Positions 1-64,000 of a stretch of 64,000 bases of DNA are shown piece by piece. Numbering within the stretch: the first letter of the stretch is position 1; the number at the start of each line of letters is the position of its first letter. Position numbers and translations under genes: made by a program. This stretch comes from Clostridia bacterium (GTDB lineage: Bacteria > Bacillota > Clostridia > UMGS1883 > UMGS1540). The stretch is taken from positions 14,622-78,621 of the forward strand of contig JAZSIR010000002.1 in the NCBI GenBank assembly GCA_045533905.1, read 5' to 3'. The notes under the pieces are model-generated. The model was not told where the DNA came from. It was given only the letters and a program-made list of their open reading frames with translations, and did not search any database.

Positions 1-1
1 A

Positions 2-1258
2 GGCAGTTCAGCCGCTTCCTTTTTTGAAAAAGCGGTGCGCTATGCCTGCGAAGGGTGTAAAAAATCAGATTTTTGTTGGAAACAGGAATTTCATCGCACC
101 TATGCTTCCTTTTTTGTGATGCTGGAACTCGCCTGCAAAAAGGGCGAAATCACGCGGGATGACATCCCCATTTCCCTTGCGGAAAAGTGCATCCGCCCGC
201 CGCTTCTCCCCGAAGCCTTTAATCATATGTATGAAGTGTACCGCACAAGTCTCCTTTGGGAAGCGCGCACAGAGGAAGCGCGCGGCCTTGTTGCAAGGCA
301 GCTTTCTTCTGTAGCACATATTCTGGAAAGTATGGAAAAAGCCGTGCGACGGGATCTTTTTGAAAACGAAAAGATGGAGGAAATTTTGCGTGCTTCGTTC
401 GCAGAACGAGGCATCGCCGTGCAGAATCTCTCTGTCCTTGAAGGACGGCGCGGGGCGCTTTCCGTCCAGCTTTGCACCGATCCCAAAACACCAGGGAATC
501 TCATTTCGGAAATCGTCTCCAAGGGACTGCGGCTGCCGCTCGAAATCACAAGCGAGCAAGACGGCCACTTCTGTCTCTCCCCGCATGGTAGGCTTCGCCT
601 GGCCGTCAGCGGAGAAACGAAGGCGCGCGAGGGAAGCCCCAAAAGCGGTGACAATTTTGAAAGTCTTTATCTTGAAAACGGCTACTATTTTCTCGCCATA
701 TCCGACGGTATGGGTAGCGGGCTTCGGGCTTCCGAGGACAGCCGCGCCGCGCTCAGTATGCTCCGCACCCTTTTCCGCGCAGGGTTTGATGCCGAAACGG
801 CTGTGGGCCTTGTAAACTCTGTTTTAGTGCTTCGCTCAGCGGAAGATGCCTTTGCCACGCTTGACCTTCTTCTCGTAAATACACACAGCCTGGAAGCGGA
901 ATTTATGAAGGCAGGCGCCGCTGCAAGCTTTATCCGCCACGGGAAGGATGTGCGCACCTATGCGGCCGGCTCACTCCCTGCCGGTATGCTCACAAAGCCC
1001 GACCTTGCGCACCTTCGCGCAAAACTCGCCCCCGGCGATATGATTGTGATGCTTTCCGACGGCGCGGCGGAGCCCGGCGCATCTCCCAAAGGCACTGCCT
1101 GGGTTTCGGAAGCCATCGCTTCCTATGACGGGGACGACCCGCATGCGCTTATGCAGATTATCCTTCAGCTTGCAAAGGAAAAAAGTGGCGGACACGTGCG
1201 CGATGATATGACCGTGCTTTGCGCCGCCGCACACCGCGCGGAGGATTTTATTGCATAG
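2..1258 (+). CDS. spoIIE: Stage II sporulation protein E (PP2C-type phosphatase), 5' truncated by window edge
   Basis: Frame is open back to position 2. CxxC..CW regulatory region, then PP2C motifs SGDNF, AISDGMGSG, ATLD, MLSDG, RDDMTV. Confidence 0.9.
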   Translation, partial: GSSAASFFEKAVRYACEGCKKSDFCWKQEFHRTYASFFVMLELACKKGEITRDDIPISLAEKCIRPPLLPEAFNHMYEVYRTSLLWEARTEEARGLVARQLSSVAHILESMEKAVRRDLFENEKMEEILRASFAERGIAVQNLSVLEGRRGALSVQLCTDPKTPGNLISEIVSKGLRLPLEITSEQDGHFCLSPHGRLRLAVSGETKAREGSPKSGDNFESLYLENGYYFLAISDGMGSGLRASEDSRAALSMLRTLFRAGFDAETAVGLVNSVLVLRSAEDAFATLDLLLVNTHSLEAEFMKAGAAASFIRHGKDVRTYAAGSLPAGMLTKPDLAHLRAKLAPGDMIVMLSDGAAEPGASPKGTAWVSEAIASYDGDDPHALMQIILQLAKEKSGGHVRDDMTVLCAAAHRAEDFIA

Positions 1259-1282
1259 TGCTTCCGCTTTTGGGATAAACTA
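1253..1282 (+). promoter_or_regulatory. Putative sigma-F promoter
   Basis: GCATA-N15-GGATAAACTA matches the forespore sigma-F consensus GYWTA-N15-GGnnAnAnTA, 30 nt upstream of the ORF at 1312. Confidence 0.55.
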
Positions 1283-1311
1283 CCGAGTAGAAATACGGCC
1301 GGAGGTGCAAA

Positions 1312-1566
1312 GTGAAAAGTAAAAAAGTATTCGTTGTAAAAAATTTCAAATCCCCATATATTGAAGAGGCTATTTTTATCCTGCGGGAAAATGCGCCTTC
1401 GGATGCCGCGCCGCGTGATGCGGTCCTCGAAGCGGAAGCGCTTGTGACGGGGTATCTCTCAGGTCTTTCCGGCCTGATGCCGCCCCAAAAGAAAAAACGC
1501 CGTCTGTTTTTTGCGGCGTGCGCGTTCCTTTCGCTTTCCTCTTTTGTGTGGCTTCTTCTCCGATAG
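1312..1566 (+). CDS. Small hypothetical protein with C-terminal membrane anchor
   Basis: 84 aa, GGAGG RBS, GTG start, basic stretch KKKRR followed by a hydrophobic tail. Confidence 0.75.
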   Translation: MKSKKVFVVKNFKSPYIEEAIFILRENAPSDAAPRDAVLEAEALVTGYLSGLSGLMPPQKKKRRLFFAACAFLSLSSFVWLLLR

Positions 1567-1578
1567 AGAAGTGAATAT

Positions 1579-1618
1579 AAAAGGAGCTGTAAAAACCTAA
1601 GTTTTTACAGCTCCTTTT
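1579..1618. terminator. Bidirectional intrinsic terminator
   Basis: 18-bp inverted repeat aaaaggagctgtaaaaac/gtttttacagctcctttt between convergent genes. Confidence 0.9.
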
Positions 1619-1620
1619 TA

Positions 1621-2718
1621 TTATGCAATGCCGTGAATATCTTCCCGTAAGATGCGGTATGCCGCTGCTGCAATCGGCACGCCGAGGAGCATACCGAGAA
1701 CGCCGAAAATACCGCCACCGACTGTAATCGCCGCAAGCACCCATATACTCGGAAGGCCTGTCGACGCGCCTACCACGCGCGGATAAATGAGGTTTCCTTC
1801 AAACTGCTGCAGCACCACGATTAAAACGAGGAACATCAGCGCCTCTATCGGGGAAACGGCCAGAATCAGAAGCGCACCAAGCGCCGCGCCGATATAGGCC
1901 CCTGCAATGGGAATTAGCGATGTAAAGGCAATGAGCGCGCCAATCATCGTGGGGAACGGTAAGCCGAAAATAATCATACAAACTGTGCAAAGCACGCCGA
2001 GAATGACGGCTTCTGTGCACTGGCCCACGATATAGCGATGGAATGCCTCATTCAAAACGCGGCAGACATAAATCGTTTTTTCGTATGCCCCGGCCGGCAG
2101 GTAATGCCTCGCGGCATTTTTCGCCTGTCTTCCGATCGTATCCTTCGAACCAAGGAGATAGATGGAGAAAATAAGACTCAAAAAGCCCGTGACAGCGCCG
2201 GAAATGACGGAGGTTACTACTTTGACCACAACGCCCATCACATCGCCCACACCGCTTGTAAGCGCTTTGGCGATGGCGCCGATGCGGCTCTGCCAGTCAA
2301 AGTTTTCCAAAACGGCAAGAACCTCCGGCGAAAACAGCCTCCATTTTTTCGCCCAGTCCACAATTCTTTGTATTGCACCGGGGAGTGCCTCAAAAAGGAG
2401 CTGAATACAAGAGGACAGCTGCGGGATAATCAGGGCTACTACAAGCGCGATAACGGCAAGGAGCGTGAGAAATGCGCCGATAAGGCAGACAGGTCTTCTG
2501 CTCTTTGCCAGAAAGCCTTTCTTCTTTTTCGGGAAATAGTGCTTTTCATACCGTACCATTAAAATATTCACAAGGTATGCCACGATCGCCCCGACCAAAA
2601 GCGGGGACGCCGCGCGAAAGAGTGCCGCTAAAAATGCGGCGATTTTTTCCCAGTAATACACAAAAAGATACAAAGCCGCCACAAGGCCTGCTGTTATGGC
2701 ATACGTATTCCGTTTCAT
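1621..2718 (-). CDS. AI-2E family (UPF0118/PerM) transporter
   Basis: Polytopic membrane protein with YIVGQ, LIPIAGAYIG, QQFEGNLIYPRVVG, GMLLGVP motifs; AGGAG RBS. Confidence 0.9.
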   Translation of the reverse strand: MKRNTYAITAGLVAALYLFVYYWEKIAAFLAALFRAASPLLVGAIVAYLVNILMVRYEKHYFPKKKKGFLAKSRRPVCLIGAFLTLLAVIALVVALIIPQLSSCIQLLFEALPGAIQRIVDWAKKWRLFSPEVLAVLENFDWQSRIGAIAKALTSGVGDVMGVVVKVVTSVISGAVTGFLSLIFSIYLLGSKDTIGRQAKNAARHYLPAGAYEKTIYVCRVLNEAFHRYIVGQCTEAVILGVLCTVCMIIFGLPFPTMIGALIAFTSLIPIAGAYIGAALGALLILAVSPIEALMFLVLIVVLQQFEGNLIYPRVVGASTGLPSIWVLAAITVGGGIFGVLGMLLGVPIAAAAYRILREDIHGIA

Positions 2719-2750
2719 ATTTCTCCTTTCCGGGGGATGCTTTTTTTTCT

Positions 2751-2780
2751 TACTATGCCCCGCCTTCTCATCCCATATTC
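2751..2780 (-). promoter_or_regulatory. Putative sigma-G/sigma-F promoter
   Basis: Minus strand GAATA-N18-CATAGTA (equivalently GAATA-N15-GGGCATAGTA). Confidence 0.45.
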
Positions 2781-2787
2781 TCTGTTT

Positions 2788-3387
2788 TCAAAGTGCCACG
2801 CCTGTGATGCGGCTGATTTCCTGCCAGAGTTCTTCTTTACCTGTTCCCTTTTCTGCCGAGAACGGAATGAGGGTATCTTCTTCCGTAAGCGCCAGTGTTT
2901 TCCGGATCACTTCCATATGCTCGGGAATCTTGGTAACGCCAAGTTTATCACATTTTGTGGCCACGACCGTAACCTCACCGAAACGCGATTTAATCCAGCT
3001 GTACATCATCGCATCCTGCGCCGTAGGCTTATGCCGGGCATCCACCAAAAGAAGAACGCCGGAAAGCTGCGCACGCGTTTCGAGATACGTGTTAATCATT
3101 TTTGCCCACTTTTCCTGCTCATCCCGGGAAACACGGGCAAAGCCGTAACCGGGCAAGTCTACGAAAAAGAGCGTATCGTCGATATTATAAAAATTAATGG
3201 TAGCCGTTTTGCCGGGGGTTGCACTCGTTCTCGCGAGTTTGTTACGATTTAGGAGCTTATTGATGCAGGAGGATTTTCCGACATTGGAGCGCCCGGCGAG
3301 TGCAATTTCTGCCATAGCCGTCTGCGGGTACTGACGGGGCTGTACCGCGGAAATAGTCAGCGCCGCATTATGAATATTCAGCTGCAT
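2788..3387 (-). CDS. engB: Ribosome biogenesis GTPase YihA/YsxC
   Basis: GRSNVGKSS, TPGKT, DLPGYG, TKCDK G-motifs. Confidence 0.95.
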   Translation of the reverse strand: MQLNIHNAALTISAVQPRQYPQTAMAEIALAGRSNVGKSSCINKLLNRNKLARTSATPGKTATINFYNIDDTLFFVDLPGYGFARVSRDEQEKWAKMINTYLETRAQLSGVLLLVDARHKPTAQDAMMYSWIKSRFGEVTVVATKCDKLGVTKIPEHMEVIRKTLALTEEDTLIPFSAEKGTGKEELWQEISRITGVAL

Positions 3388-4016
3388 AAAATCCCTCCCA
3401 GCTCTGAAACTGTTTCTACAATGTATTCCGGTTGTATACGGCGAAGGGCATCCTTATCGCCGAATCCGTATAAAACGCCGACCGTCGGAAGGCCGTTTGC
3501 ACGGGCGCCCTCCACGTCGTACACCGTGTCCCCCACCATAATGAGGTTTTTTCCTTCCGCCTTCGTTTTGACAAGTGCCACTATTTTTTCCTTACTGTCA
3601 AGGTTTTTATCCATACCGGCGCCTATAATCTCTTTGAAATAACCGGCAAGTCCCACGTGCGAAAGGAGTGTTTTCGAATACGCCGTCGGCTTTGCCGTGG
3701 CCACAAAAAGCTCTTTCCCCGCACGGGAAAGTTCCTCTAGAAGCTCGCGGATGCCTTCGTACGGCGTTGCTTGATATACACCTGTTTGTGTATAATATTC
3801 GCGGTATTTTGCCAAAAGCACCTCGGCCGTATCCGCGTCCACCCCGCAGTACTTCTGAAAAGAAGCACGAAGCGGCGGCCCTACAAACTTTTCGCGCACT
3901 TCGTAGGAAAGCGGCGGAAGGGAGAGGGCGGAAAGGGCATACGCCACCCCGTTGGTAATACCGGGCGCGCTGTTTACAAGCGTGCCGTCCAAGTCAAAAA
4001 GAATCGTATCGTACAT
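3378..4016 (-). CDS. HAD-superfamily hydrolase (phosphoglycolate phosphatase-like)
   Basis: FDLDGTL motif I, ATAK, MVGDTVYD. Start moved to the ATG at 4016, which has an AGGAG RBS. Confidence 0.9.
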   Translation of the reverse strand: MYDTILFDLDGTLVNSAPGITNGVAYALSALSLPPLSYEVREKFVGPPLRASFQKYCGVDADTAEVLLAKYREYYTQTGVYQATPYEGIRELLEELSRAGKELFVATAKPTAYSKTLLSHVGLAGYFKEIIGAGMDKNLDSKEKIVALVKTKAEGKNLIMVGDTVYDVEGARANGLPTVGVLYGFGDKDALRRIQPEYIVETVSELGGILCS

Positions 4017-4062
4017 ATATATTCTCCTATGGAGAAAGCCGCACAAAGGCGGCCGTTTCTCA

Positions 4063-4461
4063 TTAGTTTCGAATCAGATTTCTCCAGTCCAGATCGCCGC
4101 GGGAAAGGCCTAAAACCAAAACCTCTGCGGTGGCCATATTCGTAGCAATCGGAATGGTGTGCACATCGCAAAGGCGAAGCACGGCGGCAACATCCGGCTC
4201 ATACGGCATTGCCGTCAGCGGATCCTCAAAAAACAAAACGAGGTCAATTTCATTATAGGCAATGCGGGCACCGATTTGCTGGTCGCCCCCTTCTGCGCCG
4301 GATAAAAACTTCTGCACCGGAAGGCCTGTGGTCTCCTCCACAAGGTCACCCGTGCCGGCGGTGGAATACAAATTATGCTGTACCAAAACGGCTTTATATG
4401 CTGTACAGAACTGCACCATGAGTTCTTTTTTCTTATCGTGTGCAATAAGTGCTATATTCAT
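4063..4461 (-). CDS. mgsA: Methylglyoxal synthase (divergent)
   Basis: IALIAHD, GGDQQIG, DPL..EPDV, RLCDVH..ATN motifs. Confidence 0.88.
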
Positions 4462-4499
4462 ATGTACCCCTCTATTCTGTCAAAATTTTTATGAAAATC

Positions 4500-5279
4500 C
4501 TATTTTCCGCGGGCGAAAAGTCTTCTTTTTTTCAGGCGCATACGAAGAAGCGGCACTTCCTCGCCCTCAAGGCGCCTTGCAATATTTTTGTATGCCTTGC
4601 CTGCGCGGCTTTTTTTGTTCGTGATGCAAAGTGCGCGCCCAAGACTCTGCAGAATTACATTTTCATCCTCGGGCACAATCCCCAAAAGCTCTACCCCGAG
4701 CCAGTCGAGCACCTCGCCCACGCTCAGCATAATCCCCTTTTTCACAAGTTCGGGACGGGCGCGGTTCAAAATCAGATGGCTTTTTTCAAGACCCTTTTTC
4801 GAAAGCTCCTCCAGCACCTTATCTGCATCCCGCACGGCCGCCGTTTCCGCGATGGTGACCACAAGCGCGCGGTCAGCACAGAAAATGGCATTCTGGAAGC
4901 CGCGGTCAATGCCTGCGGGAGAATCAATCAGAATATAATCATAGGTATCGCGGAGTTCTTTACATAAAAGCGCCAGTCTTTCCGGATCCACATCTTCTTT
5001 GTTTCGTGTCTGCGATGCGGCCAGAAGGTGAAGATTCGGGATTTCCTCGTGGCGGATGAGTGCCTGCCGCAAGCGGCATTTCTGCTCCAGTACATCCACA
5101 AGGTCATATACAACTCGTTCATCGAGCCCCAGTGCCACATCCAGGTTACGAAGGCCGATATCGAGATCTAAAACTACGACAGATTTTCCCGCCGTTGCAA
5201 GTGCCGCAGAAAGGCCCGCTGTGGTTGCCGTTTTCCCTACGCCGCCTTTTCCGGATGCAATTACGACTATCTCACCCAT
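4500..5279 (-). CDS. minD: Septum site-determining ATPase MinD
   Basis: SGKGGVGKT deviant Walker A, DIGLRNLD, DSPAGI. Confidence 0.95.
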   Translation of the reverse strand: MGEIVVIASGKGGVGKTATTAGLSAALATAGKSVVVLDLDIGLRNLDVALGLDERVVYDLVDVLEQKCRLRQALIRHEEIPNLHLLAASQTRNKEDVDPERLALLCKELRDTYDYILIDSPAGIDRGFQNAIFCADRALVVTIAETAAVRDADKVLEELSKKGLEKSHLILNRARPELVKKGIMLSVGEVLDWLGVELLGIVPEDENVILQSLGRALCITNKKSRAGKAYKNIARRLEGEEVPLLRMRLKKRRLFARGK

Positions 5280-5311
5280 ATTTCCCCTCCATAGAAAGCC
5301 TTACTAAAAGT

Positions 5312-5340
5312 AGTATACCATATTTTTGAAAAAGAGTCTA
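5312..5340 (-). promoter_or_regulatory. Sigma-A-like promoter for minD
   Basis: TAGACT-N17-TATACT with TG extension. Confidence 0.55.
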
Positions 5341-5362
5341 CCCTTTTTCCGGATTTTTTGTT

Positions 5363-7387
5363 TTAAGGCAGAAGCACATTCGTCCTCGGAAGCGCTTCGC
5401 TCTCCTCCGCCTTTGCGCTGAAATATGTTTCCAGCACATCGCGGACGGCGCGGGCGGCATTCGCCCCGTGCACGCCTTCTTCAATGACGGCGCACACCGC
5501 AACTGTAGGATTATCGTACGGGGCAAAGCCGACGAAAATCGCGTTATCGGCTCTTCCTGCAACCTCGGCCGTACCTGTCTTGCCGCCAACGGGCACCCCG
5601 AAGTCTTCAAAGACGGTGCTCGCCGTGCCCAGTTCTACAACATCGCGCATCCCTTCGAGGATTGCGCGGAGATTTTCGGGCGCAATATCAATTCTGGACA
5701 AAACGGTGGGCTTTGCTTCCTGCACAAGTGTCCCCGTTTCCGAATCGCGTACAGCTTTTACGATATGTGTTTTATACCGCGTGCCGCCGTTTACAATCGT
5801 GGCCAGGTAATTTGCAAGCTGCAAGGGCGTAAAAAGGTTTTTCGACTGGCCGATGGAATACTGGAGCGTGTCACCCGGCACCCATTTCTGCCCGTCACGT
5901 TCGCTCTGCGCAGGGCTTGCAAGCTTGCCTTTGTTTTCTTCCTCCGTAAGCTCAATGCCCGTAGCCTCGCCAAGCCCTAAAAGCTGTGCATACGTGCTCA
6001 TTTTTTCAATCGTGGTGCGCCGCCCGATATCATAGAAGAAATAGTTGCACGAGTGCTTCAAGGCCTCCGAGACATTGACCGGGCCGTGTGTAAGCCCCGT
6101 GCCTCTGTAAATCCAGCAGGCGGGTTGATAGTCATCAAAATATTTATAAATGCCGAGGTCCTCGATGGTGTCGGTGGGCGTTATGATGCCCTCCTCAAGC
6201 GCCGCCAGCGCCGTTGCCATTTTGAAGGTGGAGCCCGGCTCATACGCGCCGCCGATGGCGCGGTTGAACATTGGGAGATTCGGGTCGGTGCTTAAAGATT
6301 CGTACTCCTCATAAAAGCGTGCAGGGTCATAGGTCGGGCAGGAGGCAAGCGCCAAAATTTCGCCGGTATTCACATCCACGGCCGCGAGTGCGCCGCAAGC
6401 GGCGTTTGCGCCGTCCCCTTCTTCATTTATGCTTTCCGCCCGCACATAGGCAATGGCATCCATAAGCGCCTTCTCTGCGCTTTTCTGCAGTTCCAGATCC
6501 AGCGTCAAAACGACATTGTCGCCCATTTTGGGGGCAACCTCCGTTTCCGTGCGGATGGTCTGTCCGTCCACGCTTTTTTCCACGCGGTTGAGACCATCCT
6601 GCCCGCGGAGGAAATCTTCGAGATATCTTTCAACACCCTGCTTGCCGATGATGGCATTCATCGAGTAGTTCTTCTCTCGAAGGGCTTCATATTCCTCTTT
6701 GTAGATGCGCCCCGTCTGCCCGAGAATGTGGGCTGCGGTGCTTCCGTTTGCAAATCGCCGCACGGGCGAGGTTTCAATGACAAGCCCCGGAAACTCCAGC
6801 TTTTGTTCGAGGAAGCGTGTCATCAGTGTATGCGAAATACCTTCCGCGATGGTGTAAGAGGTTTCGCCGGAAAAGCCGGTTCTCTCCATTTCATAGCGCT
6901 GGCCGATAAGGTCGCGCCGTTCTCCTTCCGAAAGTTCCTGCGGAATTTTATAGCGCTTTGCAAAATGGGCAAGCACCACGCTTCTGTCCGCTTCCTTCGG
7001 AATCTTATACTGCTCCTTCCAGCTCGCAAGTGCCTCGCCGCTTATGCTGAAGCTGTGTGCCTGCACGGGGAAGCTGTCAGAAACGGTAGCGCCGTCTGCC
7101 TCGCAAAGCTTCAGAATACGGAGAATCAGCGTATTCAGTTCTTCTTCGGGCATACTCTCGGTTTTATAAAGGCGTACAGCAAAAACCGTTTCACTCGTAA
7201 CAAGTGCGCGGCCGTTTCTGTCGAGAATTTCGCCACGCGGTGCCTTTACGGCACTCGTTTTGACAAGGCGGAGTCTGCTTTCTTCCAGATACGCCTCGCC
7301 ATTTACGACCTGCAAATCCACAAGCCTTGCAAAGACCAGAAAGGCAAATGCAAAAATCAGAAAATAAATAAAACGATACCGCTTCAC
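5363..7387 (-). CDS. mrdA: Class B penicillin-binding protein 2
   Basis: N-terminal TM, APRGEILDRNG, STFK (SxxK), SCN (SxN), KTGT. GTG start at 7387 overlaps the mreD stop. Confidence 0.92.
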   Translation of the reverse strand: MKRYRFIYFLIFAFAFLVFARLVDLQVVNGEAYLEESRLRLVKTSAVKAPRGEILDRNGRALVTSETVFAVRLYKTESMPEEELNTLILRILKLCEADGATVSDSFPVQAHSFSISGEALASWKEQYKIPKEADRSVVLAHFAKRYKIPQELSEGERRDLIGQRYEMERTGFSGETSYTIAEGISHTLMTRFLEQKLEFPGLVIETSPVRRFANGSTAAHILGQTGRIYKEEYEALREKNYSMNAIIGKQGVERYLEDFLRGQDGLNRVEKSVDGQTIRTETEVAPKMGDNVVLTLDLELQKSAEKALMDAIAYVRAESINEEGDGANAACGALAAVDVNTGEILALASCPTYDPARFYEEYESLSTDPNLPMFNRAIGGAYEPGSTFKMATALAALEEGIITPTDTIEDLGIYKYFDDYQPACWIYRGTGLTHGPVNVSEALKHSCNYFFYDIGRRTTIEKMSTYAQLLGLGEATGIELTEEENKGKLASPAQSERDGQKWVPGDTLQYSIGQSKNLFTPLQLANYLATIVNGGTRYKTHIVKAVRDSETGTLVQEAKPTVLSRIDIAPENLRAILEGMRDVVELGTASTVFEDFGVPVGGKTGTAEVAGRADNAIFVGFAPYDNPTVAVCAVIEEGVHGANAARAVRDVLETYFSAKAEESEALPRTNVLLP

Positions 7388-7884
7388 AGCCGCACCCCCC
7401 TCTCCTTCTTCGGACGGCTGAGTTTTACAATCGGATGGTAGAAAAGAAGCTGGCACACCGCCGTATAGACAGCCGTGGGAATCATACTGCGAAACAGGGC
7501 ATACATAAAGTTCCCTTCGCCCCAGATGGTAAATGTAAAGAAGCAAAGAAGTGCTTCACACAAAAGCGAGGCCACGAGCGTAATGCCTGCAGTAATAAGC
7601 GGCGTGTTTTTATAGATGAGCTCTAAAAATGCGCACGCCAGAATGGCCGTAAACATATAAATCAGTGCATAGAAACCGAAGGTGCGACCCCAGAAAAGGT
7701 CCCAAAGTGCACCTGCAAAAAGCCCGTATACCCCTGCCTCCGCCATTTCGCCGGCCACAGCCATAGCGATAACGGTTACGAGAAGAAGGCTCGGGGATAT
7801 ATTCCATATTCCGATGTATGTGCCAAGCGTACTGTCAAGAATAAATGCCAGAATGAGTACGAGCACCTTACGGACATGTCGCAT
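7384..7884 (-). CDS. mreD: Rod shape-determining protein MreD
   Basis: Hydrophobic 166-aa protein with G..AG...D motif, between mreC and pbp2. Confidence 0.85.
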   Translation of the reverse strand: MRHVRKVLVLILAFILDSTLGTYIGIWNISPSLLLVTVIAMAVAGEMAEAGVYGLFAGALWDLFWGRTFGFYALIYMFTAILACAFLELIYKNTPLITAGITLVASLLCEALLCFFTFTIWGEGNFMYALFRSMIPTAVYTAVCQLLFYHPIVKLSRPKKERGVRL

Positions 7885-7894
7885 ACTCTGCCTC

Positions 7895-8719
7895 CTACTT
7901 CCGAATGACCAACACTTCCGATACGCGGCTGAAATCTACAGCCGGTTCAATGGTAGCTTCATAGTAAAGCCCCTGCGGATCCACAGAAAGACTTTTTATT
8001 TTGCCGATTAAAATTCCTTCGGGATAAATGCCGCCGAGTCCCGAGGTTTCCACAAAGTCACCCTCCGCGACCTCGGCATCGCGGGAGAGGTATGCAAGGT
8101 GGCACACGCCCTCTTCCATAAGCTGTACGCTTCCCTCCACCACAGCTAGATCCCCGGTTCTTTCCACAATGCAGCCTGCCGCACTTTTGGAATCAATAAC
8201 GGAAATGACACTGCTCCAGGTGCTGCCCACCTCATAGATATAGCCTACAAGGCCTTTATCGGTAATAACAACATCGTTTTTTGAAAGCCCGTCCCGGGTG
8301 CCCTTATCGATTTTGAAGGCACTGTACCACGCGCCCGGATCCTTTGCCACAACGCGCGCACCCACGGTTTCCCATTCACCGGCGGACTCCTTCAGCGATA
8401 AAAGCCCGCGAAGGCGCTCGTTTTCGTTCCGGAGGGCATAAAGCTCCCGCGTTTCCTCGGAAAGGCGCTGCACCTCCTCCAAAAGCCGCGCGTTTTCCTC
8501 CCGGTACTGCGAATTGGATCGGAAGCGGCTGAAGAAATTACTCGTAGCGGAGCCTATGCTTCTGAATACTTTCTGCACAGGCGTTACCACAACACCTACC
8601 ACATCGCCCGCAAAGCCTGCCTTTTCGCCCTGTGCGGTGCTTACGGCCATCAGGATCAAAATCACCGCCGTAACGATGGCTAAAACAACAAAAAATTTAC
8701 TTCTGAAAAAATCGGACAT
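7895..8719 (-). CDS. mreC: Rod shape-determining protein MreC
   Basis: TM plus coiled coil ENERLR, IDKG..DG, TSGLGGIYPEGILIG. Confidence 0.95.
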   Translation of the reverse strand: MSDFFRSKFFVVLAIVTAVILILMAVSTAQGEKAGFAGDVVGVVVTPVQKVFRSIGSATSNFFSRFRSNSQYREENARLLEEVQRLSEETRELYALRNENERLRGLLSLKESAGEWETVGARVVAKDPGAWYSAFKIDKGTRDGLSKNDVVITDKGLVGYIYEVGSTWSSVISVIDSKSAAGCIVERTGDLAVVEGSVQLMEEGVCHLAYLSRDAEVAEGDFVETSGLGGIYPEGILIGKIKSLSVDPQGLYYEATIEPAVDFSRVSEVLVIRK

Positions 8720-8724
8720 CTCGT

Positions 8725-9294
8725 CTATCTCCTGTTCATCCGTTCAATAAGCCGCTTCGCGGCGGCAAGGGGCAGGCCAACCACGTTTTGAAAATCCCCT
8801 TCGGTTTTTTCCACAAGGGCACCGCCTTTGCCCTGAATACCGTATGCACCCGCCTTGTCAAGCGGCTCACCCGTTTCTACATATTCTGCAATTTCCGCCC
8901 CGGAAAGTGTGCGGAAAGTAACAAGCGTTTCCTCGCAGTGCGTAATCAGTTCACCACTTTCGCCGGAAAGAACGGCTATCCCCGTATATACGGAATGGGT
9001 TCTGCCGGAAAGCATAGAAAGCATACGGATCGCATCTTTCGCATCCTGCGGTTTTCCGAGCACTTTCCCGTCGAGAACCACGACCGTGTCGGCGCCGAGC
9101 ACAAGCCCACGCTCGCCCTTTGCGGCGGCTGCCGCTTTGCTCGCGGCGAGAAGCTGCACCATAAGGCGCGGCGCAATCCCTTCAAAAACCGATTCATCTA
9201 TATCTGCCGGCCGCACCGTATGCCGTATGCCTGCCGCCTCTAAAATCTCTCGGCGGCGGGGCGAAGCCGATGCCAGAACCAGCGTGGTATCCAT
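8725..9294 (-). CDS. maf: Maf family nucleoside triphosphate pyrophosphatase
   Basis: LASASPRRR, GADTVV, GKP, DKAGAYGIQ, NVVGLP. Start inferred at the ATG at 9294. Confidence 0.93.
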   Translation of the reverse strand: MDTTLVLASASPRRREILEAAGIRHTVRPADIDESVFEGIAPRLMVQLLAASKAAAAAKGERGLVLGADTVVVLDGKVLGKPQDAKDAIRMLSMLSGRTHSVYTGIAVLSGESGELITHCEETLVTFRTLSGAEIAEYVETGEPLDKAGAYGIQGKGGALVEKTEGDFQNVVGLPLAAAKRLIERMNRR

Positions 9295-9488
9295 TTCGTG
9301 CAAACCTATCCCTCTTTCCTATGGGGAAAATTTCCAAAATCTCTACTTATTATACTATAAATTCTCACGAAAAGCAAAAGATATTTTCAAAAATTAAATA
9401 CTTTCTTGAAGAGGCAGATAAAAAATCCCGAAAAAACGGCGTTTTTTATACATCTGCGGCATAAGTTTGAAAAAAATCAAAAAAATGC

Positions 9489-9517
9489 TTTACAAAGTGG
9501 GATTTCTGTGGTATACT
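9489..9517 (+). promoter_or_regulatory. Sigma-A promoter of tRNA-Gly
   Basis: TTTACA-N17-TATACT with TG extension. Confidence 0.7.
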
Positions 9518-9530
9518 ACCACTTGTACAT

Positions 9531-9606
9531 GCGAATGTAGCTCATCTGGTAGAGCGCCACCTTGCCAAGGTGGAGGTAGCGAGTTCGAGCCTCGTCATTC
9601 GCTCCA
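9531..9606 (+). tRNA. tRNA-Gly (GCC)
   Basis: Acceptor stem GCGAATG/CATTCGC, anticodon arm CCACC-TTGCCAA-GGTGG, T-loop TTCGAGC, encoded CCA; 76 nt. Confidence 0.97.
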
Positions 9607-9611
9607 GCTAT

Positions 9612-9639
9612 GGCGACGCATTTTCATGCGTCGTTTTTT
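9612..9639 (+). terminator. Intrinsic terminator after tRNA-Gly
   Basis: cgacgcat/atgcgtcg stem followed by a T tract. Confidence 0.75.
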
Positions 9640-9676
9640 CATTATTCGGGGAACTCTAAGGAAAGGGGCGCTCATT

Positions 9677-10189
9677 ATGAAAACAAAAATCACTACAAGA
9701 AGCTTGGTTTTTGCCGGGCTTTTAATCGCACTCGAAATTATTTTAACGCGTTTTGTGCAAATTCCTGTGCCTCTTTTTGAAACCTCGAAGGACCGCATCA
9801 GCCTCGGCTTTCTGCCGATAGCCGTTTCCGGCATGCTCTACGGTCCTTTCGGCGGCGGGCTTGTGGCCGCGCTTTCAGATATTATCCGCGCCCTTATCTT
9901 GCCGCAGGGCGGCGCACTCAATCCGCTTTTCACGCTCACGGCTACGCTTCGGGGTGTATTATACGGGATATTTTTATATAAGCGCCCATCCCTCGTTCGT
10001 ATTTTGATCGTTTCGTTTATCATTTGTATTTTTGTAAATATTGGTCTCAATTCCGCCATCACCGCTTTTTCCTACGGCGGCACATTCCCAGCACGTGTTC
10101 TCACAAAAAGCTGGCCGGCACTTGTAAATTGCCTTTTGCAGGCACTTTTATTACCGGCCGCGCTCCCGCGGATTGAAAGGAGCCTTTAA
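9677..10189 (+). CDS. ECF transporter S component (FolT-like)
   Basis: LLIALEIILTRF, RISLGFLP, LYGP..GG..A..SD; about six TM segments; GGGG RBS before ATG 9677. Confidence 0.8.
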   Translation: MKTKITTRSLVFAGLLIALEIILTRFVQIPVPLFETSKDRISLGFLPIAVSGMLYGPFGGGLVAALSDIIRALILPQGGALNPLFTLTATLRGVLYGIFLYKRPSLVRILIVSFIICIFVNIGLNSAITAFSYGGTFPARVLTKSWPALVNCLLQALLLPAALPRIERSL

Positions 10190-10193
10190 AGCT

Positions 10194-11450
10194 ATGTACG
10201 AAAACCAAAAAGAAATTGACCGCGCCATTTTAGTGGGCGCACATCGCGACCTTCGCGATGCACTTTCCGACACTACGGAAGAATCTATGCACGAGCTTTC
10301 TGAGCTTGCCGAAACGGCAGGCGCAGCGGTCCTCGGCGAAATTGTGCAAAACCGCGACGCGGTTGACAAAGCCACCTACATCGGTGAAGGGAAGCTTTTG
10401 GAAGTGCGCGAAATGGCAGAAAATCTCGAGGCCAATCTTCTGATTTTTGACGATGAGCTTTCCGGCTCCCAGCTTCGAAACATTGAAAACATCACGGGGT
10501 GCCACGTTATCGACCGAAGCGCCCTCATTCTTGATATTTTTGCAGGCCGTGCGCTTTCGGGCGAAGGCAAACTGCAGGTAGAGCTTGCACAGCTTAAGTA
10601 CAGCCTGCCGCGGCTTACGGGCGGCTATGCCTCGCTTTCAAGACAGGGCGGCGGCATCGGCACGCGCGGCCCCGGCGAAACGAAGCTTGAATCGGACCGC
10701 CGTCACATTCGAAGCCGCATCGGCGCACTCGAAAAAGAAATCGAAGAGCTTTCGCGCCACCGCGAATTGCTTCGCGCAAGAAGGCGCAAAAACGAAGTGC
10801 CCACAGCGGCACTTGTCGGTTACACGAATGCCGGCAAATCCTCTCTTTTAAATGCACTCACAGATGCCGGTGTTTTAGCGGAAAATATGCTTTTTGCAAC
10901 GCTTGACCCCACGGTGCGCGCACTCGTGATGGAAGACGGACGCGAGTCGCTTCTCATTGACACGGTAGGGTTTATCCGCAAGCTTCCGCATCATCTCATC
11001 GAAGCCTTTAAATCGACGCTGGAGGAAGCCGTTACGGCAGATGTTCTCCTCCACGTCATTGACGCTTCCAACCCCGAAATGGAAAACCAGATTTCTGTTG
11101 TGGAATCGCTTCTTCTTTCGCTCGGCTGTGAGGACAAGCCGATTATTTCCGTATATAACAAGTGCGACATTGCCGGCTTTACGCCGCGGCCGTCTCATCC
11201 CCAGAAATCCGTATATATTTCCGCCAAAACCGGAGAGGGTCTTCCCGAGCTTTTAAAGATACTCGATGACCTTTTGCCCGGCAAACGCCGCCGTATGGAC
11301 CTTTTAATTCCGTATACGGACGGCGGCGCCCTCCATATTCTCAGAACGGACGGCGAGCTTTTATCGGAAGAATACACGCCCGACGGCATTGCCGTTTCCT
11401 GCATGGCAGATGCGGCCCTGTATTCGGCGTTTCAAAAATATCTGCGGTAG
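10194..11450 (+). CDS. hflX: GTPase HflX
   Basis: GTRGPGETKLE, GYTNAGKSS, FATLDPT, DTVGF, NKCD. Confidence 0.96.
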   Translation: MYENQKEIDRAILVGAHRDLRDALSDTTEESMHELSELAETAGAAVLGEIVQNRDAVDKATYIGEGKLLEVREMAENLEANLLIFDDELSGSQLRNIENITGCHVIDRSALILDIFAGRALSGEGKLQVELAQLKYSLPRLTGGYASLSRQGGGIGTRGPGETKLESDRRHIRSRIGALEKEIEELSRHRELLRARRRKNEVPTAALVGYTNAGKSSLLNALTDAGVLAENMLFATLDPTVRALVMEDGRESLLIDTVGFIRKLPHHLIEAFKSTLEEAVTADVLLHVIDASNPEMENQISVVESLLLSLGCEDKPIISVYNKCDIAGFTPRPSHPQKSVYISAKTGEGLPELLKILDDLLPGKRRRMDLLIPYTDGGALHILRTDGELLSEEYTPDGIAVSCMADAALYSAFQKYLR

Positions 11451-11459
11451 GAGGCTTCT

Positions 11460-12107
11460 ATGCAGAACTACAAAACTGTGGCAGAGGAAGCCACTTCGGA
11501 ATTTACAGAAAAACGCTCGCGTTTTATCGCACAGGTAGCACCCGTTAAAAACGAAGACGAGGCGCTTGCCTTTTTAGCCTCCGTGCGCGCAAAGCACCGT
11601 GAGGCACGGCACAACGTGTATGCCTACATCTGCCGCGAAAATAATATCAGCCGCTATAGTGATGACGGCGAACCCTCGGGAACTGCAGGGCTTCCCGTTT
11701 TAAACGTGCTCACGCGGCAGGGACTTACCGACGTGTGCGTGGTGGTTACGCGCTATTTCGGCGGCATTCTGCTCGGTGCCGGCGGTCTTGCCCGTGCCTA
11801 CGGCAAAAGCGCGGCGGACGGGGTACTCTCGGCCGGCCTTTGCGAGATGGTCTATTCCACCCGTTTCACCATTACAGTGGAGTACCCGCAACTTGCCAAA
11901 ATTCAGCACGTACTTCGCGAGAAAAACTTTCAGATTTTAGATACGGAATTTTTTGAAAAACCTGTGATTACCGCTTGCACGGAAGAAGGGCGCGCGGAGG
12001 AGCTTCGTGCACTTTTAACCGATACGGCAAACGGCAAAATCGAAATTGCGGAAGGCGAGAGCGAATACTGTGCCCGCCCTCTTTCCAAAGGAGATATAGA
12101 AATATGA
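11460..12107 (+). CDS. yigZ: YigZ/IMPACT family protein
   Basis: KRSRFIA, HNVYAY, DDGEPSGTAG, RYFGGILLGAGGLARAY. Confidence 0.93.
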   Translation: MQNYKTVAEEATSEFTEKRSRFIAQVAPVKNEDEALAFLASVRAKHREARHNVYAYICRENNISRYSDDGEPSGTAGLPVLNVLTRQGLTDVCVVVTRYFGGILLGAGGLARAYGKSAADGVLSAGLCEMVYSTRFTITVEYPQLAKIQHVLREKNFQILDTEFFEKPVITACTEEGRAEELRALLTDTANGKIEIAEGESEYCARPLSKGDIEI

Positions 12108-12598
12108 ACCCGATTCGCGTCTGTTTTACGGGGCACAGAATCATCCCGAAAAAAGATATGGCGCCTCTTCTCGCGGCTATACGCGAAACAGTTCGCGGCC
12201 TATTGGAGGGCGGCGCCGAAGAATTTCTTACCGGCGGCGCGCTTGGGTTTGACACGCTCGTAGCCGAAGAAGTGCTCCGCCAAAAGCGCGACTTTCCGGA
12301 TGCCAAACTTGTGCTCGTGCTCCCCTGCCGTGACCAGGCGGCCCGCTGGACACCGCGGCAAAAAGAAACGTATGCCGCCATTTTAGAAAAGGCGGACCGC
12401 GTGGAATGTCTTTTTGAAAACTACGTACCCGGCTGTATGCATATGCGAAACCGCTATATGGTGGACCACGCCGATGTATGTGCGGCGTACCTCCAAAACG
12501 AAAAAAGCGGTACGGCGTACACGGTGCACTATGCCCGCGAAAAAGGCGTTCGCATTTTATTTATTCCTAAAAAGGAGGAAACTCTATGGGAAATTTAG
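12104..12598 (+). CDS. SLOG/YpsA-like (DUF1273) protein
   Basis: FTGHR, GGALGFD, RNRYMVD, SGTAYTV. ATGA overlap with yigZ. Confidence 0.85.
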   Translation: MNPIRVCFTGHRIIPKKDMAPLLAAIRETVRGLLEGGAEEFLTGGALGFDTLVAEEVLRQKRDFPDAKLVLVLPCRDQAARWTPRQKETYAAILEKADRVECLFENYVPGCMHMRNRYMVDHADVCAAYLQNEKSGTAYTVHYAREKGVRILFIPKKEETLWEI

Positions 12599-13440
12599 CA
12601 GACCCGCGTTATATCCGCGCGCTTTGTGAAAAATATAATTTCCGTCTCAAAAAAGCACTCGGGCAAAATTTCTTGCATGACCGCTCGGTGCTCGATGCGA
12701 TTGTGGAGGCGGCCGTACCAGACGGCGGCGGTGCGCTTGAAATCGGCCCCGGCTTTGGCGTTTTGACCGAGGCGCTTTCTGAGAAAGCCGAAAAGGTCGT
12801 AGCGATTGAAATTGACACGCAGCTTCTGCCTGTTCTTTCGGAAACGCTGGCAGCGTGCCCCAACACGCACATTGTTTCAGGAGACGTTTTAAAGCTTAAT
12901 CTCCCTGCACTTATAGAAGAACATTTCGGGGATATGCCCGTTTCTGTGGCAGCAAATCTCCCCTACTATATTACCACCCCGATTCTTCTTGCGCTTCTTT
13001 CCCAAAACCTTCCGTTTGAGAGAATTGTGGTTATGATGCAAAAAGAGGTGGCGGACCGCATCATGGCCGCGCCCGGCGGCAAGGACTACGGCGCACTTAC
13101 CGTGGCGGTACAATACCGCTGCGATGTTAGCCGCGTTTGCCGCGTGCCTGCTTCGTCCTTTGTGCCGCCCCCGAAGGTGGATTCGGAAGTGCTTTGCCTT
13201 ACAAAGCGCGAAAAACCGCGAGCCACGCCGCGGGACGAAGCACACTTCTTCGCTCTTGTCAAGGCCGTTTTCGCGCAAAGACGGAAAACGCTTGTAAACG
13301 GCCTTGCAAATGCCGGCCGTTTCGGCGCAAAGGAAGAAATTTCGGCGGCCGTGGAATCTATGGGTCTTTCCCCCACCGTACGCGGCGAAACGCTTTCGAT
13401 TGAAACGCTCTCCGCCCTCTCGGATGCGCTTTTGAAATAA
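12586..13440 (+). CDS. rsmA: 16S rRNA m6,6A dimethyltransferase
   Basis: GQNFL, EIGPGFG, ANLPYYIT, MQKEV, PPPKVDS, QRRK. Confidence 0.96.
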   Translation: MGNLADPRYIRALCEKYNFRLKKALGQNFLHDRSVLDAIVEAAVPDGGGALEIGPGFGVLTEALSEKAEKVVAIEIDTQLLPVLSETLAACPNTHIVSGDVLKLNLPALIEEHFGDMPVSVAANLPYYITTPILLALLSQNLPFERIVVMMQKEVADRIMAAPGGKDYGALTVAVQYRCDVSRVCRVPASSFVPPPKVDSEVLCLTKREKPRATPRDEAHFFALVKAVFAQRRKTLVNGLANAGRFGAKEEISAAVESMGLSPTVRGETLSIETLSALSDALLK

Positions 13441-13462
13441 AATAAAAATTCCAAAAAAAGTA

Positions 13463-13491
13463 TTGCAAAAGGTAGAAATTTGTAGTATACT
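13463..13491 (+). promoter_or_regulatory. Sigma-A promoter of pckG
   Basis: TTGCAA-N17-TATACT. Confidence 0.65.
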
Positions 13492-13534
13492 ATAGCGTAA
13501 GAAAATTTGAACTTATGCAAAGGAGTGTTTTGAA

Positions 13535-15307
13535 ATGACAACAAACCAGAGTGTCAAAGCATGGCTCGACGATATGGTCAGCATGTGCAAACCGGACGAA
13601 ATCGTTTGGATTGACGGCAGCGAAGAACAGCTCGAAGCTCTTCGTCGCGAAGCTGTAGCATCCGGCGAAATCATCAAACTGAATGAAGAAAAGCTTCCCG
13701 GCTGCTACTACCACAGAACAGCTGAGAATGACGTTGCTCGTGTAGAGGACAGAACCTTTATCTGCGCACGTACAAAGGAAGAAGCAGGCCCGACCAACAA
13801 CTGGATGGATCCCGCTGAAATGTACGCAAAGCTTCGCAACCTCTACAACGGCTCTATGAAGGGTCGCACCATGTATGTAGTTCCCTACTCCATGGGCCCC
13901 ATCGGCTCCCCGTTCTCCAAGATCGGTATTGAGCTTACCGATAGCATTTATGTTGTTCTCAACATGGCTATCATGACACGCGTAGGTGCCAAGGTTATGG
14001 AATGCCTCGGTGACAGCGCTGACTTTGTAAAGTGTCTCCACGCAAAGAAGGATGTAAATCCGGAAGAACGCTACATCGTACAGTTCCCGCAGGATGCAAC
14101 CATCTGGTCCATCCAGTCCGCTTACGGCGGCAACGTTCTCCTCGGCAAGAAGTGCTTCGCACTTCGTATCGCTTCTTACCTCGGTAAGCAGGAAGGCTGG
14201 ATGGCAGAACATATGCTCATCCTCGGTCTTGAAAACCCGAAGGGCGAAGTTAAGTACATCGCTGCAGCATTCCCGTCTGCTTGCGGTAAAACAAACCTCG
14301 CTATGCTCATTCCGCCGGAATACCTCAAGGAAAAGGGCTACAAAGTATGGACTGTTGGTGACGACATTGCATGGCTCCGCATCGGCGAAGATGGCAGACT
14401 CTATGCTATCAACCCCGAAGCAGGTTTCTTCGGTGTTGCCCCCGGCACCAGCGAAAAGACAAACTTCAACGCTCTCGCTTCTACCCGTCAGGGCACAATC
14501 TTTACAAACGTTGCTATCAACAATGAAGATATGACTGTATGGTGGGAAGGTCTCGATAAGAACCCGCCGAAGGATGCAACCGAATGGAAGGGCTCCGTTG
14601 TAGACGGCAAGGAATTCACTGCAGCCGGCAACAAGCTTGCTCACCCGAACTCCCGCTTTACTGCACCGGCTAAGAACTGCCCCTGCATCTCTCCGGAATT
14701 TGAAAATCCCGCAGGTGTTCCGATTTCCGCAATCGTATTCGGCGGCAGACGTGCAAAGACCGCTCCGCTCGTATACCAGGCAAGAGATTGGGAACACGGT
14801 GTATTCGTAGGTGCTACTATGGCATCCGAAACCACCGCAGCTGCTGCCGGTCAGGTTGGTGTTGTTCGCCGCGACCCGATGGCTATGAAGCCGTTCGCTG
14901 GCTACAACATGGCAGACTACTTTGCACACTGGCTTGAAATGGGCGAAAAGCTTGGCGATAAGGCTCCGTCCATCTTCCACGTAAACTGGTTCCGTCAGGA
15001 CGAAGAAGGCAACTTCATGTGGCCGGGCTTTGGCGACAACATGCGCGTTCTGAACTGGATCCTCGATCGTTGCGAAGGCAAGGCAGAGGCTACAGAAACT
15101 GCAATCGGTTACCTGCCGAAGGCCGCTGACCTTGACCTTACAGGTCTTGACATTGATGCTGCTACTCTCGAAGAACTCCTCAGCGTTGACAAGGCTGTTT
15201 GGAGCGGTGAAGTTGACGGCATCCGCGAATACTTCGCACAGTTTGGCGACAGACTGCCGAAGGCAATCGCTGACCAGCTCGCTATCCTCGAAAACAACCT
15301 CAAATAA
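13535..15307 (+). CDS. pckG: Phosphoenolpyruvate carboxykinase (GTP)
   Basis: DVARVE, GKKCFALR, AFPSACGKTN, VGDDIAW, HPNSRF, FHVNWFR, WPGFGDN. Confidence 0.97.
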   Translation: MTTNQSVKAWLDDMVSMCKPDEIVWIDGSEEQLEALRREAVASGEIIKLNEEKLPGCYYHRTAENDVARVEDRTFICARTKEEAGPTNNWMDPAEMYAKLRNLYNGSMKGRTMYVVPYSMGPIGSPFSKIGIELTDSIYVVLNMAIMTRVGAKVMECLGDSADFVKCLHAKKDVNPEERYIVQFPQDATIWSIQSAYGGNVLLGKKCFALRIASYLGKQEGWMAEHMLILGLENPKGEVKYIAAAFPSACGKTNLAMLIPPEYLKEKGYKVWTVGDDIAWLRIGEDGRLYAINPEAGFFGVAPGTSEKTNFNALASTRQGTIFTNVAINNEDMTVWWEGLDKNPPKDATEWKGSVVDGKEFTAAGNKLAHPNSRFTAPAKNCPCISPEFENPAGVPISAIVFGGRRAKTAPLVYQARDWEHGVFVGATMASETTAAAAGQVGVVRRDPMAMKPFAGYNMADYFAHWLEMGEKLGDKAPSIFHVNWFRQDEEGNFMWPGFGDNMRVLNWILDRCEGKAEATETAIGYLPKAADLDLTGLDIDAATLEELLSVDKAVWSGEVDGIREYFAQFGDRLPKAIADQLAILENNLK

Positions 15308-15321
15308 GAAGTGTTTTTAAG

Positions 15322-15354
15322 AAAGGCGCTGCACAAAATGTGCGGCGCCTTTTT
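15322..15354 (+). terminator. Intrinsic terminator after pckG
   Basis: aaaggcgctgcaca/tgtgcggcgccttt stem followed by T tract. Confidence 0.8.
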
Positions 15355-15385
15355 AGTGTGTCGATACAGTCGACACACTAAAAAG
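15349..15385. repeat. Perfect 16-bp inverted repeat
   Basis: ctttttagtgtgtcga-tacag-tcgacacactaaaaag. Confidence 0.8.
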
Positions 15386-15591
15386 ACTTCGAAAAACGAA
15401 GGTATATTTTGCGAAATCGTTTTCGTCGGCGTACGTTGGTACGGCAGAGAACGATTTCGTAAAAAGCAAGAAATGAGGGAGATTCTTAAAAAATTCCGTC
15501 ATTCAATTTATACTTCTTTGCGGGCGGAAAACAGTTGCACAAAGTGTTTATGAAAATATTCTTGCGGTAGAGCGCGTTTTTCGGCAGTCTG
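15384..15591. repeat. Dispersed ~200-bp structured repeat, copy 1 (MITE-like or ncRNA)
   Basis: Clearly homologous to 26144-26342; imperfect terminal inverted repeats agac.tcgaaaaac...gtttttcggcagtctg. Confidence 0.85.
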
Positions 15592-15654
15592 GAAAGACGC
15601 TGCAAATTGTGGCGCCTTTTTTGTATGCCTTCTTTCTAAAAAACGAAAAAAGGG

Positions 15655-15683
15655 TTTACAAACTGCTTTCGATGTGATAAAAT
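15655..15683 (+). promoter_or_regulatory. Sigma-A promoter of mgtE
   Basis: TTTACA-N17-TAAAAT with TG extension; implies a ~200-nt 5' leader. Confidence 0.6.
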
Positions 15684-15689
15684 AACTAT

Positions 15690-15888
15690 ATCGGCAAAAT
15701 ATGCCGACAGTACAGTGAAAAGGATGTGAGTTTGTGGACGGATACCCCGGTCGATTATGTGATTTCTATACCTCGGGGATGTCTGTTCGCTAACGGCTGC
15801 TTCCCCGAAATGGCTTTCGGGCCGGAAGATAAGGCGCAATGCCTTTTGTCTCCGGCTTTGTTGCCGATTTTGAAGGGAGGCTATTTTT
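15690..15888 (+). promoter_or_regulatory. Structured 5' leader of mgtE (candidate cis-regulatory RNA)
   Basis: Several helices, alternative pairings and an anti-SD segment; see findings. Confidence 0.5.
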
Positions 15889-17223
15889 ATGCTTACAAAC
15901 ATCTTAGAACTTTTGAAAACGCGGCAATTTGCAGCACTTCGCACAGAACTTGCGGAAATTAATATTGTCGACGTTGCAGAGCTTTTTGACACACTCTCGG
16001 AAACGGATTCGGTTCTCGTGTTCCGCCTTCTGCCGAAGGAAACTGCGGCGGACGTATTCAGTTATATGGAGCCCGACGCGCAACGGCGGATTGTGGAAGG
16101 GATTACTGACCACGAGCTTTCGGGTATTATTGACGATCTTTTCCTCGACGACGCGGTTGACTTTATTGAGGAAATGCCGGCAAACGTGGTAAAGCGTGTT
16201 CTGAAAAGTGCAGACGGGCAAAAGCGTGCGCTCATAAACCGCTTCCTCCGCTATGAGGAGGATTCTGCCGGCAGTCTTATGACGATTGAGTTTGTCGGTC
16301 TCAAAAAAGAAATGACTGTCTCGGCTGCTTTTGAAACGATTCGCCGTACGGGCCCTGATAAAGAAACGATTTACACGTGCTACGTTATGGACGAAAACCG
16401 AAAGCTCGAAGGCATCGTGACCGTCAAGGACCTTCTCTTAAGTGATATGGATGCCCGCATCGGCGACATTATGGACACGCAGGTTATCTATGTTTCCACC
16501 GATGAAGATAAAGAAGCGATTGCAAACATCTTCCAGAAATATGACTTCCTCTCCCTCCCGGTTGTAGACCGCGAGAGAAGGCTCGTCGGCATCATCACGA
16601 TTGATGACGCGGTGGAAGTACTCCAGCAGGAAAACACCGAGGACTTCGAGCTTATGGCGGCCGTTACGCCTTCGGAAGCGCCCTATCTCAAAACCGGTGT
16701 TTTCAGCCACGCGAAGCGCCGTGTGGTGTGGCTTCTCCTTCTTATGCTGGCCTCGGCACTTGCCGGCGCCATCTTAACACGCTTTCAGAACGCTTTTGCG
16801 GTTATGCCCATTTTAGTTACATTTATCCCGATGCTTATGAACACCGGCGGTAATTGCGGCTCGCAGGCGTCAACGCTTATCATCCGCGGTCTCTCGCTCG
16901 GCGAAATCTGTGGGCGCGATACGCTTCGGGTATGGTGGCGTGAGGTGCGCGTGGCAGTTCTCTGCGGCGTTGCGCTGGCAATTGTAAACCTTCTCCGCAT
17001 CTGGATTTTCTATGACGAAGCATTCCTTCTGGGCCTTGTAGTAAGCCTCAGCCTTCTGATGACATGTGTAATTGCCAAATCCTTCGGCTGTCTACTGCCC
17101 ATCGGGGCAAAAAAGCTTGGGCTTGACCCGGCCATTATGGCCTCGCCTATCATTACCACGCTCGTGGATATCTGTGCATTGGCCTTATACTTTTCCGTAG
17201 CCAAATTCATCCTCCAAATTTAA
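15889..17223 (+). CDS. mgtE: Magnesium transporter MgtE
   Basis: N-domain, tandem CBS domains (ETIYTCYV, GIITIDD), TGGNCGSQ, DPAIMASPIITTLVD. Confidence 0.96.
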   Translation: MLTNILELLKTRQFAALRTELAEINIVDVAELFDTLSETDSVLVFRLLPKETAADVFSYMEPDAQRRIVEGITDHELSGIIDDLFLDDAVDFIEEMPANVVKRVLKSADGQKRALINRFLRYEEDSAGSLMTIEFVGLKKEMTVSAAFETIRRTGPDKETIYTCYVMDENRKLEGIVTVKDLLLSDMDARIGDIMDTQVIYVSTDEDKEAIANIFQKYDFLSLPVVDRERRLVGIITIDDAVEVLQQENTEDFELMAAVTPSEAPYLKTGVFSHAKRRVVWLLLLMLASALAGAILTRFQNAFAVMPILVTFIPMLMNTGGNCGSQASTLIIRGLSLGEICGRDTLRVWWREVRVAVLCGVALAIVNLLRIWIFYDEAFLLGLVVSLSLLMTCVIAKSFGCLLPIGAKKLGLDPAIMASPIITTLVDICALALYFSVAKFILQI

Positions 17224-17235
17224 GAAAAGCAGCGC

Positions 17236-17264
17236 AAAAAGCGGCAAAATTTGCCGCTTTTTTT
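17236..17264 (+). terminator. Intrinsic terminator after mgtE
   Basis: aaaaagcggcaaa/tttgccgcttttt plus T tract. Confidence 0.8.
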
Positions 17265-17390
17265 GTTTTTCCGCGCGGCACCTGTTTTTGGGGTGCCGGG
17301 CGGCCTTTTTTTGAAAAAATTCCCTATTTTTTACAGTGTTTTTTCGAATTTTGTAAACCTTAATTTTTACTATAAAACCGCGCTTTATAG

Positions 17391-17486
17391 TTTTCCACAT
17401 TTTTTAGCATAACCCCCTCAAAACTATGTGGAAAGTGTGGATAACTTCGCGAATAACTTGAAAAATCGCACTTTTTTTGTGGAAAA
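17391..17486. promoter_or_regulatory. DnaA-box cluster
   Basis: TTTTCCACA (17391), TGTGGAAAG (17427), TGTGGATAA (17436), TGTGGAAAA (17478) within an AT-rich intergenic region. Confidence 0.6.
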
Positions 17487-17570
17487 CTTTTCTGCCCCTT
17501 CTATTCATCATTTTTACTTTCTTGTCATTAGGTTTACATAATTATTTCAATTTTCTTCCAAAAAAATCCA

Positions 17571-17623
17571 TTCGACAAAAGCAGTGATTTTTCGCGGAAG
17601 GAATCGCTTTTTTGGTGCAGAAT
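17571..17623 (+). promoter_or_regulatory. Spo0A box plus sigma-H promoter of the spoIIA operon
   Basis: TTCGACA (reverse TGTCGAA 0A box) at 17571-17577; AGGA(17599)-N17-GAAT(17620), the arrangement known for spoIIA promoters. Confidence 0.7.
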
Positions 17624-17672
17624 ACTCCATTTATCTTTCATTTTTAAGAAAGGTTTGAAAAGGAGGATTTTT

Positions 17673-18008
17673 ATGGAACTTACTTGCAAAACTACAGGGC
17701 GTGCGCTCGTGGCTTCCCTCTCGGGAGAGCTCGACCATCATAACGCCGCACGTGTGCGCGGAGAACTTGAGAGCCGCTTTGCCGCTGCGGGCCTGCAAAA
17801 TCTTATTTTTGACCTTGCCGAGCTCTCTTTTATGGACAGCTCGGGACTTGGCATTTTAATCGGGCGGTTCAAAACGGTTTCTGCACTCGGCGGCGAGGTG
17901 CGGATTGCCGCCCCGAGCGAGCAGGCGGAAAGACTTCTCCGCCTTGCAGGCATTCACAAAATCATTCCGATTTTTCCGTCGCTTTCGGAAGCGGCGGCAG
18001 GACTTTGA
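17673..18008 (+). CDS. spoIIAA: Anti-sigma-F factor antagonist
   Basis: STAS domain GELDHH, FMDSSGLG; AGGAGG RBS. Confidence 0.95.
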   Translation: MELTCKTTGRALVASLSGELDHHNAARVRGELESRFAAAGLQNLIFDLAELSFMDSSGLGILIGRFKTVSALGGEVRIAAPSEQAERLLRLAGIHKIIPIFPSLSEAAAGL

Positions 18009-18020
18009 GGAGGTGTACAT

Positions 18021-18440
18021 ATGGAAAACAAAGTAAAAATCATTTTTGATGCGCGCTCCGTAAATGAAGGCTTTGCACGTGTGGCAGCTGCCGCCTTTGC
18101 CGCTTCCCTCGACCCTACGGTGGAAGAAATTGCCGATATTAAAACGGCCGTCAGCGAAGCGGTAACAAATGCTATTATCCACGGTTATGAAGGGCGTGGC
18201 GGACGTGTGTATCTGGAAATGACGGCTCTTGGAAATCTTCTGACTTTTACAATCCGTGACCGCGGGCGCGGTATTGCCGATATAGAAAAGGCCATGCGCC
18301 CGCTTTATACCTCAAAACCGCATCTTGAAAGAAGCGGTATGGGCTTTACCGTGATGGAAAGCTTTATGGACAGCCTCGCCGTTTCCTCGGCACCGGGCGC
18401 GGGTACGCGCGTTACGATGACGAAGCGCATCCATGGATAA
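18021..18440 (+). CDS. spoIIAB: Anti-sigma-F factor kinase
   Basis: NEGFAR, KTAVSEAVTNAIIHGY, ERSGMGFTVMESFMD. Confidence 0.96.
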   Translation: MENKVKIIFDARSVNEGFARVAAAAFAASLDPTVEEIADIKTAVSEAVTNAIIHGYEGRGGRVYLEMTALGNLLTFTIRDRGRGIADIEKAMRPLYTSKPHLERSGMGFTVMESFMDSLAVSSAPGAGTRVTMTKRIHG

Positions 18441-19164
18441 GGCTACATATGATGCCATCCGCGCCGCCCAAAGCGGCGATGCAGCGGCGCTCGAGGCACT
18501 TACGAAAGAAAATACGCCGTTAATTCACAGTATCGTCCGCCGCTTTTACGGCCGCGGCACAGATGAGGAGGACCTTTTTCAAATCGGTGCCATCGGATTT
18601 ATAAAGGCTGTGCGCGCATTTGACACGGCGCGTGGGCTTGCCCTCTCCACCTATGCAGTACCTATGATTATGGGCGAAGTGCGGCGGCATCTTCGCGACA
18701 ATACGATGATAAAGGTCAGCCGCAGCACGAAAGAGCTTGCCGGACGTGCCGCCGCAGCCGCCGGTACGCTTCTGGAAAAAACGGGCAGGGAAGCGAGTCT
18801 CTCGGCTATTGCCGCAGAGCTTGCCGCTCCCGAAGAAGATGTGGCCGCAGCACTTTCCGCCGTGCAGACGCCCGATTCTCTCGAGCGCCCCATCTGCGAC
18901 GGAGACGGTCTTTTGATGGACATTCTGGGCAGCGATGAGGATGTGGCGGAGAAAGCCACAAACCGTGCAGCACTCCTCGCCCTTCTAAATAGCGGGGACC
19001 CTACCGAAAAGGAAGTTCTCCTCTGCCGCTTTTTCAAGGACAGGACACAAAGCGAAACGGCCGCCGCTTTAGGCATTTCACAGGTGCAGGTTTCTCGTAT
19101 GGAGAAACGTGCCCTCAAACGGCTGCGCGCTCTTCTGGGCACAGATACACGAGAAAAAGATTGA
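18433..19164 (+). CDS. sigF: RNA polymerase sporulation sigma factor F
   Basis: DLFQIGAIG, STYAVPMIMGEVRR, TQSE..GISQVQVSRME; third gene of the spoIIA operon. Confidence 0.92.
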   Translation: MDKATYDAIRAAQSGDAAALEALTKENTPLIHSIVRRFYGRGTDEEDLFQIGAIGFIKAVRAFDTARGLALSTYAVPMIMGEVRRHLRDNTMIKVSRSTKELAGRAAAAAGTLLEKTGREASLSAIAAELAAPEEDVAAALSAVQTPDSLERPICDGDGLLMDILGSDEDVAEKATNRAALLALLNSGDPTEKEVLLCRFFKDRTQSETAAALGISQVQVSRMEKRALKRLRALLGTDTREKD

Positions 19165-19189
19165 CAAAAAAACTCTTTTATGCTATCCT
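19161..19189 (+). promoter_or_regulatory. Sigma-A promoter of rnpB
   Basis: TTGACA-N17-TATCCT with TG extension, overlapping the sigF stop. Confidence 0.7.
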
Positions 19190-19195
19190 TAATTT

Positions 19196-19530
19196 GTGAG
19201 TAGGTCGGGCAATCGCGGCAGGGCGCACGCCCTGGTGAGGAAAGTCCGAGCACCAAAGGGCAAGGGTGCCAGATAACGTCTGGTGGAGGCGACTCTAAGG
19301 ATAGTGTAACAGAAAACAACCGCCGATTTTTCGGTAAGGATGGAAAGGCGAGGTAAGAGCTCACCGGCGGTATGGAGACATACCGGCCGTATAAACCCCA
19401 CCCGGTGCAACACCGACAGAAGAGATAAGCCGGCCCGGCACTTCTTCGACCGGTGGCTAAAGCCGTATAGCAATATGCGGCGTAGATAGATGATTGTCTG
19501 AGACAGAACTCGGCTTACAGACTTACTCAC
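19196..19530 (+). ncRNA. rnpB: RNase P RNA (type A)
   Basis: GAGGAAAGTCC, AGTGTAACAGAAA, GTAAGAGC, AAACCCC, AGATAGATGATT, ACAGAACTCGGCTTA; P1 gtgagtaggtc/gacttactcac. Confidence 0.97.
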
Positions 19531-19545
19531 CGTTTTGACCCTTTT

Positions 19546-19569
19546 CCCCGCAGAGCCTGCGGGGTTTTT
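19546..19569 (+). terminator. Terminator after rnpB
   Basis: ccccgcag/ctgcgggg plus T tract. Confidence 0.85.
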
Positions 19570-19679
19570 ATTGCCCCTTTCTTAAAATCGACATTTTTCG
19601 CCGGATTCGTTTCATTGCAGAAAATTTTTTCCACCGCTTCTTCCGATATCGAAAAAAATGCGGACTTTTCAGGGGATTG

Positions 19680-19708
19680 TTGACTTTTTCTTTTGTGGCA
19701 ATTATAAT
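19680..19708 (+). promoter_or_regulatory. Sigma-A promoter of the dat-pxp-alr operon
   Basis: TTGACT-N17-TATAAT. Confidence 0.75.
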
Positions 19709-19768
19709 GAGAAAAAACGGCTGAATCGGTAGATTTTGCCATAAAAACCTGTAAGGAGATATGTTATT

Positions 19769-20611
19769 ATGAAGAATCTTGGCTACTACAACGGCAAATT
19801 CGGTGAAATCGAAGAAATGTCCGTTCCGATGAACGACAGAGTCTGCTACTTTGGCGACGGTGTATATGATGCAACCTACAGCCGCAACTACAAAATCTTT
19901 GCGCTGGATGAGCACATTGACCGTCTTTACAATAGCGCCGCCCTTCTCAAAATTGAAATCGCACAGACCAAGGAAGAAATGAAGGCCATCTTAAACGAAA
20001 TGGTCGCTAAGATGGACACCGGCGAAAACTTTGTATACTGGCAGGTAACCCGCGGCACCGGCAAGCGTAACCACGTATTCCCGACCGACGGCTCCAAGGC
20101 AAACCTCTGGATTGCCATTTCCCCGAAGGATATCGTAGACGTATACAAGAAAATTAAGCTTATCACAATGGAAGACACACGTTTCCTCCATTGCAATATT
20201 AAGACCTTAAACCTCATCCCGTCGGTTATGGCTTCCCAGAAGGCGAAAGAAGCCGGCTGCGACGAAACGGTTCTCCACCGCGGTGAAAGAGTTACGGAAT
20301 GTGCGCACAGCAATGTACATATCATTCGTGACGGTATGTTCGTAACTCCGCCGACAGATCACCTCATCCTCCCCGGCATTGCCCGCGCACACCTTATCAA
20401 GGCTTGCAAAAAGCTCGGCATTGCAGTAGATGAAACACCGTTTACAATGGATGATCTTATGCATGCAGACGAAGTTATCGTTTCTTCTTCCGGTTCTCTC
20501 TGCCTCGCTGCTGAAATCGTGGACGGCAAGCCCGTTGGCGGCCGTGCTCCGGAAATTCTGAAGGCAATTCAGGACGAAGTTCTCCGTGAATTCATGGAAG
20601 CTACAAACTAA
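19769..20611 (+). CDS. dat: D-amino-acid aminotransferase (class IV PLP)
   Basis: DR..YFGDGVYD, QVTRG..RNH, NIKTLNL (PLP lysine), TECAHSN, ILPGI. Confidence 0.85.
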   Translation: MKNLGYYNGKFGEIEEMSVPMNDRVCYFGDGVYDATYSRNYKIFALDEHIDRLYNSAALLKIEIAQTKEEMKAILNEMVAKMDTGENFVYWQVTRGTGKRNHVFPTDGSKANLWIAISPKDIVDVYKKIKLITMEDTRFLHCNIKTLNLIPSVMASQKAKEAGCDETVLHRGERVTECAHSNVHIIRDGMFVTPPTDHLILPGIARAHLIKACKKLGIAVDETPFTMDDLMHADEVIVSSSGSLCLAAEIVDGKPVGGRAPEILKAIQDEVLREFMEATN

Positions 20612-20623
20612 GGAGAAACGAAT

Positions 20624-21688
20624 ATGACACAAAAGGATATTACCATCTTAAACCTCGGTCAGAGCCTTGATGACCTTGCAAACCTCGACCCGAGAGGCTA
20701 CGGCGTTTGCAAAATCCTCTACAAGGCATCGAGAGAGCTTGCGGGCGAGCCGACCTGTATGCACGCTGCTAAAAAGCTCGTTTCGACCGTAAAAGAAGGC
20801 GACTTTGTTTATGTTATGACAGGCTTTGTTCTCCGCCCCTATAAAAAGGCGGAAATGGACGGCATTGTAAGCTCGATGCTCCTTTGCCGCGCACTTGTAA
20901 AAGCCTTTGGTGCAAAGCCGGTTATCATTTGCCCCGAGGATAACTATGAAGCTGTGAAGAACCTCGCCGCATGTGTAGGTCTTCACCTCTTTGAAGACCT
21001 TGAGGACCTTCGGAATATTCCCGTTTTGATGGGCGTAGTATGTTTTACAAAGGATGCAGATAAGGCCGCGGCCGAGGCCGATGAAATCATCGCCAAGATG
21101 CCGCCCAAGGCTGTAGTAAGCATTGAATGCCCGGGCGCAAACGCCAAGGGTGTATACCATAACGCAATTGGTCTCGATGTAACACCGCTGGAAGCGAAGC
21201 AGGATGTTCTATTTGAAAAAATTCAGAAGATGGGCGTTTTGAACATTGCCATCGGTGACCTTGGCAACGAAATCGGCATGGGTGCGATTCGTGACGCGCT
21301 CTGTGCGCACATCCCCTATGCAAGAGAAGGCGCTTGCAGTTGCGGCTGCGAAGGCGGCCTTGCCGTTACAACCGCGGCTGATAACCTCATCACCGCCACC
21401 GTTTCCGACTGGGGCTGCTATGCTATGATTGCGGCTATGGCATTCCTTCTCGAAAACGTAGATGTTATGCATACCGAGGAGCTTGAAAAGGCCGCCATTA
21501 TCTGCGCCAGCCGAAGCGGCATGATTGACATGTATGGTTGGCTCATTCCCGCAGTGGACGGATTCGGTCTTGAGATTAATCTCCCCATCGTATCCCTTAT
21601 GCGCGAAATGGTAAAGAGCGCTCTTTCCCTTCGCGAAACCTGCAAAACTTGGTTTGAAAAGGTAGAGGAATTACATTTCTTCGGCTAA
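20624..21688 (+). CDS. DUF4392 / D-glutamate cyclase-like domain protein
   Basis: TGF, EMDG, IECPG.N..G.YH, IAIGDLGNEIGMG, VSDWGCY motifs. Confidence 0.75.
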   Translation: MTQKDITILNLGQSLDDLANLDPRGYGVCKILYKASRELAGEPTCMHAAKKLVSTVKEGDFVYVMTGFVLRPYKKAEMDGIVSSMLLCRALVKAFGAKPVIICPEDNYEAVKNLAACVGLHLFEDLEDLRNIPVLMGVVCFTKDADKAAAEADEIIAKMPPKAVVSIECPGANAKGVYHNAIGLDVTPLEAKQDVLFEKIQKMGVLNIAIGDLGNEIGMGAIRDALCAHIPYAREGACSCGCEGGLAVTTAADNLITATVSDWGCYAMIAAMAFLLENVDVMHTEELEKAAIICASRSGMIDMYGWLIPAVDGFGLEINLPIVSLMREMVKSALSLRETCKTWFEKVEELHFFG

Positions 21689-21712
21689 GCCGGGAAAGGC
21701 TTTGGTACTTTT

Positions 21713-22426
21713 ATGGAAAAGGTAAAATTTCTCCCCTCGGGTGACAGCGCCGTTACGGTTTTGTTCTCTACGGAAATAAACGAAGAGACCAACCGCAAAA
21801 TTCGGTATTTAGCTGCACAGATTGAGAAAAAAGGGATTCGCGGCATCCGCGAAAGCGTGCCCACCTTTTGCAGTATTACGATTTATTTTGATCCGTTTGT
21901 CATCTCGGAGAAAAAAGTAGAAAGAAAAATCCAAAAGATTATAAAAGCTTATAAGGAAGGCTCCGCCGGCACTCGGCGGGTCTTCCTTATTCCCGTTTGT
22001 TACGACGGGGAGCATGCGCCGGATATGGACGATGTATGCACGCTTTGCGGCCTTACAAAGGAAGAGGTAATCGCCATTCACTCCGGCACCGATTATCTTA
22101 TCTACATGCTCGGCTTTTTGCCGGGTTTCCCGTATCTTGGCGGTATGGACCCGCGCATTGAAGCGCCGCGTCTTGACACGCCGCGCACCACGATTTTCGA
22201 AGGTGCCGTGGGCATCGGCGGCAAGCAAACGGGGATTTACCCTCTCGCTTCCCCCGGCGGTTGGCGGCTTATCGGGCGCACACCCTTTAAGGTTTACGAC
22301 CCTGAAAGAGAAACGCCGATTCTGTATAAAGCCGGCGACTATATCCGTTTTTATCCCATCACAGAAGCAGAATTTGATGCGATGCGGCAAAACGGATGCG
22401 AAATTGAAATCAGGGAGGAACGATAA
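21713..22426 (+). CDS. pxpB: 5-oxoprolinase subunit B (KipI-like)
   Basis: SGDSA, IPVCY, GFLPGFPYLG, GGKQTGIYP..SPGGWRLIGRT. Confidence 0.93.
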   Translation: MEKVKFLPSGDSAVTVLFSTEINEETNRKIRYLAAQIEKKGIRGIRESVPTFCSITIYFDPFVISEKKVERKIQKIIKAYKEGSAGTRRVFLIPVCYDGEHAPDMDDVCTLCGLTKEEVIAIHSGTDYLIYMLGFLPGFPYLGGMDPRIEAPRLDTPRTTIFEGAVGIGGKQTGIYPLASPGGWRLIGRTPFKVYDPERETPILYKAGDYIRFYPITEAEFDAMRQNGCEIEIREER

Positions 22427-23373
22427 TGTACGCGATGACAATTCTCTCCCCCGGCCCCCTTTCCACGGTGCAGGATGAAGGCCGCTTCGGCTATATGAGC
22501 ACCGGTTTTTCGCCCGGTGGTGCCATGGATACAAAGGCCGCAAAAACCGCCAATATCCTCGTGGGCAATGCTCCTATGGATGGCGTAATTGAAATGACAG
22601 TTATGGGGCTTTCCGCACAGTTTTCGTGCGATACCCTTGTAGCGATTACCGGTGCCGATATGGTACCCGAACTAAACGGCGAGGCCGTACCGATGTATCG
22701 GGCCATCCCCGTGCATGCAGGCGATACGCTCACGATGAAGCTTGCAAAAAGCGGTATGCGTGCCTATCTCGCTGTAGCCGGCGGCTTTGACCTTCCCACG
22801 AGTATGGGCAGTATGTCCACCAATTTAAAATGCGCGCTTGGCGGCATGGAGGGCAGAAAGCTCCAAAGAGGTGACGTGTTACCGCTTCGCCGCACCATCC
22901 CCTCTTTCCCGAAGGATGTGCGCGCAACTTCTCCCGAAACCTATTCGAAGGCGCTCACAGTTCGCGTGATTTTAGGACCGCAGGATGACTTTTTCACAAA
23001 AAAAGGACTCGAGACTTTCCTATCGTGTGCGTATGTGGTCACCGACAAGTCCGACCGTATGGGCGTGCGACTTGACGGGGAAAAGATTGAGAACAAAAAC
23101 GGCGTAGATATTATTTCCGACGGCATCGCGACGGGGTCCATCCAAATCCCTGCCTCCGGCACGCCGATTATTATGATGGCCGACAGGCAAACGACAGGCG
23201 GCTATGCAAAAATCGCCACGGTAATTTCTGCGGACCTTCCCAAAATTGCGCAGGCCGCGCCCGGCACGGAAATCCGCTTTACGGCTATCTCGCAAAAAGA
23301 TGCCGTTCGCATTCTCCGAAAAGAAGAACTGAAATTAAAAGCACTCGAATACCGTTTGCTTTTTAAAGATTAA
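22426..23373 (+). CDS. pxpC: 5-oxoprolinase subunit C (KipA-like)
   Basis: TVQDEGR.G, GAMD, G.RAYLAV.GG, SDRMG.RL, GSIQIP, DRQTTGGY.KI. Confidence 0.93.
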   Translation: MYAMTILSPGPLSTVQDEGRFGYMSTGFSPGGAMDTKAAKTANILVGNAPMDGVIEMTVMGLSAQFSCDTLVAITGADMVPELNGEAVPMYRAIPVHAGDTLTMKLAKSGMRAYLAVAGGFDLPTSMGSMSTNLKCALGGMEGRKLQRGDVLPLRRTIPSFPKDVRATSPETYSKALTVRVILGPQDDFFTKKGLETFLSCAYVVTDKSDRMGVRLDGEKIENKNGVDIISDGIATGSIQIPASGTPIIMMADRQTTGGYAKIATVISADLPKIAQAAPGTEIRFTAISQKDAVRILRKEELKLKALEYRLLFKD

Positions 23374-23378
23374 ACGAG

Positions 23379-24173
23379 GTGAAAAGAATGGATTATGCAA
23401 AAATGTTACCTTCCGAAGTGCGAAAGCTTATTCGTGAAGAAAAAATCACCGGGCAAACCTCGGGTATGTGCGAAACGTATGCCCAGGGCAACCTCTTGAT
23501 TTTACCCCGCGCCGAGGCGTATGATTTTCTCCTTTTTACACAGAGAAACCCGAAGTCCTGCCCCATTTTGGAGGTTGGCGATGTGGGTAGCCGCCTTGTA
23601 AAGAAAATGGCGGATAACGGGGATATTGCAACCGATATTCCGAAATATCGCGTTTGGGAAAACGGCGTTTTGACCGGTGAATACACAAACGTTTCGCATT
23701 TATGGAGAGATGATTTTGTATACTTCCTCATTGGCTGCTCCTTCTCCTTTGAAGGCGAGCTTCTCGCCTCGAACGTGCCTGTACGCCACATCGAAGAAGG
23801 TAAAAATGTGCCGATGTACCTTACGAACATTCCTTGCGAAGAAGCCGGTATGTTTCACGGCAATCTCGTTGTGAGTATGCGTCCTATGCCCGCTTCCGAT
23901 GTTATCCGTGCCGTCAGCATCACTTCTTCCATGCCGCGCGTGCACGGCGCACCAATTCACATCGGTGATCCCGAAAAAATCGGTATTCGCGACATTATGA
24001 AGCCGGACTTTGGCGACAGCGTAACGATTCATGAAGGTGAAATCCCCGTATTCTGGTGCTGTGGTGTTACGCCGCAGTCGGTTGTAATGAGTGCAAAGCC
24101 GCCCATTGCGATTTCCCATGCACCGGGTCATATGTTTATTACCGATGTCAAAAATTCTTTGTTAAAGGACTGA
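23379..24173 (+). CDS. DUF1445/YcsI putative hydro-lyase
   Basis: [55 protein letters not shown]. Confidence 0.9.
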
Positions 24174-24181
24174 TTTTTCGA

Positions 24182-24964
24182 ATGTTTGCAATAGATCTCA
24201 ACAGCGACCTTGGCGAAAGCTTCGGCGCCTATAAAATCGGCCGGGATACGGATGTGATTCCGCTCGTTTCCTCGGCAAACGTAGCTTGCGGTTTTCACGC
24301 GGGTGACCCCACCATTATGGCAGAAACGGCAAAGCTTTGTGCTAGTGCCGGCATCGGCATCGGTGCACATCCCGGTTATAATGACCTTGTAGGCTTCGGC
24401 AGAAGAAATATGAGCGTTTCCCCGAAGGATGTAAAAAACCTTATTATCTATCAGGTGGGAGCCCTCGATGCTTTCTGCAAGGCAAATGGCATTTCGCTTT
24501 GCCACGTAAAGCCGCACGGCGCGCTTTACAATATGGCCGCAAAAGACGTTTCTCTCGCGGAAGCTATTTGCGAAGGTATTTATGCCTACAACCCCTCTCT
24601 CATTTTGATGGGTCTTTCCGGAAGCTGTATGATTTCCGCCGCCAAAAAGCTTGGTCTCCCCTATGCCGCCGAGGTATTTGCCGACCGCGCATATGAAGAT
24701 GACGGCACACTCGTAGCAAGAACAAAGCCGGGCGCTATGATTTCGGATGAGGATGAAGCCGTCTCCCGTGTTATCGGTATGATTAAAAATCATAGCGTGA
24801 CTTCGATAAACGGCAACGAAATCGAAATTTGCCCCGATTCCGTTTGTGTGCATGGCGACAGCGAAAAGGCGCTTCTCTTTGTAAAGAAAATTCGTGCCGC
24901 GCTGGAAAAGGAAAGCATTGCGATAAAGCCGGTTTCCGAAATCGTCGCAGAAAGGGCGAACTAG
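24182..24964 (+). CDS. pxpA: 5-oxoprolinase subunit A (LamB/YcsF)
   Basis: [51 protein letters not shown]. Confidence 0.95.
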
Positions 24965-24965
24965 T

Positions 24966-26126
24966 ATGGATTCTACACACGTATATGAAAAATACAGCCG
25001 CACGTTTGCGCGCATTGACCTGGATGCAATTTCGCACAATCTGTCCCAGCTCAAAAGCTGCATTGCACCGGGTGTTCGCGCTATGGCCGTTGTAAAGGCC
25101 GACGGCTACGGGCACGGCAGCGTGCGCGTGGCACGGCACATTGAAGAAGATGTGGATTACTTCGCGGTGGCAGAGCTTAGCGAAGCCATTATTCTTCGCG
25201 AAGGCGGCATACAGAAACCGATTTTAATTCTCTCGTATACGAGTCCCCTCCAGTATGATACGCTTCTTTCCTATGACATTACGGCCTCGATTTATAACTA
25301 CGAAGAAGCCGTGGCACTGTCGGAAGCCGCCGAAAAGATGGGAAAACGCGCCTGTGTACATGCAGTTGTAGATACAGGTATGGGGCGTATCGGCGTAAAA
25401 CCCTCCGCGGAAGGTGCCGATATCATAAAGAACATTTCTCTTCTGCCCGGGCTTTATGTGGAAGGGCTTTTCAGCCACTACGCCTGTGCGGATTGCGAGA
25501 ATAAGTGCGATGCGCTTTCACAAACGGCTCTTTTTGACGCGTTTATCGCGCTTTTATCCGAACGCTCGGTTGAAATCCCGATAAAGCACATCTGCAATAG
25601 TGCCGGTACCATGGATTTTACAAAGCAGTATGATATGTGCCGCCTCGGCATTGCGCTCTACGGGCTTTATCCGTCGGATGAGATGGATACGGAGAAAATC
25701 GAGCTCCATCCTGCGATGGAGGTTGTCAGCCATGTTGTACATACCAAAACGGTACCGAAAGGCTTCCAGATCGGGTACGGGCATATTTATACAGCACCCG
25801 AAGAGCGCCGCGTGGCCACCGTTTGCATCGGCTATGCGGACGGGTTCAACCGCTGCCTCACAGGCGCCGGATATGTGCTTATTCACGGTAAAAAGGCCCC
25901 GATTGTCGGCAAAGTTTGTATGGACCAGATTATGGTCGATATCACCGACATTCCGGACATTTTAGTAGGTGATCACGCCGTTATCCTCGGCAAAAACGAT
26001 GGCGCCGTTCTCTCGGCTGAAGACTTTGGCGCGATGTGCCACAGCTTTAACTACGAAGTGGTTTGCACCTTTATGCCGCGCGTTGAACGGCTTTACTACA
26101 AGGGAGAAACGCTTCTCTCAGAGTAA
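24966..26126 (+). CDS. alr: Alanine racemase family protein
   Basis: AVVKADGYGHG (PLP lysine), DTGMGRIG, NSAG, IGYG, GYADG, VCMDQ, NYE. Confidence 0.93.
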   Translation: MDSTHVYEKYSRTFARIDLDAISHNLSQLKSCIAPGVRAMAVVKADGYGHGSVRVARHIEEDVDYFAVAELSEAIILREGGIQKPILILSYTSPLQYDTLLSYDITASIYNYEEAVALSEAAEKMGKRACVHAVVDTGMGRIGVKPSAEGADIIKNISLLPGLYVEGLFSHYACADCENKCDALSQTALFDAFIALLSERSVEIPIKHICNSAGTMDFTKQYDMCRLGIALYGLYPSDEMDTEKIELHPAMEVVSHVVHTKTVPKGFQIGYGHIYTAPEERRVATVCIGYADGFNRCLTGAGYVLIHGKKAPIVGKVCMDQIMVDITDIPDILVGDHAVILGKNDGAVLSAEDFGAMCHSFNYEVVCTFMPRVERLYYKGETLLSE

Positions 26127-26143
26127 TTCAAAACACAACAAGG

Positions 26144-26342
26144 CAGACATCGAAAAACGAAGGTATATTTTACGAAATCGGTACGATGGTACAGTAGAGA
26201 ACGATTTCGTAAAAAGCAAGAAATGACGGAGATTCTCGATGAATCGCCGTCATTAAAATTTATAATTCTTTGCGGGGGAAGAGGAATACGCAAAGTGTTT
26301 ATGAGAGTATTCTTGCGGTAGAGCAAGTTTTTCGACAGTCTG
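26144..26342. repeat. Dispersed ~200-bp structured repeat, copy 2
   Basis: Homologous to 15384-15591; ends cagacatcgaaaaac...gtttttcgacagtctg. Confidence 0.85.
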
Positions 26343-26372
26343 AAGGCAGAAACGAATCGTTTCTGCCTTTTT
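26343..26372. terminator. Terminator between alr and pdaA
   Basis: aaggcagaaacga/tcgtttctgcctt plus T tract. Confidence 0.85.
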
Positions 26373-26373
26373 A

Positions 26374-27153
26374 TTATTGCACGTATTCGTCCAAAGAACG
26401 GAATTCGTACCCTTCGGCGCGTGCCGAATCAATGATATCCCCAAGTGCTTCGGCATTATCGCGCGATACGGCGTGTAAAAGAATGACCGCGCCGCCGTGA
26501 AGCCCTGCCATCACCTTATTATAGGCATAGGCTTTTCCGCGGCTTTCGTTTTGCGCCCAGTCCTCATATGCAAAGCTCCAGAAAACGTTGGTGTACCCCA
26601 TTTTTTGGGTAAGTGCAAGCGTTCGCTCGTTATACTCGCCTTTTGGCGGACGGAGATACCGCATGCTAGCCCCAAACTTTTCGGAAAATGCGCGCGTAAG
26701 ACCTACAATCTCTTCTTCCAGCTTTTTGTCGTCCGTCACCGTCGGGAGCGAAGGGTGATTTACAGTATGATTTCCCACAATATGCCCTTCCTCCACCATG
26801 CGCCCGACAAGATCGGGGTGCGAGTTTAGATAGTCCATTGTAATAAAAAAAGCGGCCGGTACGTTTTTTTCTTTTAACGTGTCGAGAATCCCGGCGGTGT
26901 ATCCGTTTTCATACCCTTCATCGAATGTAAGATAGATGCCTTTATCCTCTTTCCCCATGTAAAGGCATCCGTATGTATCCATAGCCGCAATTTGTTCCGC
27001 GGTAAATTCCGGCCTTCCCCCGGGCATACGGCGAAAGCCCCACCCTTCGACGGCTGCCGCAACCGGCGCCGTTTTCTCTTTTGGCGGTGCTTCTCCTGCC
27101 GCGCACCCTGCAAGCAAAAGTGCCGAAAGCGCGAAACTCATCAGCTTTTTCAT
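26374..27153 (-). CDS. pdaA: Muramic delta-lactam-forming N-deacetylase PdaA-like lipoprotein
   Basis: Lipobox LAGC, YLTFDEGYENGYT, GNHTVNHP, RPPKG, FWSFAY.DW, LLHAVS.DN. Confidence 0.88.
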   Translation of the reverse strand: MKKLMSFALSALLLAGCAAGEAPPKEKTAPVAAAVEGWGFRRMPGGRPEFTAEQIAAMDTYGCLYMGKEDKGIYLTFDEGYENGYTAGILDTLKEKNVPAAFFITMDYLNSHPDLVGRMVEEGHIVGNHTVNHPSLPTVTDDKKLEEEIVGLTRAFSEKFGASMRYLRPPKGEYNERTLALTQKMGYTNVFWSFAYEDWAQNESRGKAYAYNKVMAGLHGGAVILLHAVSRDNAEALGDIIDSARAEGYEFRSLDEYVQ

Positions 27154-28250
27154 ATAATGGCTCCTTTCCGAACAACAAGCGGGTACGAAGGCGTTCCGGC
27201 AAGATGTCTCCCCGCCCGCATCAGGCAATTCTTATCGAAGATTACATTTTCTGCACGGCAATCTGCATCGATATACGTTTTCTCCATCACAATGCAGTTT
27301 TTCAGATGCGCGTTTTTCCCGAGATGTACGCCGCCTGAGAAAATGCAGTTTTCGGCGCGTCCTTCCAGCATACAGCCGTCCGCTACAATCGAATGGTGCA
27401 CTTCGGCCGCCTCTCCGTACCGCGTCGGCGCATACTGCCCCGCACGTGTAAAAATCTCCTCTTTTCCGCGAAAAAGAGTGCTCTGTATTTTTTCATCGAG
27501 AAGCCCCATATGCATCTCAAAATAGGCACGGGGGCTATCTACTGTCCATACCCTTCCCTCTTCCGTATGCACATATATACGAAGGCTTCCGCGGTAGTGC
27601 AGAAACAGTTCCTCTAAAGAGCCGCAAACGCCCGCCTCTTTTGCCCCCGCGAGGAGATCTATAAGAAGGGATTTGGAAAGGATATACATCCCCATACCGA
27701 AAAAACGGCCTTCTGCGTGATGCGGATCAAGTGCCATTTTTTCCACCCTGCCCTCTCTGTCAGCCTCTAAAACGAAGTGACGGGAAGGATTCGTACGTCC
27801 CGCATGGCAAAGCACTGTCACATCCGCCTCTTTTTCTTTATGAAAAGCAATCGCGCGCGAAAAATTCACATTGCAAACGGTATTCGCCCGTGCGAGGACT
27901 ACAAGGCGCTGTCGGCTCTTTGCAAGATACGGAATACTTTCCGAAAGCGTACGCACATCGTCTGTATAAAAAGCGGCGCCCACGCCTTGCGGCGGGAGAA
28001 TATGCAATCCCCCGGTCTGTCTCCTGAGGTCCCACGCCTCGCCTGCGCCAAGATATGAAAAAAGAGATGCACATTGTTTGCCCGTCAAAACGGCAACATT
28101 TGTAATGGCGGAATTGGCCATAGCACTGAGTGCAAAATCAATAAGGCGATAGTGCCCGCAAACGGGGAGCGATGCGCCTGTGCGCTCTGCGCAGAGTTCC
28201 CGGAGGCCCCCGCCCGCATTCGTTAGCAGTAGTCCCATCGCATTTTGCAT
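27150..28250 (-). CDS. glgD: Glucose-1-phosphate adenylyltransferase subunit GlgD
   Basis: Degenerate GlgC paralog: SLP..G.YRLIDFALS, WDL.R..GGL, left-handed beta-helix tail. Confidence 0.85.
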   Translation of the reverse strand: MQNAMGLLLTNAGGGLRELCAERTGASLPVCGHYRLIDFALSAMANSAITNVAVLTGKQCASLFSYLGAGEAWDLRRQTGGLHILPPQGVGAAFYTDDVRTLSESIPYLAKSRQRLVVLARANTVCNVNFSRAIAFHKEKEADVTVLCHAGRTNPSRHFVLEADREGRVEKMALDPHHAEGRFFGMGMYILSKSLLIDLLAGAKEAGVCGSLEELFLHYRGSLRIYVHTEEGRVWTVDSPRAYFEMHMGLLDEKIQSTLFRGKEEIFTRAGQYAPTRYGEAAEVHHSIVADGCMLEGRAENCIFSGGVHLGKNAHLKNCIVMEKTYIDADCRAENVIFDKNCLMRAGRHLAGTPSYPLVVRKGAII

Positions 28251-28269
28251 TTCATCTTCCTCCATCCGC

Positions 28270-29397
28270 CTACGGCGTTTCGCTTTCAACAACGGCAATT
28301 TCGCCGTCCTTTTGCGGGCGGATCTGCGCACTGCGGCTAACGCGCGCACCCCTCCCCAATATTGCATTTTCTACACGGGCACCCTGCCCGACCACAGCAC
28401 CCGGCAAAAGCACACTGTGCGAAACGGTTGCCCCTTCCAAAACGGTTGTATCCATCGATAAAACGCTTTTTTCCGCCGTGCCGTACATCCGGCAGCCTTC
28501 TGCAAGTATACTGTCCAAAACACGTGCATTTGCCCCAACAAAATGCGGCGGCAAATTTTCCGCGCGGCGCAGAATCGGCCAGTCGGCATCATAGAGGTCG
28601 AAGCGCGGTGGCATTGCCAGAAGGTCCATATTCGCTTCCCATAGGCTTTCGGGCGTGCCTACATCCCGCCAGTAGCCGTCAAACGTATACGCGGAAAGCT
28701 TTTCGCCCGCCGAGAGCATCCGCGGGATGATATTCTTCCCGAAATCGTTTTGTGACGCGGGGTCAAGCGCATCGAGCATCAGATACTCCCGAAGCACTTG
28801 CCACTCGAATATATACACGCCCATAGAGGCGAGATTCCCCTTCGGCTCTTTCGGCTTTTCCCAAAATGCCGTAATGCGGGAAGATGTATCCGTTTCCATA
28901 ATACCAAAGCGCGAAGCCTCCGCTACGGGCACGCGAAGCACCCCAATTGTACCCACAGTACCTGTCCCTTTATGAAATTCCAGCATTTTCCCATAGTGCA
29001 TTTTATAAATATGGTCGCCCGATAAAATGAGGACATACCCGGGCGAGAAGCGTTCTATAAAGCCAATATTCTGATACACGGCGTTGGCCGTGCCGCAGTA
29101 CCATTCGCCCTCTCCGCTTTTTTGATACGGCGGCAGGATGTGTACGCCGCCGCGGCTCCGGTCAAGATCCCATGGGCTTCCGTTTCCGATGTAGGTATTC
29201 AGTTCAAAAGGCCGGTACTGTGTCAGCACGCCCACCGTGGAAATCCCGGAATGTGTACAGTTTGAAAGTGTAAAGTCTATGATGCGATACTTGCCGCCGA
29301 ACGAAACGGCCGGTTTTGCTATGTTTCGGGTCAGTGCGCCAAGGCGGCTTCCCTGCCCGCCTGCCAGTATCATGGCAATGCATTCTGCACCGTACAA
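28270..29397 (-). CDS. glgC: Glucose-1-phosphate adenylyltransferase GlgC
   Basis: [51 protein letters not shown]. Confidence 0.95.
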
Positions 29398-29429
29398 GCT
29401 CTCATCTCCCTTCGGCGCGGTTCTTATGG

Positions 29430-29459
29430 TAGTATATTATTTTTCACTCCCTTTTATGC
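29430..29459 (-). promoter_or_regulatory. Putative sporulation (sigma-G/E-type) promoter of glgC-glgD-pdaA
   Basis: Minus strand GCATA-N18-TATACTA. Confidence 0.45.
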
Positions 29460-29592
29460 TCTTTGCACGATTTATTTCCGCAAAAGGTGTATTCTTATGT
29501 TACATTTTTGTTAATTTTATAAAAATTCCTTGCAAAAAGATGAAAAAAAGGTATAATAATAGGTGGGACAATTTTTCAGAAGGGAGCAAGAT

Positions 29593-30687
29593 ATGGCTAA
29601 CAGATTTTATCAGAGTGTACTGTATCAGATGAGCGTATCCATTGACCGCAAAGTGGGCCTTTATGAGGATGGCGACTTCATTTTTTCTTATCCGGAAGAC
29701 ACTGCACTCCTCCAGCACAGTGCTGAACTTCAGCGTCTTACCGAAACGATGGAAGAACCGCTTCTTTTCGGCGGCTTCACCTTCCTTGGATATCCTACGC
29801 ATTCCACCACCCCTGAGTTTGTTGTTTTTGTAGAAGGGGAAGATGCGGATGCGCTTCGCTATGCGGAAATGATTGCGATTTCCGTAAACTCTATGAACCA
29901 GTTACATAACGACAGATATGACCGTTCCAACCTTATCCGGAACATCATTTTGGATAATGTCTTGCCGGGAGATATTCTGGTAAGTGCAAAGGAACTGCAC
30001 CTTACCTACGATGCACCGCGTGTCATTATGCTTCTCAGAACGAATGACGGCGCTTCGAGCGCACATACGCTTGTGGAAGTTGTGCAAAATCTCTTCCCCG
30101 AAAGAACCCGTGACTTTGTCTTTAGTCTTGACGAGCGTAACACCATTTTGGCAAAAGAGCTTCGCCCCGACACGACAGAGGTGGAAATCAGCCACCTTGC
30201 GCAAACGGTGCTTGACACGGTGAATACGGAAGCATATGCACAGGTTACCATCGGCATCGGCTCCGTAGCCGGCACTATCAAGGACCTTGCAAAATCCTAT
30301 AAGGATGCCCGTGTGGCACTTGAGGTCGGCAAGGTGTTTGATACAGATCGCTCGATTATCAACTATGAAAACCTCGGTATCGGCCGCCTGATCTACCAGC
30401 TGCCGACGACGCTTTGCGAGCTGTTCTTATCTGAAGTATTCAAGAAAGAATCTATCGATGCACTCGATGCGGAAACGCTTTTCACCATTCAGAAGTTCTT
30501 TGAAAACGACCTGAATGTTTCGGAAACTTCCCGCCAGCTGTATGTGCACCGCAACACGCTTGTGTACCGTCTTGATAAGGTGCAGAAGCTCACAGGTCTT
30601 GACCTTCGCATCTTTGACCATGCCATCGTTTTCAAAATCGCACTTATGGTAAAGAGATATCTGACCGCAAGCCCCATGAAACTGTAA
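29593..30687 (+). CDS. CdaR/PucR family transcriptional regulator
   Basis: GGDEF-like middle region, C-terminal HTH LNVSETSRQLYVHRNTLVYRL; upstream TTGCAA-N16-TATAAT. Confidence 0.9.
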   Translation: MANRFYQSVLYQMSVSIDRKVGLYEDGDFIFSYPEDTALLQHSAELQRLTETMEEPLLFGGFTFLGYPTHSTTPEFVVFVEGEDADALRYAEMIAISVNSMNQLHNDRYDRSNLIRNIILDNVLPGDILVSAKELHLTYDAPRVIMLLRTNDGASSAHTLVEVVQNLFPERTRDFVFSLDERNTILAKELRPDTTEVEISHLAQTVLDTVNTEAYAQVTIGIGSVAGTIKDLAKSYKDARVALEVGKVFDTDRSIINYENLGIGRLIYQLPTTLCELFLSEVFKKESIDALDAETLFTIQKFFENDLNVSETSRQLYVHRNTLVYRLDKVQKLTGLDLRIFDHAIVFKIALMVKRYLTASPMKL

Positions 30688-30741
30688 TTCGGATAGGCAA
30701 AGCCCTGCGGCTTTGCCTATCTCTGCAAAAAGGAAAAAAGT

Positions 30742-31431
30742 ATGATTTATTTTAACAACGTAACCAAAATTTATGAAGATAACAAAGCCGTGGCGCTTGA
30801 GGATGTCAGTTTCCATGTGGAAAAAGGCGAATTTGTGTTCCTTGTCGGGCACAGCGGCGCCGGTAAATCCTCCATCATCCGTATGCTTCTCTGCGAAGAA
30901 ACACCCACACGCGGTGAAGTTATTATCAACGGCCACAATATCGGCACGCTTACGAGAAAAGAAATCCCCTTTCTTCGCCGCGAAATCGGCGTAGTTTTTC
31001 AGGATTTCCGTCTTTTACCTGCGCGCACGGTGTATGAAAATGTGGCGTTTGCTATGCGCATTGTCGGCGCTTCTTCAAGACAGATGCGCCGCCGTATTCC
31101 GGAGGTTCTCAATATGGTCGGCCTTTCCCGCAAGGCAAAGGCATATCCCTCCCAGCTTTCGGGCGGTGAACAGCAGCGCGTTTCCATGGCGCGTGCCCTT
31201 GCCAACAATCCGTCTATTCTGATTGCGGACGAGCCCACGGGTAACCTTGACCGCGAAAAGGCCGCCGAAATTATGAAGATTTTAGAGGATATCAACAACC
31301 GCGGCACCACCATTTTAATGGCCACACACGCAGAAAAGGTTGTAAATGAAATGCATAAACGCGTTATTACGCTTGATATGGGTCACCTTATAAGCGACGA
31401 ATCCGAGGGGGTGTATACAGTTGGCGTTTAG
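30742..31431 (+). CDS. ftsE: Cell division ATP-binding protein FtsE
   Basis: [35 protein letters not shown]. Confidence 0.95.
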
Positions 31432-32311
31432 AGAATTCCGCTACTACTGCACAGAAGCTTTCAAAAGTATTTTTTATAATTTTCTGATGACGCTTGCAAG
31501 CGTCATTACCGTGACGGGCTGTCTCCTGTTCCTCGGCTCCTTCACGCTCTTCAGCCTCAATCTCGGCTACATTGCCGACCAGGTGCGCGAAGAATGTAAG
31601 ATGGTGGCGTATGTAGACCGTTCTTATACCAATGCACAGGCAGAATCGCTCGGCTCTATTCTGACGGAGATTGAAAATGTTTCCGATATTGATCTGGAAA
31701 CACGTGCGGAAGCCCTTGAGGGCGCACGTGCCATGCTCGCCGAAGGCGGCCTTTCGCTCGAAGGCTTTGAAGATGACAGTTTCCTCCGCGCTTCCTACAC
31801 CATTTCGCTTTCTGACCTCGAGCTCGCCGCAGAAACGGCCGAGCGTATCCGGGGAATTGACGGCATTGAGGAAGTAAGCCTGCAGCAGGATATTACCGAT
31901 AATGTACTCCGCACCACGGGCGTTATCAAAGGCGCTCTCATCATCAGTATGTTCGTGCTTGCGCTGATTGCGATTTTTATCGTTTCGAACACCATAAAGC
32001 TTGCCGTTTTTGCCCGCGAAAAGGAAATTCACATTATGAAGTATGTGGGCGCGACAGACTGGTTTATCCGTTGGCCGTTCATCATCGAAGGCATTTTTGT
32101 AGGGCTTGTGGGCGGTCTCATTTCGCTCCTCGCCTGCATGGCACTTTACGGCGGCATTGCCAATGCCGTGGGTGGTTCCCCCTGGTTCCCGTTTGACCTT
32201 CTCTCGTTCGGTTCCATTTCCAGCTCTCTCGTTCTGGTATTGCTTCTCTTTGGCTCCCTGATGGGTGCGCTCGGCAGTATCATTGCCGTAAGAAAGCATC
32301 TCAAGGTTTGA
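31421..32311 (+). CDS. ftsX: Cell division permease FtsX
   Basis: Four TM segments; NTIKLAVFAREKEI.IMK.VGAT.WFIRWPF. Confidence 0.93.
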   Translation: MAFREFRYYCTEAFKSIFYNFLMTLASVITVTGCLLFLGSFTLFSLNLGYIADQVREECKMVAYVDRSYTNAQAESLGSILTEIENVSDIDLETRAEALEGARAMLAEGGLSLEGFEDDSFLRASYTISLSDLELAAETAERIRGIDGIEEVSLQQDITDNVLRTTGVIKGALIISMFVLALIAIFIVSNTIKLAVFAREKEIHIMKYVGATDWFIRWPFIIEGIFVGLVGGLISLLACMALYGGIANAVGGSPWFPFDLLSFGSISSSLVLVLLLFGSLMGALGSIIAVRKHLKV

Positions 32312-32335
32312 GTTTTCCCTCTGAAAGGAGTTCTT

Positions 32336-33514
32336 ATGCATAAAAAAATCCAGAAAAAAATTGTCATCGTCTTTGCGATTATAGCGTGTCTTTGTCTTTT
32401 GGTGCCGCTTGTAACACCGATTCTTTCGGCACGCGCCGATACCGTGGCAGAGCTGCAGGATAAGCTTTCCGCCGCAGAAAAGGCACGGAAAGAGGCTGAA
32501 GCCGGTCTTTCCAAAGTAAAACAGAATATTTCCAGTGCCCAGTCTAAACGACAGGCACTTGACCTTGAGATTTCCGGCCTTGAAACGGAAATTTATGAGC
32601 TTACGGTGCAGATTGAAGAAAATGAAAAGGCAATCGGCGAGGTTACCCGCGAGCTTGAGGAAGCTGAGAAAGACGCGAAGGAATATGAAGGCACCTACAA
32701 GGAACGTGTGCGCGTAATGTACGAAAGAAGCCACGCCTCCTTCCTGAATATTCTCTTTGGCGCCTCAGACTTTTCCGACCTTCTAAAGCGCGTAGAAGTT
32801 GTTTCGCAGATTGTGGAATACGACCGCACCGTTATGCAGCGCATGGCAGAAGCCCGTGCAAAAATTGAAGAAAAGAAAAAGAACCTTGAAGAGGCCAATG
32901 CCGTAGTGGAATTAAACCGCGAAATCTTAAATACCAAGAAAGCGGAAATTGATGCAAACAAAGCGGCACTCGGCGCTATTATCTTGGATCTCGAATCGGA
33001 TGCAGCGGCATACCGCGCCGCTCTTGACGAAGCGGACCGCGCCGAAGAAGCGCTTCGTGCGGAAATCCGCGCGCTCTCTTCCCCGTCCTCTTCCACAACG
33101 ACCGTTCCGACCGCTGACAGTGGCGGACAGCTTTGCTGGCCCACACCTTCCACAACCTATATCACCTCGCCGTACGGCACGCGCTTCCATCCCGTGCAGC
33201 AGCGTATGAAAACCCACACGGGCATTGATATCGGGGCCGGCCACGGTGCTTCCATCCTGGCCGCCGAATCCGGCACGGTGCTTCGCGCAGATTACAACAG
33301 CGGCTACGGCAACTACGTTGTTATCGACCACGGCGGTGGCGTGCAGACGCTCTACGGCCACTGCAGTGCACTTTTGGTAAAAAGCGGTCAGTCTGTCTCC
33401 CGCGGGCAGCAAATCGCACTTGTCGGCTCCACCGGCGTTTCCACCGGCCCGCACCTCCACTTCGAAGTACTCATAAACGGCGCCTATACCGATCCGATGG
33501 GATATTTTGATTAA
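32336..33514 (+). CDS. Coiled-coil/M23 peptidoglycan endopeptidase (EnvC/CwlO-like partner of FtsEX)
   Basis: Signal peptide, long coiled coil, HTGID and HLH zinc motifs intact. Confidence 0.9.
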   Translation: MHKKIQKKIVIVFAIIACLCLLVPLVTPILSARADTVAELQDKLSAAEKARKEAEAGLSKVKQNISSAQSKRQALDLEISGLETEIYELTVQIEENEKAIGEVTRELEEAEKDAKEYEGTYKERVRVMYERSHASFLNILFGASDFSDLLKRVEVVSQIVEYDRTVMQRMAEARAKIEEKKKNLEEANAVVELNREILNTKKAEIDANKAALGAIILDLESDAAAYRAALDEADRAEEALRAEIRALSSPSSSTTTVPTADSGGQLCWPTPSTTYITSPYGTRFHPVQQRMKTHTGIDIGAGHGASILAAESGTVLRADYNSGYGNYVVIDHGGGVQTLYGHCSALLVKSGQSVSRGQQIALVGSTGVSTGPHLHFEVLINGAYTDPMGYFD

Positions 33515-33565
33515 TCGCCACATATACTCTCTATACACATATTCTCGGAAAGGGAGGAAATACTC

Positions 33566-34666
33566 TTGCCCAAAAAACCGATATATATAACCGCGCTTGT
33601 AAGCGCGGTTATAACTATGCTCCTTTGCCTCGGCGTGTGGTTTTTCACGCTCACGGACGCCGATAAGCTGGAAATGCTTATCCTGCATCATTATGCCGGC
33701 GAGGTGGACCGCGAAACGCTTTCCGCCGGTGCAGCCCGTGGAATGATCGGCGCACTGGACGACAGGCACAGCGTATACTTTGACGAAGATGAATACGAGC
33801 TTTTTATGGAAGATCTTGCCGCTTCCTACACCGGCATCGGTGTGGAGGTGCAACTTTCCGACGGGCGTATGCAGGTAATCGCCCCCTTTGAGGGAACGCC
33901 TGCTGCCGAAGCGGGCGTTTTAGCAGGGGACTTCATCGAAAAGGTGGATGACATTGTAGTAACCGAGCAGACCTTCGCCTCGGCCGTTACCTATATGCGC
34001 ACAAAAGACGACGATGCACCGATTATGCTTTCTATTATAAGAGACGGGATGCCGCTTACAATCACCGTTGTGCGGCGGGAAATCACGCTGAAAACCGTGA
34101 CGAGCGAAATGATAGACGATGTGGCCTATATCCGCATCCGCAGTTTTGACGCCCCCACCGCAGGCGAAATGGCAACCGCTATTGAAGAAGCGGAAAGACG
34201 GAACGCGCGCGGCCTTGTGATTGATGTTCGGGATAATCCCGGCGGCTATCTCGAAAGTGTAACTTCCATTTCGGATATGCTTCTGCCGCGTTGCACCGTG
34301 GTATATACGAAGGATAAAAACGACCGCCAGCTATTTTATTTTGAAAGCGATGCGGACTGCACGCCGCTTCCCATCGTGCTTCTTATAAACGAAAACAGTG
34401 CCTCCGCCTCCGAGGTTTTGGCAGGGGCTTTAAAGGATAATAAACGTGCACAGCTTGTAGGTACCAAAACCTTCGGCAAGGGAAGTGTACAAAACGTATT
34501 CCACCTTGGCGACGGCGGTGCCAAAATCACGGTGGCGCACTTCTACACGGCCAGCGGCGCGCGCATTAACGGAAACGGCGTCGAGCCCACACATCCCGTG
34601 GAAAACACAGACCCCAAGGTGGATGCACAGCTTGAAATGGCGCTTTCCCTCCTCCGCGAGGAATAA
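33566..34666 (+). CDS. Carboxyl-terminal processing protease (S41, PDZ)
   Basis: GIG PDZ motif, DVRDNPGG, SASASE, GKGSVQ. Confidence 0.92.
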   Translation: MPKKPIYITALVSAVITMLLCLGVWFFTLTDADKLEMLILHHYAGEVDRETLSAGAARGMIGALDDRHSVYFDEDEYELFMEDLAASYTGIGVEVQLSDGRMQVIAPFEGTPAAEAGVLAGDFIEKVDDIVVTEQTFASAVTYMRTKDDDAPIMLSIIRDGMPLTITVVRREITLKTVTSEMIDDVAYIRIRSFDAPTAGEMATAIEEAERRNARGLVIDVRDNPGGYLESVTSISDMLLPRCTVVYTKDKNDRQLFYFESDADCTPLPIVLLINENSASASEVLAGALKDNKRAQLVGTKTFGKGSVQNVFHLGDGGAKITVAHFYTASGARINGNGVEPTHPVENTDPKVDAQLEMALSLLREE

Positions 34667-34668
34667 GT

Positions 34669-34697
34669 AAAGGCTCTCCAAAAGGAGAGCCTTTTTT
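34669..34697. terminator. Bidirectional terminator
   Basis: aaaggctctcc/ggagagccttt between convergent genes. Confidence 0.85.
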
Positions 34698-34701
34698 GTT
34701 T

Positions 34702-35892
34702 CTACTCTGTATCTCTGCCGGGCACGATAACTTTATCGAGGATATTCGTAAGCTTTGCGATGACCATACCGTAGTTTGTAATCGGCACGCCCTGTCCCTC
34801 GGCCGCCGCAATTCTCGACAGCACGTGGCGGCGGTTAAACATACAGGCGCCGCAATGGATAATGAGGCTATAGGGCGAAAGGTCTTTCGGAAAATCGTTT
34901 CCGCCGACTACATCCACCGACAGCCCTTCCCCCACCTTTTTGCGAAGGAGAACTGGAATTTTCACGCGGCCGATATCTTCCGAGGCCGGCGCGTGTGTGC
35001 AGGCCTCCGCAATCAGAATTCGGTCGTTTTCCGTAAGCCTTTCGATGGCCCCGGCCCCTTCAAGGAAGGTTTTCGCATCCCCCTTGGCATCGGCAAGTAG
35101 GACAGAAAAGGAAGTAAGCGGAATACCTTGCGGCACCTTTTCGTACACCGTCTTAAAAGCCTGCGAATCGGTAATAATAAGATCCGGCGGCGAAGACAAG
35201 CGCCCAAGTGCCGCCTCCATCGTTTCGGGCGTTGTGCAAATCGGAATACAGCCGCGGTCAAGAAGCTCGCGTATCGTCTGTACCTGCGGCAAAATGAGCC
35301 TTCCGCGCGGTGCAGAGGCATCCTGCGGCATTACAAGGAGCACAACATCGCCGGGCTTTGTCACCCGCCCTGTTATGCTTCTTTCCTCAGCCGCGAACGG
35401 CGAGAGGGCAGCGCGAATGTTGGAGAATCCCTCGCCTTTTTTTGCACTTACGCGAAGGAGTGCATTTTCACACACCGCTTCCGCTTTTTCTGCGGCGGCA
35501 GAATCCTCCCCGAGGTCTGTTTTATTCATAACGGGCAAAACGGGGATTTTTTTGGCCTTGCACAAATTGGCCCATTCTTTCTCCATCTCGCCGAACTCGC
35601 CTGCAAAGAGCAGGATGGCCACATCCGTTTTTTCGAGCGCTTCGCGCGTTTTCGAAACGCGAAGTTCCCCAAGCTCGCCCGTATCGTCATACCCTGCGGT
35701 ATCGATGAGCACGCACGGCCCTACACCGCGGATTTCCATATTCTTATATACAGGGTCTGCCGTGGTACCGAGTGTATCGGACACAATAGCTACCTCTTGC
35801 CCCGTGAGAGCATTGATAAAGGAGGATTTACCGGCGTTTCGGCGCCCGAAAATCCCGATATGAAGACGCGCTGCGCGCGGTGCTGTTTCCAT
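34702..35892 (-). CDS. hydF: [FeFe]-hydrogenase maturation GTPase HydF
   Basis: GRRNAGKSS, DTAG, NKTD, GRLILPQ, CTH...HCGAC cluster motif. Confidence 0.96.
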   Translation of the reverse strand: METAPRAARLHIGIFGRRNAGKSSFINALTGQEVAIVSDTLGTTADPVYKNMEIRGVGPCVLIDTAGYDDTGELGELRVSKTREALEKTDVAILLFAGEFGEMEKEWANLCKAKKIPVLPVMNKTDLGEDSAAAEKAEAVCENALLRVSAKKGEGFSNIRAALSPFAAEERSITGRVTKPGDVVLLVMPQDASAPRGRLILPQVQTIRELLDRGCIPICTTPETMEAALGRLSSPPDLIITDSQAFKTVYEKVPQGIPLTSFSVLLADAKGDAKTFLEGAGAIERLTENDRILIAEACTHAPASEDIGRVKIPVLLRKKVGEGLSVDVVGGNDFPKDLSPYSLIIHCGACMFNRRHVLSRIAAAEGQGVPITNYGMVIAKLTNILDKVIVPGRDTE

Positions 35893-35904
35893 AAAAGCCC
35901 CTCC

Positions 35905-37317
35905 TTAAAAACGGAAGTCGCGGCTGCCCTCGTGCATACGGGCAATATTTTCCTCCGCAATTTTTCTTACTTTTTCATTCGGAATCCGCAGGAGTTCATT
36001 CGTAATCAGCCCTTCCCCGATTTTCCGTGTTTCGGGCGAGGCGTAATCCTCCAGATATTCCTGCAGCGTCATCAGCGCATTCGGCTGGCAGCAGTTGGCA
36101 ATCTGTCCGGATTTTACGAGCTGCATAAACCGGTCGCCCGTGCGGTTTTCGCGGTAGCAGGCGGTGCAGAAGCTGGGAATATAGCCGAGCTTCATCAGCC
36201 AGTTTACAACCTCATCAAGCGTACGTCTGTCATCGATCTCAAACTGGATGGACTCGTTATCTTCCTCCGCATAGCCGCCTACGCTTGTGCGCGAGCCGCC
36301 GGAAAGCTGCGAAACGCCGATTTTGAGAAGGCGTTCGCGCATTGAAGCCGATTCTCTTGTCGATACAATCATACCGGTATACGGCACCGCGAGGCGGATG
36401 ACTGCCACAATTTTTTCAAATACATCGTCAGCAACGGCATTGGAAAATTCATCGGCATTAACGCCGTCTGCCGGGCGGATACGCGGCACACTGATGGTGT
36501 GCGGGCCCACGCCCTTCGCAGCCTCAAGATGCTCCGCGTGCATAAGAAGACCTACAAAGTCATAGCGATAGAGATTGAGACCGAACAAAACGCCGATACC
36601 AACATCATCAATACCGCCATCCATAGCACGGTCCATCGCCTCTGTATGGTAGGCATAATTGCTTTTCGGACCCGTGGGATGGAGCATTTTGTAGTTTTCC
36701 TTATGGTATGTTTCCTGGAACAGGATGTACGTGCCTATTTTTGCCTCGTGCAGGGCACGATATGCCTCCACCGTGGTTGCGGCAATGTTCACATTTACGC
36801 GGCGTATAGCGCCGTTTTTGTGCTTTATGCTGTAAATGGTGTCAATACTCTCGAGGATATAGGAAAGCGGCGAATGCACGGGGTCCTCGCCCGATTCGAG
36901 CGCAAGGCGCTTATGCCCCATATCCTGAAGGGCAATTACCTCTTTGCGGATTTCTTCCTGCGAAAGCTTTTTACGCGGAATGGTGCAGTTGCCGTGGTGA
37001 TACGGGCAATATACACAGCCGTTTACGCAGTAATTCGAAAGGTACAAGGGTGCAAACATAACGATGCGGTTGCCGTAAAGGCGCATTTTCAGTTCGTTTG
37101 CCACCTTGAAAATCCGCGCATTTCTGTCGGGAATCGTGCACTCCAAAAGCACGGCCGCCTCTCTGTGGTCAAGCCCGCCGCCTTTTTCCGCCTTATCAAT
37201 AAGCTTATCAATAAGCGTCGCATCTTCTTTGTGCGCATCGGCGTAAAGAAGCGTTTCTTCAATCTCTGCATGGTTTATAAATTCTTCCGCTTTGGATGAT
37301 TTAACATCGTATTTCAT
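35905..37317 (-). CDS. hydG: [FeFe]-hydrogenase radical SAM maturase HydG
   Basis: APLYLSNYCVNGCVYC, FQETYH, C-terminal CTACYR...C second cluster motif. Confidence 0.96.
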   Translation of the reverse strand: MKYDVKSSKAEEFINHAEIEETLLYADAHKEDATLIDKLIDKAEKGGGLDHREAAVLLECTIPDRNARIFKVANELKMRLYGNRIVMFAPLYLSNYCVNGCVYCPYHHGNCTIPRKKLSQEEIRKEVIALQDMGHKRLALESGEDPVHSPLSYILESIDTIYSIKHKNGAIRRVNVNIAATTVEAYRALHEAKIGTYILFQETYHKENYKMLHPTGPKSNYAYHTEAMDRAMDGGIDDVGIGVLFGLNLYRYDFVGLLMHAEHLEAAKGVGPHTISVPRIRPADGVNADEFSNAVADDVFEKIVAVIRLAVPYTGMIVSTRESASMRERLLKIGVSQLSGGSRTSVGGYAEEDNESIQFEIDDRRTLDEVVNWLMKLGYIPSFCTACYRENRTGDRFMQLVKSGQIANCCQPNALMTLQEYLEDYASPETRKIGEGLITNELLRIPNEKVRKIAEENIARMHEGSRDFRF

Positions 37318-38333
37318 TGGTAGTCTCCTCTCACGGCTAAAATCGTATAGCCCATATTTTCTATTTTGCGGCATACCTCGGCAATCGGCTCTGCCGCTTT
37401 ATTATCATAAATTGCATATTGTCCGTGCCGTGCAGGGGGCGAAAGGTTGGGCATCACAACATTGGCACCTGCCGAAATTCCCTGTTCCCTGCCTCCAGGC
37501 GAAAGCGTAGCCAGCGCCGTAGTAGCCGGCAGAAGCGCCCGTCTGTGCATCAGCCGCAAGACAGAAAGGAGCTTGACTGTAAGGGCAAGGCTTCCCGCCG
37601 CCTCTCTTCCAAACGGCGTTTCCTTTTGCGGCAAAAACGGCCCGATACCGATCATATGCGGTTTGAAGTCTTGCAAAAACAAAAGGTCCTCCGCGATATT
37701 TTCCACCGTCTGATACGGCGAGCCGACCATAAACCCTGCGCCCACCTGATAGCCAAGTGCTTTCAGATTTTCAAGGCATGCGATGCGCGAGGAAAGCTGC
37801 ATCGAAGAAGGGTGTAGTTTTTCATAATGCGCGGGCGTTGCTGTCTCATGGCGCAGAAGGTATCTGTCCGCCCCCGCTTTGCGAAGCGTTTCGTACGAAG
37901 TCGCGCTGCGCTCCCCAAGGGAAAGGGTGACGGCTGCATCGGGGTATTTTTCCTTGAGCTTTCTGATGATACTTACAAGGCGCGCGTCTGTAAAATATCC
38001 GTCCTCACCGCCCTGCAACACAAAGGTGCGAATGCCTTCCCGGTATCCGCTCTCCGCCGAAGCGAGAATTTCCTCCTCCGTAAGGCGATAGCGCACCGCC
38101 TTTTCGTTACTTCTGCGAAGGCCGCAGTAGAAGCAGTCATTTTTACAGAAGCTGCTAATTTCAATAAGACCACGAAGGTAAATATTTTTCCCGAACACAG
38201 CATCCGTCGCCTCGCGCGCCGCAATGCGGATTTCTTCATCAAATTCGTCTCCGGAAAGCAGCGACAGCATATCTTCTTTTGTAAGCCATTTGCCTTCCAC
38301 AAGACGGGCAAATGCTTTTTTTGCATCCATCAT
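37314..38333 (-). CDS. hydE: [FeFe]-hydrogenase radical SAM maturase HydE
   Basis: RGLIE.S..CKNDCFYC, YLLRHET, PATTAL, GANVVMPN, YDNK. Confidence 0.95.
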   Translation of the reverse strand: MMDAKKAFARLVEGKWLTKEDMLSLLSGDEFDEEIRIAAREATDAVFGKNIYLRGLIEISSFCKNDCFYCGLRRSNEKAVRYRLTEEEILASAESGYREGIRTFVLQGGEDGYFTDARLVSIIRKLKEKYPDAAVTLSLGERSATSYETLRKAGADRYLLRHETATPAHYEKLHPSSMQLSSRIACLENLKALGYQVGAGFMVGSPYQTVENIAEDLLFLQDFKPHMIGIGPFLPQKETPFGREAAGSLALTVKLLSVLRLMHRRALLPATTALATLSPGGREQGISAGANVVMPNLSPPARHGQYAIYDNKAAEPIAEVCRKIENMGYTILAVRGDYQ

Positions 38334-38575
38334 ATCTTTGCGTAAACGGTTTTCGCCGTCACGCCCTCCAGCATACCAAGCTTCCCGGAAACGGACGCCG
38401 TAACGGCTTCCGGTGCATCCAGAACGACGCTGATGACCGAAATGTTCCGTTCTCTGTACGGGATGCCCATTCTTCCCACAATATATTGCCCTGCATCGTG
38501 CAGAATCTGATTGATTTTCTCAGCAGAATCCGTGTTTTCCACAATTATGCCGATATGTGCAATTCTGTTTTCCAT
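38330..38575 (-). CDS. TM1266-family iron-only hydrogenase system putative regulator (ACT-like)
   Basis: RIA.IGIIVE, IVGRMGIPY, SGKLG.L.GV.AK; first gene of the hyd operon. Confidence 0.88.
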   Translation of the reverse strand: MENRIAHIGIIVENTDSAEKINQILHDAGQYIVGRMGIPYRERNISVISVVLDAPEAVTASVSGKLGMLEGVTAKTVYAKI

Positions 38576-38589
38576 TGTTCCTCCTATAC

Positions 38590-38719
38590 AAAAAGGCCGT
38601 TCCCCCAAAAAGGCGGAACGGCCATACTACTGCCCTATTTGAAATTCCGCCTTCGCGGTCGGGACGAACCCTTCCTCTCAGGTTTCTTTCAGTATAGCAT
38701 ATTTCGATATATCCGTCAA
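38590..38719 (-). promoter_or_regulatory. Sigma-A promoter plus attenuator leader of the hyd maturase operon
   Basis: TTGACG-N17-TATACT (38719-38691); terminator GGCCGUUCC/GGAACGGCC-UUUUU (38623-38590) with a competing antiterminator. Confidence 0.7.
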
Positions 38720-38724
38720 GCTTT

Positions 38725-39516
38725 TTATTCACCAAGCGCCGCCAGCTCTTTTTTGGCGCAGGCAAGAACGAACGGATACGTATTCTTCTGCAGAATTTTC
38801 CCGTATACATTTCTGGCTTCCTTCAGCTTACCAAGCTTTGCAAGGCTTCTGGCCTCAAAAAGCTGGAGTCTCGCAAGGGAATGTCTATCCTCAAATCCGC
38901 GGCTTCTCGCAGTTTCCAGAGCGTCCAGCGTTTCTTCATACTTTTCGTCCGCATAATAGAGAAGCGCGCGCGAAAACCGAACGTGCGCAAGCGAAATCGC
39001 CTCGCCCGCCTTTTCAAAAAGCGGTTGTCCCTTCGTATAGGCTGCTTCCGCACGGACCAGCTGCCCGTTTTCCGCACAAAACGCGGCGAGGTTGCTGTAA
39101 TACATTGCCCTTGAAATCTTATCGGCAGCGGACATATCCATCGCATCCATCACACGGATGGCCTCTCCATACTCACCCATCGCCTCATATCCGACAGCAA
39201 GGTTTAAAGAAAGCGTTTCCTTTACCGCACGGTTACGCGTTTTTGCGATTGCCTTTTCGGATTCCCGCACAAACTTTTCCGGGTCTGCTTCCTTATACAG
39301 AATGTCAAGAAGCGTATCGGCGAGCTTTCTTCCGCGGACGCTCCGTATGCCGTAAAAGAGTGCAAGCCCCACGGCCAGTGCCAGAAAAAGCACAATGCCG
39401 AGCATCTGCAAATAGCCTCCTCCCAGAAAAATCAGATAGAAGAAGGAAATACCGAGACCAAGACCTACGGGCGCGCCGATTGCAAAGCCTATAAACTGAC
39501 GCATACGATTATTCAT
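38725..39516 (-). CDS. Membrane-anchored TPR-like protein
   Basis: Two N-terminal TM helices followed by helical TPR-like repeats (NLAVGY..MGEY.EA). Confidence 0.75.
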   Translation of the reverse strand: MNNRMRQFIGFAIGAPVGLGLGISFFYLIFLGGGYLQMLGIVLFLALAVGLALFYGIRSVRGRKLADTLLDILYKEADPEKFVRESEKAIAKTRNRAVKETLSLNLAVGYEAMGEYGEAIRVMDAMDMSAADKISRAMYYSNLAAFCAENGQLVRAEAAYTKGQPLFEKAGEAISLAHVRFSRALLYYADEKYEETLDALETARSRGFEDRHSLARLQLFEARSLAKLGKLKEARNVYGKILQKNTYPFVLACAKKELAALGE

Positions 39517-40688
39517 CGTGCGGCCTCCTGCTTAAGTGCCGCAAGGACTGTCTCAAGGCTTTCGCCGGCAGAAAAACGCTTGTAGATCGCAAGGATGCGC
39601 GCGGTATCGGTAAGGCCGCTGATATCCGCAAGCACCTCGTCTACGGTCTTTTCCGTAAGCACATCATCATACTTAAAGCAAAGTGCCGCCGCGATTGCCG
39701 CTTCGATGTAGATGGAATCCACATTCTGTTCCTGACACATACGGAGTGCACCTACGAGGCGGTCGCCACTCGAAAGCTTACGGCGAAGGTCACCGCCGAC
39801 GCGCTTTACCGTGTCGCCAAGGCCGCGGTTTGCAAAGCGGCGGATGAGATCCTGCACGTGTGCATACAGCGCCGCCGTATCGCCATTATGGCGTTTGGCA
39901 AGGGCAATGGCAGAAGCCGTCATCGCGCGGATGACCAGAAGCTCCACCGTCGGATTCTCAATAGCCTGCCAGATGTATTCGCACCCTAAAAGGTCACCAA
40001 GATACGCCGTCATCGCATGGCCCATATTGTGGATGTAGAGCTTGCGCTCGATATAGTACGAGAACGGTGCATACCAGATTACGTTCTTAATCGGCGGAAA
40101 TTCGCCGCGAACGGCTGCTTTATCAAGCGGCAGAATGTCATACGCTTCCACACAGACGCGAAGCGGATTTCCCTTTTGCATTTCGGGCGTCTGCACCGGC
40201 ACCATACGGCCGATGGACGCTTCCACAAAACCTACAAGGCTATCAAGCTTTTTGGTTTCTGCTTCCTCTAAGTTCTGGGCGATTAAATCTCTTAAAACCT
40301 TGTCGGCACCGATAAGGTTTTCGCAGATGATAATATTAAACGGTGTATCGTTGCCCTCTTCCCAGCGCTTTTTAAGGCCGCCTGCGATGGGGGCTGCAAT
40401 AAACTTCAGAATGTTTACGCCAACGGCTGTGGCCATAACGTCTGCCTTTGCAATCGCTTCCGCTACAAGCTCGGGCTTTTTACCGTCCACACAGGAAATA
40501 TTCTCTGCCCATTCCTCGCGCACGCCATCCTCCACCAGAATATCTACGGGATAGCGGTGGGAAGCGTTCATAGCCTCAATAACCGTATCGTTTACATCTA
40601 CAAACGATACTTCATAACCGGACTGCGAAAGGAGAAGGCCAATAAACCCTCTTCCAATATTACCGGCTCCGTACATTACTGCGCGCAT
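39513..40688 (-). CDS. mtlD: Mannitol-1-phosphate 5-dehydrogenase family
   Basis: YGAGNIGRGFIG, TAVG, CEN, RMVP, ERKLYIHNMGHA, RKL...DRL. Confidence 0.85.
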   Translation of the reverse strand: MRAVMYGAGNIGRGFIGLLLSQSGYEVSFVDVNDTVIEAMNASHRYPVDILVEDGVREEWAENISCVDGKKPELVAEAIAKADVMATAVGVNILKFIAAPIAGGLKKRWEEGNDTPFNIIICENLIGADKVLRDLIAQNLEEAETKKLDSLVGFVEASIGRMVPVQTPEMQKGNPLRVCVEAYDILPLDKAAVRGEFPPIKNVIWYAPFSYYIERKLYIHNMGHAMTAYLGDLLGCEYIWQAIENPTVELLVIRAMTASAIALAKRHNGDTAALYAHVQDLIRRFANRGLGDTVKRVGGDLRRKLSSGDRLVGALRMCQEQNVDSIYIEAAIAAALCFKYDDVLTEKTVDEVLADISGLTDTARILAIYKRFSAGESLETVLAALKQEAAR

Positions 40689-40701
40689 TGTTTCTTCCTC
40701 C

Positions 40702-42369
40702 TTATACTTCCGTAATGACCGGCAGAATAACCGGCTTCCGTTTTGTTTTTTCAAAAATGAACTCGCCAAGCATATTGCGGATGGCTGTTTTCATACCGTT
40801 CCAGTCGCCATTCCCATGGCTTTTTGCCGAAAGGACGGCATCGGTCACAATGTCCTTCATTTCCTCAATAAGGTCCTCACTCTCGCGGACATAGACAAAG
40901 CCGCGGGAGATGATATCGGGCCCTGCAAGAATTTCCTTTTCTGCGGAAAGCGTAACCACGGCCACGATAAGGCCTTCCTCACCGAGATGCTTACGGTCAC
41001 GAAGCACAATGTTTCCGACATCGCCGACGCCGCTACCGTCTACAAGCACCTGCCCTGCTGCCACATTGCCGCAGACGGCGGCGCCGTCCTCCGTCATTTC
41101 GAGAACTTCGCCGAGGCCCATAACAAATATGTTTTCCGGTGCCACTCCCATAAGCTCACCCAGCCGCGCGTGGCGCACCAGATGGCGGTGCTCCCCGTGC
41201 ACGGGGATGAAGTATTTCGGTTTTACAAGACCGAGCATAAGCTTCAGTTCCTCGCTGCAGGCGTGACCTGAAACGTGCACTTCGGCAAGCGATTCGTAAA
41301 TAACCTCCGCACCCTTTTTGAAAAGCTCATTAATAACGGACGAAACGGCTTTTTCATTACCGGGAATGGGATTTGCAGATAAGATAACAATATCCCCGTA
41401 CCCAATTTCCACACTTTTATGGTCCGAAAATGCCATACGGGTAAGAGCGCTCATCGGCTCGCCCTGGCTGCCGGTAGTAACAATGACAAGCTGCTGGGGC
41501 TTGAAGCGGTTGATATCCTCAATCGGGATAAGCGTTCCACGCGGGATGTGCAGATAGCCAAGCTCTGTGGCCACTTCGCACATCGTCAGCATACTGCGGC
41601 CCAAAATGGCCACCTTACGCTTCTGGCGGACGGCGGAATTGACAATCTGCTGAATGCGGTGTACATTTGAAGCGAAGGAAGCTACGATGATGCGCTTATC
41701 CGAAGAGTTTTCAAAAATTTCGTCGAAGCGTTCCCCAACGGTGCGCTCACTCATTGTATACCCTGCGCGTTCCACATTCGTACTGTCGGAAAAGAGCGCT
41801 AAAACGCCTGCTTTTCCAAGATCGCCAAAGCGCGTTAAGTTAATCATTTCACCATTTATGGGCGTGCAGTCAATCTTAAAGTCGCCCGTGTGCACCAAAA
41901 CGCCGACGGGCGTGTGAATCGCAACGGCAAGTGCCCCTGCGATGCTGTGGTTTACATTGATGAACTCCACCTTGAAGTTCTGGCCGATTTTCTTCATGGA
42001 GCCGGGCTTTACCGTGCAAAGCTCCACCTCCGAAGCCATACCGTGTTCGCGAAGCTTGTGTTCGACGAGCCCCAGCGTCATACGGCTACCGTAAATCGGC
42101 GCATTGAAGGTTTTGAAAGCATACGGCACGCCGCCGATATGGTCCTCGTGCCCGTGTGTGAGGATGACGCCGCAAACCTTCTTCCTATTTTGGGCAATAT
42201 AAGAAGTGTCGGGAATTACAAGGTCAATCCCGAGCATGCTTTCACTTGGGAAGGCCAGGCCGCAATCTATGACCAGGATTTCCTCTCCGTACTCGATTAC
42301 GGTTACATTTTTTCCGATCTCATCGAGCCCCCCCAGCGGAATAATTTTAAGTTTTTCTTGTTTCGACAC
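40702..42369 (-). CDS. rnj: Ribonuclease J
   Basis: PLGGL.EIGKN, THGHEDHIG, HTGDFK, GSQGEP, HVSGH, PVHGE. Confidence 0.97.
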   Translation of the reverse strand: MSKQEKLKIIPLGGLDEIGKNVTVIEYGEEILVIDCGLAFPSESMLGIDLVIPDTSYIAQNRKKVCGVILTHGHEDHIGGVPYAFKTFNAPIYGSRMTLGLVEHKLREHGMASEVELCTVKPGSMKKIGQNFKVEFINVNHSIAGALAVAIHTPVGVLVHTGDFKIDCTPINGEMINLTRFGDLGKAGVLALFSDSTNVERAGYTMSERTVGERFDEIFENSSDKRIIVASFASNVHRIQQIVNSAVRQKRKVAILGRSMLTMCEVATELGYLHIPRGTLIPIEDINRFKPQQLVIVTTGSQGEPMSALTRMAFSDHKSVEIGYGDIVILSANPIPGNEKAVSSVINELFKKGAEVIYESLAEVHVSGHACSEELKLMLGLVKPKYFIPVHGEHRHLVRHARLGELMGVAPENIFVMGLGEVLEMTEDGAAVCGNVAAGQVLVDGSGVGDVGNIVLRDRKHLGEEGLIVAVVTLSAEKEILAGPDIISRGFVYVRESEDLIEEMKDIVTDAVLSAKSHGNGDWNGMKTAIRNMLGEFIFEKTKRKPVILPVITEV

Positions 42370-42412
42370 AATATATCCTCCATATTTATTTTCCGATCAT
42401 TAATTCCTACGT

Positions 42413-42441
42413 AGTATACCACTTTTTGCCGTATAAGTCAA
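42413..42441 (-). promoter_or_regulatory. Sigma-A promoter of rnj
   Basis: TTGACT-N17-TATACT with TG extension. Confidence 0.7.
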
Positions 42442-42568
42442 GCCTTTCCTTACAGAGATTTTATCCGCCGCGCACGGCTTCTATTCCTTTTTTATAAAAA
42501 AACCCCTTACCTCTTCCCAAACACGTCGATTTATGATATACTCATAAAAAACGGATGGAGGAAGGCGT

Positions 42569-43585
42569 ATGCAAAAAGTACTTGTCGGCATGAGCGGCGG
42601 CGTGGACAGCACGGCCGCAGTGCTTCTCCTAAAAGAGCAGGGCTACGAGGTGGAAGGGCTCACGCTCTGGCTTTGCGGAGACGAAAGCGGCCATAAAGAA
42701 GCCGCACGCGTAGCCACAGAGCTTGGCATTTCGCATACCACAATCGATATGCGCGCCGAATTTGAAACGCTTGTAAAAGCACCGTTTTGCGCCGCCTATC
42801 AAAAGGGGCAAACGCCGAACCCCTGCGTTTTCTGTAATGCGGGCATTAAGTTTTCCGCTCTCGCCACCTTTGCGGATGCACACGATATTCCGTACATTGC
42901 CACGGGGCATTATGCAAGGCTTTCCGAGGTAAACGGGCAAAAAGTTTTCGCAAAAAGCGGTGACATCAAAAAAGACCAGACGTACTTTTTAAGTCAGGTG
43001 CCGCCCGCACTTCTCCCCCGTCTACTTCTTCCGCTCGGCGATTTTACGAAGGACGAAATCCGGAAGAAAGCCGCCTGTGCCGGTCTTTCTGCCGCTGAGA
43101 AAGCGGACAGCCAGGAAATCTGCTTTGTGCCGGAAAATGACTATATTTCGTTTTTGGAGGACACAATGAAGGTCGCCCCGAAAGAGGGCAAAATTTTAGA
43201 TGAAAACGGCTATATGGTTGGCCTCCACGAGGGCATCCACCGTTATACCATCGGCCAGCGAAAGGGCCTTGGTGCTTTCGGGAAAAAGGTGTTTGTGACG
43301 GCGATAAACCCCGAAGAGAACACCGTTACCATCGGGGAAAATGCGGCGCTCTTCTCGAAAGGTCTTGTGGCAGAAAACATAAATACCTTCCTCCCTATAG
43401 AAGGCGAGGTTTCCGTGAAAATCCGCTCTGCCGCACCGTGCACGGAAGCTATATGCCGTATAGAGGGCGCGCGGGCGCATATCACCTTCCAAGAGCCGCA
43501 ACGGGCCGTGACGCCCGGGCAGACCGTGGCGATATACAGAGGGGACGTTCTCCTCGGCGGCGGCACTATCGTTTCCGCTATATAA
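42569..43585 (+). CDS. mnmA: tRNA 2-thiouridylase MnmA
   Basis: MSGGVDS, TPNPCV.CN, ATGHYA, KDQTYFL, DSQEICF, YTIGQRKG. Confidence 0.96.
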   Translation: MQKVLVGMSGGVDSTAAVLLLKEQGYEVEGLTLWLCGDESGHKEAARVATELGISHTTIDMRAEFETLVKAPFCAAYQKGQTPNPCVFCNAGIKFSALATFADAHDIPYIATGHYARLSEVNGQKVFAKSGDIKKDQTYFLSQVPPALLPRLLLPLGDFTKDEIRKKAACAGLSAAEKADSQEICFVPENDYISFLEDTMKVAPKEGKILDENGYMVGLHEGIHRYTIGQRKGLGAFGKKVFVTAINPEENTVTIGENAALFSKGLVAENINTFLPIEGEVSVKIRSAAPCTEAICRIEGARAHITFQEPQRAVTPGQTVAIYRGDVLLGGGTIVSAI

Positions 43586-43596
43586 TCCCAAAATAG

Positions 43597-43629
43597 AAAG
43601 AAGGCATACCAAGTGGTATGCCTTCTTTT
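43597..43629. terminator. Bidirectional terminator
   Basis: aaagaaggcatacca/tggtatgccttcttt. Confidence 0.9.
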
Positions 43630-43640
43630 GTGTCTTTATC

Positions 43641-45773
43641 TTATCTAAAGAGCGAGAGGCTGCGGATTACCGGGCCGAGTGTGTTTGCAACGGTGGACAT
43701 CATCTTGATGAAGATGTCAAGTGCAACACCTACAACGTCCTTACGTGTGTCACCAATGGTGTCACCGGTAACAGCTGCCTTGTGTGCTGCGCTACCCTTG
43801 CCGTGGCCTTCGAGAGCGCCGCTTTCGATGTACTTCTTGGCATTATCGAATGCACCGCCGGAGTTACCCATGAAGAGTGCACGCGGAATTGCGCAAATGG
43901 TAGCACCAACTAAGATACCGCCAACAAATTCGAGACCGAAGAAGATACCGCCTACGATCGGGATGAGGAGTGCGAGTACGGAGGGCAGGAGCATCTTGCG
44001 AAGTGCTTCTTTTGCAGCCATCTGTACGCAGCGGTTGTAGTCCGGCTTTACGGTGCCTTCCAAAACGCCGGGGATGGAGAGCTGACGGTCGCCTTCTACT
44101 GCCATGTACTTTGCAGAGTCAATGGTGTTGTCTGTAAGAAGTGCAGAGAAGTATTCGATCAGAGCACCACCGATGATAGCACCGGCGATAACAACGAAGG
44201 AAGCAATGTTGAGAACCGGTTCGCCTTCGCCTGCGGCGAGGAAGCTCTGTACATAGGCAACGATAAGAGAAACAGTTGCAAATGCAGCGGAGCCGATAGC
44301 AAAGCCCTTACCGATAGCAGCTGTGGTGTTACCTACAGAGTCAAGCTTATCGGTGATTTTACGTACATCTGCATGGAGGTGGCAGGATTCTGCAAGACCG
44401 CCTGCATTGTCAGCAATCGGACCGAAAGCGTCGATAGAAACGGTAGCGCCTACGAATGCGAGCATACCGAGAGCGGAAAGTGCAATGCCGTATACGCCGC
44501 AAATCCAGCCTGCACCAAAGAGTGCAATACCGATAAGAAGAATCGGGAAGAGGCAGGAACGGGAACCTACAGCGTCACCCTTGGTTACGATGAAGGCTTC
44601 GCCTTCGGGTGCCATTTCAGCAAGGCGACGAGTGGGCTTAAAGTCTGCACTTGTGTAGTATTCTGTTAAAGAACCGATTGCGATACCGCAGATAACGCCG
44701 AATACGCTACAGATCCACGGTGTAATCCAGCCGAACTTAAAGACTTCCGGAAGTACCTGACCTGCGAAGGCAAGGTAGGAAGCACCAAGACCCAAAAGCG
44801 AGGTAAGACCTGCAGAAATCCAAGTGGCAAGGTTTAATTCCTTAGAGGGATTGTCGCCCATCTTACGAATGGCTGCATAGCCAAGACCGATAACGCAGCT
44901 GAGCATACCGCAGCCTGCAAGTGTTACCGGGAAAACCCAAGCAGCGTTGAACATTTCAGTTCCGATTACGCCGGTTGTAAGAAGCGTAATAGCAATCATA
45001 ATAGCTGCAGACATAGTAGCAACAAAGCTTTCAAGAAGGTCGGAGCAGTTACCGGCAATGTCGTTTACGTTGTCGCCGATAAAGTCAGCTACTACGTTCG
45101 GCACGCGGCTGTCATCTTCCGGCATGTCGTTACGAACCTTTGCCAAAATATCAGAAGAAATGTCAGCAGCCTTTGTGTAGTTACCGCCGGCTACACGGTT
45201 GAACATAGCAACGAGGGAGCAGCCGAGGGAGTATGTAGTAATACGCATAACAGTAGCATTTGCGCCCATACCTGTTACAAAGCCTGCGCCCGTTTTCGTT
45301 AAAGATTCCGGATCAAGATCCCAGATGAAGAGCACGGCCAAAAGACCGAAAAGACCAAATGCCTGTACGCTCAAACCGCTGATACTGCCGCCGCAAAGGG
45401 CAACTTTGACGGTTTCGCCGATGGAGAGAGATTCCTTCGCCTTGTTTGCAGTGCGTACGTTTGCGTATGTGGCGCTGCGCATACCGAGAATGCAAACTGC
45501 GCTACTCATAAGAGCACCGATAATCAAGGTGAGACCGCTCGTCTTTTCAATGAAAAGGCTGAAAAGAAGAGCAACAACGAGAACTACGATTGCAATGGCG
45601 CGGAATTCCGTCTTCAAAAACGCAGATGCGCCATCACGGATAATGCCAGCCATTTCAACCATTTCTTCTGTGCCTTCGTTCATCTTGCGAATGCGAACGT
45701 AGTTGAAAGCAACGTAAGCGAGCGCAAGTGCAACAACGGCAAACAGAACGCCTAAAATTGTAGAGATATTCAT
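43641..45773 (-). CDS. hppA: Membrane-bound ion-translocating pyrophosphatase (divergent, K+-dependent signature)
   Basis: YTKAAD, PEDD, EYYTS, DAFGPIADNAGG, GNTTAAIGKGF, DNAKK, GDT.GD..KD; many TM helices. Confidence 0.92.
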   Translation of the reverse strand: MNISTILGVLFAVVALALAYVAFNYVRIRKMNEGTEEMVEMAGIIRDGASAFLKTEFRAIAIVVLVVALLFSLFIEKTSGLTLIIGALMSSAVCILGMRSATYANVRTANKAKESLSIGETVKVALCGGSISGLSVQAFGLFGLLAVLFIWDLDPESLTKTGAGFVTGMGANATVMRITTYSLGCSLVAMFNRVAGGNYTKAADISSDILAKVRNDMPEDDSRVPNVVADFIGDNVNDIAGNCSDLLESFVATMSAAIMIAITLLTTGVIGTEMFNAAWVFPVTLAGCGMLSCVIGLGYAAIRKMGDNPSKELNLATWISAGLTSLLGLGASYLAFAGQVLPEVFKFGWITPWICSVFGVICGIAIGSLTEYYTSADFKPTRRLAEMAPEGEAFIVTKGDAVGSRSCLFPILLIGIALFGAGWICGVYGIALSALGMLAFVGATVSIDAFGPIADNAGGLAESCHLHADVRKITDKLDSVGNTTAAIGKGFAIGSAAFATVSLIVAYVQSFLAAGEGEPVLNIASFVVIAGAIIGGALIEYFSALLTDNTIDSAKYMAVEGDRQLSIPGVLEGTVKPDYNRCVQMAAKEALRKMLLPSVLALLIPIVGGIFFGLEFVGGILVGATICAIPRALFMGNSGGAFDNAKKYIESGALEGHGKGSAAHKAAVTGDTIGDTRKDVVGVALDIFIKMMSTVANTLGPVIRSLSLFR

Positions 45774-45848
45774 GCTTTTTCCTCCTATTCTTTTGTTTTA
45801 CCAAAAGCCTTACGAAAAGACTTTTGGCATGAAGCATAAATTGTGGAC

Positions 45849-45878
45849 ATTATATCATTTTTTTCCTATTCCTGTCAA
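45849..45878 (-). promoter_or_regulatory. Sigma-A promoter of hppA
   Basis: TTGACA-N18-TATAAT with TG extension. Confidence 0.7.
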
Positions 45879-45940
45879 TATAAAATGCTATTTTTTTGCG
45901 AAAAATATTTTAATAGGAAGAAACTTTTTCATTTTTGGTC

Positions 45941-45977
45941 AAAAGAAAAGCGAAGTACGCACGAGTGCGTACTTCGC
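45941..45977 (-). terminator. Terminator after noc
   Basis: gcgaagtacgcac/gtgcgtacttcgc with a U tract on the minus strand. Confidence 0.85.
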
Positions 45978-45981
45978 CTCC

Positions 45982-46791
45982 CTATTTATCGATGCGGATA
46001 GTGTATTCATAATAGTCTTCAAATTCTGTCTTTTTCGTTTTCGGTGTAACACCTGCTTTCCGTACCATTTCAAGCGCTTTGTCGATGGTATTTAGGAATA
46101 TGCGGTAGTCATTTTTCTTGCGGCGCACGCGCGGAGGTGTCTCCTTTTTTTCTTCGGGAATTTCCCCCTCCAAAAGCGCATCTATGTAGGCATCGGTTGC
46201 ACGGACGTTCATATTCTTTTCCACAATCTTCATCAGCGCTTTCCATTGCATTTCCTCATCGGGAAGGCGCAGAAGCGCACGGGCGTGGCGTTCGGTGAGC
46301 TTATTGTCAGAAACGATTTTTTTAAGATACGGCGAAAGCTTCAGGATGCGGAGCTTGTTGGCGACGGTGGACTGCTTCTTCCCCGTTTTCATAGCCACTT
46401 CTTCCTGCGTCATGCCATGGTCGGCAATGAGGCGGTGGTACCCTTCTGCCTCCTCAAAAAATCCGAGTTCTTTTCTCTGGAGATTTTCGATAAGCGCGAT
46501 GACGGCGCTGTCATCATCATTGATATTTAAAATGAGCGCCGGAATGGTGGGTTTTCGAAGTGACTTTGCCGCGCGAAGGCGCCGCTCGCCCGTGACAAGC
46601 TCATATAAATCCCTTGAAATCCGCCGCACGGTAATCGGCTGAATGATGCCGTATTCGCGAATGGAACCGGCAAGTTCCTCAATGGCGAGATTATCAAACG
46701 TCTGCCGCGGCTGATAGGGGTTTGGAATAATCGAATCCACGGGCAAGTGGAACACGCGGTTTTTATCGTCCTGCAATTTAAAATTTAACAT
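45982..46791 (-). CDS. noc: Nucleoid occlusion protein / ParB family
   Basis: PNPYQPR, GERRLRA, ENLQR, HTH TQEEVA..GKKQSTVANKLR, LTERHAR; follows rsmG. Confidence 0.85.
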   Translation of the reverse strand: MLNFKLQDDKNRVFHLPVDSIIPNPYQPRQTFDNLAIEELAGSIREYGIIQPITVRRISRDLYELVTGERRLRAAKSLRKPTIPALILNINDDDSAVIALIENLQRKELGFFEEAEGYHRLIADHGMTQEEVAMKTGKKQSTVANKLRILKLSPYLKKIVSDNKLTERHARALLRLPDEEMQWKALMKIVEKNMNVRATDAYIDALLEGEIPEEKKETPPRVRRKKNDYRIFLNTIDKALEMVRKAGVTPKTKKTEFEDYYEYTIRIDK

Positions 46792-46865
46792 ATATGCATC
46801 ACCTCGGAAAAATATTACCATATTTTTCCAGCGGTGTAAAGAAAAAATTTCCGACTTCTTTCGTA

Positions 46866-47561
46866 TCAAGAAATCGGAGATTTTTGCGGTTTTCCGGCTT
46901 TTCTGGGGTACTGGCGCGGCGTTTGTCGCTTTTTCTCAATGACGATGACAACGTGCGACAAGTCCCCCCACGAAACGTCACAAATTTCGCGGATTTCTCC
47001 GCCTAAAATTTTTATAGCTTTCTCGGCTTTTTCGGCTTCTTCTCTCCCGTCGCGCCCTTTAAGCGCCAAAAATACGCCGCCGCATTTTACGAGCGGAAGG
47101 CAGTATTCGCAAAGAACGGGAAGGTTTGCCACGGCGCGGGCAATTGCCACGTCATACGCCTCGCGATGGGCGCTGTGCCCTGCATCCTCTGCCCTTGTGT
47201 GCACCGTTTCGGCTTTTTCAAGACCAAGTTCTGAAATAACGGTATCTAAAAACGAAAGGCGTTTTGCGAGAGAATCCATAAGCGTTACGGAAATATCGTC
47301 GCGCACGATTTTTAAAGGAATGCCGGGGAAGCCTGCACCCGTGCCCACATCCGCGACGCTTGCGCCTTCGGGGATAAGGCGTTGGCAGCTGATGCTATCC
47401 ACAAAGTGCTTATCCACCACCTCGTCATGCGCGGTGATGGCGGTGAGATTCATTTTTTCGTTCCACTCGATGAGTAGCTTTTCGTATGCGGAAAATCGGG
47501 CGCAAATTTCCTCTGTCGGGTCAATCCCAAAGGAAGCGAGCCCTTTTTTAAGGTTTTCCAT
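46866..47561 (-). CDS. rsmG: 16S rRNA m7G527 methyltransferase
   Basis: WNEKMNLTAI, HFVDS, DVGTGAGFPG, ARAVA, YPRK.G.P. Confidence 0.96.
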   Translation of the reverse strand: MENLKKGLASFGIDPTEEICARFSAYEKLLIEWNEKMNLTAITAHDEVVDKHFVDSISCQRLIPEGASVADVGTGAGFPGIPLKIVRDDISVTLMDSLAKRLSFLDTVISELGLEKAETVHTRAEDAGHSAHREAYDVAIARAVANLPVLCEYCLPLVKCGGVFLALKGRDGREEAEKAEKAIKILGGEIREICDVSWGDLSHVVIVIEKKRQTPRQYPRKAGKPQKSPIS

Positions 47562-49433
47562 TTATCTCTTTCCCTTCTCAAGGTATACAAGGAGCACGCT
47601 GATATCTGCCGGCGAAACGCCGGAAATGCGCGAAGCCTGCCCCACATTTTTGGGGCGGTGCTTCGTAAGCTTCTGGCGTGCCTCTGTGCAGAGGCCGTCC
47701 ATCTGCATATAGTCAAGTTCTTCCGAAAGTGCCTTGTTTTCAAGCTTTCTAAACTGCTCTACGGCTTTCTTCTGCCGTTCGATATAGCCTTCGTATTTAA
47801 TGCGGATTTCCGCTTCGCTCCACACAGGCTTCGAAAGTGCGGGGCGGGTGGTATCGACCGGTGCGAGTGCCGCATAGGAAATTTGCGGGCGGCGAAGTAA
47901 ATCGGCAAGGCGAATGCCGGTTTTTAAGGGTTCGCACCCTGCCGCTTCCATAATCTCGGAAAGCTTGGAGGAGGGCGGCACGCTGGTTTTCTCAAGACGC
48001 AAAATTTCCGCCTCAATCTGCTGCTGTTTTGCAAGGAACGCTTCATACCGCGCCTCTGAAATAAGACCTGCACGGTACGCTTTCGGCGTAAGGCGTGCAT
48101 CGGCATTATCTTGGCGAAGGAGCAGTCTATACTCCGAGCGCGAGGTCATCATGCGGTACGGCTCGTTGGTGCCTTTTGTGACAAGGTCATCAATCAAAAC
48201 GCCTGTGTAGCCTTCGTCGCGCCCGATGATAAGCGGTTCTTTTCCAAAAATTTTGAGTGCGGCGTTGGCACCTGCCACAAGGCCTTGGGCCGCCGCTTCC
48301 TCATACCCCGAAGTGCCGTTAAACTGGCCCGCGCCGTAAAGACCGCGGATTTCTTTGCTTTCAAGCGTAGCCTCGAGCATAAGTGGGTCGCAGCAGTCAT
48401 ATTCAATCGCATACCCCGCGCGCATAATGACAGCGTTTTCGAGGCCTTCTATAGAATGGAGCACTTCCTCCTGCACATCCTCGGGAAGCGAGGTGGAAAG
48501 CCCCGAAACATACATTTCTTCTGTATCAAGACCCATCGGCTCAATAAAGAGCTGATGGCGCTCACGTTCTGCAAAGCGGACAATTTTATCTTCAATCGAC
48601 GGGCAATATCTTGCCCCTACCCCTTCGATTACGCCACTGAACATCGGCGCACGATGAAGGTTGTTTCGGATAATTTCGTGGGTTTTTTCGTTTGTGTACG
48701 TAAGGTAGCAAGCCACCTTATTTTCAAGTTTTCCTTCCGTTTCGTACGAAAACGGCGTAATTTCCTCATCCCCGTACTGCGGCTCCATTTTGGAAAAATC
48801 GAGGCTCCTTCTGGAAATACGCGGCGGTGTGCCGGTTTTAAAGCGGCGAAGCGAAATGCCGAGTTTTTCTATCGACTTTGCAAGTTCCGCCGCAGGGAAC
48901 ATACCATCAGGTCCGCCCGCGTGGCTATGCTCGCCCGTGATAATTTTTCCGTTTAAATAGGTGCCTGTGGCGATAACCACGGCTTTTGCATAAAACGTGG
49001 CGCCAAGGTGCGTTTTTACGCCCTTCACTTCCCCGTTTTCTGCCAATATTTCTACTACTTCTGCCTGCCGTACATCGAGGTTTTCCATCTCCTCCATGCG
49101 CCTTTTCATCTCGCGCATGTACGACCATTTATCCGTCTGCGCGCGAAGGGCGTGCACAGCGGGGCCTTTGCCCGTGTTTAAAAGACGGGACTGCAAAAAG
49201 GTGGCATCGGCCGCTTTGCCCATCACGCCGCCGAGCGCGTCAATCTCGCGCACAAGGTGCCCTTTCGCGCTGCCGCCGATATTGGGGTTACAGGACATGG
49301 AGGCCAAAAAATCAAGGCTCATGGAAAAAAGAAGCGTCTTCGCGCCAATACGTGCGGCTGCGGCCGCGGCTTCGCATCCGGCGTGTCCGCCACCTACTAC
49401 AATTACGTCATACATTTCTCTCGTCTTCTCCAT
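47562..49433 (-). CDS. mnmG: tRNA uridine 5-carboxymethylaminomethyl modification enzyme
   Basis: GGGHAGCEA, SCNP.IGG, RFKTGTP, RYCPSIEDK, GTSGYEEAAAQG. Confidence 0.97.
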   Translation of the reverse strand: MEKTREMYDVIVVGGGHAGCEAAAAAARIGAKTLLFSMSLDFLASMSCNPNIGGSAKGHLVREIDALGGVMGKAADATFLQSRLLNTGKGPAVHALRAQTDKWSYMREMKRRMEEMENLDVRQAEVVEILAENGEVKGVKTHLGATFYAKAVVIATGTYLNGKIITGEHSHAGGPDGMFPAAELAKSIEKLGISLRRFKTGTPPRISRRSLDFSKMEPQYGDEEITPFSYETEGKLENKVACYLTYTNEKTHEIIRNNLHRAPMFSGVIEGVGARYCPSIEDKIVRFAERERHQLFIEPMGLDTEEMYVSGLSTSLPEDVQEEVLHSIEGLENAVIMRAGYAIEYDCCDPLMLEATLESKEIRGLYGAGQFNGTSGYEEAAAQGLVAGANAALKIFGKEPLIIGRDEGYTGVLIDDLVTKGTNEPYRMMTSRSEYRLLLRQDNADARLTPKAYRAGLISEARYEAFLAKQQQIEAEILRLEKTSVPPSSKLSEIMEAAGCEPLKTGIRLADLLRRPQISYAALAPVDTTRPALSKPVWSEAEIRIKYEGYIERQKKAVEQFRKLENKALSEELDYMQMDGLCTEARQKLTKHRPKNVGQASRISGVSPADISVLLVYLEKGKR

Positions 49434-49448
49434 GTTTCCCCCTTTCCC

Positions 49449-50402
49449 CTACTCTGTTTCTCTTTTACTGCGGGTGGCAAAGCCGAGCAGTATTTCTTCC
49501 ATTTCGGTATACGTTTTCGCCGTATTGATTTTCTCGCGTGCCGCCGCGGCGCCGGAAAGGCCCCGTACGTACCACGCCGCGTGCTTCCGCGCCTCTAAAA
49601 TAGCCGTATGCATGCCCTTAAATTCCGCCATACGGCGAATTTGGGTAAGGCACACCTCGGCGCGCGCCGCGGCATCTACTTTTGTAAGCACCTTGCCGTG
49701 CTTTTTAAATTCTTCGATTTCTCTGAAAATAAAAGGATTTCCCATAGCGCCGCGCCCGACCATAACCGAGGCACAGCCTGTTTCCTTCTGCATACGAACA
49801 GCATCTTCTGCAGAAAAAATATCGCCGTTGCCGATGACGGGAATAGGCACAGCATCCACTACACGTTTTATAACGCCCCAATCGGCCCGGCCACGGTACT
49901 GCTCCTTCGTGGTCCGCCCGTGCACGGCAATAGCCGCCGCGCCGCTTTCATAAAGCGCGTGTGCCATCTCCGGCGCCGATTCCTCTTCCCACCCTTTTCG
50001 GATTTTCGCCGTAACGGGTACAGAAGAAGCGCGCGAGACCGCTTCCATAATTTTTGCCGCAAGCGGAATGTCGCGCATAAGCGCAGAACCGTCGCCCCCG
50101 CCCACAATTTTCGGTGCAGGGCAACCCATATTGATATCGATGCAATCCGCAAATTCAGAAACGCGGCGTGCGGCTTCCGCTAAAACAGAAGGCTCGTGCC
50201 CAAAAAGCTGCACCACGTGCGGGCGCGGCTCTTCGTCAAACCGCAGAAGGGAAAAGGTTTTCTTATCCCCAAACTGCATCGCCTTTGCGCTCACCATTTC
50301 CGAATAAGCGAGATCCGCCCCCATTTCCCGACAGACCTGACGAAAGGCAAGGTCACTCACGCCGGCCATCGGGGCCAGAATTACTTTATCTCGAAACTCC
50401 AT
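49449..50402 (-). CDS. dusB: tRNA dihydrouridine synthase B
   Basis: LAPMAG, DINMGCP, VHGRT, GNGDI, GRGAMGNP. Confidence 0.93.
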   Translation of the reverse strand: MEFRDKVILAPMAGVSDLAFRQVCREMGADLAYSEMVSAKAMQFGDKKTFSLLRFDEEPRPHVVQLFGHEPSVLAEAARRVSEFADCIDINMGCPAPKIVGGGDGSALMRDIPLAAKIMEAVSRASSVPVTAKIRKGWEEESAPEMAHALYESGAAAIAVHGRTTKEQYRGRADWGVIKRVVDAVPIPVIGNGDIFSAEDAVRMQKETGCASVMVGRGAMGNPFIFREIEEFKKHGKVLTKVDAAARAEVCLTQIRRMAEFKGMHTAILEARKHAAWYVRGLSGAAAAREKINTAKTYTEMEEILLGFATRSKRETE

Positions 50403-51463
50403 TATAAATCTAACTTTAAATCATCCTGCCCGATCCAGCCTTTTTTGCGGAAAGGGATACTGATAAGCCATGTAAGTACCGCGGGAAGGACGATGGCGAT
50501 AAGGGCAAGACCCAAAACATCCATCGCGCCGATGGCGGTACGAACGCCTTCTGCCATTTCCGTGATCCATCCTGTATATACGCCGATGGGGCCTACCATA
50601 CCGCAGGTGCCCATACCGCTCGATACAGCGGGACCATTCATTTCAAGGCGGAAAATGCAAGTGGCAATGGGGCCGGTAATTGCCGAGGCAATTGTCGGCG
50701 GGAGCCAGATGCGCGGATTTTTAACGATGTTGCCCATCTGGAGCATACTGGTGCCAAGACCTTGCGCCAAAAGGCCGCCCCAGCGGTTTTCACGAAAGCT
50801 CATAACCGCAAAGCCCACCATCTGCGCACAGCAGCCGGCAACGGCCGCGCCGCCTGCAAGACCTGTAAGACCAAGTGCCGCACAAATCGCCGCGCTGCTT
50901 ATGGGCAGCGTTAAAACGACACCTACCAAAACAGAAACAATGATCCCCATAAGGAAGGGCTGCAGCTCTGTTGCCCACATAATGGCACCACCTACGGCAC
51001 TTGCCGCGGCACCGATAGCCGGTGCAAACCAGATAGAAAGGAGCGCACCTGCGCAAATGGTAACAATAGGCGTTACCAGAATATCAATTTTTGTTTCGCG
51101 GCTGATAAGCTTACCGACTTCTGCCGAGATGGTGGCTACCACATACACCGCAAGAGGACCGCCGGCGCCGCCTAATGTATTTGCCGCCTGGCCGACTGCC
51201 GCCAAAGAGAAAAGAACGAGCGGCGGACATTCGAGTGCAAAACCGATGGCCACGGCCATCGCAACGCCCGTAACAGCCTTGGCATACCCTGCAATCTGTA
51301 CGAGAATCGGAATACCAAGCTGCGCACCAATCGTATCCAAAATCGTGCCAATTAAAAGGGAAGCAAAAAGGCCCTGCGCCATAGCACCAAGAGCATCAAT
51401 ACCATACCGCTTCACCGAAAAGGTAACATCTTTTCTTTCAAAAAAAGCTTGAACTCTTTTCAA
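50402..51463 (-). CDS. PfoR-like / PTS EIIC_2 family membrane protein
   Basis: MAQGLFASL, TLPISSAA, GTSMLQ, SGMGTCG.VG; polytopic, with no EIIA or EIIB partner. Confidence 0.8.
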   Translation of the reverse strand: MKRVQAFFERKDVTFSVKRYGIDALGAMAQGLFASLLIGTILDTIGAQLGIPILVQIAGYAKAVTGVAMAVAIGFALECPPLVLFSLAAVGQAANTLGGAGGPLAVYVVATISAEVGKLISRETKIDILVTPIVTICAGALLSIWFAPAIGAAASAVGGAIMWATELQPFLMGIIVSVLVGVVLTLPISSAAICAALGLTGLAGGAAVAGCCAQMVGFAVMSFRENRWGGLLAQGLGTSMLQMGNIVKNPRIWLPPTIASAITGPIATCIFRLEMNGPAVSSGMGTCGMVGPIGVYTGWITEMAEGVRTAIGAMDVLGLALIAIVLPAVLTWLISIPFRKKGWIGQDDLKLDL

Positions 51464-51478
51464 CTTACATCTTCCTTT

Positions 51479-52678
51479 CTATGCTTCAAAAAACAACTGC
51501 ATCAATGTATATCCGGGATCGACTACGCGGCCGCCTTTTACACTTTCTTCTGTAAAGATTGCCTTGCCTTCACGTTTTACGCGACTATCGTACAAAAGGC
51601 ACGGCACTGCATCGCGGGCGTGCGTTTTCGTCACAATCGGCGTAGGATGATCCGGCAGAATCAGCATACGGAAATCTTCGCTCGCATTCTCGAGCGCCTC
51701 TTTTATGGGACGCACCACAAGCGAATCAATCATCGAAATGGATTTTGCCTTATTTTCCGCCTCGCCGCGGTGCCCGCATTCATCGGGCGCTTCCATATGT
51801 ACATATACAAAATCATTGCCGTCTTCAAGAAGTGTTTTGACGGCCGCGGCGGCTTTTCCTTCAAAGTTCGTATCGATGTTTCCCGTAACACCCGGAACCT
51901 CTATAACCTGCATCCCGGCCAAAAAGCCGATGCCGCGCACAAGGTCAACAGCGGAAATTACAGCACCGCGTTTTCCGTATTTCTCATAGAAATTCTGAAG
52001 GACAGGCTTCTTCCCCTCGCCCCAGATCCAGAGCGAATCGGCCGTTCTGAGTCCCTTTTCCCGTCTTTTTTGGTTTACGGGATGGTCGCGTAAAATCTCG
52101 CGGCTCTCCTGCATAATATCAAAAAGAATTTTATTTTCCGGGAGATATTCTCGGACGGGACGGTCAGAAATATCGTGCGGCGGTGTGAGCCTGCCGATTT
52201 CGCCCGGATTTTTCCAGACCAAAAGATGCCGGTAGCTTATGCCGGGATAGAGCGAAAAACCCGGAATGACAAGCTTTTCGCGAAGCGTTTCAATCAGAGA
52301 GCGTGCTTCCTCTGTGGAAATTTCACCGGCGCTGTAATCGAGCATCGTAAGCGCCTTGTATTCTCCCTCGCCCGAAAGGCTTACGAGGTTTGCACGGAAG
52401 GAAATTTCGTCACTAGAGAGTTCTACGCCGATGCTTGCCGCTTCGAGCGGCGAACGCCCCGTGTAACACTCGGCCGTGTCATAGCCCATAACCGTAAGGT
52501 TTGCCACATCACTGCCCGGTTTTAAGTTGTCCGGCACAGTTTTTACAAGGAAGGTTTCTCCTGCGGCAGAAAGAGCATCAATACAGGGCTTTTCTGCCAC
52601 TTCCATCGGCGTTTTGCCCCCGAAAGCTTCTACCGGATAATCTGCCATACCGTCCGCTAAAATTACAACATATTTCAT
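51479..52678 (-). CDS. apgM: Cofactor-independent phosphoglycerate mutase-like protein (ApgM)
   Basis: DGMAD, PGSDVANL, YTGRSPLEA, EAPDECGH, PDHPTP..TH. Confidence 0.88.
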   Translation of the reverse strand: MKYVVILADGMADYPVEAFGGKTPMEVAEKPCIDALSAAGETFLVKTVPDNLKPGSDVANLTVMGYDTAECYTGRSPLEAASIGVELSSDEISFRANLVSLSGEGEYKALTMLDYSAGEISTEEARSLIETLREKLVIPGFSLYPGISYRHLLVWKNPGEIGRLTPPHDISDRPVREYLPENKILFDIMQESREILRDHPVNQKRREKGLRTADSLWIWGEGKKPVLQNFYEKYGKRGAVISAVDLVRGIGFLAGMQVIEVPGVTGNIDTNFEGKAAAAVKTLLEDGNDFVYVHMEAPDECGHRGEAENKAKSISMIDSLVVRPIKEALENASEDFRMLILPDHPTPIVTKTHARDAVPCLLYDSRVKREGKAIFTEESVKGGRVVDPGYTLMQLFFEA

Positions 52679-53406
52679 CTTTTTCTCGCCACCTCAAACA
52701 TGAACAGCGCCGCCGCCACGGACGCGTTCAAAGATTCGGTTTCGCCACGCATCGGGATCCGTACCAGAAAATCACATTTTTCACGGACAAGGCGGCTCAT
52801 ACCCTCGCCTTCGTTGCCGACCACAATGGCCACAGGGCCTGTAAGGTCAGCCTCAAAAAGGGAGCGGTCGCCTTTTCCGTCCGTCCCCGTAATCCATACG
52901 CCTTCTTCCTTCAGCATGTCCATAACATTTGCAAGGTTTGTGACGCGCGCGATGGGCGTGAAGGAGGCGGCACCGGCAGAAACCTTGTCCACCGTGGCGT
53001 TTACCCCTACCCCGTCGTGCTTCGTAATGACAACCCCGTGCGCGCCGGCGGCATTGGCCGAACGGATAATGGCACCGAGATTGTGCGGATCACAGATACG
53101 GTCGCAAAGTACCAAAAACGGCGCTTCGTTCTTCTTCCGCGCCTTTTCCAGTATTTCTTCCACCGATACATAGCCATAAAGGCCCGCCTGCGCAACCACT
53201 CCCTGGTGGTTTCCGCCGAGGGCCAATGTGTCAAGCCGCTGGCGGTCAGCCTCCACAACAGGAATGCCCGACCGCTTCGCCATAGCTTTGATTTTTGAAA
53301 GTGTAGCATCCGGAGCACCTTGCCGTACGTACAGTTTATCAATCGTACGCCCTTTAGAGAGTGCCTCCAGCACCGGATTTCTTCCGATGATTACATTCTC
53401 ACTCAT
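52675..53406 (-). CDS. rlmB: 23S rRNA Gm2251 methyltransferase
   Basis: GRNPV.EAL, HQGV, DPHNLGAI.RS, GNEGEG, SLNASVA. Confidence 0.95.
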   Translation of the reverse strand: MSENVIIGRNPVLEALSKGRTIDKLYVRQGAPDATLSKIKAMAKRSGIPVVEADRQRLDTLALGGNHQGVVAQAGLYGYVSVEEILEKARKKNEAPFLVLCDRICDPHNLGAIIRSANAAGAHGVVITKHDGVGVNATVDKVSAGAASFTPIARVTNLANVMDMLKEEGVWITGTDGKGDRSLFEADLTGPVAIVVGNEGEGMSRLVREKCDFLVRIPMRGETESLNASVAAALFMFEVARKR

Positions 53407-54617
53407 ATGTTCGAAAGGCTGAACTTATCGTGGATGGCACGTACAGCGGCTTCACTTTCGTGACGTGCTACCAAAACAGAAACCTTGATTTCGCTTGTGG
53501 AAATCATCTTGATGTTGATGTTTGCATTGTAGAGTGCTTCAAACATCTTTGCTGCAACGCCGGGGTTCGATACCATACCGGCACCTACGATGGAAACCTT
53601 GGAAACATCGGCATCATAAAGAATATCGTCTGCGCCGATCACTTCCATATTTTCGCGAAGGGTTTCTACCGCGAGTTCCATAGCGGATTCCGGAACGGTG
53701 AAACTGATGTCCTTCTTGCCGTCACGGCCGATAGACTGGAGAATAATATCTACATTAATGTTCTTCTTTGCTAAAATCGAGAAGAGGGTGAATGCCTTGC
53801 CGGGTTCATCCCCGATATTTGTAAGAGAAATACGTGCAACATCATTGTCGCGTGCTACACCTCTGATAATCATTTTTTCCACTTTACTTACCTCCTTAAC
53901 AACTGTGCCCGGTGCTACTTCAAAGCTCGAGAGCACTTCCATATTTACATTGAATTTCTTTGCTACTTCCACAGAGCGGTTATGCAGTACGTTTGCGCCA
54001 AGGCTTGCAAGCTCGAGCATTTCGTCATACGAAATATCGTCAAGCTGTGCGGCATCCGGCACGATGCGCGGGTCTGCCGTATATACACCGCGAACATCGG
54101 TGTAAATCTGGCAAAGGTCAGCGTGCAGTGCTGCCGCAAGAGCTACTGCGGAAGTATCCGAGCCGCCGCGGCCGAGTGTGGTAATATCTTCATACTTATT
54201 AATACCCTGGAAGCCTGCTACGATAACAATCTTCTTCTGGTCAATCTCTCTCTGGATACGCTCCGTGTCGATTCTTTCGATGCGTGCCGAGGAGTGCTTG
54301 GAATCGGTGCGAACGCCTGCCTGCCAGCCGGTAAGGCTTACCACGGGGCAACCGAGTTTCTCGAGTGCCATCGCAAGAAGTGCCATCGAAATCTGCTCGC
54401 CGCTGGATAAAAGCACATCCATTTCGCGCTTTGAAGGGGCGGCATTGATTTCTTTTGCTTTTTCGATAAGATCATCCGTTGTGTCGCCCTGTGCGGAAAC
54501 AACTACGACAACCGAATCGCCCTTGTCATAGTACGACTTGATCCGATTCGCAACGCGGAACACGCGTTCCGCATTCGCAACGGAAGAGCCGCCGAATTTT
54601 TGTACGATAAGTCCCAT
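53403..54617 (-). CDS. lysC: Aspartate kinase (alpha subunit; beta subunit probably from internal GTG at 53882)
   Basis: QKFGGSS, VVSAQGDTTD, TLGRGGSD, YTADPR, two ACT domains, STSEIK. Confidence 0.95.
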   Translation of the reverse strand: MGLIVQKFGGSSVANAERVFRVANRIKSYYDKGDSVVVVVSAQGDTTDDLIEKAKEINAAPSKREMDVLLSSGEQISMALLAMALEKLGCPVVSLTGWQAGVRTDSKHSSARIERIDTERIQREIDQKKIVIVAGFQGINKYEDITTLGRGGSDTSAVALAAALHADLCQIYTDVRGVYTADPRIVPDAAQLDDISYDEMLELASLGANVLHNRSVEVAKKFNVNMEVLSSFEVAPGTVVKEVSKVEKMIIRGVARDNDVARISLTNIGDEPGKAFTLFSILAKKNINVDIILQSIGRDGKKDISFTVPESAMELAVETLRENMEVIGADDILYDADVSKVSIVGAGMVSNPGVAAKMFEALYNANINIKMISTSEIKVSVLVARHESEAAVRAIHDKFSLSNI

Positions 54618-54634
54618 TCTATATCTTCCTTTCT

Positions 54635-55813
54635 TTACATTCTGATGAATTTCTTTGCGCCTTCCGTGCGCTTCATCAGAAGTTCCAAATCACTTTCCTT
54701 TATATTACGGAGAATGTAGCCCTTCTCATCCTCAATCCCGATATCGATGCAGGTAGCATCTTCGATTTCTTCGCGGCTGCGAATGAGGCAGGTTACCTTC
54801 GTTTCCGAAATCGGTGTAACGTATTCAGAATCGCCCTCTGCCCAGTCTATACGGCGGTTTTCGGTAATGCCGCGGGCGATGTCAATAACGTCCCCCACGA
54901 CAGCGCTTGCGGTGGGAAGTTTGCCGGCGCCGCTGCCGTAGAGCATTACGTCGCCTACATTGTCGCCCGTAAGAAGCACGCCGTTATACACATCTTTCAC
55001 GCCTGCAAGCGGGCTATCATTCGGGATAAGCTGCGGCGCTACGCGGGCAAAGACGCTGTCCTCACCGATGCGCGCCATACCGATGAGTTTAATGGAGCAG
55101 CCGAGTGCTTCTGCATACTCCACGTCCTCCGGCTCAATCGTGGTGATACCCTCGGTGGAAATTTTCGTGTAATCCACATTGCGGCCGAAAATCAAAGACG
55201 CCAAAATCGCAATCTTGCGGCAGGTGTCGTGTCCCTCCACATCCGCGGTGGGATCGGCTTCGGCATATCCCTTTTTCTGGGCATCCGAAAGTGCCGTTTC
55301 AAAAGACTGTCCCTCGTCAATCATCTTGGTCAGAATATAGTTTGTGGTGCCGTTTAAGATCCCCATCACGCGGGTAATGCGGTTGGCACCGAGGCACGTG
55401 CCGATGGGGCGGATAATCGGAATACCGCCGCCAACACTGGCCTCATAGCGATAAAACACGCCGTTTTCCTTTGCCAGGCGGAAAAGCTCTGCCCCCTTGG
55501 CCGCCACAAGCGCCTTATTGGAGGTAACTACGCTTTTGCCGTGCAGGATTGCATCCTTTGTAAAGCTGTACGCCGGCTCGATACCGCCCATCATTTCCAC
55601 AACGACGGAAACGGAATTATCGGAAAGCACGGCCGAGTAATCCTTTGTGAAAAGGTGTGCATCCTCGTGCGAAGAAAAGTCGCGAATTTCCACGATGTAC
55701 TTAATCTGTACCTCTTCCCCCACGCGGTCTGCGATAACCTTTTTGTCTTTTTTAAGGACTTCATATACACCGCTTCCCACGGTGCCGAAGCCCAGGATTG
55801 CTATATTTATCAT
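54635..55813 (-). CDS. hom: Homoserine dehydrogenase
   Basis: GFGTVG, TSNK, YEASVGGGIP, NGTTNYIL, AEADPTADVEG, GAGKLPTASAV. Confidence 0.96.
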   Translation of the reverse strand: MINIAILGFGTVGSGVYEVLKKDKKVIADRVGEEVQIKYIVEIRDFSSHEDAHLFTKDYSAVLSDNSVSVVVEMMGGIEPAYSFTKDAILHGKSVVTSNKALVAAKGAELFRLAKENGVFYRYEASVGGGIPIIRPIGTCLGANRITRVMGILNGTTNYILTKMIDEGQSFETALSDAQKKGYAEADPTADVEGHDTCRKIAILASLIFGRNVDYTKISTEGITTIEPEDVEYAEALGCSIKLIGMARIGEDSVFARVAPQLIPNDSPLAGVKDVYNGVLLTGDNVGDVMLYGSGAGKLPTASAVVGDVIDIARGITENRRIDWAEGDSEYVTPISETKVTCLIRSREEIEDATCIDIGIEDEKGYILRNIKESDLELLMKRTEGAKKFIRM

Positions 55814-55834
55814 ATGCCCTTCCTCCTTTTTACG

Positions 55835-56266
55835 CTACTGCTTACCCAAAACACTCATTGAACGCACACCACGCGGCGCGGACAAGGCTTCCATCATCTC
55901 CTCAAATTCCATCTGCATCGCTTCTGTCTGCAGTGTGATGGTGATGGAGGCTACGCCGTTTATCGGAATGGTTTGGTTAATCGTTAAAATATTGCATCCC
56001 GCCAGCGCCACAATGCGCAGAATTTCCGAAAGCGTACCGGGAATATCCATAAGCTCAAAGTACACCGTTAAAATCCCTTGCATTTCATTGAACGGGAAAA
56101 TATGATCCTTATATTTATAGTATGCGCTGCGGCTGATCCCCGTCATCCGCACGGCATCGTGCACGGTGGCCGCCTCCCCCGAACGGAGGAGTTTTTTTGC
56201 CTTCAGCACCTTGGGGAACACATCGGGCAATATGGAAACATCTGCCAGAACATATTGTTTTTTCAT
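55835..56266 (-). CDS. thrR: ACT-domain regulator (ThrR/PheB family)
   Basis: ILPDVF.KV..AK.LL, ISRSAYYKYKD, NILTINQTIP; heads the hom-lysC operon. Confidence 0.85.
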   Translation of the reverse strand: MKKQYVLADVSILPDVFPKVLKAKKLLRSGEAATVHDAVRMTGISRSAYYKYKDHIFPFNEMQGILTVYFELMDIPGTLSEILRIVALAGCNILTINQTIPINGVASITITLQTEAMQMEFEEMMEALSAPRGVRSMSVLGKQ

Positions 56267-56344
56267 GGCTTTATCATCCGCCCTTCCCAAAAAAATATAC
56301 CCGGTCCCGAGTGTCTCCGAGTCAAACACATTTGTTTGCAACAT

Positions 56345-56373
56345 AGTATACACGAATTCCGTTTTTTTGTCAA
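56345..56373 (-). promoter_or_regulatory. Sigma-A promoter of the thrR-hom-lysC operon
   Basis: TTGACA-N17-TATACT. Confidence 0.75.
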
Positions 56374-56474
56374 GCATTTTCCGAGAAATTCCTTTATTTT
56401 TGCCGTTTTGAACCATTTCCCCCACCCTCTCAAAACACAAAACCGACAAATTGCCCTGTTTTTACTGATTTCAT

Positions 56475-56502
56475 TTGACTTTTTTGTTTTTTATGATATA
56501 AT
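56475..56502 (+). promoter_or_regulatory. Sigma-A promoter of the stalk-protein/kinase/S26/PqqD operon
   Basis: TTGACT-N16-TATAAT with TG extension. Confidence 0.65.
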
Positions 56503-56550
56503 GAAATGTAGAATACAAACAAGGTTTTTGCCTTGCGGAAGGAGTCCACA

Positions 56551-57018
56551 ATGAAGAAAATACTCTCTCTTTTACTGATCTGCTTTCTACTTTTACCTGT
56601 CGCTGTGACGGCCGATACACCCGTAACGGTTACGCTTGACGGCAAGGAAGTAAAGTTTGATGTGCCGGCACAAATTATCGGCAACCGTGCCATGGTACCT
56701 ATGCGCAAAATTTTTGAACGCTTCGGCGCTTATGTGGAATGGTTTGCTTCGCAAAATCTCATTATTGCCACACGCGGCTCCAGGATGATTACCATGCAGA
56801 TTGATAATCCTATTATGACCATCGCGGATGTAGCAACCGGTGAAACGAAGAAAATCACAATGGATGTTCCCCCCGCTATTGTGCCGCTTCAGAATGACCC
56901 CTACAAGGGCAGAACACTCGTGCCGATTCGTGCTCTTTCTGAAGGCATTGGTCTTTTGGTAGACTGGAACGACGATACACGTACTGTTATTATTACAACC
57001 CCCGAAGATGCAAATTAA
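56551..57018 (+). CDS. Secreted copper amine oxidase N-terminal (stalk) domain protein
   Basis: Signal peptide, then FDVP..I..R.MVPMR.IFE.FGA.V.W and RTLVPIRA.SE..G..V.W motifs. Confidence 0.85.
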   Translation: MKKILSLLLICFLLLPVAVTADTPVTVTLDGKEVKFDVPAQIIGNRAMVPMRKIFERFGAYVEWFASQNLIIATRGSRMITMQIDNPIMTIADVATGETKKITMDVPPAIVPLQNDPYKGRTLVPIRALSEGIGLLVDWNDDTRTVIITTPEDAN

Positions 57019-57706
57019 AATTGCGGATCTTTCCATCCGCATTGAAAACCGACATACCTATATAGAAGACCTATGCCGTGCATATATAGAACCCGCGGGG
57101 GCTTTTGATTTCGCCGTCGCTGCAACGGAAGCCGATATTTTGGCAGAGGACGCAGGGCGCGAGCACCCCGGATATGCGGAAAGTCTTGCCGTGTACCGAA
57201 AGATTGCCGAAGCCATTTTAGAAAAGGAAGGCTTTCTCCTCCACGGTGTGGTCCTCGATGTTGACGGGCGCGGCGTTGCATTCCTCGCCCCAAGTGGCGT
57301 TGGGAAATCAACACACGCCGCACTTTGGCAAGATCTCCTCAGCGAGCGCGCTACGGTGATAAACGGCGATAAGCCGCTTATCCGCTTTGAAGGCGGTATT
57401 CCGTACGCCTATGGGACGCCCTGGGCAGGCAAGGAAGGCCTTTCCGAAAATGCGCGCACACCGCTCTCTGCCGTATGCTTTTTATCGAGAAGTGAAAAAA
57501 ACAGCGTCTCGAAAACGCCGAAGGAAATTGTGCTCCCCTCCCTTCTCCGCCAGATTTATATGCCGAAGGACGGCGCGGGTATGGAGCTTCTTTTAGACCT
57601 TTTGGCACGCTTTACCGAAAAAGTTACGTTTTATTCGGTTGCCTGCAATATGGAGCCGGAGGCGGCGCTTCTTCCCTACCGTGCCATATTTGGAGAAAAC
57701 GAGTAG
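57008..57706 (+). CDS. HPr-kinase/PEPCK-like P-loop kinase of PqqD-linked cassettes
   Basis: LLHG, APSGVGKSTH Walker A, INGDKP, YGTPWAGKE. Confidence 0.75.
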   Translation: MQIKIADLSIRIENRHTYIEDLCRAYIEPAGAFDFAVAATEADILAEDAGREHPGYAESLAVYRKIAEAILEKEGFLLHGVVLDVDGRGVAFLAPSGVGKSTHAALWQDLLSERATVINGDKPLIRFEGGIPYAYGTPWAGKEGLSENARTPLSAVCFLSRSEKNSVSKTPKEIVLPSLLRQIYMPKDGAGMELLLDLLARFTEKVTFYSVACNMEPEAALLPYRAIFGENE

Positions 57707-57709
57707 CCT

Positions 57710-58144
57710 ATGCAAGGGATTGAAACCATCTTAAAAGAACAGAACATATTTTTGGGCAAAACCGAAGGCGACAGTATGGAGCCTATGCTTTGTGCGGGGC
57801 GCGATACGGTTTTGATTGTGCCGCCCACCTTCCCGCTCCGGCGCGGAGATGTGCCTGTATACCGTTCCAGGGGGCACTACACGATGCACCGCATTCTTCT
57901 GAAAACGCGGCGTGGGTATATCATTTGCGGCGACAATCGCGTGTGGCCCGAGCGCGGCATCCGCGATACAGATATTGTGGGCGTTTTAGATGCCTTTTAT
58001 CACGATGGAACGTATGTTTCCGTCCGTGATGCTTCCTATAAAAAATATGTGCGGCGTGTTCTTCGGCGATACCCTTTCCGCCTTATCGCTTTTATTTTCC
58101 AAAAGGGTGTACAAAAAATTACAAGAAAAGGAAATGCAAAATGA
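57710..58144 (+). CDS. S24/S26 family peptidase (soluble, Ser-His type)
   Basis: GDSMEPML, MHRI, CGDN; no N-terminal TM. Confidence 0.8.
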   Translation: MQGIETILKEQNIFLGKTEGDSMEPMLCAGRDTVLIVPPTFPLRRGDVPVYRSRGHYTMHRILLKTRRGYIICGDNRVWPERGIRDTDIVGVLDAFYHDGTYVSVRDASYKKYVRRVLRRYPFRLIAFIFQKGVQKITRKGNAK

Positions 58145-58395
58145 AACTGTGTGACGGCTTTATTACCCGCAAAATTATGGACGATACGGTTCTTATGAAT
58201 CTTCACAATGCCGAAAAGCTTATGCGATTAAACGGCACGGCCGCCGAGATTCTCGCGCTTTTACTGGAAGGCCGCACAGAGGCGGAAATTGCCGCCGAGC
58301 TTGCCGCCTCCTATGATGTGGATGCGGCGCGTGCACTTTCGGATGTGCAGATGTGTGTGGAAACGCTCCGCGCACTCGGTGCTTTGGAAGAATAA
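58141..58395 (+). CDS. PqqD family / RiPP recognition element protein
   Basis: 84 aa with F..R.I....VL, LNGTA..I..LL, L...YDVD...A..DV..L...G.LEE pattern. Confidence 0.88.
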   Translation: MKLCDGFITRKIMDDTVLMNLHNAEKLMRLNGTAAEILALLLEGRTEAEIAAELAASYDVDAARALSDVQMCVETLRALGALEE

Positions 58396-58396
58396 C

Positions 58397-58424
58397 AAAA
58401 GGGAACGCTATGGCGTTCCCTTTT
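58397..58424 (+). terminator. Terminator after the PqqD gene
   Basis: aaaagggaacgc/gcgttccctttt. Confidence 0.85.
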
Positions 58425-58493
58425 ATGCATATATTTGACATTTCGGGGCGTTTATGATATCATTAAACCGATATTCCAAGGAGGCGCAAAAGT

Positions 58494-60164
58494 ATGAAAA
58501 AAACATCTACCTTATCCTGGATATGGAAATATATAAAGGGGCAACGGGGGCTTCTCACGGTGTTAAGCGTTTCAAGTATGATTACGTCGTCGGCATATGT
58601 GGTGCCCGCGCTTCTTTCTCGGCGCGCCATAAACACCGCGCTTTCAGCCGCTTCTTTCAGCGAGGCGCTGCCGCTTCTTTTAGAAATTGGCCTTTATTTT
58701 CTTCTTGTAATTCTCGCGCAGCTTGGCCTTTCCGCGCTGAACACACACCTTCGTATGCTGATAAGCGGGCGTATGGAAATTGCGCTTCGGCAAAGCTTTT
58801 TCAAAACGCTTCTCGGGAAGAACTACGCCTCTGTTTCCGGCCTCCACTCGGGCGAAGTCTTAAACCGCTTCACCTCGGACGTAGATATTGTGGTTTCCGG
58901 CATTACGGATTTTATCCCCGAGGCGCTCGCCATTTTGGCAAAGCTTGCGGCAGGTCTTGTTGTTGTGCTCTCTTTTTCCCCTTCGTTTGCGGTGCTTTCC
59001 GTACTTGTCGGCCTTTCGATGCTTGCACTGGTGCTCCTCTTCCGTCCGCTGTATAAGAAAATGCACAAAGCCGTGCAGGAGGCCTCGGGTGTCTCGCGCA
59101 GCTTTGCGCAGGAATGTGTAGAAAACATTGTGGTGGTAAAAACCTTCTCGGGCCGCACACACTTTTTAGAAAAACTGCGGCAGCATATGGAAAAGCTCTA
59201 CCGCACAAAGCTCCGCCGCAGTATTTTCACAAACTTTGCAGAAAAAGGGCTTTCGCTGATTTTCACGCTCGTATATTACGGCACGCTTTTATGGGGCGCG
59301 GCCTCCATCGCAGACGGCAGTATGGACTACGGAACACTTATGGCTTTTCTCCAGATCGTTTCACAGATACAGGCCCCTTTTGTAAATGCATCCGGCCTTA
59401 TTACGCGTCTGTATGCGGCCACGGCTTCTGCCGAACGGCTTCGCGAGCTGGAAGACTTCCCCGAGGAAATGGCATATTCCACCCTCTCCCCCTCTACATA
59501 CGAAAGCCTTTCGGGCATCGGGGCCGAAGCGCTTGCCTTCCGTTATGATCAAGAAAATATTTTGGAGAACACCTCGTTCTTCCTCCCCAAAGGCAGTATG
59601 ACGGCGATTACCGGTACCTCCGGCACGGGCAAGAGTACACTTTTCCGTCTGCTTTTAGGCCTCTTTCCTCCAAATGCCGGTCGCCTCTTCGCACGTACAG
59701 CCGATGGCGAAATCTCCCTCGATGCAGGCACACGCGCGCTTTTTGCCTATGTGCCGCAGGGAAACCTTCTCCTTTCAGGCACCATCCGCGAGAATATCAA
59801 GTTCTTACATCCCGCCGTTTCCGATGCACAGATGGAAGAAGCGGCACGGGCGGCGTGTATTTACGACTTTATCGCCTCCCTCCCCAAAGGGTTTGACACA
59901 GAAATCGGTGAACGCGGCGGTGGCCTTTCCGAAGGACAGATGCAGCGCATCTCCGTAGCGCGCGCCCTTTGCGCAGATGCCCCGATTCTGCTTCTTGACG
60001 AATGTACCTCAGCTCTTGACAGCGCCACCGAAGAAGCAATGCTTCGGAATATTGCGGCGCTGAAAACCAAGACAGTGCTTTTCATTTCACACAAAAACGC
60101 GGCCTTCTCCTTCTGCGATACACACCTTTCTGTAAAAGACGGTCAGATTGCCGTGGTAGAATAA
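58494..60164 (+). CDS. ABC exporter (fused TMD-NBD)
   Basis: About six TM segments, GTSGTGKST, YVPQG, LSEGQ signature, LLLDE, ISH; own TTGACA-N17-TATCAT promoter at 58435-58463. Confidence 0.92.
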   Translation: MKKTSTLSWIWKYIKGQRGLLTVLSVSSMITSSAYVVPALLSRRAINTALSAASFSEALPLLLEIGLYFLLVILAQLGLSALNTHLRMLISGRMEIALRQSFFKTLLGKNYASVSGLHSGEVLNRFTSDVDIVVSGITDFIPEALAILAKLAAGLVVVLSFSPSFAVLSVLVGLSMLALVLLFRPLYKKMHKAVQEASGVSRSFAQECVENIVVVKTFSGRTHFLEKLRQHMEKLYRTKLRRSIFTNFAEKGLSLIFTLVYYGTLLWGAASIADGSMDYGTLMAFLQIVSQIQAPFVNASGLITRLYAATASAERLRELEDFPEEMAYSTLSPSTYESLSGIGAEALAFRYDQENILENTSFFLPKGSMTAITGTSGTGKSTLFRLLLGLFPPNAGRLFARTADGEISLDAGTRALFAYVPQGNLLLSGTIRENIKFLHPAVSDAQMEEAARAACIYDFIASLPKGFDTEIGERGGGLSEGQMQRISVARALCADAPILLLDECTSALDSATEEAMLRNIAALKTKTVLFISHKNAAFSFCDTHLSVKDGQIAVVE

Positions 60165-60188
60165 AACAGCTGAAACCCCATAAAACAC

Positions 60189-60218
60189 AAGGGACTCTCC
60201 ATTTCTGAGAGTCCCTTT
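60189..60218. terminator. Terminator between the ABC exporter and cdaR
   Basis: aagggactctc/gagagtccctt. Confidence 0.75.
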
Positions 60219-60259
60219 CCGTATATATTTACTTTTTGCGCTTCGGCCTTTTTCATCCC

Positions 60260-61171
60260 CTACTCGAAATAGTATTCTGCAGAAGCTGTGGAAGGCCCGA
60301 GAACCATTACGCCTTCCGGATACACAAGCTGCACCGGGCCGCTCTTTGCGGGCGAAGCGGAAAAATCAAGCCATACCTTATAGGCACCGCGCACAGGCTC
60401 TGCCGAAAGGAGTACCGAAAGCTCACCCTGCACATTCGCCGCCTCCGGCGTGTATTTCACTTCGCGGATTTCTACATTCTCCGGCACATTCGCCGCCTCA
60501 ATCTCAATCGGCATTGCGCGCGTGGCGGAGATGGAAACCGTATCATTTTCAATTTTTACCGTATCGCTTATAAAGCGCTCGCCGCTCATATCAAAAAGCG
60601 AAACTGTATATGTTTCTGCCGCGTCGCCGCCGGAAAGGTCTACAAATACGCCTGCCTTCAGCCGTTCCAGAAGCGTTTTCGGCCCCGTAATCTGCACAGA
60701 AGAGGGCGAAGCCACGAAATTCCGGATTCCAAGCGTCTCAGCACCCTGCGAGGTAATGACGACTGTTTTCTCCACTGTTGCAAGAAGGTCAGCCTGGCAC
60801 GATACGGAATCTATGGACCGTTTGCCGACGCGAAGCCCCGATTCGGGGAGTGTGATTTGCACAGGCAGTGCATACGTGCCTGCATCTGTGATGGTGCTGT
60901 ACTGCACAGTGGCCTTTACTGCTTTTTCCGAAAGGCGCTGCAGCGCCGATTTTCTGCCTACAATCTTTACATTCACCGTTTCCGGCTGCTCATTGGCAAC
61001 GAAGGTGATACCCTGCGCAGAAAGCTCCTCCGCACCCACGTAGGAAATCGGGATGTTCCGGACCCACATCTGCATTTCGGGATCCTCCGTATATGTGACA
61101 TACAGCCAAAGGACAATCGCGCAAAATGCACAGAGGATTCGCGTTACATGTTTTCTTACTTCTTTTTCCAC
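60260..61171 (-). CDS. cdaR: YbbR-domain diadenylate cyclase regulator
   Basis: AIVLWLYV....P anchor, beta-rich YbbR repeats (V.I.G motifs); follows cdaA. Confidence 0.82.
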   Translation of the reverse strand: MEKEVRKHVTRILCAFCAIVLWLYVTYTEDPEMQMWVRNIPISYVGAEELSAQGITFVANEQPETVNVKIVGRKSALQRLSEKAVKATVQYSTITDAGTYALPVQITLPESGLRVGKRSIDSVSCQADLLATVEKTVVITSQGAETLGIRNFVASPSSVQITGPKTLLERLKAGVFVDLSGGDAAETYTVSLFDMSGERFISDTVKIENDTVSISATRAMPIEIEAANVPENVEIREVKYTPEAANVQGELSVLLSAEPVRGAYKVWLDFSASPAKSGPVQLVYPEGVMVLGPSTASAEYYFE

Positions 61172-62007
61172 CGCAAGCTCCCCTTCCAATTCCGTAATTC
61201 TTCTACCGGCTTCGGCGCTTCCGCTTCTACGAGGTAGTTATATAAGGTTCTGCGGAGTGTATCCGCGGTGAGATTCCGGACCATATCCCCATCCCGTGCA
61301 AACGAAATTTTGCCCGTTTCCTCTGAAACGACAACCACGATCGCGTCGGAAACCTCGGTAATACCGAGAGCAGCGCGGTGGCGCGTGCCGAGCTCGCGGG
61401 AAAGGGAATCGTTCTGCGTGAGCGGCAAAAGACAGCCGGCGGCGCTGATGCGCCCCTCACGGATCACAACGGCACCGTCATGGAGCGGTGTGTTCGGCAT
61501 AAAGATATTGATAAGAAGCGAGCTTGTAATGTCGGCCGAAAGAGAGGTGCCCGTCGTCACAATTTCGCCGATGCGCGTGCCGCGTTCGATAACAATAAGT
61601 GCACCGATTTTATGGGCGGAAAGATAGGTGGCTGCTTCCGAAAGTTCTTCCACCATTTTATCCACGTTCTCCGGCGATGCGCCAAAGAGATTGCCGATTT
61701 TACTGCGCCCCACCTTCTCGAGAAGACGGCGGAGCTCCGGCTGGAAAATAATAATCAGGGCAATAAAACCGACCTGCATAACATTTTCCAGAATATATGT
61801 GATGGTGTGCAGATGCAAAAGCGTACTGCCCCAAAGTATCACGAGCAGAATGACAATCGCTTTTACAAGCTGCTGTGCGCGGGTTTCGCGTACGATTTTA
61901 ATGCCTTTATAAATGGCAAATGCCACAATCGCAATATCGATAAAATCCGTAATGCGAAGGAGCGTTAAAAATCGCCATACAGAGTCGAAAAATTGCACCG
62001 AATTCAC
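61156..62007 (-). CDS. cdaA: Diadenylate cyclase CdaA
   Basis: Three TM segments, FQPELRR.LE, PLHDGA, GTRHRAA, VSEETG. Confidence 0.95.
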   Translation of the reverse strand: MNSVQFFDSVWRFLTLLRITDFIDIAIVAFAIYKGIKIVRETRAQQLVKAIVILLVILWGSTLLHLHTITYILENVMQVGFIALIIIFQPELRRLLEKVGRSKIGNLFGASPENVDKMVEELSEAATYLSAHKIGALIVIERGTRIGEIVTTGTSLSADITSSLLINIFMPNTPLHDGAVVIREGRISAAGCLLPLTQNDSLSRELGTRHRAALGITEVSDAIVVVVSEETGKISFARDGDMVRNLTADTLRRTLYNYLVEAEAPKPVEELRNWKGSLRWKKK

Positions 62008-62030
62008 CCTTTCCTTCTGTTTCTTTTTTT

Positions 62031-62131
62031 ATTATATAATAAAGGAAATCATTTGTCAAGGCGAAAACGCCCCGATTTTTGCCGTTTTTCTGTGCTTTTC
62101 CGTTGACAAAGTCGGGGAAATGTGGCATAAT
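62031..62131. promoter_or_regulatory. Divergent sigma-A promoters
   Basis: Minus strand TTGACA(62059)-N17-TATAAT(62031); plus strand TTGACA(62103)-N17-CATAAT(62126). Confidence 0.65.
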
Positions 62132-62173
62132 AAATGAGATTTCACAAAAAGATTTGGAAAGAAAATATGATGA

Positions 62174-62452
62174 TACAGTTTCATATATATCCGGGGCTAC
62201 AGCCACGAACTGAAAACGGAAGAGGACTGGGGCGCAATGGAAATGCTTCCTGAAACGCTTTCGGGAAGCGGCAAGATCCGGTACGCGACCAATATGGAAA
62301 TCTATTCGTATTTTGCGGCACAAAAGCAATTACAGATTTCAGCAGATGAAACTGTTTTTTATAACCCCTCAAATATGCCGGTATGGGTCGAGAGAGACAA
62401 AACGGAAATGCTCGAAATCCCTGCCGAGAAAACTGTAACATTTACAAAGTAA
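62174..62452 (+). pseudogene. C-terminal remnant of a polysaccharide deacetylase family gene
   Basis: Frame reads FIYIRGYSHEL...W...IRYATNMEIY.Y..A...L..SAD...YNPS...VW, matching the recalled YxWGHSxE...IWYATNxEIY...YNPS C-terminus. No N-terminus; in-frame stop at 62171. Confidence 0.6.
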
Positions 62453-62463
62453 GGAGAAAACAT

Positions 62464-63837
62464 ATGAACCAAAGAGAAACCTTTTCCTCTCGCCTCGGAT
62501 TTATCCTGATTTCGGCCGGCTGTGCCATCGGTCTCGGTAACGTATACCGTTTCCCGATTATCACAGGTGCATACGGCGGTGCACTTTTTGTGCTTTTCTA
62601 CATTGCCTTTTTGCTTCTTTTGGGGCTCCCGATTATGATTATGGAGCTTTCCGTAGGCCGCGCCTCTCGGCGAAGCATTGCCTCCTCGTTTGACGTACTC
62701 GAAAAACCCGGACAAAAATGGCATCTTCTCAAATACCTTGGTATTGCAGGCAATTACCTTCTGATGATGTTTTACACCACCATCTCCGGCTGGATGCTGA
62801 TTTATTTCTGGAAATATGCCTCCGGCTCCATTTTGGTGCATAAAACCCCTGAAGCCCTTAGCGGCGTTTTCGGCAGTATTGTGGCAAACCCCTGGCTTTT
62901 AACCGCCACCACCACTGCCGTAATCGTGATTTGCTTTAGCATCTGTTCGCTCGGTCTTCAAAAAGGCGTGGAGAGAATTACCAAAAAAATGATGCTTGCA
63001 CTGTTCGCTTTGATGATTGGCCTTGCCGTGTATGCCTGCACGCTCGAAAATGCAGGCGAAGGCCTTCGCTTCTACCTCATCCCGAATCTCCAGAGCATCC
63101 GCGAAAGCGGCCTTTGGACGGTCGTTTCCGCCGCGATGGGGCAAGCCTTTTTCACGCTCAGCATCGGCATCGGGTCTATGGCTATTTTTGGTAGCTATAT
63201 TGAAAAGGACCGCCGCCTCGGAGGCGAAGCACTTACGATTATGTCGCTCGATACTGCGGTAGCGCTCATGTCCGGTCTTATCATTTTCCCTGCCGCATTT
63301 ACGTATAATAACGGCGTTACGGCCGACGCCTCCACCGTTGGCGCAGGCTTTTTGTTCACCACGCTTTCTTCTATTTTCAATACAATGCCGGGCGGCAGAA
63401 TCGTGGGCACGCTCTTCTTCCTCTTTATGATTTTCGCCGCATTTTCCACTGTTATCGCCGTATTTGAAAATATCATTTCCTTCTGGCTCGAGCTTACAAA
63501 GCTTTCGCGCCGGAAAGTGTGTGCGATTAACATTTTCCTCGTTCTTATCCTCTCCCTGCCGACAATTTTAGGCTTTAACGTACTTTCCGAGGTACAGATT
63601 TTCGGCAAAGGCTTTATGGACCTTGAGGACTTCACCGTTTCGAACATACTCCTTCCGCTTGGCTCCCTCGGGTACCTCCTCTTTTGTACCACACGGTACG
63701 GCTGGGGCTGGAAATCCTTCTTTGAGGAAGCAAACACGGGTGAACGCGGTCTCCGCTTCCCCCGTATTCTGAAGGGCTATGTCACCTTCGTGCTTCCCAT
63801 AATTATTATCATTTTATTTATCGCTTCTGTTTTATAA
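62464..63837 (+). CDS. Sodium-dependent transporter (NSS/SNF family)
   Basis: RE.FSSRLGF..SAGCAIGLGN.YRFP, GQAFFTLSIG, many TM segments; AAGGAG RBS. Confidence 0.94.
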   Translation: MNQRETFSSRLGFILISAGCAIGLGNVYRFPIITGAYGGALFVLFYIAFLLLLGLPIMIMELSVGRASRRSIASSFDVLEKPGQKWHLLKYLGIAGNYLLMMFYTTISGWMLIYFWKYASGSILVHKTPEALSGVFGSIVANPWLLTATTTAVIVICFSICSLGLQKGVERITKKMMLALFALMIGLAVYACTLENAGEGLRFYLIPNLQSIRESGLWTVVSAAMGQAFFTLSIGIGSMAIFGSYIEKDRRLGGEALTIMSLDTAVALMSGLIIFPAAFTYNNGVTADASTVGAGFLFTTLSSIFNTMPGGRIVGTLFFLFMIFAAFSTVIAVFENIISFWLELTKLSRRKVCAINIFLVLILSLPTILGFNVLSEVQIFGKGFMDLEDFTVSNILLPLGSLGYLLFCTTRYGWGWKSFFEEANTGERGLRFPRILKGYVTFVLPIIIIILFIASVL

Positions 63838-63863
63838 AAGTGTATAGAAAAAGCGACTGCTTT

Positions 63864-64000
63864 TGAACAAGTCCAGTAAAAACGGACAATAGAAAAAAAG
63901 CACCTCCTATGGTAGAATAAAAATACCATAGGAGGTTTTGTTATGTCAGGAATTAAAGGAATGAAAAAGTATCCACAAGGAATTAGAGAAAAGATTGTAT
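63864..64000 (+). mobile_element. Left end of an IS3-family insertion sequence (truncated by window edge)
   Basis: Starts with 5'-TG (tgaacaagtccagtaaaaacggaca); abrupt drop in GC; RBS-sequestering 13-bp hairpin; orfA start at 63943 (MSGIKGMKKYPQGIREKIV). Confidence 0.65.

What the first reader, a model, noticed from the sequence alone, without database searches (positions are those of the whole stretch)
19680..26126. Self-contained D-amino-acid / 5-oxoproline operon: dat, DUF4392, pxpB, pxpC, DUF1445, pxpA, alr
Seen: seven tightly packed co-oriented genes (gaps of 24 bp or less) under one near-consensus promoter. Dat keeps the D-specific Tyr and RxH carboxylate-trap residues, and Alr keeps its catalytic Lys and Tyr. 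Established: PxpABC hydrolyses 5-oxo-L-proline to L-Glu using ATP; YcsI/DUF1445 accompanies pxp genes in B. subtilis with unknown function; mammalian D-glutamate cyclase carries DUF1445 and DUF4392 in one protein; Alr plus Dat interconvert L-Ala, D-Ala and D-Glu. Inference: an unreported route for glutamate stereo-inversion via the lactam (D-Glu to 5-oxo-D-Pro by DUF4392, epimerisation possibly by the Cys-containing DUF1445 protein, ATP-driven opening to L-Glu). Alternatively it may supply D-Glu without MurI or detoxify D-amino acids.
Basis: partly seen in the sequence, partly recalled or inferred. Interest (0 to 1): 0.78.

Follow-up and report, generated by a model that had tools for sequence, protein, structure and literature searches.

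The report
D-glutamate supply and salvage operon
A gut-type Clostridia bacterium that lacks the usual enzyme for making cell-wall D-glutamate carries one operon whose two outer genes likely make it instead and whose five inner genes are predicted to turn surplus D-glutamate back into L-glutamate through its ring form, pyroglutamate, an untested route that would give two uncharacterised protein families, both also found in a human enzyme, a job.

Summary
The seven genes, tight gaps, promoter and catalytic residues are real, and the order is conserved across Clostridia. It is two separable modules, not one unit. (1) dat + alr: this 95.5%-complete genome has MurD and Ddl but no detectable MurI, MurL or DapF, and two relatives keep dat-alr with the five inner genes deleted. 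So Dat/Alr likely supply wall D-Glu, a known route. (2) DUF4392-pxpB-pxpC-DUF1445-pxpA also occurs without dat/alr and beside MurI, so it is not the D-Glu source. DUF4392 keeps all six TON_0340 metal ligands. DUF1445 occurs with pxpB in 13 of 13 sampled genomes (background 29 of 299), fuses to both unrelated oxoprolinase types, keeps two cysteines at helix starts, and resembles the NrpR 2-oxoglutarate-sensing domain. Best reading (0.5): D-Glu to 5-oxo-D-Pro (DUF4392), racemisation (DUF1445), ATP opening to L-Glu (PxpABC). Against it: the animal fusion keeps both cysteines yet is reported to make 5-oxo-D-Pro. No chemistry is tested. My library searches did not find the operon in print; this scan noted it before on other DNA.

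The parts
19546..19564 (+). Terminator-like hairpin closing the upstream RNase P RNA gene (rnpB 19197-19533); left boundary of the operon
   Evidence: terminator-like sites overall are not above shuffles (16 vs 14.4)
19680..19708 (+). Near-consensus sigma-70/sigma-A type promoter TTGACT-17-TATAAT
   Evidence: 11 of 12 match; pattern upstream of dat in 7 of 8 regions examined
19769..20611 (+). dat: D-amino-acid-transaminase-like class IV PLP enzyme, 280 aa; likely the cell's D-Glu source
   Evidence: PF01063; best PDB hits are D-amino acid aminotransferases, E 2.8e-52; below TIGR01121 cut-off
20624..21688 (+). DUF4392 / GLUCM-like C-terminal protein, 354 aa; predicted dimetal D-Glu cyclase
   Evidence: PF14336 289 bits; E77 D79 E168 D212 E216 D312 invariant; fold of TON_0340, TM 0.87-0.90 by target
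21713..22426 (+). pxpB, 5-oxoprolinase subunit B, 237 aa
   Evidence: TIGR00370 216 bits, cut-off 145.55
22426..23373 (+). pxpC, 5-oxoprolinase subunit C, 315 aa
   Evidence: PF02626; TIGR00724 over cut-off, NF045499 under cut-off
23379..24173 (+). DUF1445 / YcsI / UPF0317 protein, 264 aa; predicted two-cysteine (C120, C228) 5-oxoproline racemase
   Evidence: PF07286, NF003969 over cut-off; Cys conservation; model and fold search
24182..24964 (+). pxpA, 5-oxoprolinase subunit A, 260 aa
   Evidence: PF03746; NF003814 and NF003816 over cut-off
24966..26126 (+). alr, alanine racemase, 386 aa; the only alr found in this genome
   Evidence: TIGR00492 360.6 bits, cut-off 168; single copy
26342..26370 (+). 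13-pair terminator-like hairpin between alr and the convergent pdaA-like gene; right boundary
   Evidence: pdaA-like gene

Best explanation
The operon joins two separable modules: Alr and Dat likely make the D-alanine and D-glutamate for the wall of a cell with no detectable glutamate racemase, and the five inner genes are predicted to return surplus D-glutamate to L-glutamate through 5-oxoproline at the cost of one ATP. Predicted steps: the dimetal DUF4392 protein closes D-Glu to 5-oxo-D-proline; DUF1445 inverts C2 with the pair C120/C228; PxpABC opens 5-oxo-L-proline with ATP. The ATP step makes the route one-way, D to L. With Alr and Dat in front, the net inferred reaction is L- or D-Ala + 2-oxoglutarate + ATP to pyruvate + L-Glu, so the full operon would act as an overflow valve for D-Glu and as a way to capture nitrogen from alanine, other D-amino acids and 5-oxo-D-proline. 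Shown: genes, residues, conservation, separability, co-occurrence and fusions. Inferred: every reaction of DUF4392 and DUF1445, the L-specificity of this PxpABC, and flux direction. I put module 1 at about 0.85 and the three-step chemistry of module 2 at about 0.5.
For: Module 1: G000 (95.5% complete) has MurD and Ddl, no PF01177/MurI, no MurL, no DapF and one alr. 0 of 9 genus genomes have PF01177 and 9 of 9 have dat, while murI is found in 266 of 300 class genomes. G005 and G007 have dat-alr adjacent without the core, and their dats nest among full-operon dats (96/83 support). Module 2: core complete in 45 of 49 judgeable loci, 15 of them without a co-oriented dat. MurI is present in 11-13 of 19 genomes with a core-only locus. 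In the class sample pxpB is in 29 of 299, DUF1445 in 13 (all 13 with pxpB), DUF4392 in 9 (7 with DUF1445, all 9 with a pxpB match). DUF1445 is fused to PxpC, to a whole HyuA/HyuB-type oxoprolinase and to DUF4392 (54) among 100 long hits. A second lineage has a HyuA/B-type oxoprolinase upstream of DUF4392 in 19 of 23 loci and DUF1445 fused or next in 12 of 23. C120 and C228 are both kept in 114 of 126 diverse relatives that cover both sites; each ends a strand and precedes a helix in the model. The nearest fold outside the family is the NrpR-like domain 3NEK (Z 9.9, rmsd 4.3, 168 aligned). The six metal ligands are invariant. Clostridium-type loci keep murI and 2-3 alr copies and some lie beside Lrp/AsnC, LIV-type ABC or Na/alanine symporter genes.
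Against: Bird and amphioxus GLUCM keep both cysteine motifs. Yet the mouse protein was reported to make 5-oxo-D-proline, judged against D and L standards, and humans excrete far more D than L form (PMC5339696); a fast racemase domain should blur that. I recall Katane et al. 2018 calling the mouse enzyme stereospecific in both directions (not retrieved). The only assayed stand-alone DUF4392 protein showed weak Mn-dependent phosphatase activity (PMC5132392). Pfam gives the name 'D-Glu_cyclase' to DUF1445, not DUF4392. The symmetry of the two Cys motifs is weak in sequence (hhalign probability 4-5%, E about 0.008 on unguided halves) and their distance could not be measured. 2 of 9 DUF4392 genomes lack DUF1445 and most DUF4392 genes in the class sample stand apart from pxp. 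The sampled genomes cluster in five families, so counts overstate independence. The dat-link versus murI contrast is p 0.042 at 130 bits but p 0.24 at the curated cut-off, in genomes of unstated completeness. Dat plus Alr could already remove D-Glu reversibly.
Confidence: 0.5

Rival explanations
1. DUF4392 and DUF1445 are two halves of one D-glutamate cyclase, as in animals. 5-oxo-D-proline is a dead-end product that is exported to dump excess D-Glu, and PxpABC separately repairs spontaneously formed 5-oxo-L-proline.
For: 54 of 100 long DUF1445 hits are fused to DUF4392; 7 of 9 DUF4392 genomes carry DUF1445 (126); the animal fusion gives 5-oxo-D-proline, which is excreted (PMC5339696).
Against: 6 of 13 DUF1445 genomes have no DUF4392 but all have pxpB. 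Control genomes B. subtilis and C. glutamicum ring for DUF1445 while none of 14 rings for DUF4392. PMC5132392 reports DUF1445 in fungi without DUF4392 and DUF4392 in archaea without DUF1445. Fusion order differs (39 DUF4392-first, 10 DUF1445-first). A dead end does not explain fusion to two unrelated oxoprolinases.
Confidence: 0.18
2. The core is an entry route for 5-oxoproline of both hands. PxpABC or DUF4392 running backwards opens 5-oxo-D-proline to D-Glu, and Dat and Alr then carry its nitrogen to D- and L-alanine, leaving 2-oxoglutarate.
For: Explains why dat and alr flank the core (30 and 24 of 45 complete-core loci). The mouse assay included opening of the lactam (supplement passages). 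Transporter and regulator genes lie beside some loci. G249 and G322 have DUF4392 and a pxpB match without DUF1445.
Against: Ring opening without ATP runs uphill (established: 5-oxoprolinases need ATP). 15 of 45 complete cores have no co-oriented dat. It leaves DUF1445 and its two cysteines without a role. The window has no transporter in the operon.
Confidence: 0.15
3. The core makes D-glutamate from the L series through the lactam and so replaces MurI.
For: All 7 DUF4392-bearing genomes of the family (own plus 6) lack PF01177. DUF4392 is fused to a MurD-like N+M unit in another lineage and lies beside murL-murD in G022.
Against: G005 and G007 lack both MurI and the core and keep dat-alr. The core sits with MurI in 11-13 of 19 core-only cases and in 7 of 9 class DUF4392 genomes. 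An L-specific ATP oxoprolinase pulls the opposite way. The fused MurD part lacks the C-terminal domain (match ends near profile position 299 of 441).
Confidence: 0.07
4. DUF1445 and DUF4392 act on a different small compound near 5-oxoproline (a hydroxylated lactam, the cyclic form of 2-oxoglutaramate, or a phosphorylated metabolite), or DUF1445 is a ligand sensor rather than an enzyme.
For: NCBI names DUF1445 'putative hydro-lyase'; its nearest outside fold is a regulator domain; TON_0340 hydrolyses phosphate esters weakly; one paper calls PxpI a 'putative proline cyclase' (PMC11434012).
Against: The only assayed protein with both domains acts on D-Glu (PMC5339696). Links to dat, alr, MurD-like and MurL genes point to D-Glu (27, 44, 101).
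Confidence: 0.1

Closest known systems
Animal D-glutamate cyclase DGLUCY/GLUCM/C14orf159 (PMC5339696)
   Same: Both domains are present (PF07286, PF14336), with the two Cys motifs and acidic metal motifs also seen in bird and amphioxus copies.
   Different: Here they are two genes separated by pxpBC; the DUF4392 protein is a longer type with an invariant CxCxC insert; it is coupled to PxpABC, Dat and Alr. Which domain catalyses cyclisation is not settled by the paper.
B. subtilis pxpA(ycsF)-ycsG-ycsI(pxpI)-pxpB(kipI)-pxpC(kipA) operon and C. difficile kipOTIA (passages of PMC10448178 and bioRxiv 10.1101/2024.05.01.592088)
   Same: PxpA, B and C; a YcsI/DUF1445 gene as in B. subtilis (control ring).
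   Different: Adds DUF4392, dat and alr; has no NRAMP-type transporter. C. difficile lacks pxpI.
Dat + Alr route to wall D-Glu (named as the alternative to MurI in PMC8788868 and PMC5885031, passages)
   Same: Dat-like enzyme and Alr in a genome with MurD and no MurI, MurL or DapF detected.
   Different: Dat is below the TIGR01121 cut-off and differs at two pocket positions; the two genes bracket a five-gene salvage module.
TON_0340, Thermococcus onnurineus DUF4392 protein (PDB 4FC5, 5GL2; PMC5132392)
   Same: Same fold and all six metal ligands.
   Different: About 24% identity, 85 residues longer; TON_0340 was assigned as a probable phosphatase with unknown true substrate.
Cofactor-free two-cysteine racemases (MurI, DapF, proline and hydantoin racemases) and the hydantoinase process (recalled)
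   Same: Two conserved cysteines at strand-helix junctions; racemisation of a ring compound coupled to stereospecific ATP-driven opening.
   Different: DUF1445's fold matched only its own family and an NrpR-like domain (75, 81, 129); no racemase activity is on record in what I could search.
MurD2/MurL ATP-driven epimerisation (PMC8788868, passages)
   Same: ATP makes a glutamate stereo-inversion one-way.
   Different: MurL acts L to D on a UDP-peptide; the route proposed here acts D to L on the free amino acid through a lactam.

Membership tests
PxpABC 5-oxoprolinase | All three subunits, PxpA, PxpB and PxpC, encoded | tested here: met
   PF03746/NF003814, TIGR00370 and PF02626/TIGR00724 over cut-off; narrower NF045499 and NF003813 cut-offs not reached
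PxpABC 5-oxoprolinase | ATP-dependent opening of 5-oxo-L-proline, L-specific | not testable with these tools
   needs assay
D-amino acid transaminase (TIGR01121 equivalog) | Score above curated cut-off | tested here: not met
   235.5 vs 277.45 bits; so called Dat-like, not filed in the equivalog
D-amino acid transaminase (TIGR01121 equivalog) | Tyr31, Arg98-x-His100 carboxylate trap, Lys145, Glu177 (roles recalled) | tested here: met
   Y33, R100, H102, K145, E177, kept in all 63-64 related copies covering them; K35 is Y37 and H86 is F88
D-amino acid transaminase (TIGR01121 equivalog) | D-Ala + 2-oxoglutarate to D-Glu + pyruvate | not testable with these tools
   indirect only: replaces MurI across 9 of 9 genus genomes
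Alanine racemase (TIGR00492) | Score above cut-off; catalytic Lys and Tyr | tested here: met
   360.6 vs 168 bits; K44 and Y271 in 40 of 40
D-glutamate cyclase (DGLUCY) | DUF1445 and DUF4392 domains both present | tested here: met
D-glutamate cyclase (DGLUCY) | Both domains in one chain | tested here: not met
   separate genes 1.7 kb apart; fused forms exist in other bacteria
D-glutamate cyclase (DGLUCY) | D-Glu to 5-oxo-D-proline activity | not testable with these tools
   needs chiral assay
DUF4392 / TON_0340 dimetal enzymes | Six acidic metal ligands and fold | tested here: met
   E77 D79 E168 D212 E216 D312 in 80-81 of 80-81 copies; Foldseek E 3e-19
Two-cysteine cofactor-free racemases | Two conserved Cys, each at the start of a helix | tested here: met
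   C120 134 of 144, C228 121 of 126; positions in model
Two-cysteine cofactor-free racemases | The two Cys face each other across one pocket in a pseudo-symmetric site | tested here: inconclusive
   no coordinates available; halves align Cys on Cys but weakly
Two-cysteine cofactor-free racemases | MurI/hydantoin-racemase or DapF/proline-racemase fold | tested here: inconclusive
   not among listed matches; an unlisted family is not excluded
NrpR NRD domain (PF01995) | Shared fold and sequence motifs | tested here: inconclusive
   3NEK Z 9.9, rmsd 4.3, 168 aligned; Foldseek E 3e-5; no sequence-profile match; no NRD sequences obtained for comparison

The most novel reading that the evidence does not exclude
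DUF1445/YcsI is a 5-oxoproline racemase of a new structural kind, a two-cysteine catalyst built on the fold of the NrpR 2-oxoglutarate sensor. With the DUF4392 cyclase and either class of ATP-dependent oxoprolinase it forms a one-way D-Glu to L-Glu inversion pathway that has been assembled more than once in bacteria. Human C14orf159 would then be a cyclase-racemase with an overlooked second activity.
Probability: 0.4. Interest if true: 0.8.

Novelty: new variant of a known kind. Interest (0 to 1): 0.6.

Why it matters
DUF1445/YcsI has sat in the B. subtilis pxp operon without a function, and it is not known which half of animal D-glutamate cyclase does what. This operon offers the two halves as separate soluble bacterial proteins, beside their likely partner enzymes and with natural deletion variants, so both questions become direct assays with named residues (C120, C228; six acids). 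If the route holds, gut anaerobes can recycle D-Glu and D-pyroglutamate to L-Glu without a racemase or an oxidase, and a new racemase fold is added. The Dat/Alr substitution for MurI is known in kind, but here covers a whole clostridial genus sample (9 of 9).

Tried and rejected
Longer-protein search with the DUF4392 protein found nothing (weak evidence), so the Thermovirga racemase-DUF4392 link in PMC5339696 was not checked. No known racemase fold was listed for DUF1445; this does not exclude one. The DUF1445 profile did not reach 3NEK by sequence; the ESM Atlas gave no usable hit; PF01995 was found over cut-off in 0 of 150 class and 0 of 371 phylum genomes, so the NrpR likeness rests on structure only. 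No RNA holder was listed, which says nothing on expression. No complex prediction of DUF4392 with DUF1445 was obtained, so binding is open. Niehaus et al. 2017 was not held and one id was a wrong paper. HyuB-type oxoprolinase was not found in 5 of 5 genomes with stand-alone DUF1445; they have pxpB instead. murI was searched in 50 of the 80 locus genomes. Rejected: core as the MurI replacement (lost in G005, G007); MurL or DapF as this genome's D-Glu source (46, 52, 118; the MurL control rang in no named genome but the model found relatives in 4 of 5 handles); recent foreign insertion (GC 0.48-0.53 like the window). Literature: ten library searches (listings, capped at the rows shown) found no description of this operon or of a 5-oxoproline racemase. 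Subscription papers and bioRxiv supplements were not visible. I recall, from no call, that the curated B. subtilis 168 annotation labels pxpI 'putative D-5-oxoproline epimerase', so the epimerase idea may already exist as an untested label.

Full report
OBSERVATION. The seven ORFs exist at the stated place, all on the + strand, with gaps of 12, 24, -1, 5, 8 and 1 nt. Pfam and NCBIfam give: class IV aminotransferase, GLUCM-like_C (DUF4392), PxpB, PxpC, D-Glu_cyclase (DUF1445), PxpA and alanine racemase. The block is bounded by the RNase P RNA gene and a hairpin upstream and by a 13-pair hairpin and a convergent pdaA-like gene downstream. The promoter TTGACT-17-TATAAT is the best site in 10 kb. 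The same pattern is upstream of dat in 7 of 8 regions examined, against 0.006 expected per 200 nt. GC content matches the window. The neighbours (spoIIA-sigF) and the titles of related records place the host in Clostridia.

CONSERVATION. A scan of species genomes gave 129 relatives of the DUF4392 protein, of which the best 80 loci were kept. Within the DNA held, pxpB was seen in 74, pxpC in 72, DUF1445 in 69, pxpA in 64, dat in 57 and alr in 37 of 80. I set aside 31 loci with under 1.5 kb on a side. Of the other 49, 45 have the whole five-gene core, 30 of these with a co-oriented dat and 24 with dat and alr; 19 have the exact order of the window and 5 a shuffled order. The association is real.

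MODULE 1, DAT AND ALR. This genome (1.57 Mb, 95.5% complete) has MurD and Ddl but no PF01177 racemase, no MurL and no DapF. These are the D-Glu routes named in passages of PMC8788868 and PMC5885031. The operon's alr is its only one. In the genus, 0 of 9 genomes have PF01177 and 9 of 9 have dat; in a class sample of genomes at least 90% complete, 266 of 300 have murI. Of five relatives lacking both murI and this dat, four have MurL-like genes. Decisive for anatomy: G005 (96% complete) has dat and alr 15 nt apart, followed by the same genes as in the window, with the core gone; G007 also has dat-alr adjacent. Neither has DUF4392, DUF1445, pxpB or murI by family search. Their dats group with full-operon dats at 96/83 support in a 52-row tree, so the core was most likely deleted. 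Dat and Alr therefore likely supply wall D-Glu and D-Ala, and the core is not needed for that. Dat keeps the Tyr and RxH trap but misses the TIGR01121 cut-off, so I call it Dat-like.

MODULE 2, THE CORE. It also occurs without module 1: 15 of 45 complete cores lack a co-oriented dat. I searched murI in 50 of the 80 locus genomes: present in 7 of 21 with dat and alr, 4 of 9 with dat only, 13 of 19 core-only and 0 of 1 other at 130 bits or more. The dat-linked versus core-only contrast is p 0.042 at that threshold and p 0.24 at the curated cut-off, where core-only is 11 of 19; completeness of these genomes was not given. In the class sample the genes nest: pxpB in 29 of 299, DUF1445 in 13, all 13 with pxpB, and DUF4392 in 9, all with a pxpB match (one broken) and 7 with DUF1445. 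Seven of the 13 DUF1445 genes lie beside pxp genes and six do not; of 10 DUF4392 loci, 2 lie with pxp genes. This nesting is what a pathway extended backwards from the oxoprolinase would give, but the positives fall in five families and are not independent.

FUSIONS. Among 100 long DUF1445 proteins, 54 carry DUF4392 (39 in front, 10 behind, 5 with a MurD-like unit between), 10 carry a whole HyuA/HyuB-type oxoprolinase, 2 its B part, 3 PxpC, 1 a MurD-like part alone, and 30 none of these. The DUF4392-MurD-like form was followed into metagenomes (30 loci). Of 23 loci of 5 kb or more, 19 have a single-chain HyuA/B-type gene just upstream and 12 have DUF1445 fused or next. So the trio of DUF4392, DUF1445 and an ATP lactamase recurs with an unrelated lactamase, in what looks like one further lineage.

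THE TWO PROTEINS. DUF4392 models with pLDDT 94.5 and matches TON_0340. The six ligands named in PMC5132392 map to E77, D79, E168, D212, E216 and D312, all invariant. DUF1445 models with pLDDT 89.6; C120 and C228 each follow a strand and precede a helix. They are kept in 95 of 95 and 96 of 97 fusion proteins, and together in 114 of 126 diverse representatives. Unguided comparison of the two halves puts Cys on Cys, but weakly (probability 4-5%); a narrow, chosen window gave 54%. Outside its family the only clear structural match is the NrpR-like domain 3NEK (Z 9.9, rmsd 4.3, 168 aligned). NrpR is 2-oxoglutarate responsive (PMC6315671 passage); that the ligand binds in this domain's cleft is recalled. 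A pocket for a five-carbon acid lined by two cysteines is the layout of a two-base racemase (mechanism as described for DapF in PMC5885031). This is inference.

MECHANISM. A cyclase alone makes no sense next to an ATP oxoprolinase of the same hand (a futile cycle) or of the other hand (a dead end). A racemase between them does, and it also explains DUF1445 with pxp but no DUF4392 (6 of 13; also the B. subtilis and C. glutamicum controls). I therefore propose D-Glu to 5-oxo-D-Pro (DUF4392), to 5-oxo-L-Pro (DUF1445), to L-Glu (PxpABC, ATP). In support, three Clostridium-type genomes keep murI and 2-3 alr copies while two murI-less ones have one, and Lrp/AsnC (5 loci), LIV-type ABC (3) and Na/alanine symporter (2) genes flank some of the 80 loci. 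Most loci have unrelated neighbours, and this genome has GDH, so the route is not its only source of L-Glu.

AGAINST. The animal fusion keeps both Cys motifs yet was reported to make 5-oxo-D-proline and showed no glutamate racemase activity, and humans excrete mainly the D lactam (PMC5339696). I could not see the chromatogram. A recalled 2018 paper calls the enzyme stereospecific. TON_0340 was assigned as a weak phosphatase. No assay, expression or binding data were obtained. Hence 0.5 for the chemistry, 0.18 for a two-part cyclase with a dead-end product, 0.15 for an entry route of D lactam through Dat/Alr, 0.07 for D-Glu synthesis by the core, 0.10 for another substrate.

WHAT I READ. PMC5339696: parts 1-2 of 4, passages and supplement passages. 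PMC5132392: parts 1-2 of 4 and passages. PMC12547972 (lists GLUCM with 6 split gut-microbe homologues), PMC10448178, PMC11434012, PMC8788868, PMC5885031, PMC6315671 and the C. difficile preprint: passages only. PMC13274462: term search with no hit. Niehaus 2017 and Katane 2018: nothing, recalled.

NOVELTY. Each part is known or has a known relative. PMC5132392 already suggested that the two domains do sequential steps. Ten library searches did not find the operon or a 5-oxoproline racemase described. This scan has reported the operon or its parts on other DNA (4 look-alike windows; 12 notes by words, 8 shown); those notes are not independent support. Verdict: new variant of a known kind; interest 0.6; 0.8 if the racemase is real (probability 0.4).

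Noticed in passing
P0044, P0052, P0054, P0056, P0058; loci L153-L180: DUF4392 fused to a MurD-like unit that has the N and middle domains but not the C-terminal one, followed by or fused to DUF1445 and usually preceded by a single-chain oxoprolinase. The truncated MurD could sense UDP-MurNAc-L-Ala and gate the cyclase (speculation).
   Followed up: partly
L027 (G022), L129-L131 (G027, G038, G055), G031: murL-like genes (NF041275, 230-250 bits, under its 700 cut-off) next to murD in Clostridia lacking MurI and this dat. The review PMC8788868 lists MurL only for some Proteobacteria and actinobacteria. In G022 a DUF4392 gene follows murL-murD.
   Followed up: partly
window 20624-21688, residues 238-242: The long DUF4392 type has an insert with C238, C240 and C242 invariant in 81 of 81 copies, absent from TON_0340: a possible second metal site.
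   Followed up: no
P0049, P0057 and 13 more: DUF1445 fused to an O6-methylguanine methyltransferase DNA-binding domain (PF01035), one named from the protist Cafeteria; unexplained.
   Followed up: no
window 19769-20611: This Dat subfamily has D-A-T-[YS] in place of E-V-V-K after the conserved Tyr and an invariant H180 (64 of 64), which may shift substrate range.
   Followed up: no
L126 7351-9675 (G013): In a murI-less relative dat has left the core and sits directly before a glutamine synthetase gene.
   Followed up: no
L141 4328-11996 (G249): A long-type DUF4392 gene lies between an AtuA-family gene and a TAXI/DctM transporter in a genome without DUF1445.
   Followed up: no
window 19161-19533: RNase P RNA (class A) directly after the spoIIAA-spoIIAB-sigF genes, with its own extended -10 promoter-like site. 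Ordinary.
   Followed up: no
L074 9905-11070: DUF4392 split into two overlapping ORFs with no pxp genes nearby, probably a decaying copy.
   Followed up: no

Follow-up and report, generated by a model that had tools for sequence, protein, structure and literature searches.

The control of [FeFe]-hydrogenase maturation is poorly known, and TM1266 has so far been a 'putative regulator' with neither a target nor a DNA-binding domain. The window analysed here (the whole stretch of 64,000 nt from a Clostridia contig) carries on its minus strand a TM1266-hydE-hydG-hydF operon, and the question raised by this locus is whether the RNA ahead of TM1266 governs the expression of the maturation genes and, if so, what reads it. 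We found the leader to hold a real and uncatalogued RNA element of the attenuator type, probably an OFF-switch, that is widely conserved among anaerobes of gut and soil; through it TM1266 gains a concrete candidate target of 33 nt.

The leader of the maturation operon

The four genes, namely TM1266 (38330..38575, 81 aa), hydE (37314..38333), hydG (35905..37317, with a probable start at 37317 that overlaps the hydE stop) and hydF (34702..35892), score above the curated cut-offs of TIGR03959, TIGR03956, TIGR03955 and TIGR03918 (respectively), which bears out the names given to them in a preliminary description of this DNA. Upstream of the TM1266 Shine-Dalgarno (AGGAGG, 38580..38585), a single sigma70-like promoter was found on the same strand (38691..38719; TTGACG-17-TATACT, -35 at 38719-38714 and -10 at 38696-38691, 10/12 matches), which is weak on its own (0.9 such promoters are expected in shuffles) and has similar counterparts in the same place in relatives. 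Judged by this promoter, transcription would start at ~38685 and the leader would measure ~110 nt. As only 14 nt separate the U-tract of the leader from the TM1266 ATG, there is no room for a second, downstream promoter, which would have counted against the preliminary description. The upstream gene ends at 38725 and no terminator was found between its end and the leader promoter, so that upstream transcripts (from 38725-40688) could enter the attenuator too; the two genes in question, both on the minus strand, are mannitol-1-phosphate dehydrogenase-like (38725-39516, below curated cut-offs) and membrane/TPR-like (39513-40688, 263 aa). Away from the maturation operon, the source genome encodes four Fe_hyd_lg_C hydrogenase-type proteins (G000; C1, C3, C15).

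Folding of the leader (minus strand) yielded three mutually exclusive elements, all of them conserved: an intrinsic terminator (38590..38623; 9-bp stem GGCCGUUCC/GGAACGGCC followed by UUUUU, -24.3 kcal/mol by itself), a 9-bp antiterminator in which every pair is Watson-Crick (38653-38645/38618-38610), and a sensor hairpin as anti-antiterminator (38650..38682), composed of P1 (38682-38680/38652-38650), P2 (38675-38674/38658-38657) and P3 (38671-38669/38663-38661). The 5' strand of the antiterminator (38645..38653) overlaps the 3' side of the sensor, and its 3' strand (38610..38618) lies within the 5' arm and loop of the terminator, which a generic terminator scan missed and folding shows. In constrained folds the terminator and antiterminator states are nearly equal (-37.9 and -38.2 kcal/mol, pair probabilities 0.27 and 0.73), the leader is more stable than its own shuffles (z -2.4 at 96 nt, z -3.0 at 116 nt), and in growing transcripts a 5' hairpin folds first and the antiterminator takes over from ~75 nt. 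The sensor is weak at this locus (-11.5 kcal/mol, P2 having two standard pairs only), and an alternative hairpin, CCGC-GAAG-GCGG (38658-38647), exceeds the conserved fold in stability by ~1 kcal/mol in the window copy. The terminator, the antiterminator, this alternative and the upstream CCUGAGAGG...CCCGA all lie on the minus strand where the preliminary description had placed them; the small UUCG hairpin that it noted is likewise present, with a loop (UUCGU between GGG and CCC) that is not the canonical C(UUCG)G tetraloop.

A conserved two-fold symmetric hairpin

Within the phylum of the window, to which the genomes examined belong, TM1266 is present in 46 of 61 related genomes, and a further 80 TM1266 loci (the best 80 of 129) were taken from the genome collection. 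The upstream regions share an element of ~33 nt that reads CU-GA-N, a stem of 2-3 bp, RA, a 3-bp stem capped by a variable loop, and a mirror half ending in RAAG. Being made of two inverted copies of 5'-CUGA/RAAG-3', this hairpin is two-fold pseudo-symmetric; its internal loops are GA/RA (3x3 and 2x2), three columns of the alignment are invariant, and some leaders hold it in tandem. A descriptor score of at least 12 was reached by 48/120 non-redundant upstream regions and by 0/240 shuffles. In the alignment of 52 matches scoring at least 11.5 (L055, L062, L072, L074, L112 and L115 having been dropped by hand as near-duplicates or doubtful), RNAalifold recovers 8/9 assigned pairs, 89.7% of the cells pair (slid controls at most 58%) with 126 double-sided changes, and covariation reaches 0.63 in this set, itself selected for pairing, versus 0.24 shuffled and at most 0.23 slid. 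Because of that selection, letters-only patterns in which P2 is left free were run: over all loci then collected (many of which had been obtained through the model), 32 matches outside the alignment had 90/96 free positions paired (48 when shuffled). Furthermore, among 30 loci from a different class, selected on the protein alone, 14 letters-only matches (six sharing one stem sequence and one not lying in a leader) had 41/42 free P2 positions paired, as against 24.8 when shuffled and a maximum of 37 in 5000; a correctly placed model match (E<=0.05) was present in 18 of these 30 loci, one of them a training locus.

By comparison, the four pairs of CCGC-GAAG-GCGG form in 46.6% of the cells of the 52 homologues (50.6% in the slid control), and this element, which the preliminary description took for the anti-antiterminator, has to cede that role to the larger hairpin: the stretch earlier called 'upstream' is the conserved, two-fold symmetric sensor itself. 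That the conserved letters are instead a DNA operator (a direct repeat CTGA-N4-RAAG), or a mere terminator of the unterminated upstream operon, we hold to be highly improbable. The motif does often lie just after the -10 box, and Rex is predicted as a DNA-level regulator of the C. thermocellum TM1266-hydG unit (in the available part of PMC8457756), but changes in the spacer letters come as complementary pairs, the distance between the repeats shifts by several bases, the motif keeps to the sense strand, co-varies with a distant terminator and is also found inside operons at ribosome-binding sites, and TM1266 is without the NikR DNA-binding domain.

The coupling of the hairpin to what follows it is seen in the terminators that lie behind 47/52 training matches and 34/54 held-out matches (hand-picked as lying in leaders). 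In those 34 leaders the 3' end of the motif reaches a mean pairing energy of -12.5 kcal/mol with the terminator of the same leader, versus -9.05 for non-cognate terminators and -7.2 for shuffled arms, and 0/5000 permutations were as good. Of the 20 held-out matches that have no terminator, 14 stop 5-11 nt short of a start codon (in most cases that of hydG) and have the purine-rich Shine-Dalgarno in the 3' end of the hairpin. Here a stabilised hairpin would shut off translation by masking the Shine-Dalgarno of hydG or a transporter gene, so that in either layout a more stable hairpin spells OFF. The action of the hairpin family at ribosome-binding sites, as well as its position at the head of importers, was absent from the earlier reading.

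Term-seq of Sporomusa sphaeroides KIAC, in the available part of PMC12456013, gives a primary start for the TM1266 gene (Data S2), a 221-nt cis-regulatory transcript that holds no gene and ends before TM1266 (CO2 condition only), and a read-through unit spanning TM1266 and hydG, the TM1266 leader being one of 47 ends in the cis-regulatory class of that genome. For the window locus, a search of sequencing runs listed none of RNA. Leaders of the other class measure 216-221 nt from the -10 box to the U-tract in five of six cases (198 nt in the sixth), and this similarity in length to the published transcript suggests that the KIAC TM1266 leader carries the hairpin motif.

Rfam gave no match at E<=10 over 36000-41000 and none at the motif in 12 homologous loci at E<=1, in agreement with the preliminary view of a conserved OFF-type attenuator outside that catalogue. 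Its other suggestion, a resemblance to the TPP aptamer, turned out to be local (CUGAGA and CGAAGG in the window copy): the TPP riboswitch (RF00059) has no match at E<=10, a J3/2 UGAGA combined with P1-P2-P3 was not found, CUGAGA occurs in only 2/52 members, and the sensor begins ~3 nt after the probable start, with nothing 5' to form P1-P3. The pan RNA motif (RF01749), described in the available part of Weinberg 2010 (PMC2864571) as a simple interrupted stem, often tandem, with two bulged A, to which a dimeric protein was proposed to bind and which precedes panB/panC/panD in Firmicutes, is similar in its interrupted stem, its tandem copies and its position upstream of cofactor-synthesis operons. 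It exceeded the cut-off in 0/61 related genomes and had no match in the source genome (with a positive B. subtilis control), whereas the hairpin has two GA/RA internal loops and precedes TM1266, hydE/F/G, lyase, importer and nitrogenase-like genes, with no panB/panC/panD. Kink-turns (box C/D motifs) are marked by a 3-nt bulge followed by tandem G-A pairs; the loops here are 3x3 and 2x2, and the RAAG strand has no 3-nt bulge. No published description of the hairpin was found in the literature searched, from which most subscription papers fell outside; the supplement of Narunsky 2024 (107 protein-binding candidates, 427 unnamed motifs) may include it, its main text having no 'radical SAM', 'maturation' or 'iron'. 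The supplementary files of Stav 2019 (11) and Brewer 2021 (one) contain no hyd terms, and those published for C. autoethanogenum and A. bakii held nothing decisive in the 12 of 19 files searched in each case. A 'PanR' regulator with a NikR-like domain was likewise looked for in this literature and not found.

TM1266 as the candidate reader

We scanned 151 genomes of the class with a covariance model (40 positions, insensitive); TM1266 and HydG were scored in 150 of them (G153 unscored). Matches at E<=0.01 occurred in 36/84 genomes with both proteins (4 of these 36 having contributed to the model), in 9/16 with TM1266 and no HydG, in 0/13 with HydG and no TM1266, and in 1/37 with neither, this lone match lying inside a coding sequence. 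TM1266 is carried by 45 of the 46 genomes with a match (base rate 100/150), and the p of 0.002 for the co-occurrence overstates it, as the genomes are related. Genome-wide matches at this threshold were missing in 55/100 TM1266-bearing genomes, many of which were recovered by targeted scans. Such unfiltered scans of 6-kb hyd loci gave a correctly placed match in 10/17 loci with TM1266 (17 of 20 loci scanned) versus 1/13 without it, the latter including three (L208, L211 and L212) where hydG sits inside another operon whose head may lie beyond the fetched stretch. The one targeted exception, G137 (97% complete, 90 contigs), has a full-quality motif before hydG and no TM1266 match. The RNA tracks TM1266 rather than HydG, and a dedicated protein co-occurs with it, as in the protein-dependent attenuator class; this favours TM1266 as the candidate reader, an option that the preliminary description had left beside a riboswitch. 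The co-occurrence nonetheless fits 'TM1266 reads the RNA' and 'both belong to one module' alike. In the control panel, T. maritima has TM1266 together with HydG, and B. thetaiotaomicron has HydG with no PF21699 match; viral contigs searched for TM1266 relatives yielded none.

A protein-free riboswitch aptamer for a metabolite or ion (SAM, cysteine, a tyrosine product, Fe2+ or a CN/CO-iron complex), with TM1266 merely co-regulated, appears unlikely to us. In its favour stand features typical of riboswitches (a position near the probable +1, transcriptional and translational platforms, tandem copies in some leaders) and the G137 motif, but an unbranched 33-nt hairpin with three invariant columns, a variable loop and two-fold symmetry speaks against an aptamer, as does its presence in just one of 13 HydG loci of TM1266-less genomes.

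The structure model of TM1266 (pLDDT 96) has a stand-alone ACT-type fold, nearest to TM1266 of Thermotoga maritima (PDB 2NZC; 2nzc, Z 15.7, rmsd 0.8, 79 aligned) and to the C-terminal domain of NikR (2y3y, Z 12.8, rmsd 1.6, 79 aligned). NikR possesses a ribbon-helix-helix DNA-binding domain that TM1266 is without, and, unlike the NikR C-terminal domain, TM1266 lacks any conserved Cys, and a single His is conserved in part (H26, 61/75). An almost invariant GRMG-x-P strand and the basic residues R4, R35, K65 and K75 are kept. Self-association of the protein is predicted with a score of 0.75, as against 0.00 for the best control, with a contact agreement of 94% or more and a pLDDT of 86 or more; the mark was reached by 20/30 solved pairs and 1/23 single chains. 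This prediction probably draws on the four-chain 2NZC, and a symmetric oligomer of this kind would suit the symmetric RNA site. Domains of the ACT/NikR-C kind usually act as ligand sensors and not as binders of nucleic acid, and the structural neighbours of TM1266 are mostly regulatory domains; both points would favour the view that another protein (e.g. cofactor-loaded HydF or apo-hydrogenase) binds the hairpin, with TM1266 as a partner at most. We judge this to be quite improbable, given that the motif persists (E<=0.01) in eight of the 13 genomes in which TM1266 stays and HydE, HydF and HydG were not found.

On balance, we consider it probable that the hairpin is a feedback OFF-switch, to which a predicted oligomer of TM1266 would bind so as to stop the TM1266-hydE-hydG-hydF operon. 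While no partner is bound, the antiterminator would displace the weak hairpin in the lengthening transcript, and transcription would run on into the operon; with the oligomer on the hairpin, the antiterminator strand would be blocked and the terminator would form. In the ribosome-binding-site layout, the hairpin stabilised over the Shine-Dalgarno would block translation. The effector would report that enough H-cluster is present; the simplest candidates are the diiron subcluster in its finished form and a late precursor of it, and the interface within the ACT/NikR-like oligomer may be the sensing site. In PyrR attenuation, a protein-stabilised anti-antiterminator overlaps the antiterminator, expression is OFF when the protein is bound, the regulator is encoded in the operon, and both transcriptional and translational uses occur. 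The proposed hyd switch would work in the same way, being of the OFF type with a candidate regulator in the operon; it differs in the fold of the protein (ACT/NikR-C and not phosphoribosyltransferase), the RNA consensus, the symmetric site and the pathway, and the PyrR binding site (RF00515) itself was set aside, with no Rfam match and no pyr gene context. The RAT of the LicT/BglG/SacY family is a ~30-nt hairpin with two internal loops and pseudo two-fold symmetry, read by a symmetric dimer of CAT domains; it is an antiterminator, ON when bound, whereas the hyd hairpin is an anti-antiterminator, OFF when stabilised, and the proteins are unrelated. If our reading is true, a stand-alone ACT/NikR-type domain that reads RNA would constitute a new class of attenuation protein, and the switch may matter for the engineering of hydrogen production in clostridia and acetogens.

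Importers and other genes behind the hairpin

Verified matches head TM1266, hydG, hydE, lyase-hydF, ABC importers (which carry NMT1/THI5-like binding proteins), ECF S-components and nitrogenase-like genes. Among the 16 genomes with TM1266 and no HydG, 13 also have no HydF and no HydE over cut-off, an absence that means 'not found', as the genomes are drafts (93-100% complete). In 12 of these 13 an importer lies right behind TM1266: an ABC importer or its binding protein in nine (L175, L241, L174, L242, L254, L245, L246, L247 and L248) and an ECF S-component-like gene in three (L244, L250 and L249), G099 having neither type. [FeFe] hydrogenases are encoded in 5/5 genomes tested (four of the 13 and G154), with hydA directly upstream in three of the five. 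In the source genome, the importer binding proteins had no tblastn match, and the search for a second hairpin copy gave just one weak match (E 0.085) within a coding sequence.

The regulon points to named importers in genomes with hydrogenases but without maturases. Cofactor regulons typically place the making and the importing of a compound under a single switch in this way, which suggests a sensed and imported compound from the HydF step or later; apo-hydrogenase is able to incorporate a synthetic diiron complex. As a tentative and rather bold extension, TM1266 and its symmetric RNA may serve to sense the diiron cofactor of [FeFe] hydrogenases in a dedicated feedback loop, which would be the first case of H-cluster supply being controlled at the RNA level; the ABC (NMT1/THI5-like binding protein) and ECF importers under their control, in HydE/F/G-less bacteria with hydrogenases, may take from neighbours the [2Fe]H subcluster in its finished form or one of its late precursors. 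If this were true, the H-cluster would be a cross-fed, vitamin-like cofactor and maturase-less hydrogenases would be explained; that many organisms without maturases still make active hydrogenases is a stated problem in the available part of PMC11216029.

In L201 (G154) and L251 (G120), whose genomes have HydE and HydF and no HydG match, genes of nitrogenase-like type with NifH and component-1 domains follow the motif or separate TM1266 from hydF, accompanied in L201 by a FecCD-type importer; the nitrogenase-like genes may replace HydG. By eye, a NifH-like start also follows TM1266 in L256, L264-L266 and L268. In L167 (G148:C19), the motif and a terminator precede a seemingly truncated TM1266 start. 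Units of an aspartate-ammonia-lyase-like gene and hydF are preceded by the motif in L141, L147, L203, L236, L237 and L285. The last of these belongs to the cultured organism Acetobacterium bakii (the genome of L057), which has three copies (L287, L285 and L286), preceding TM1266-hydE-hydG, lyase-hydF and an ABC importer, and would make a good experimental host.
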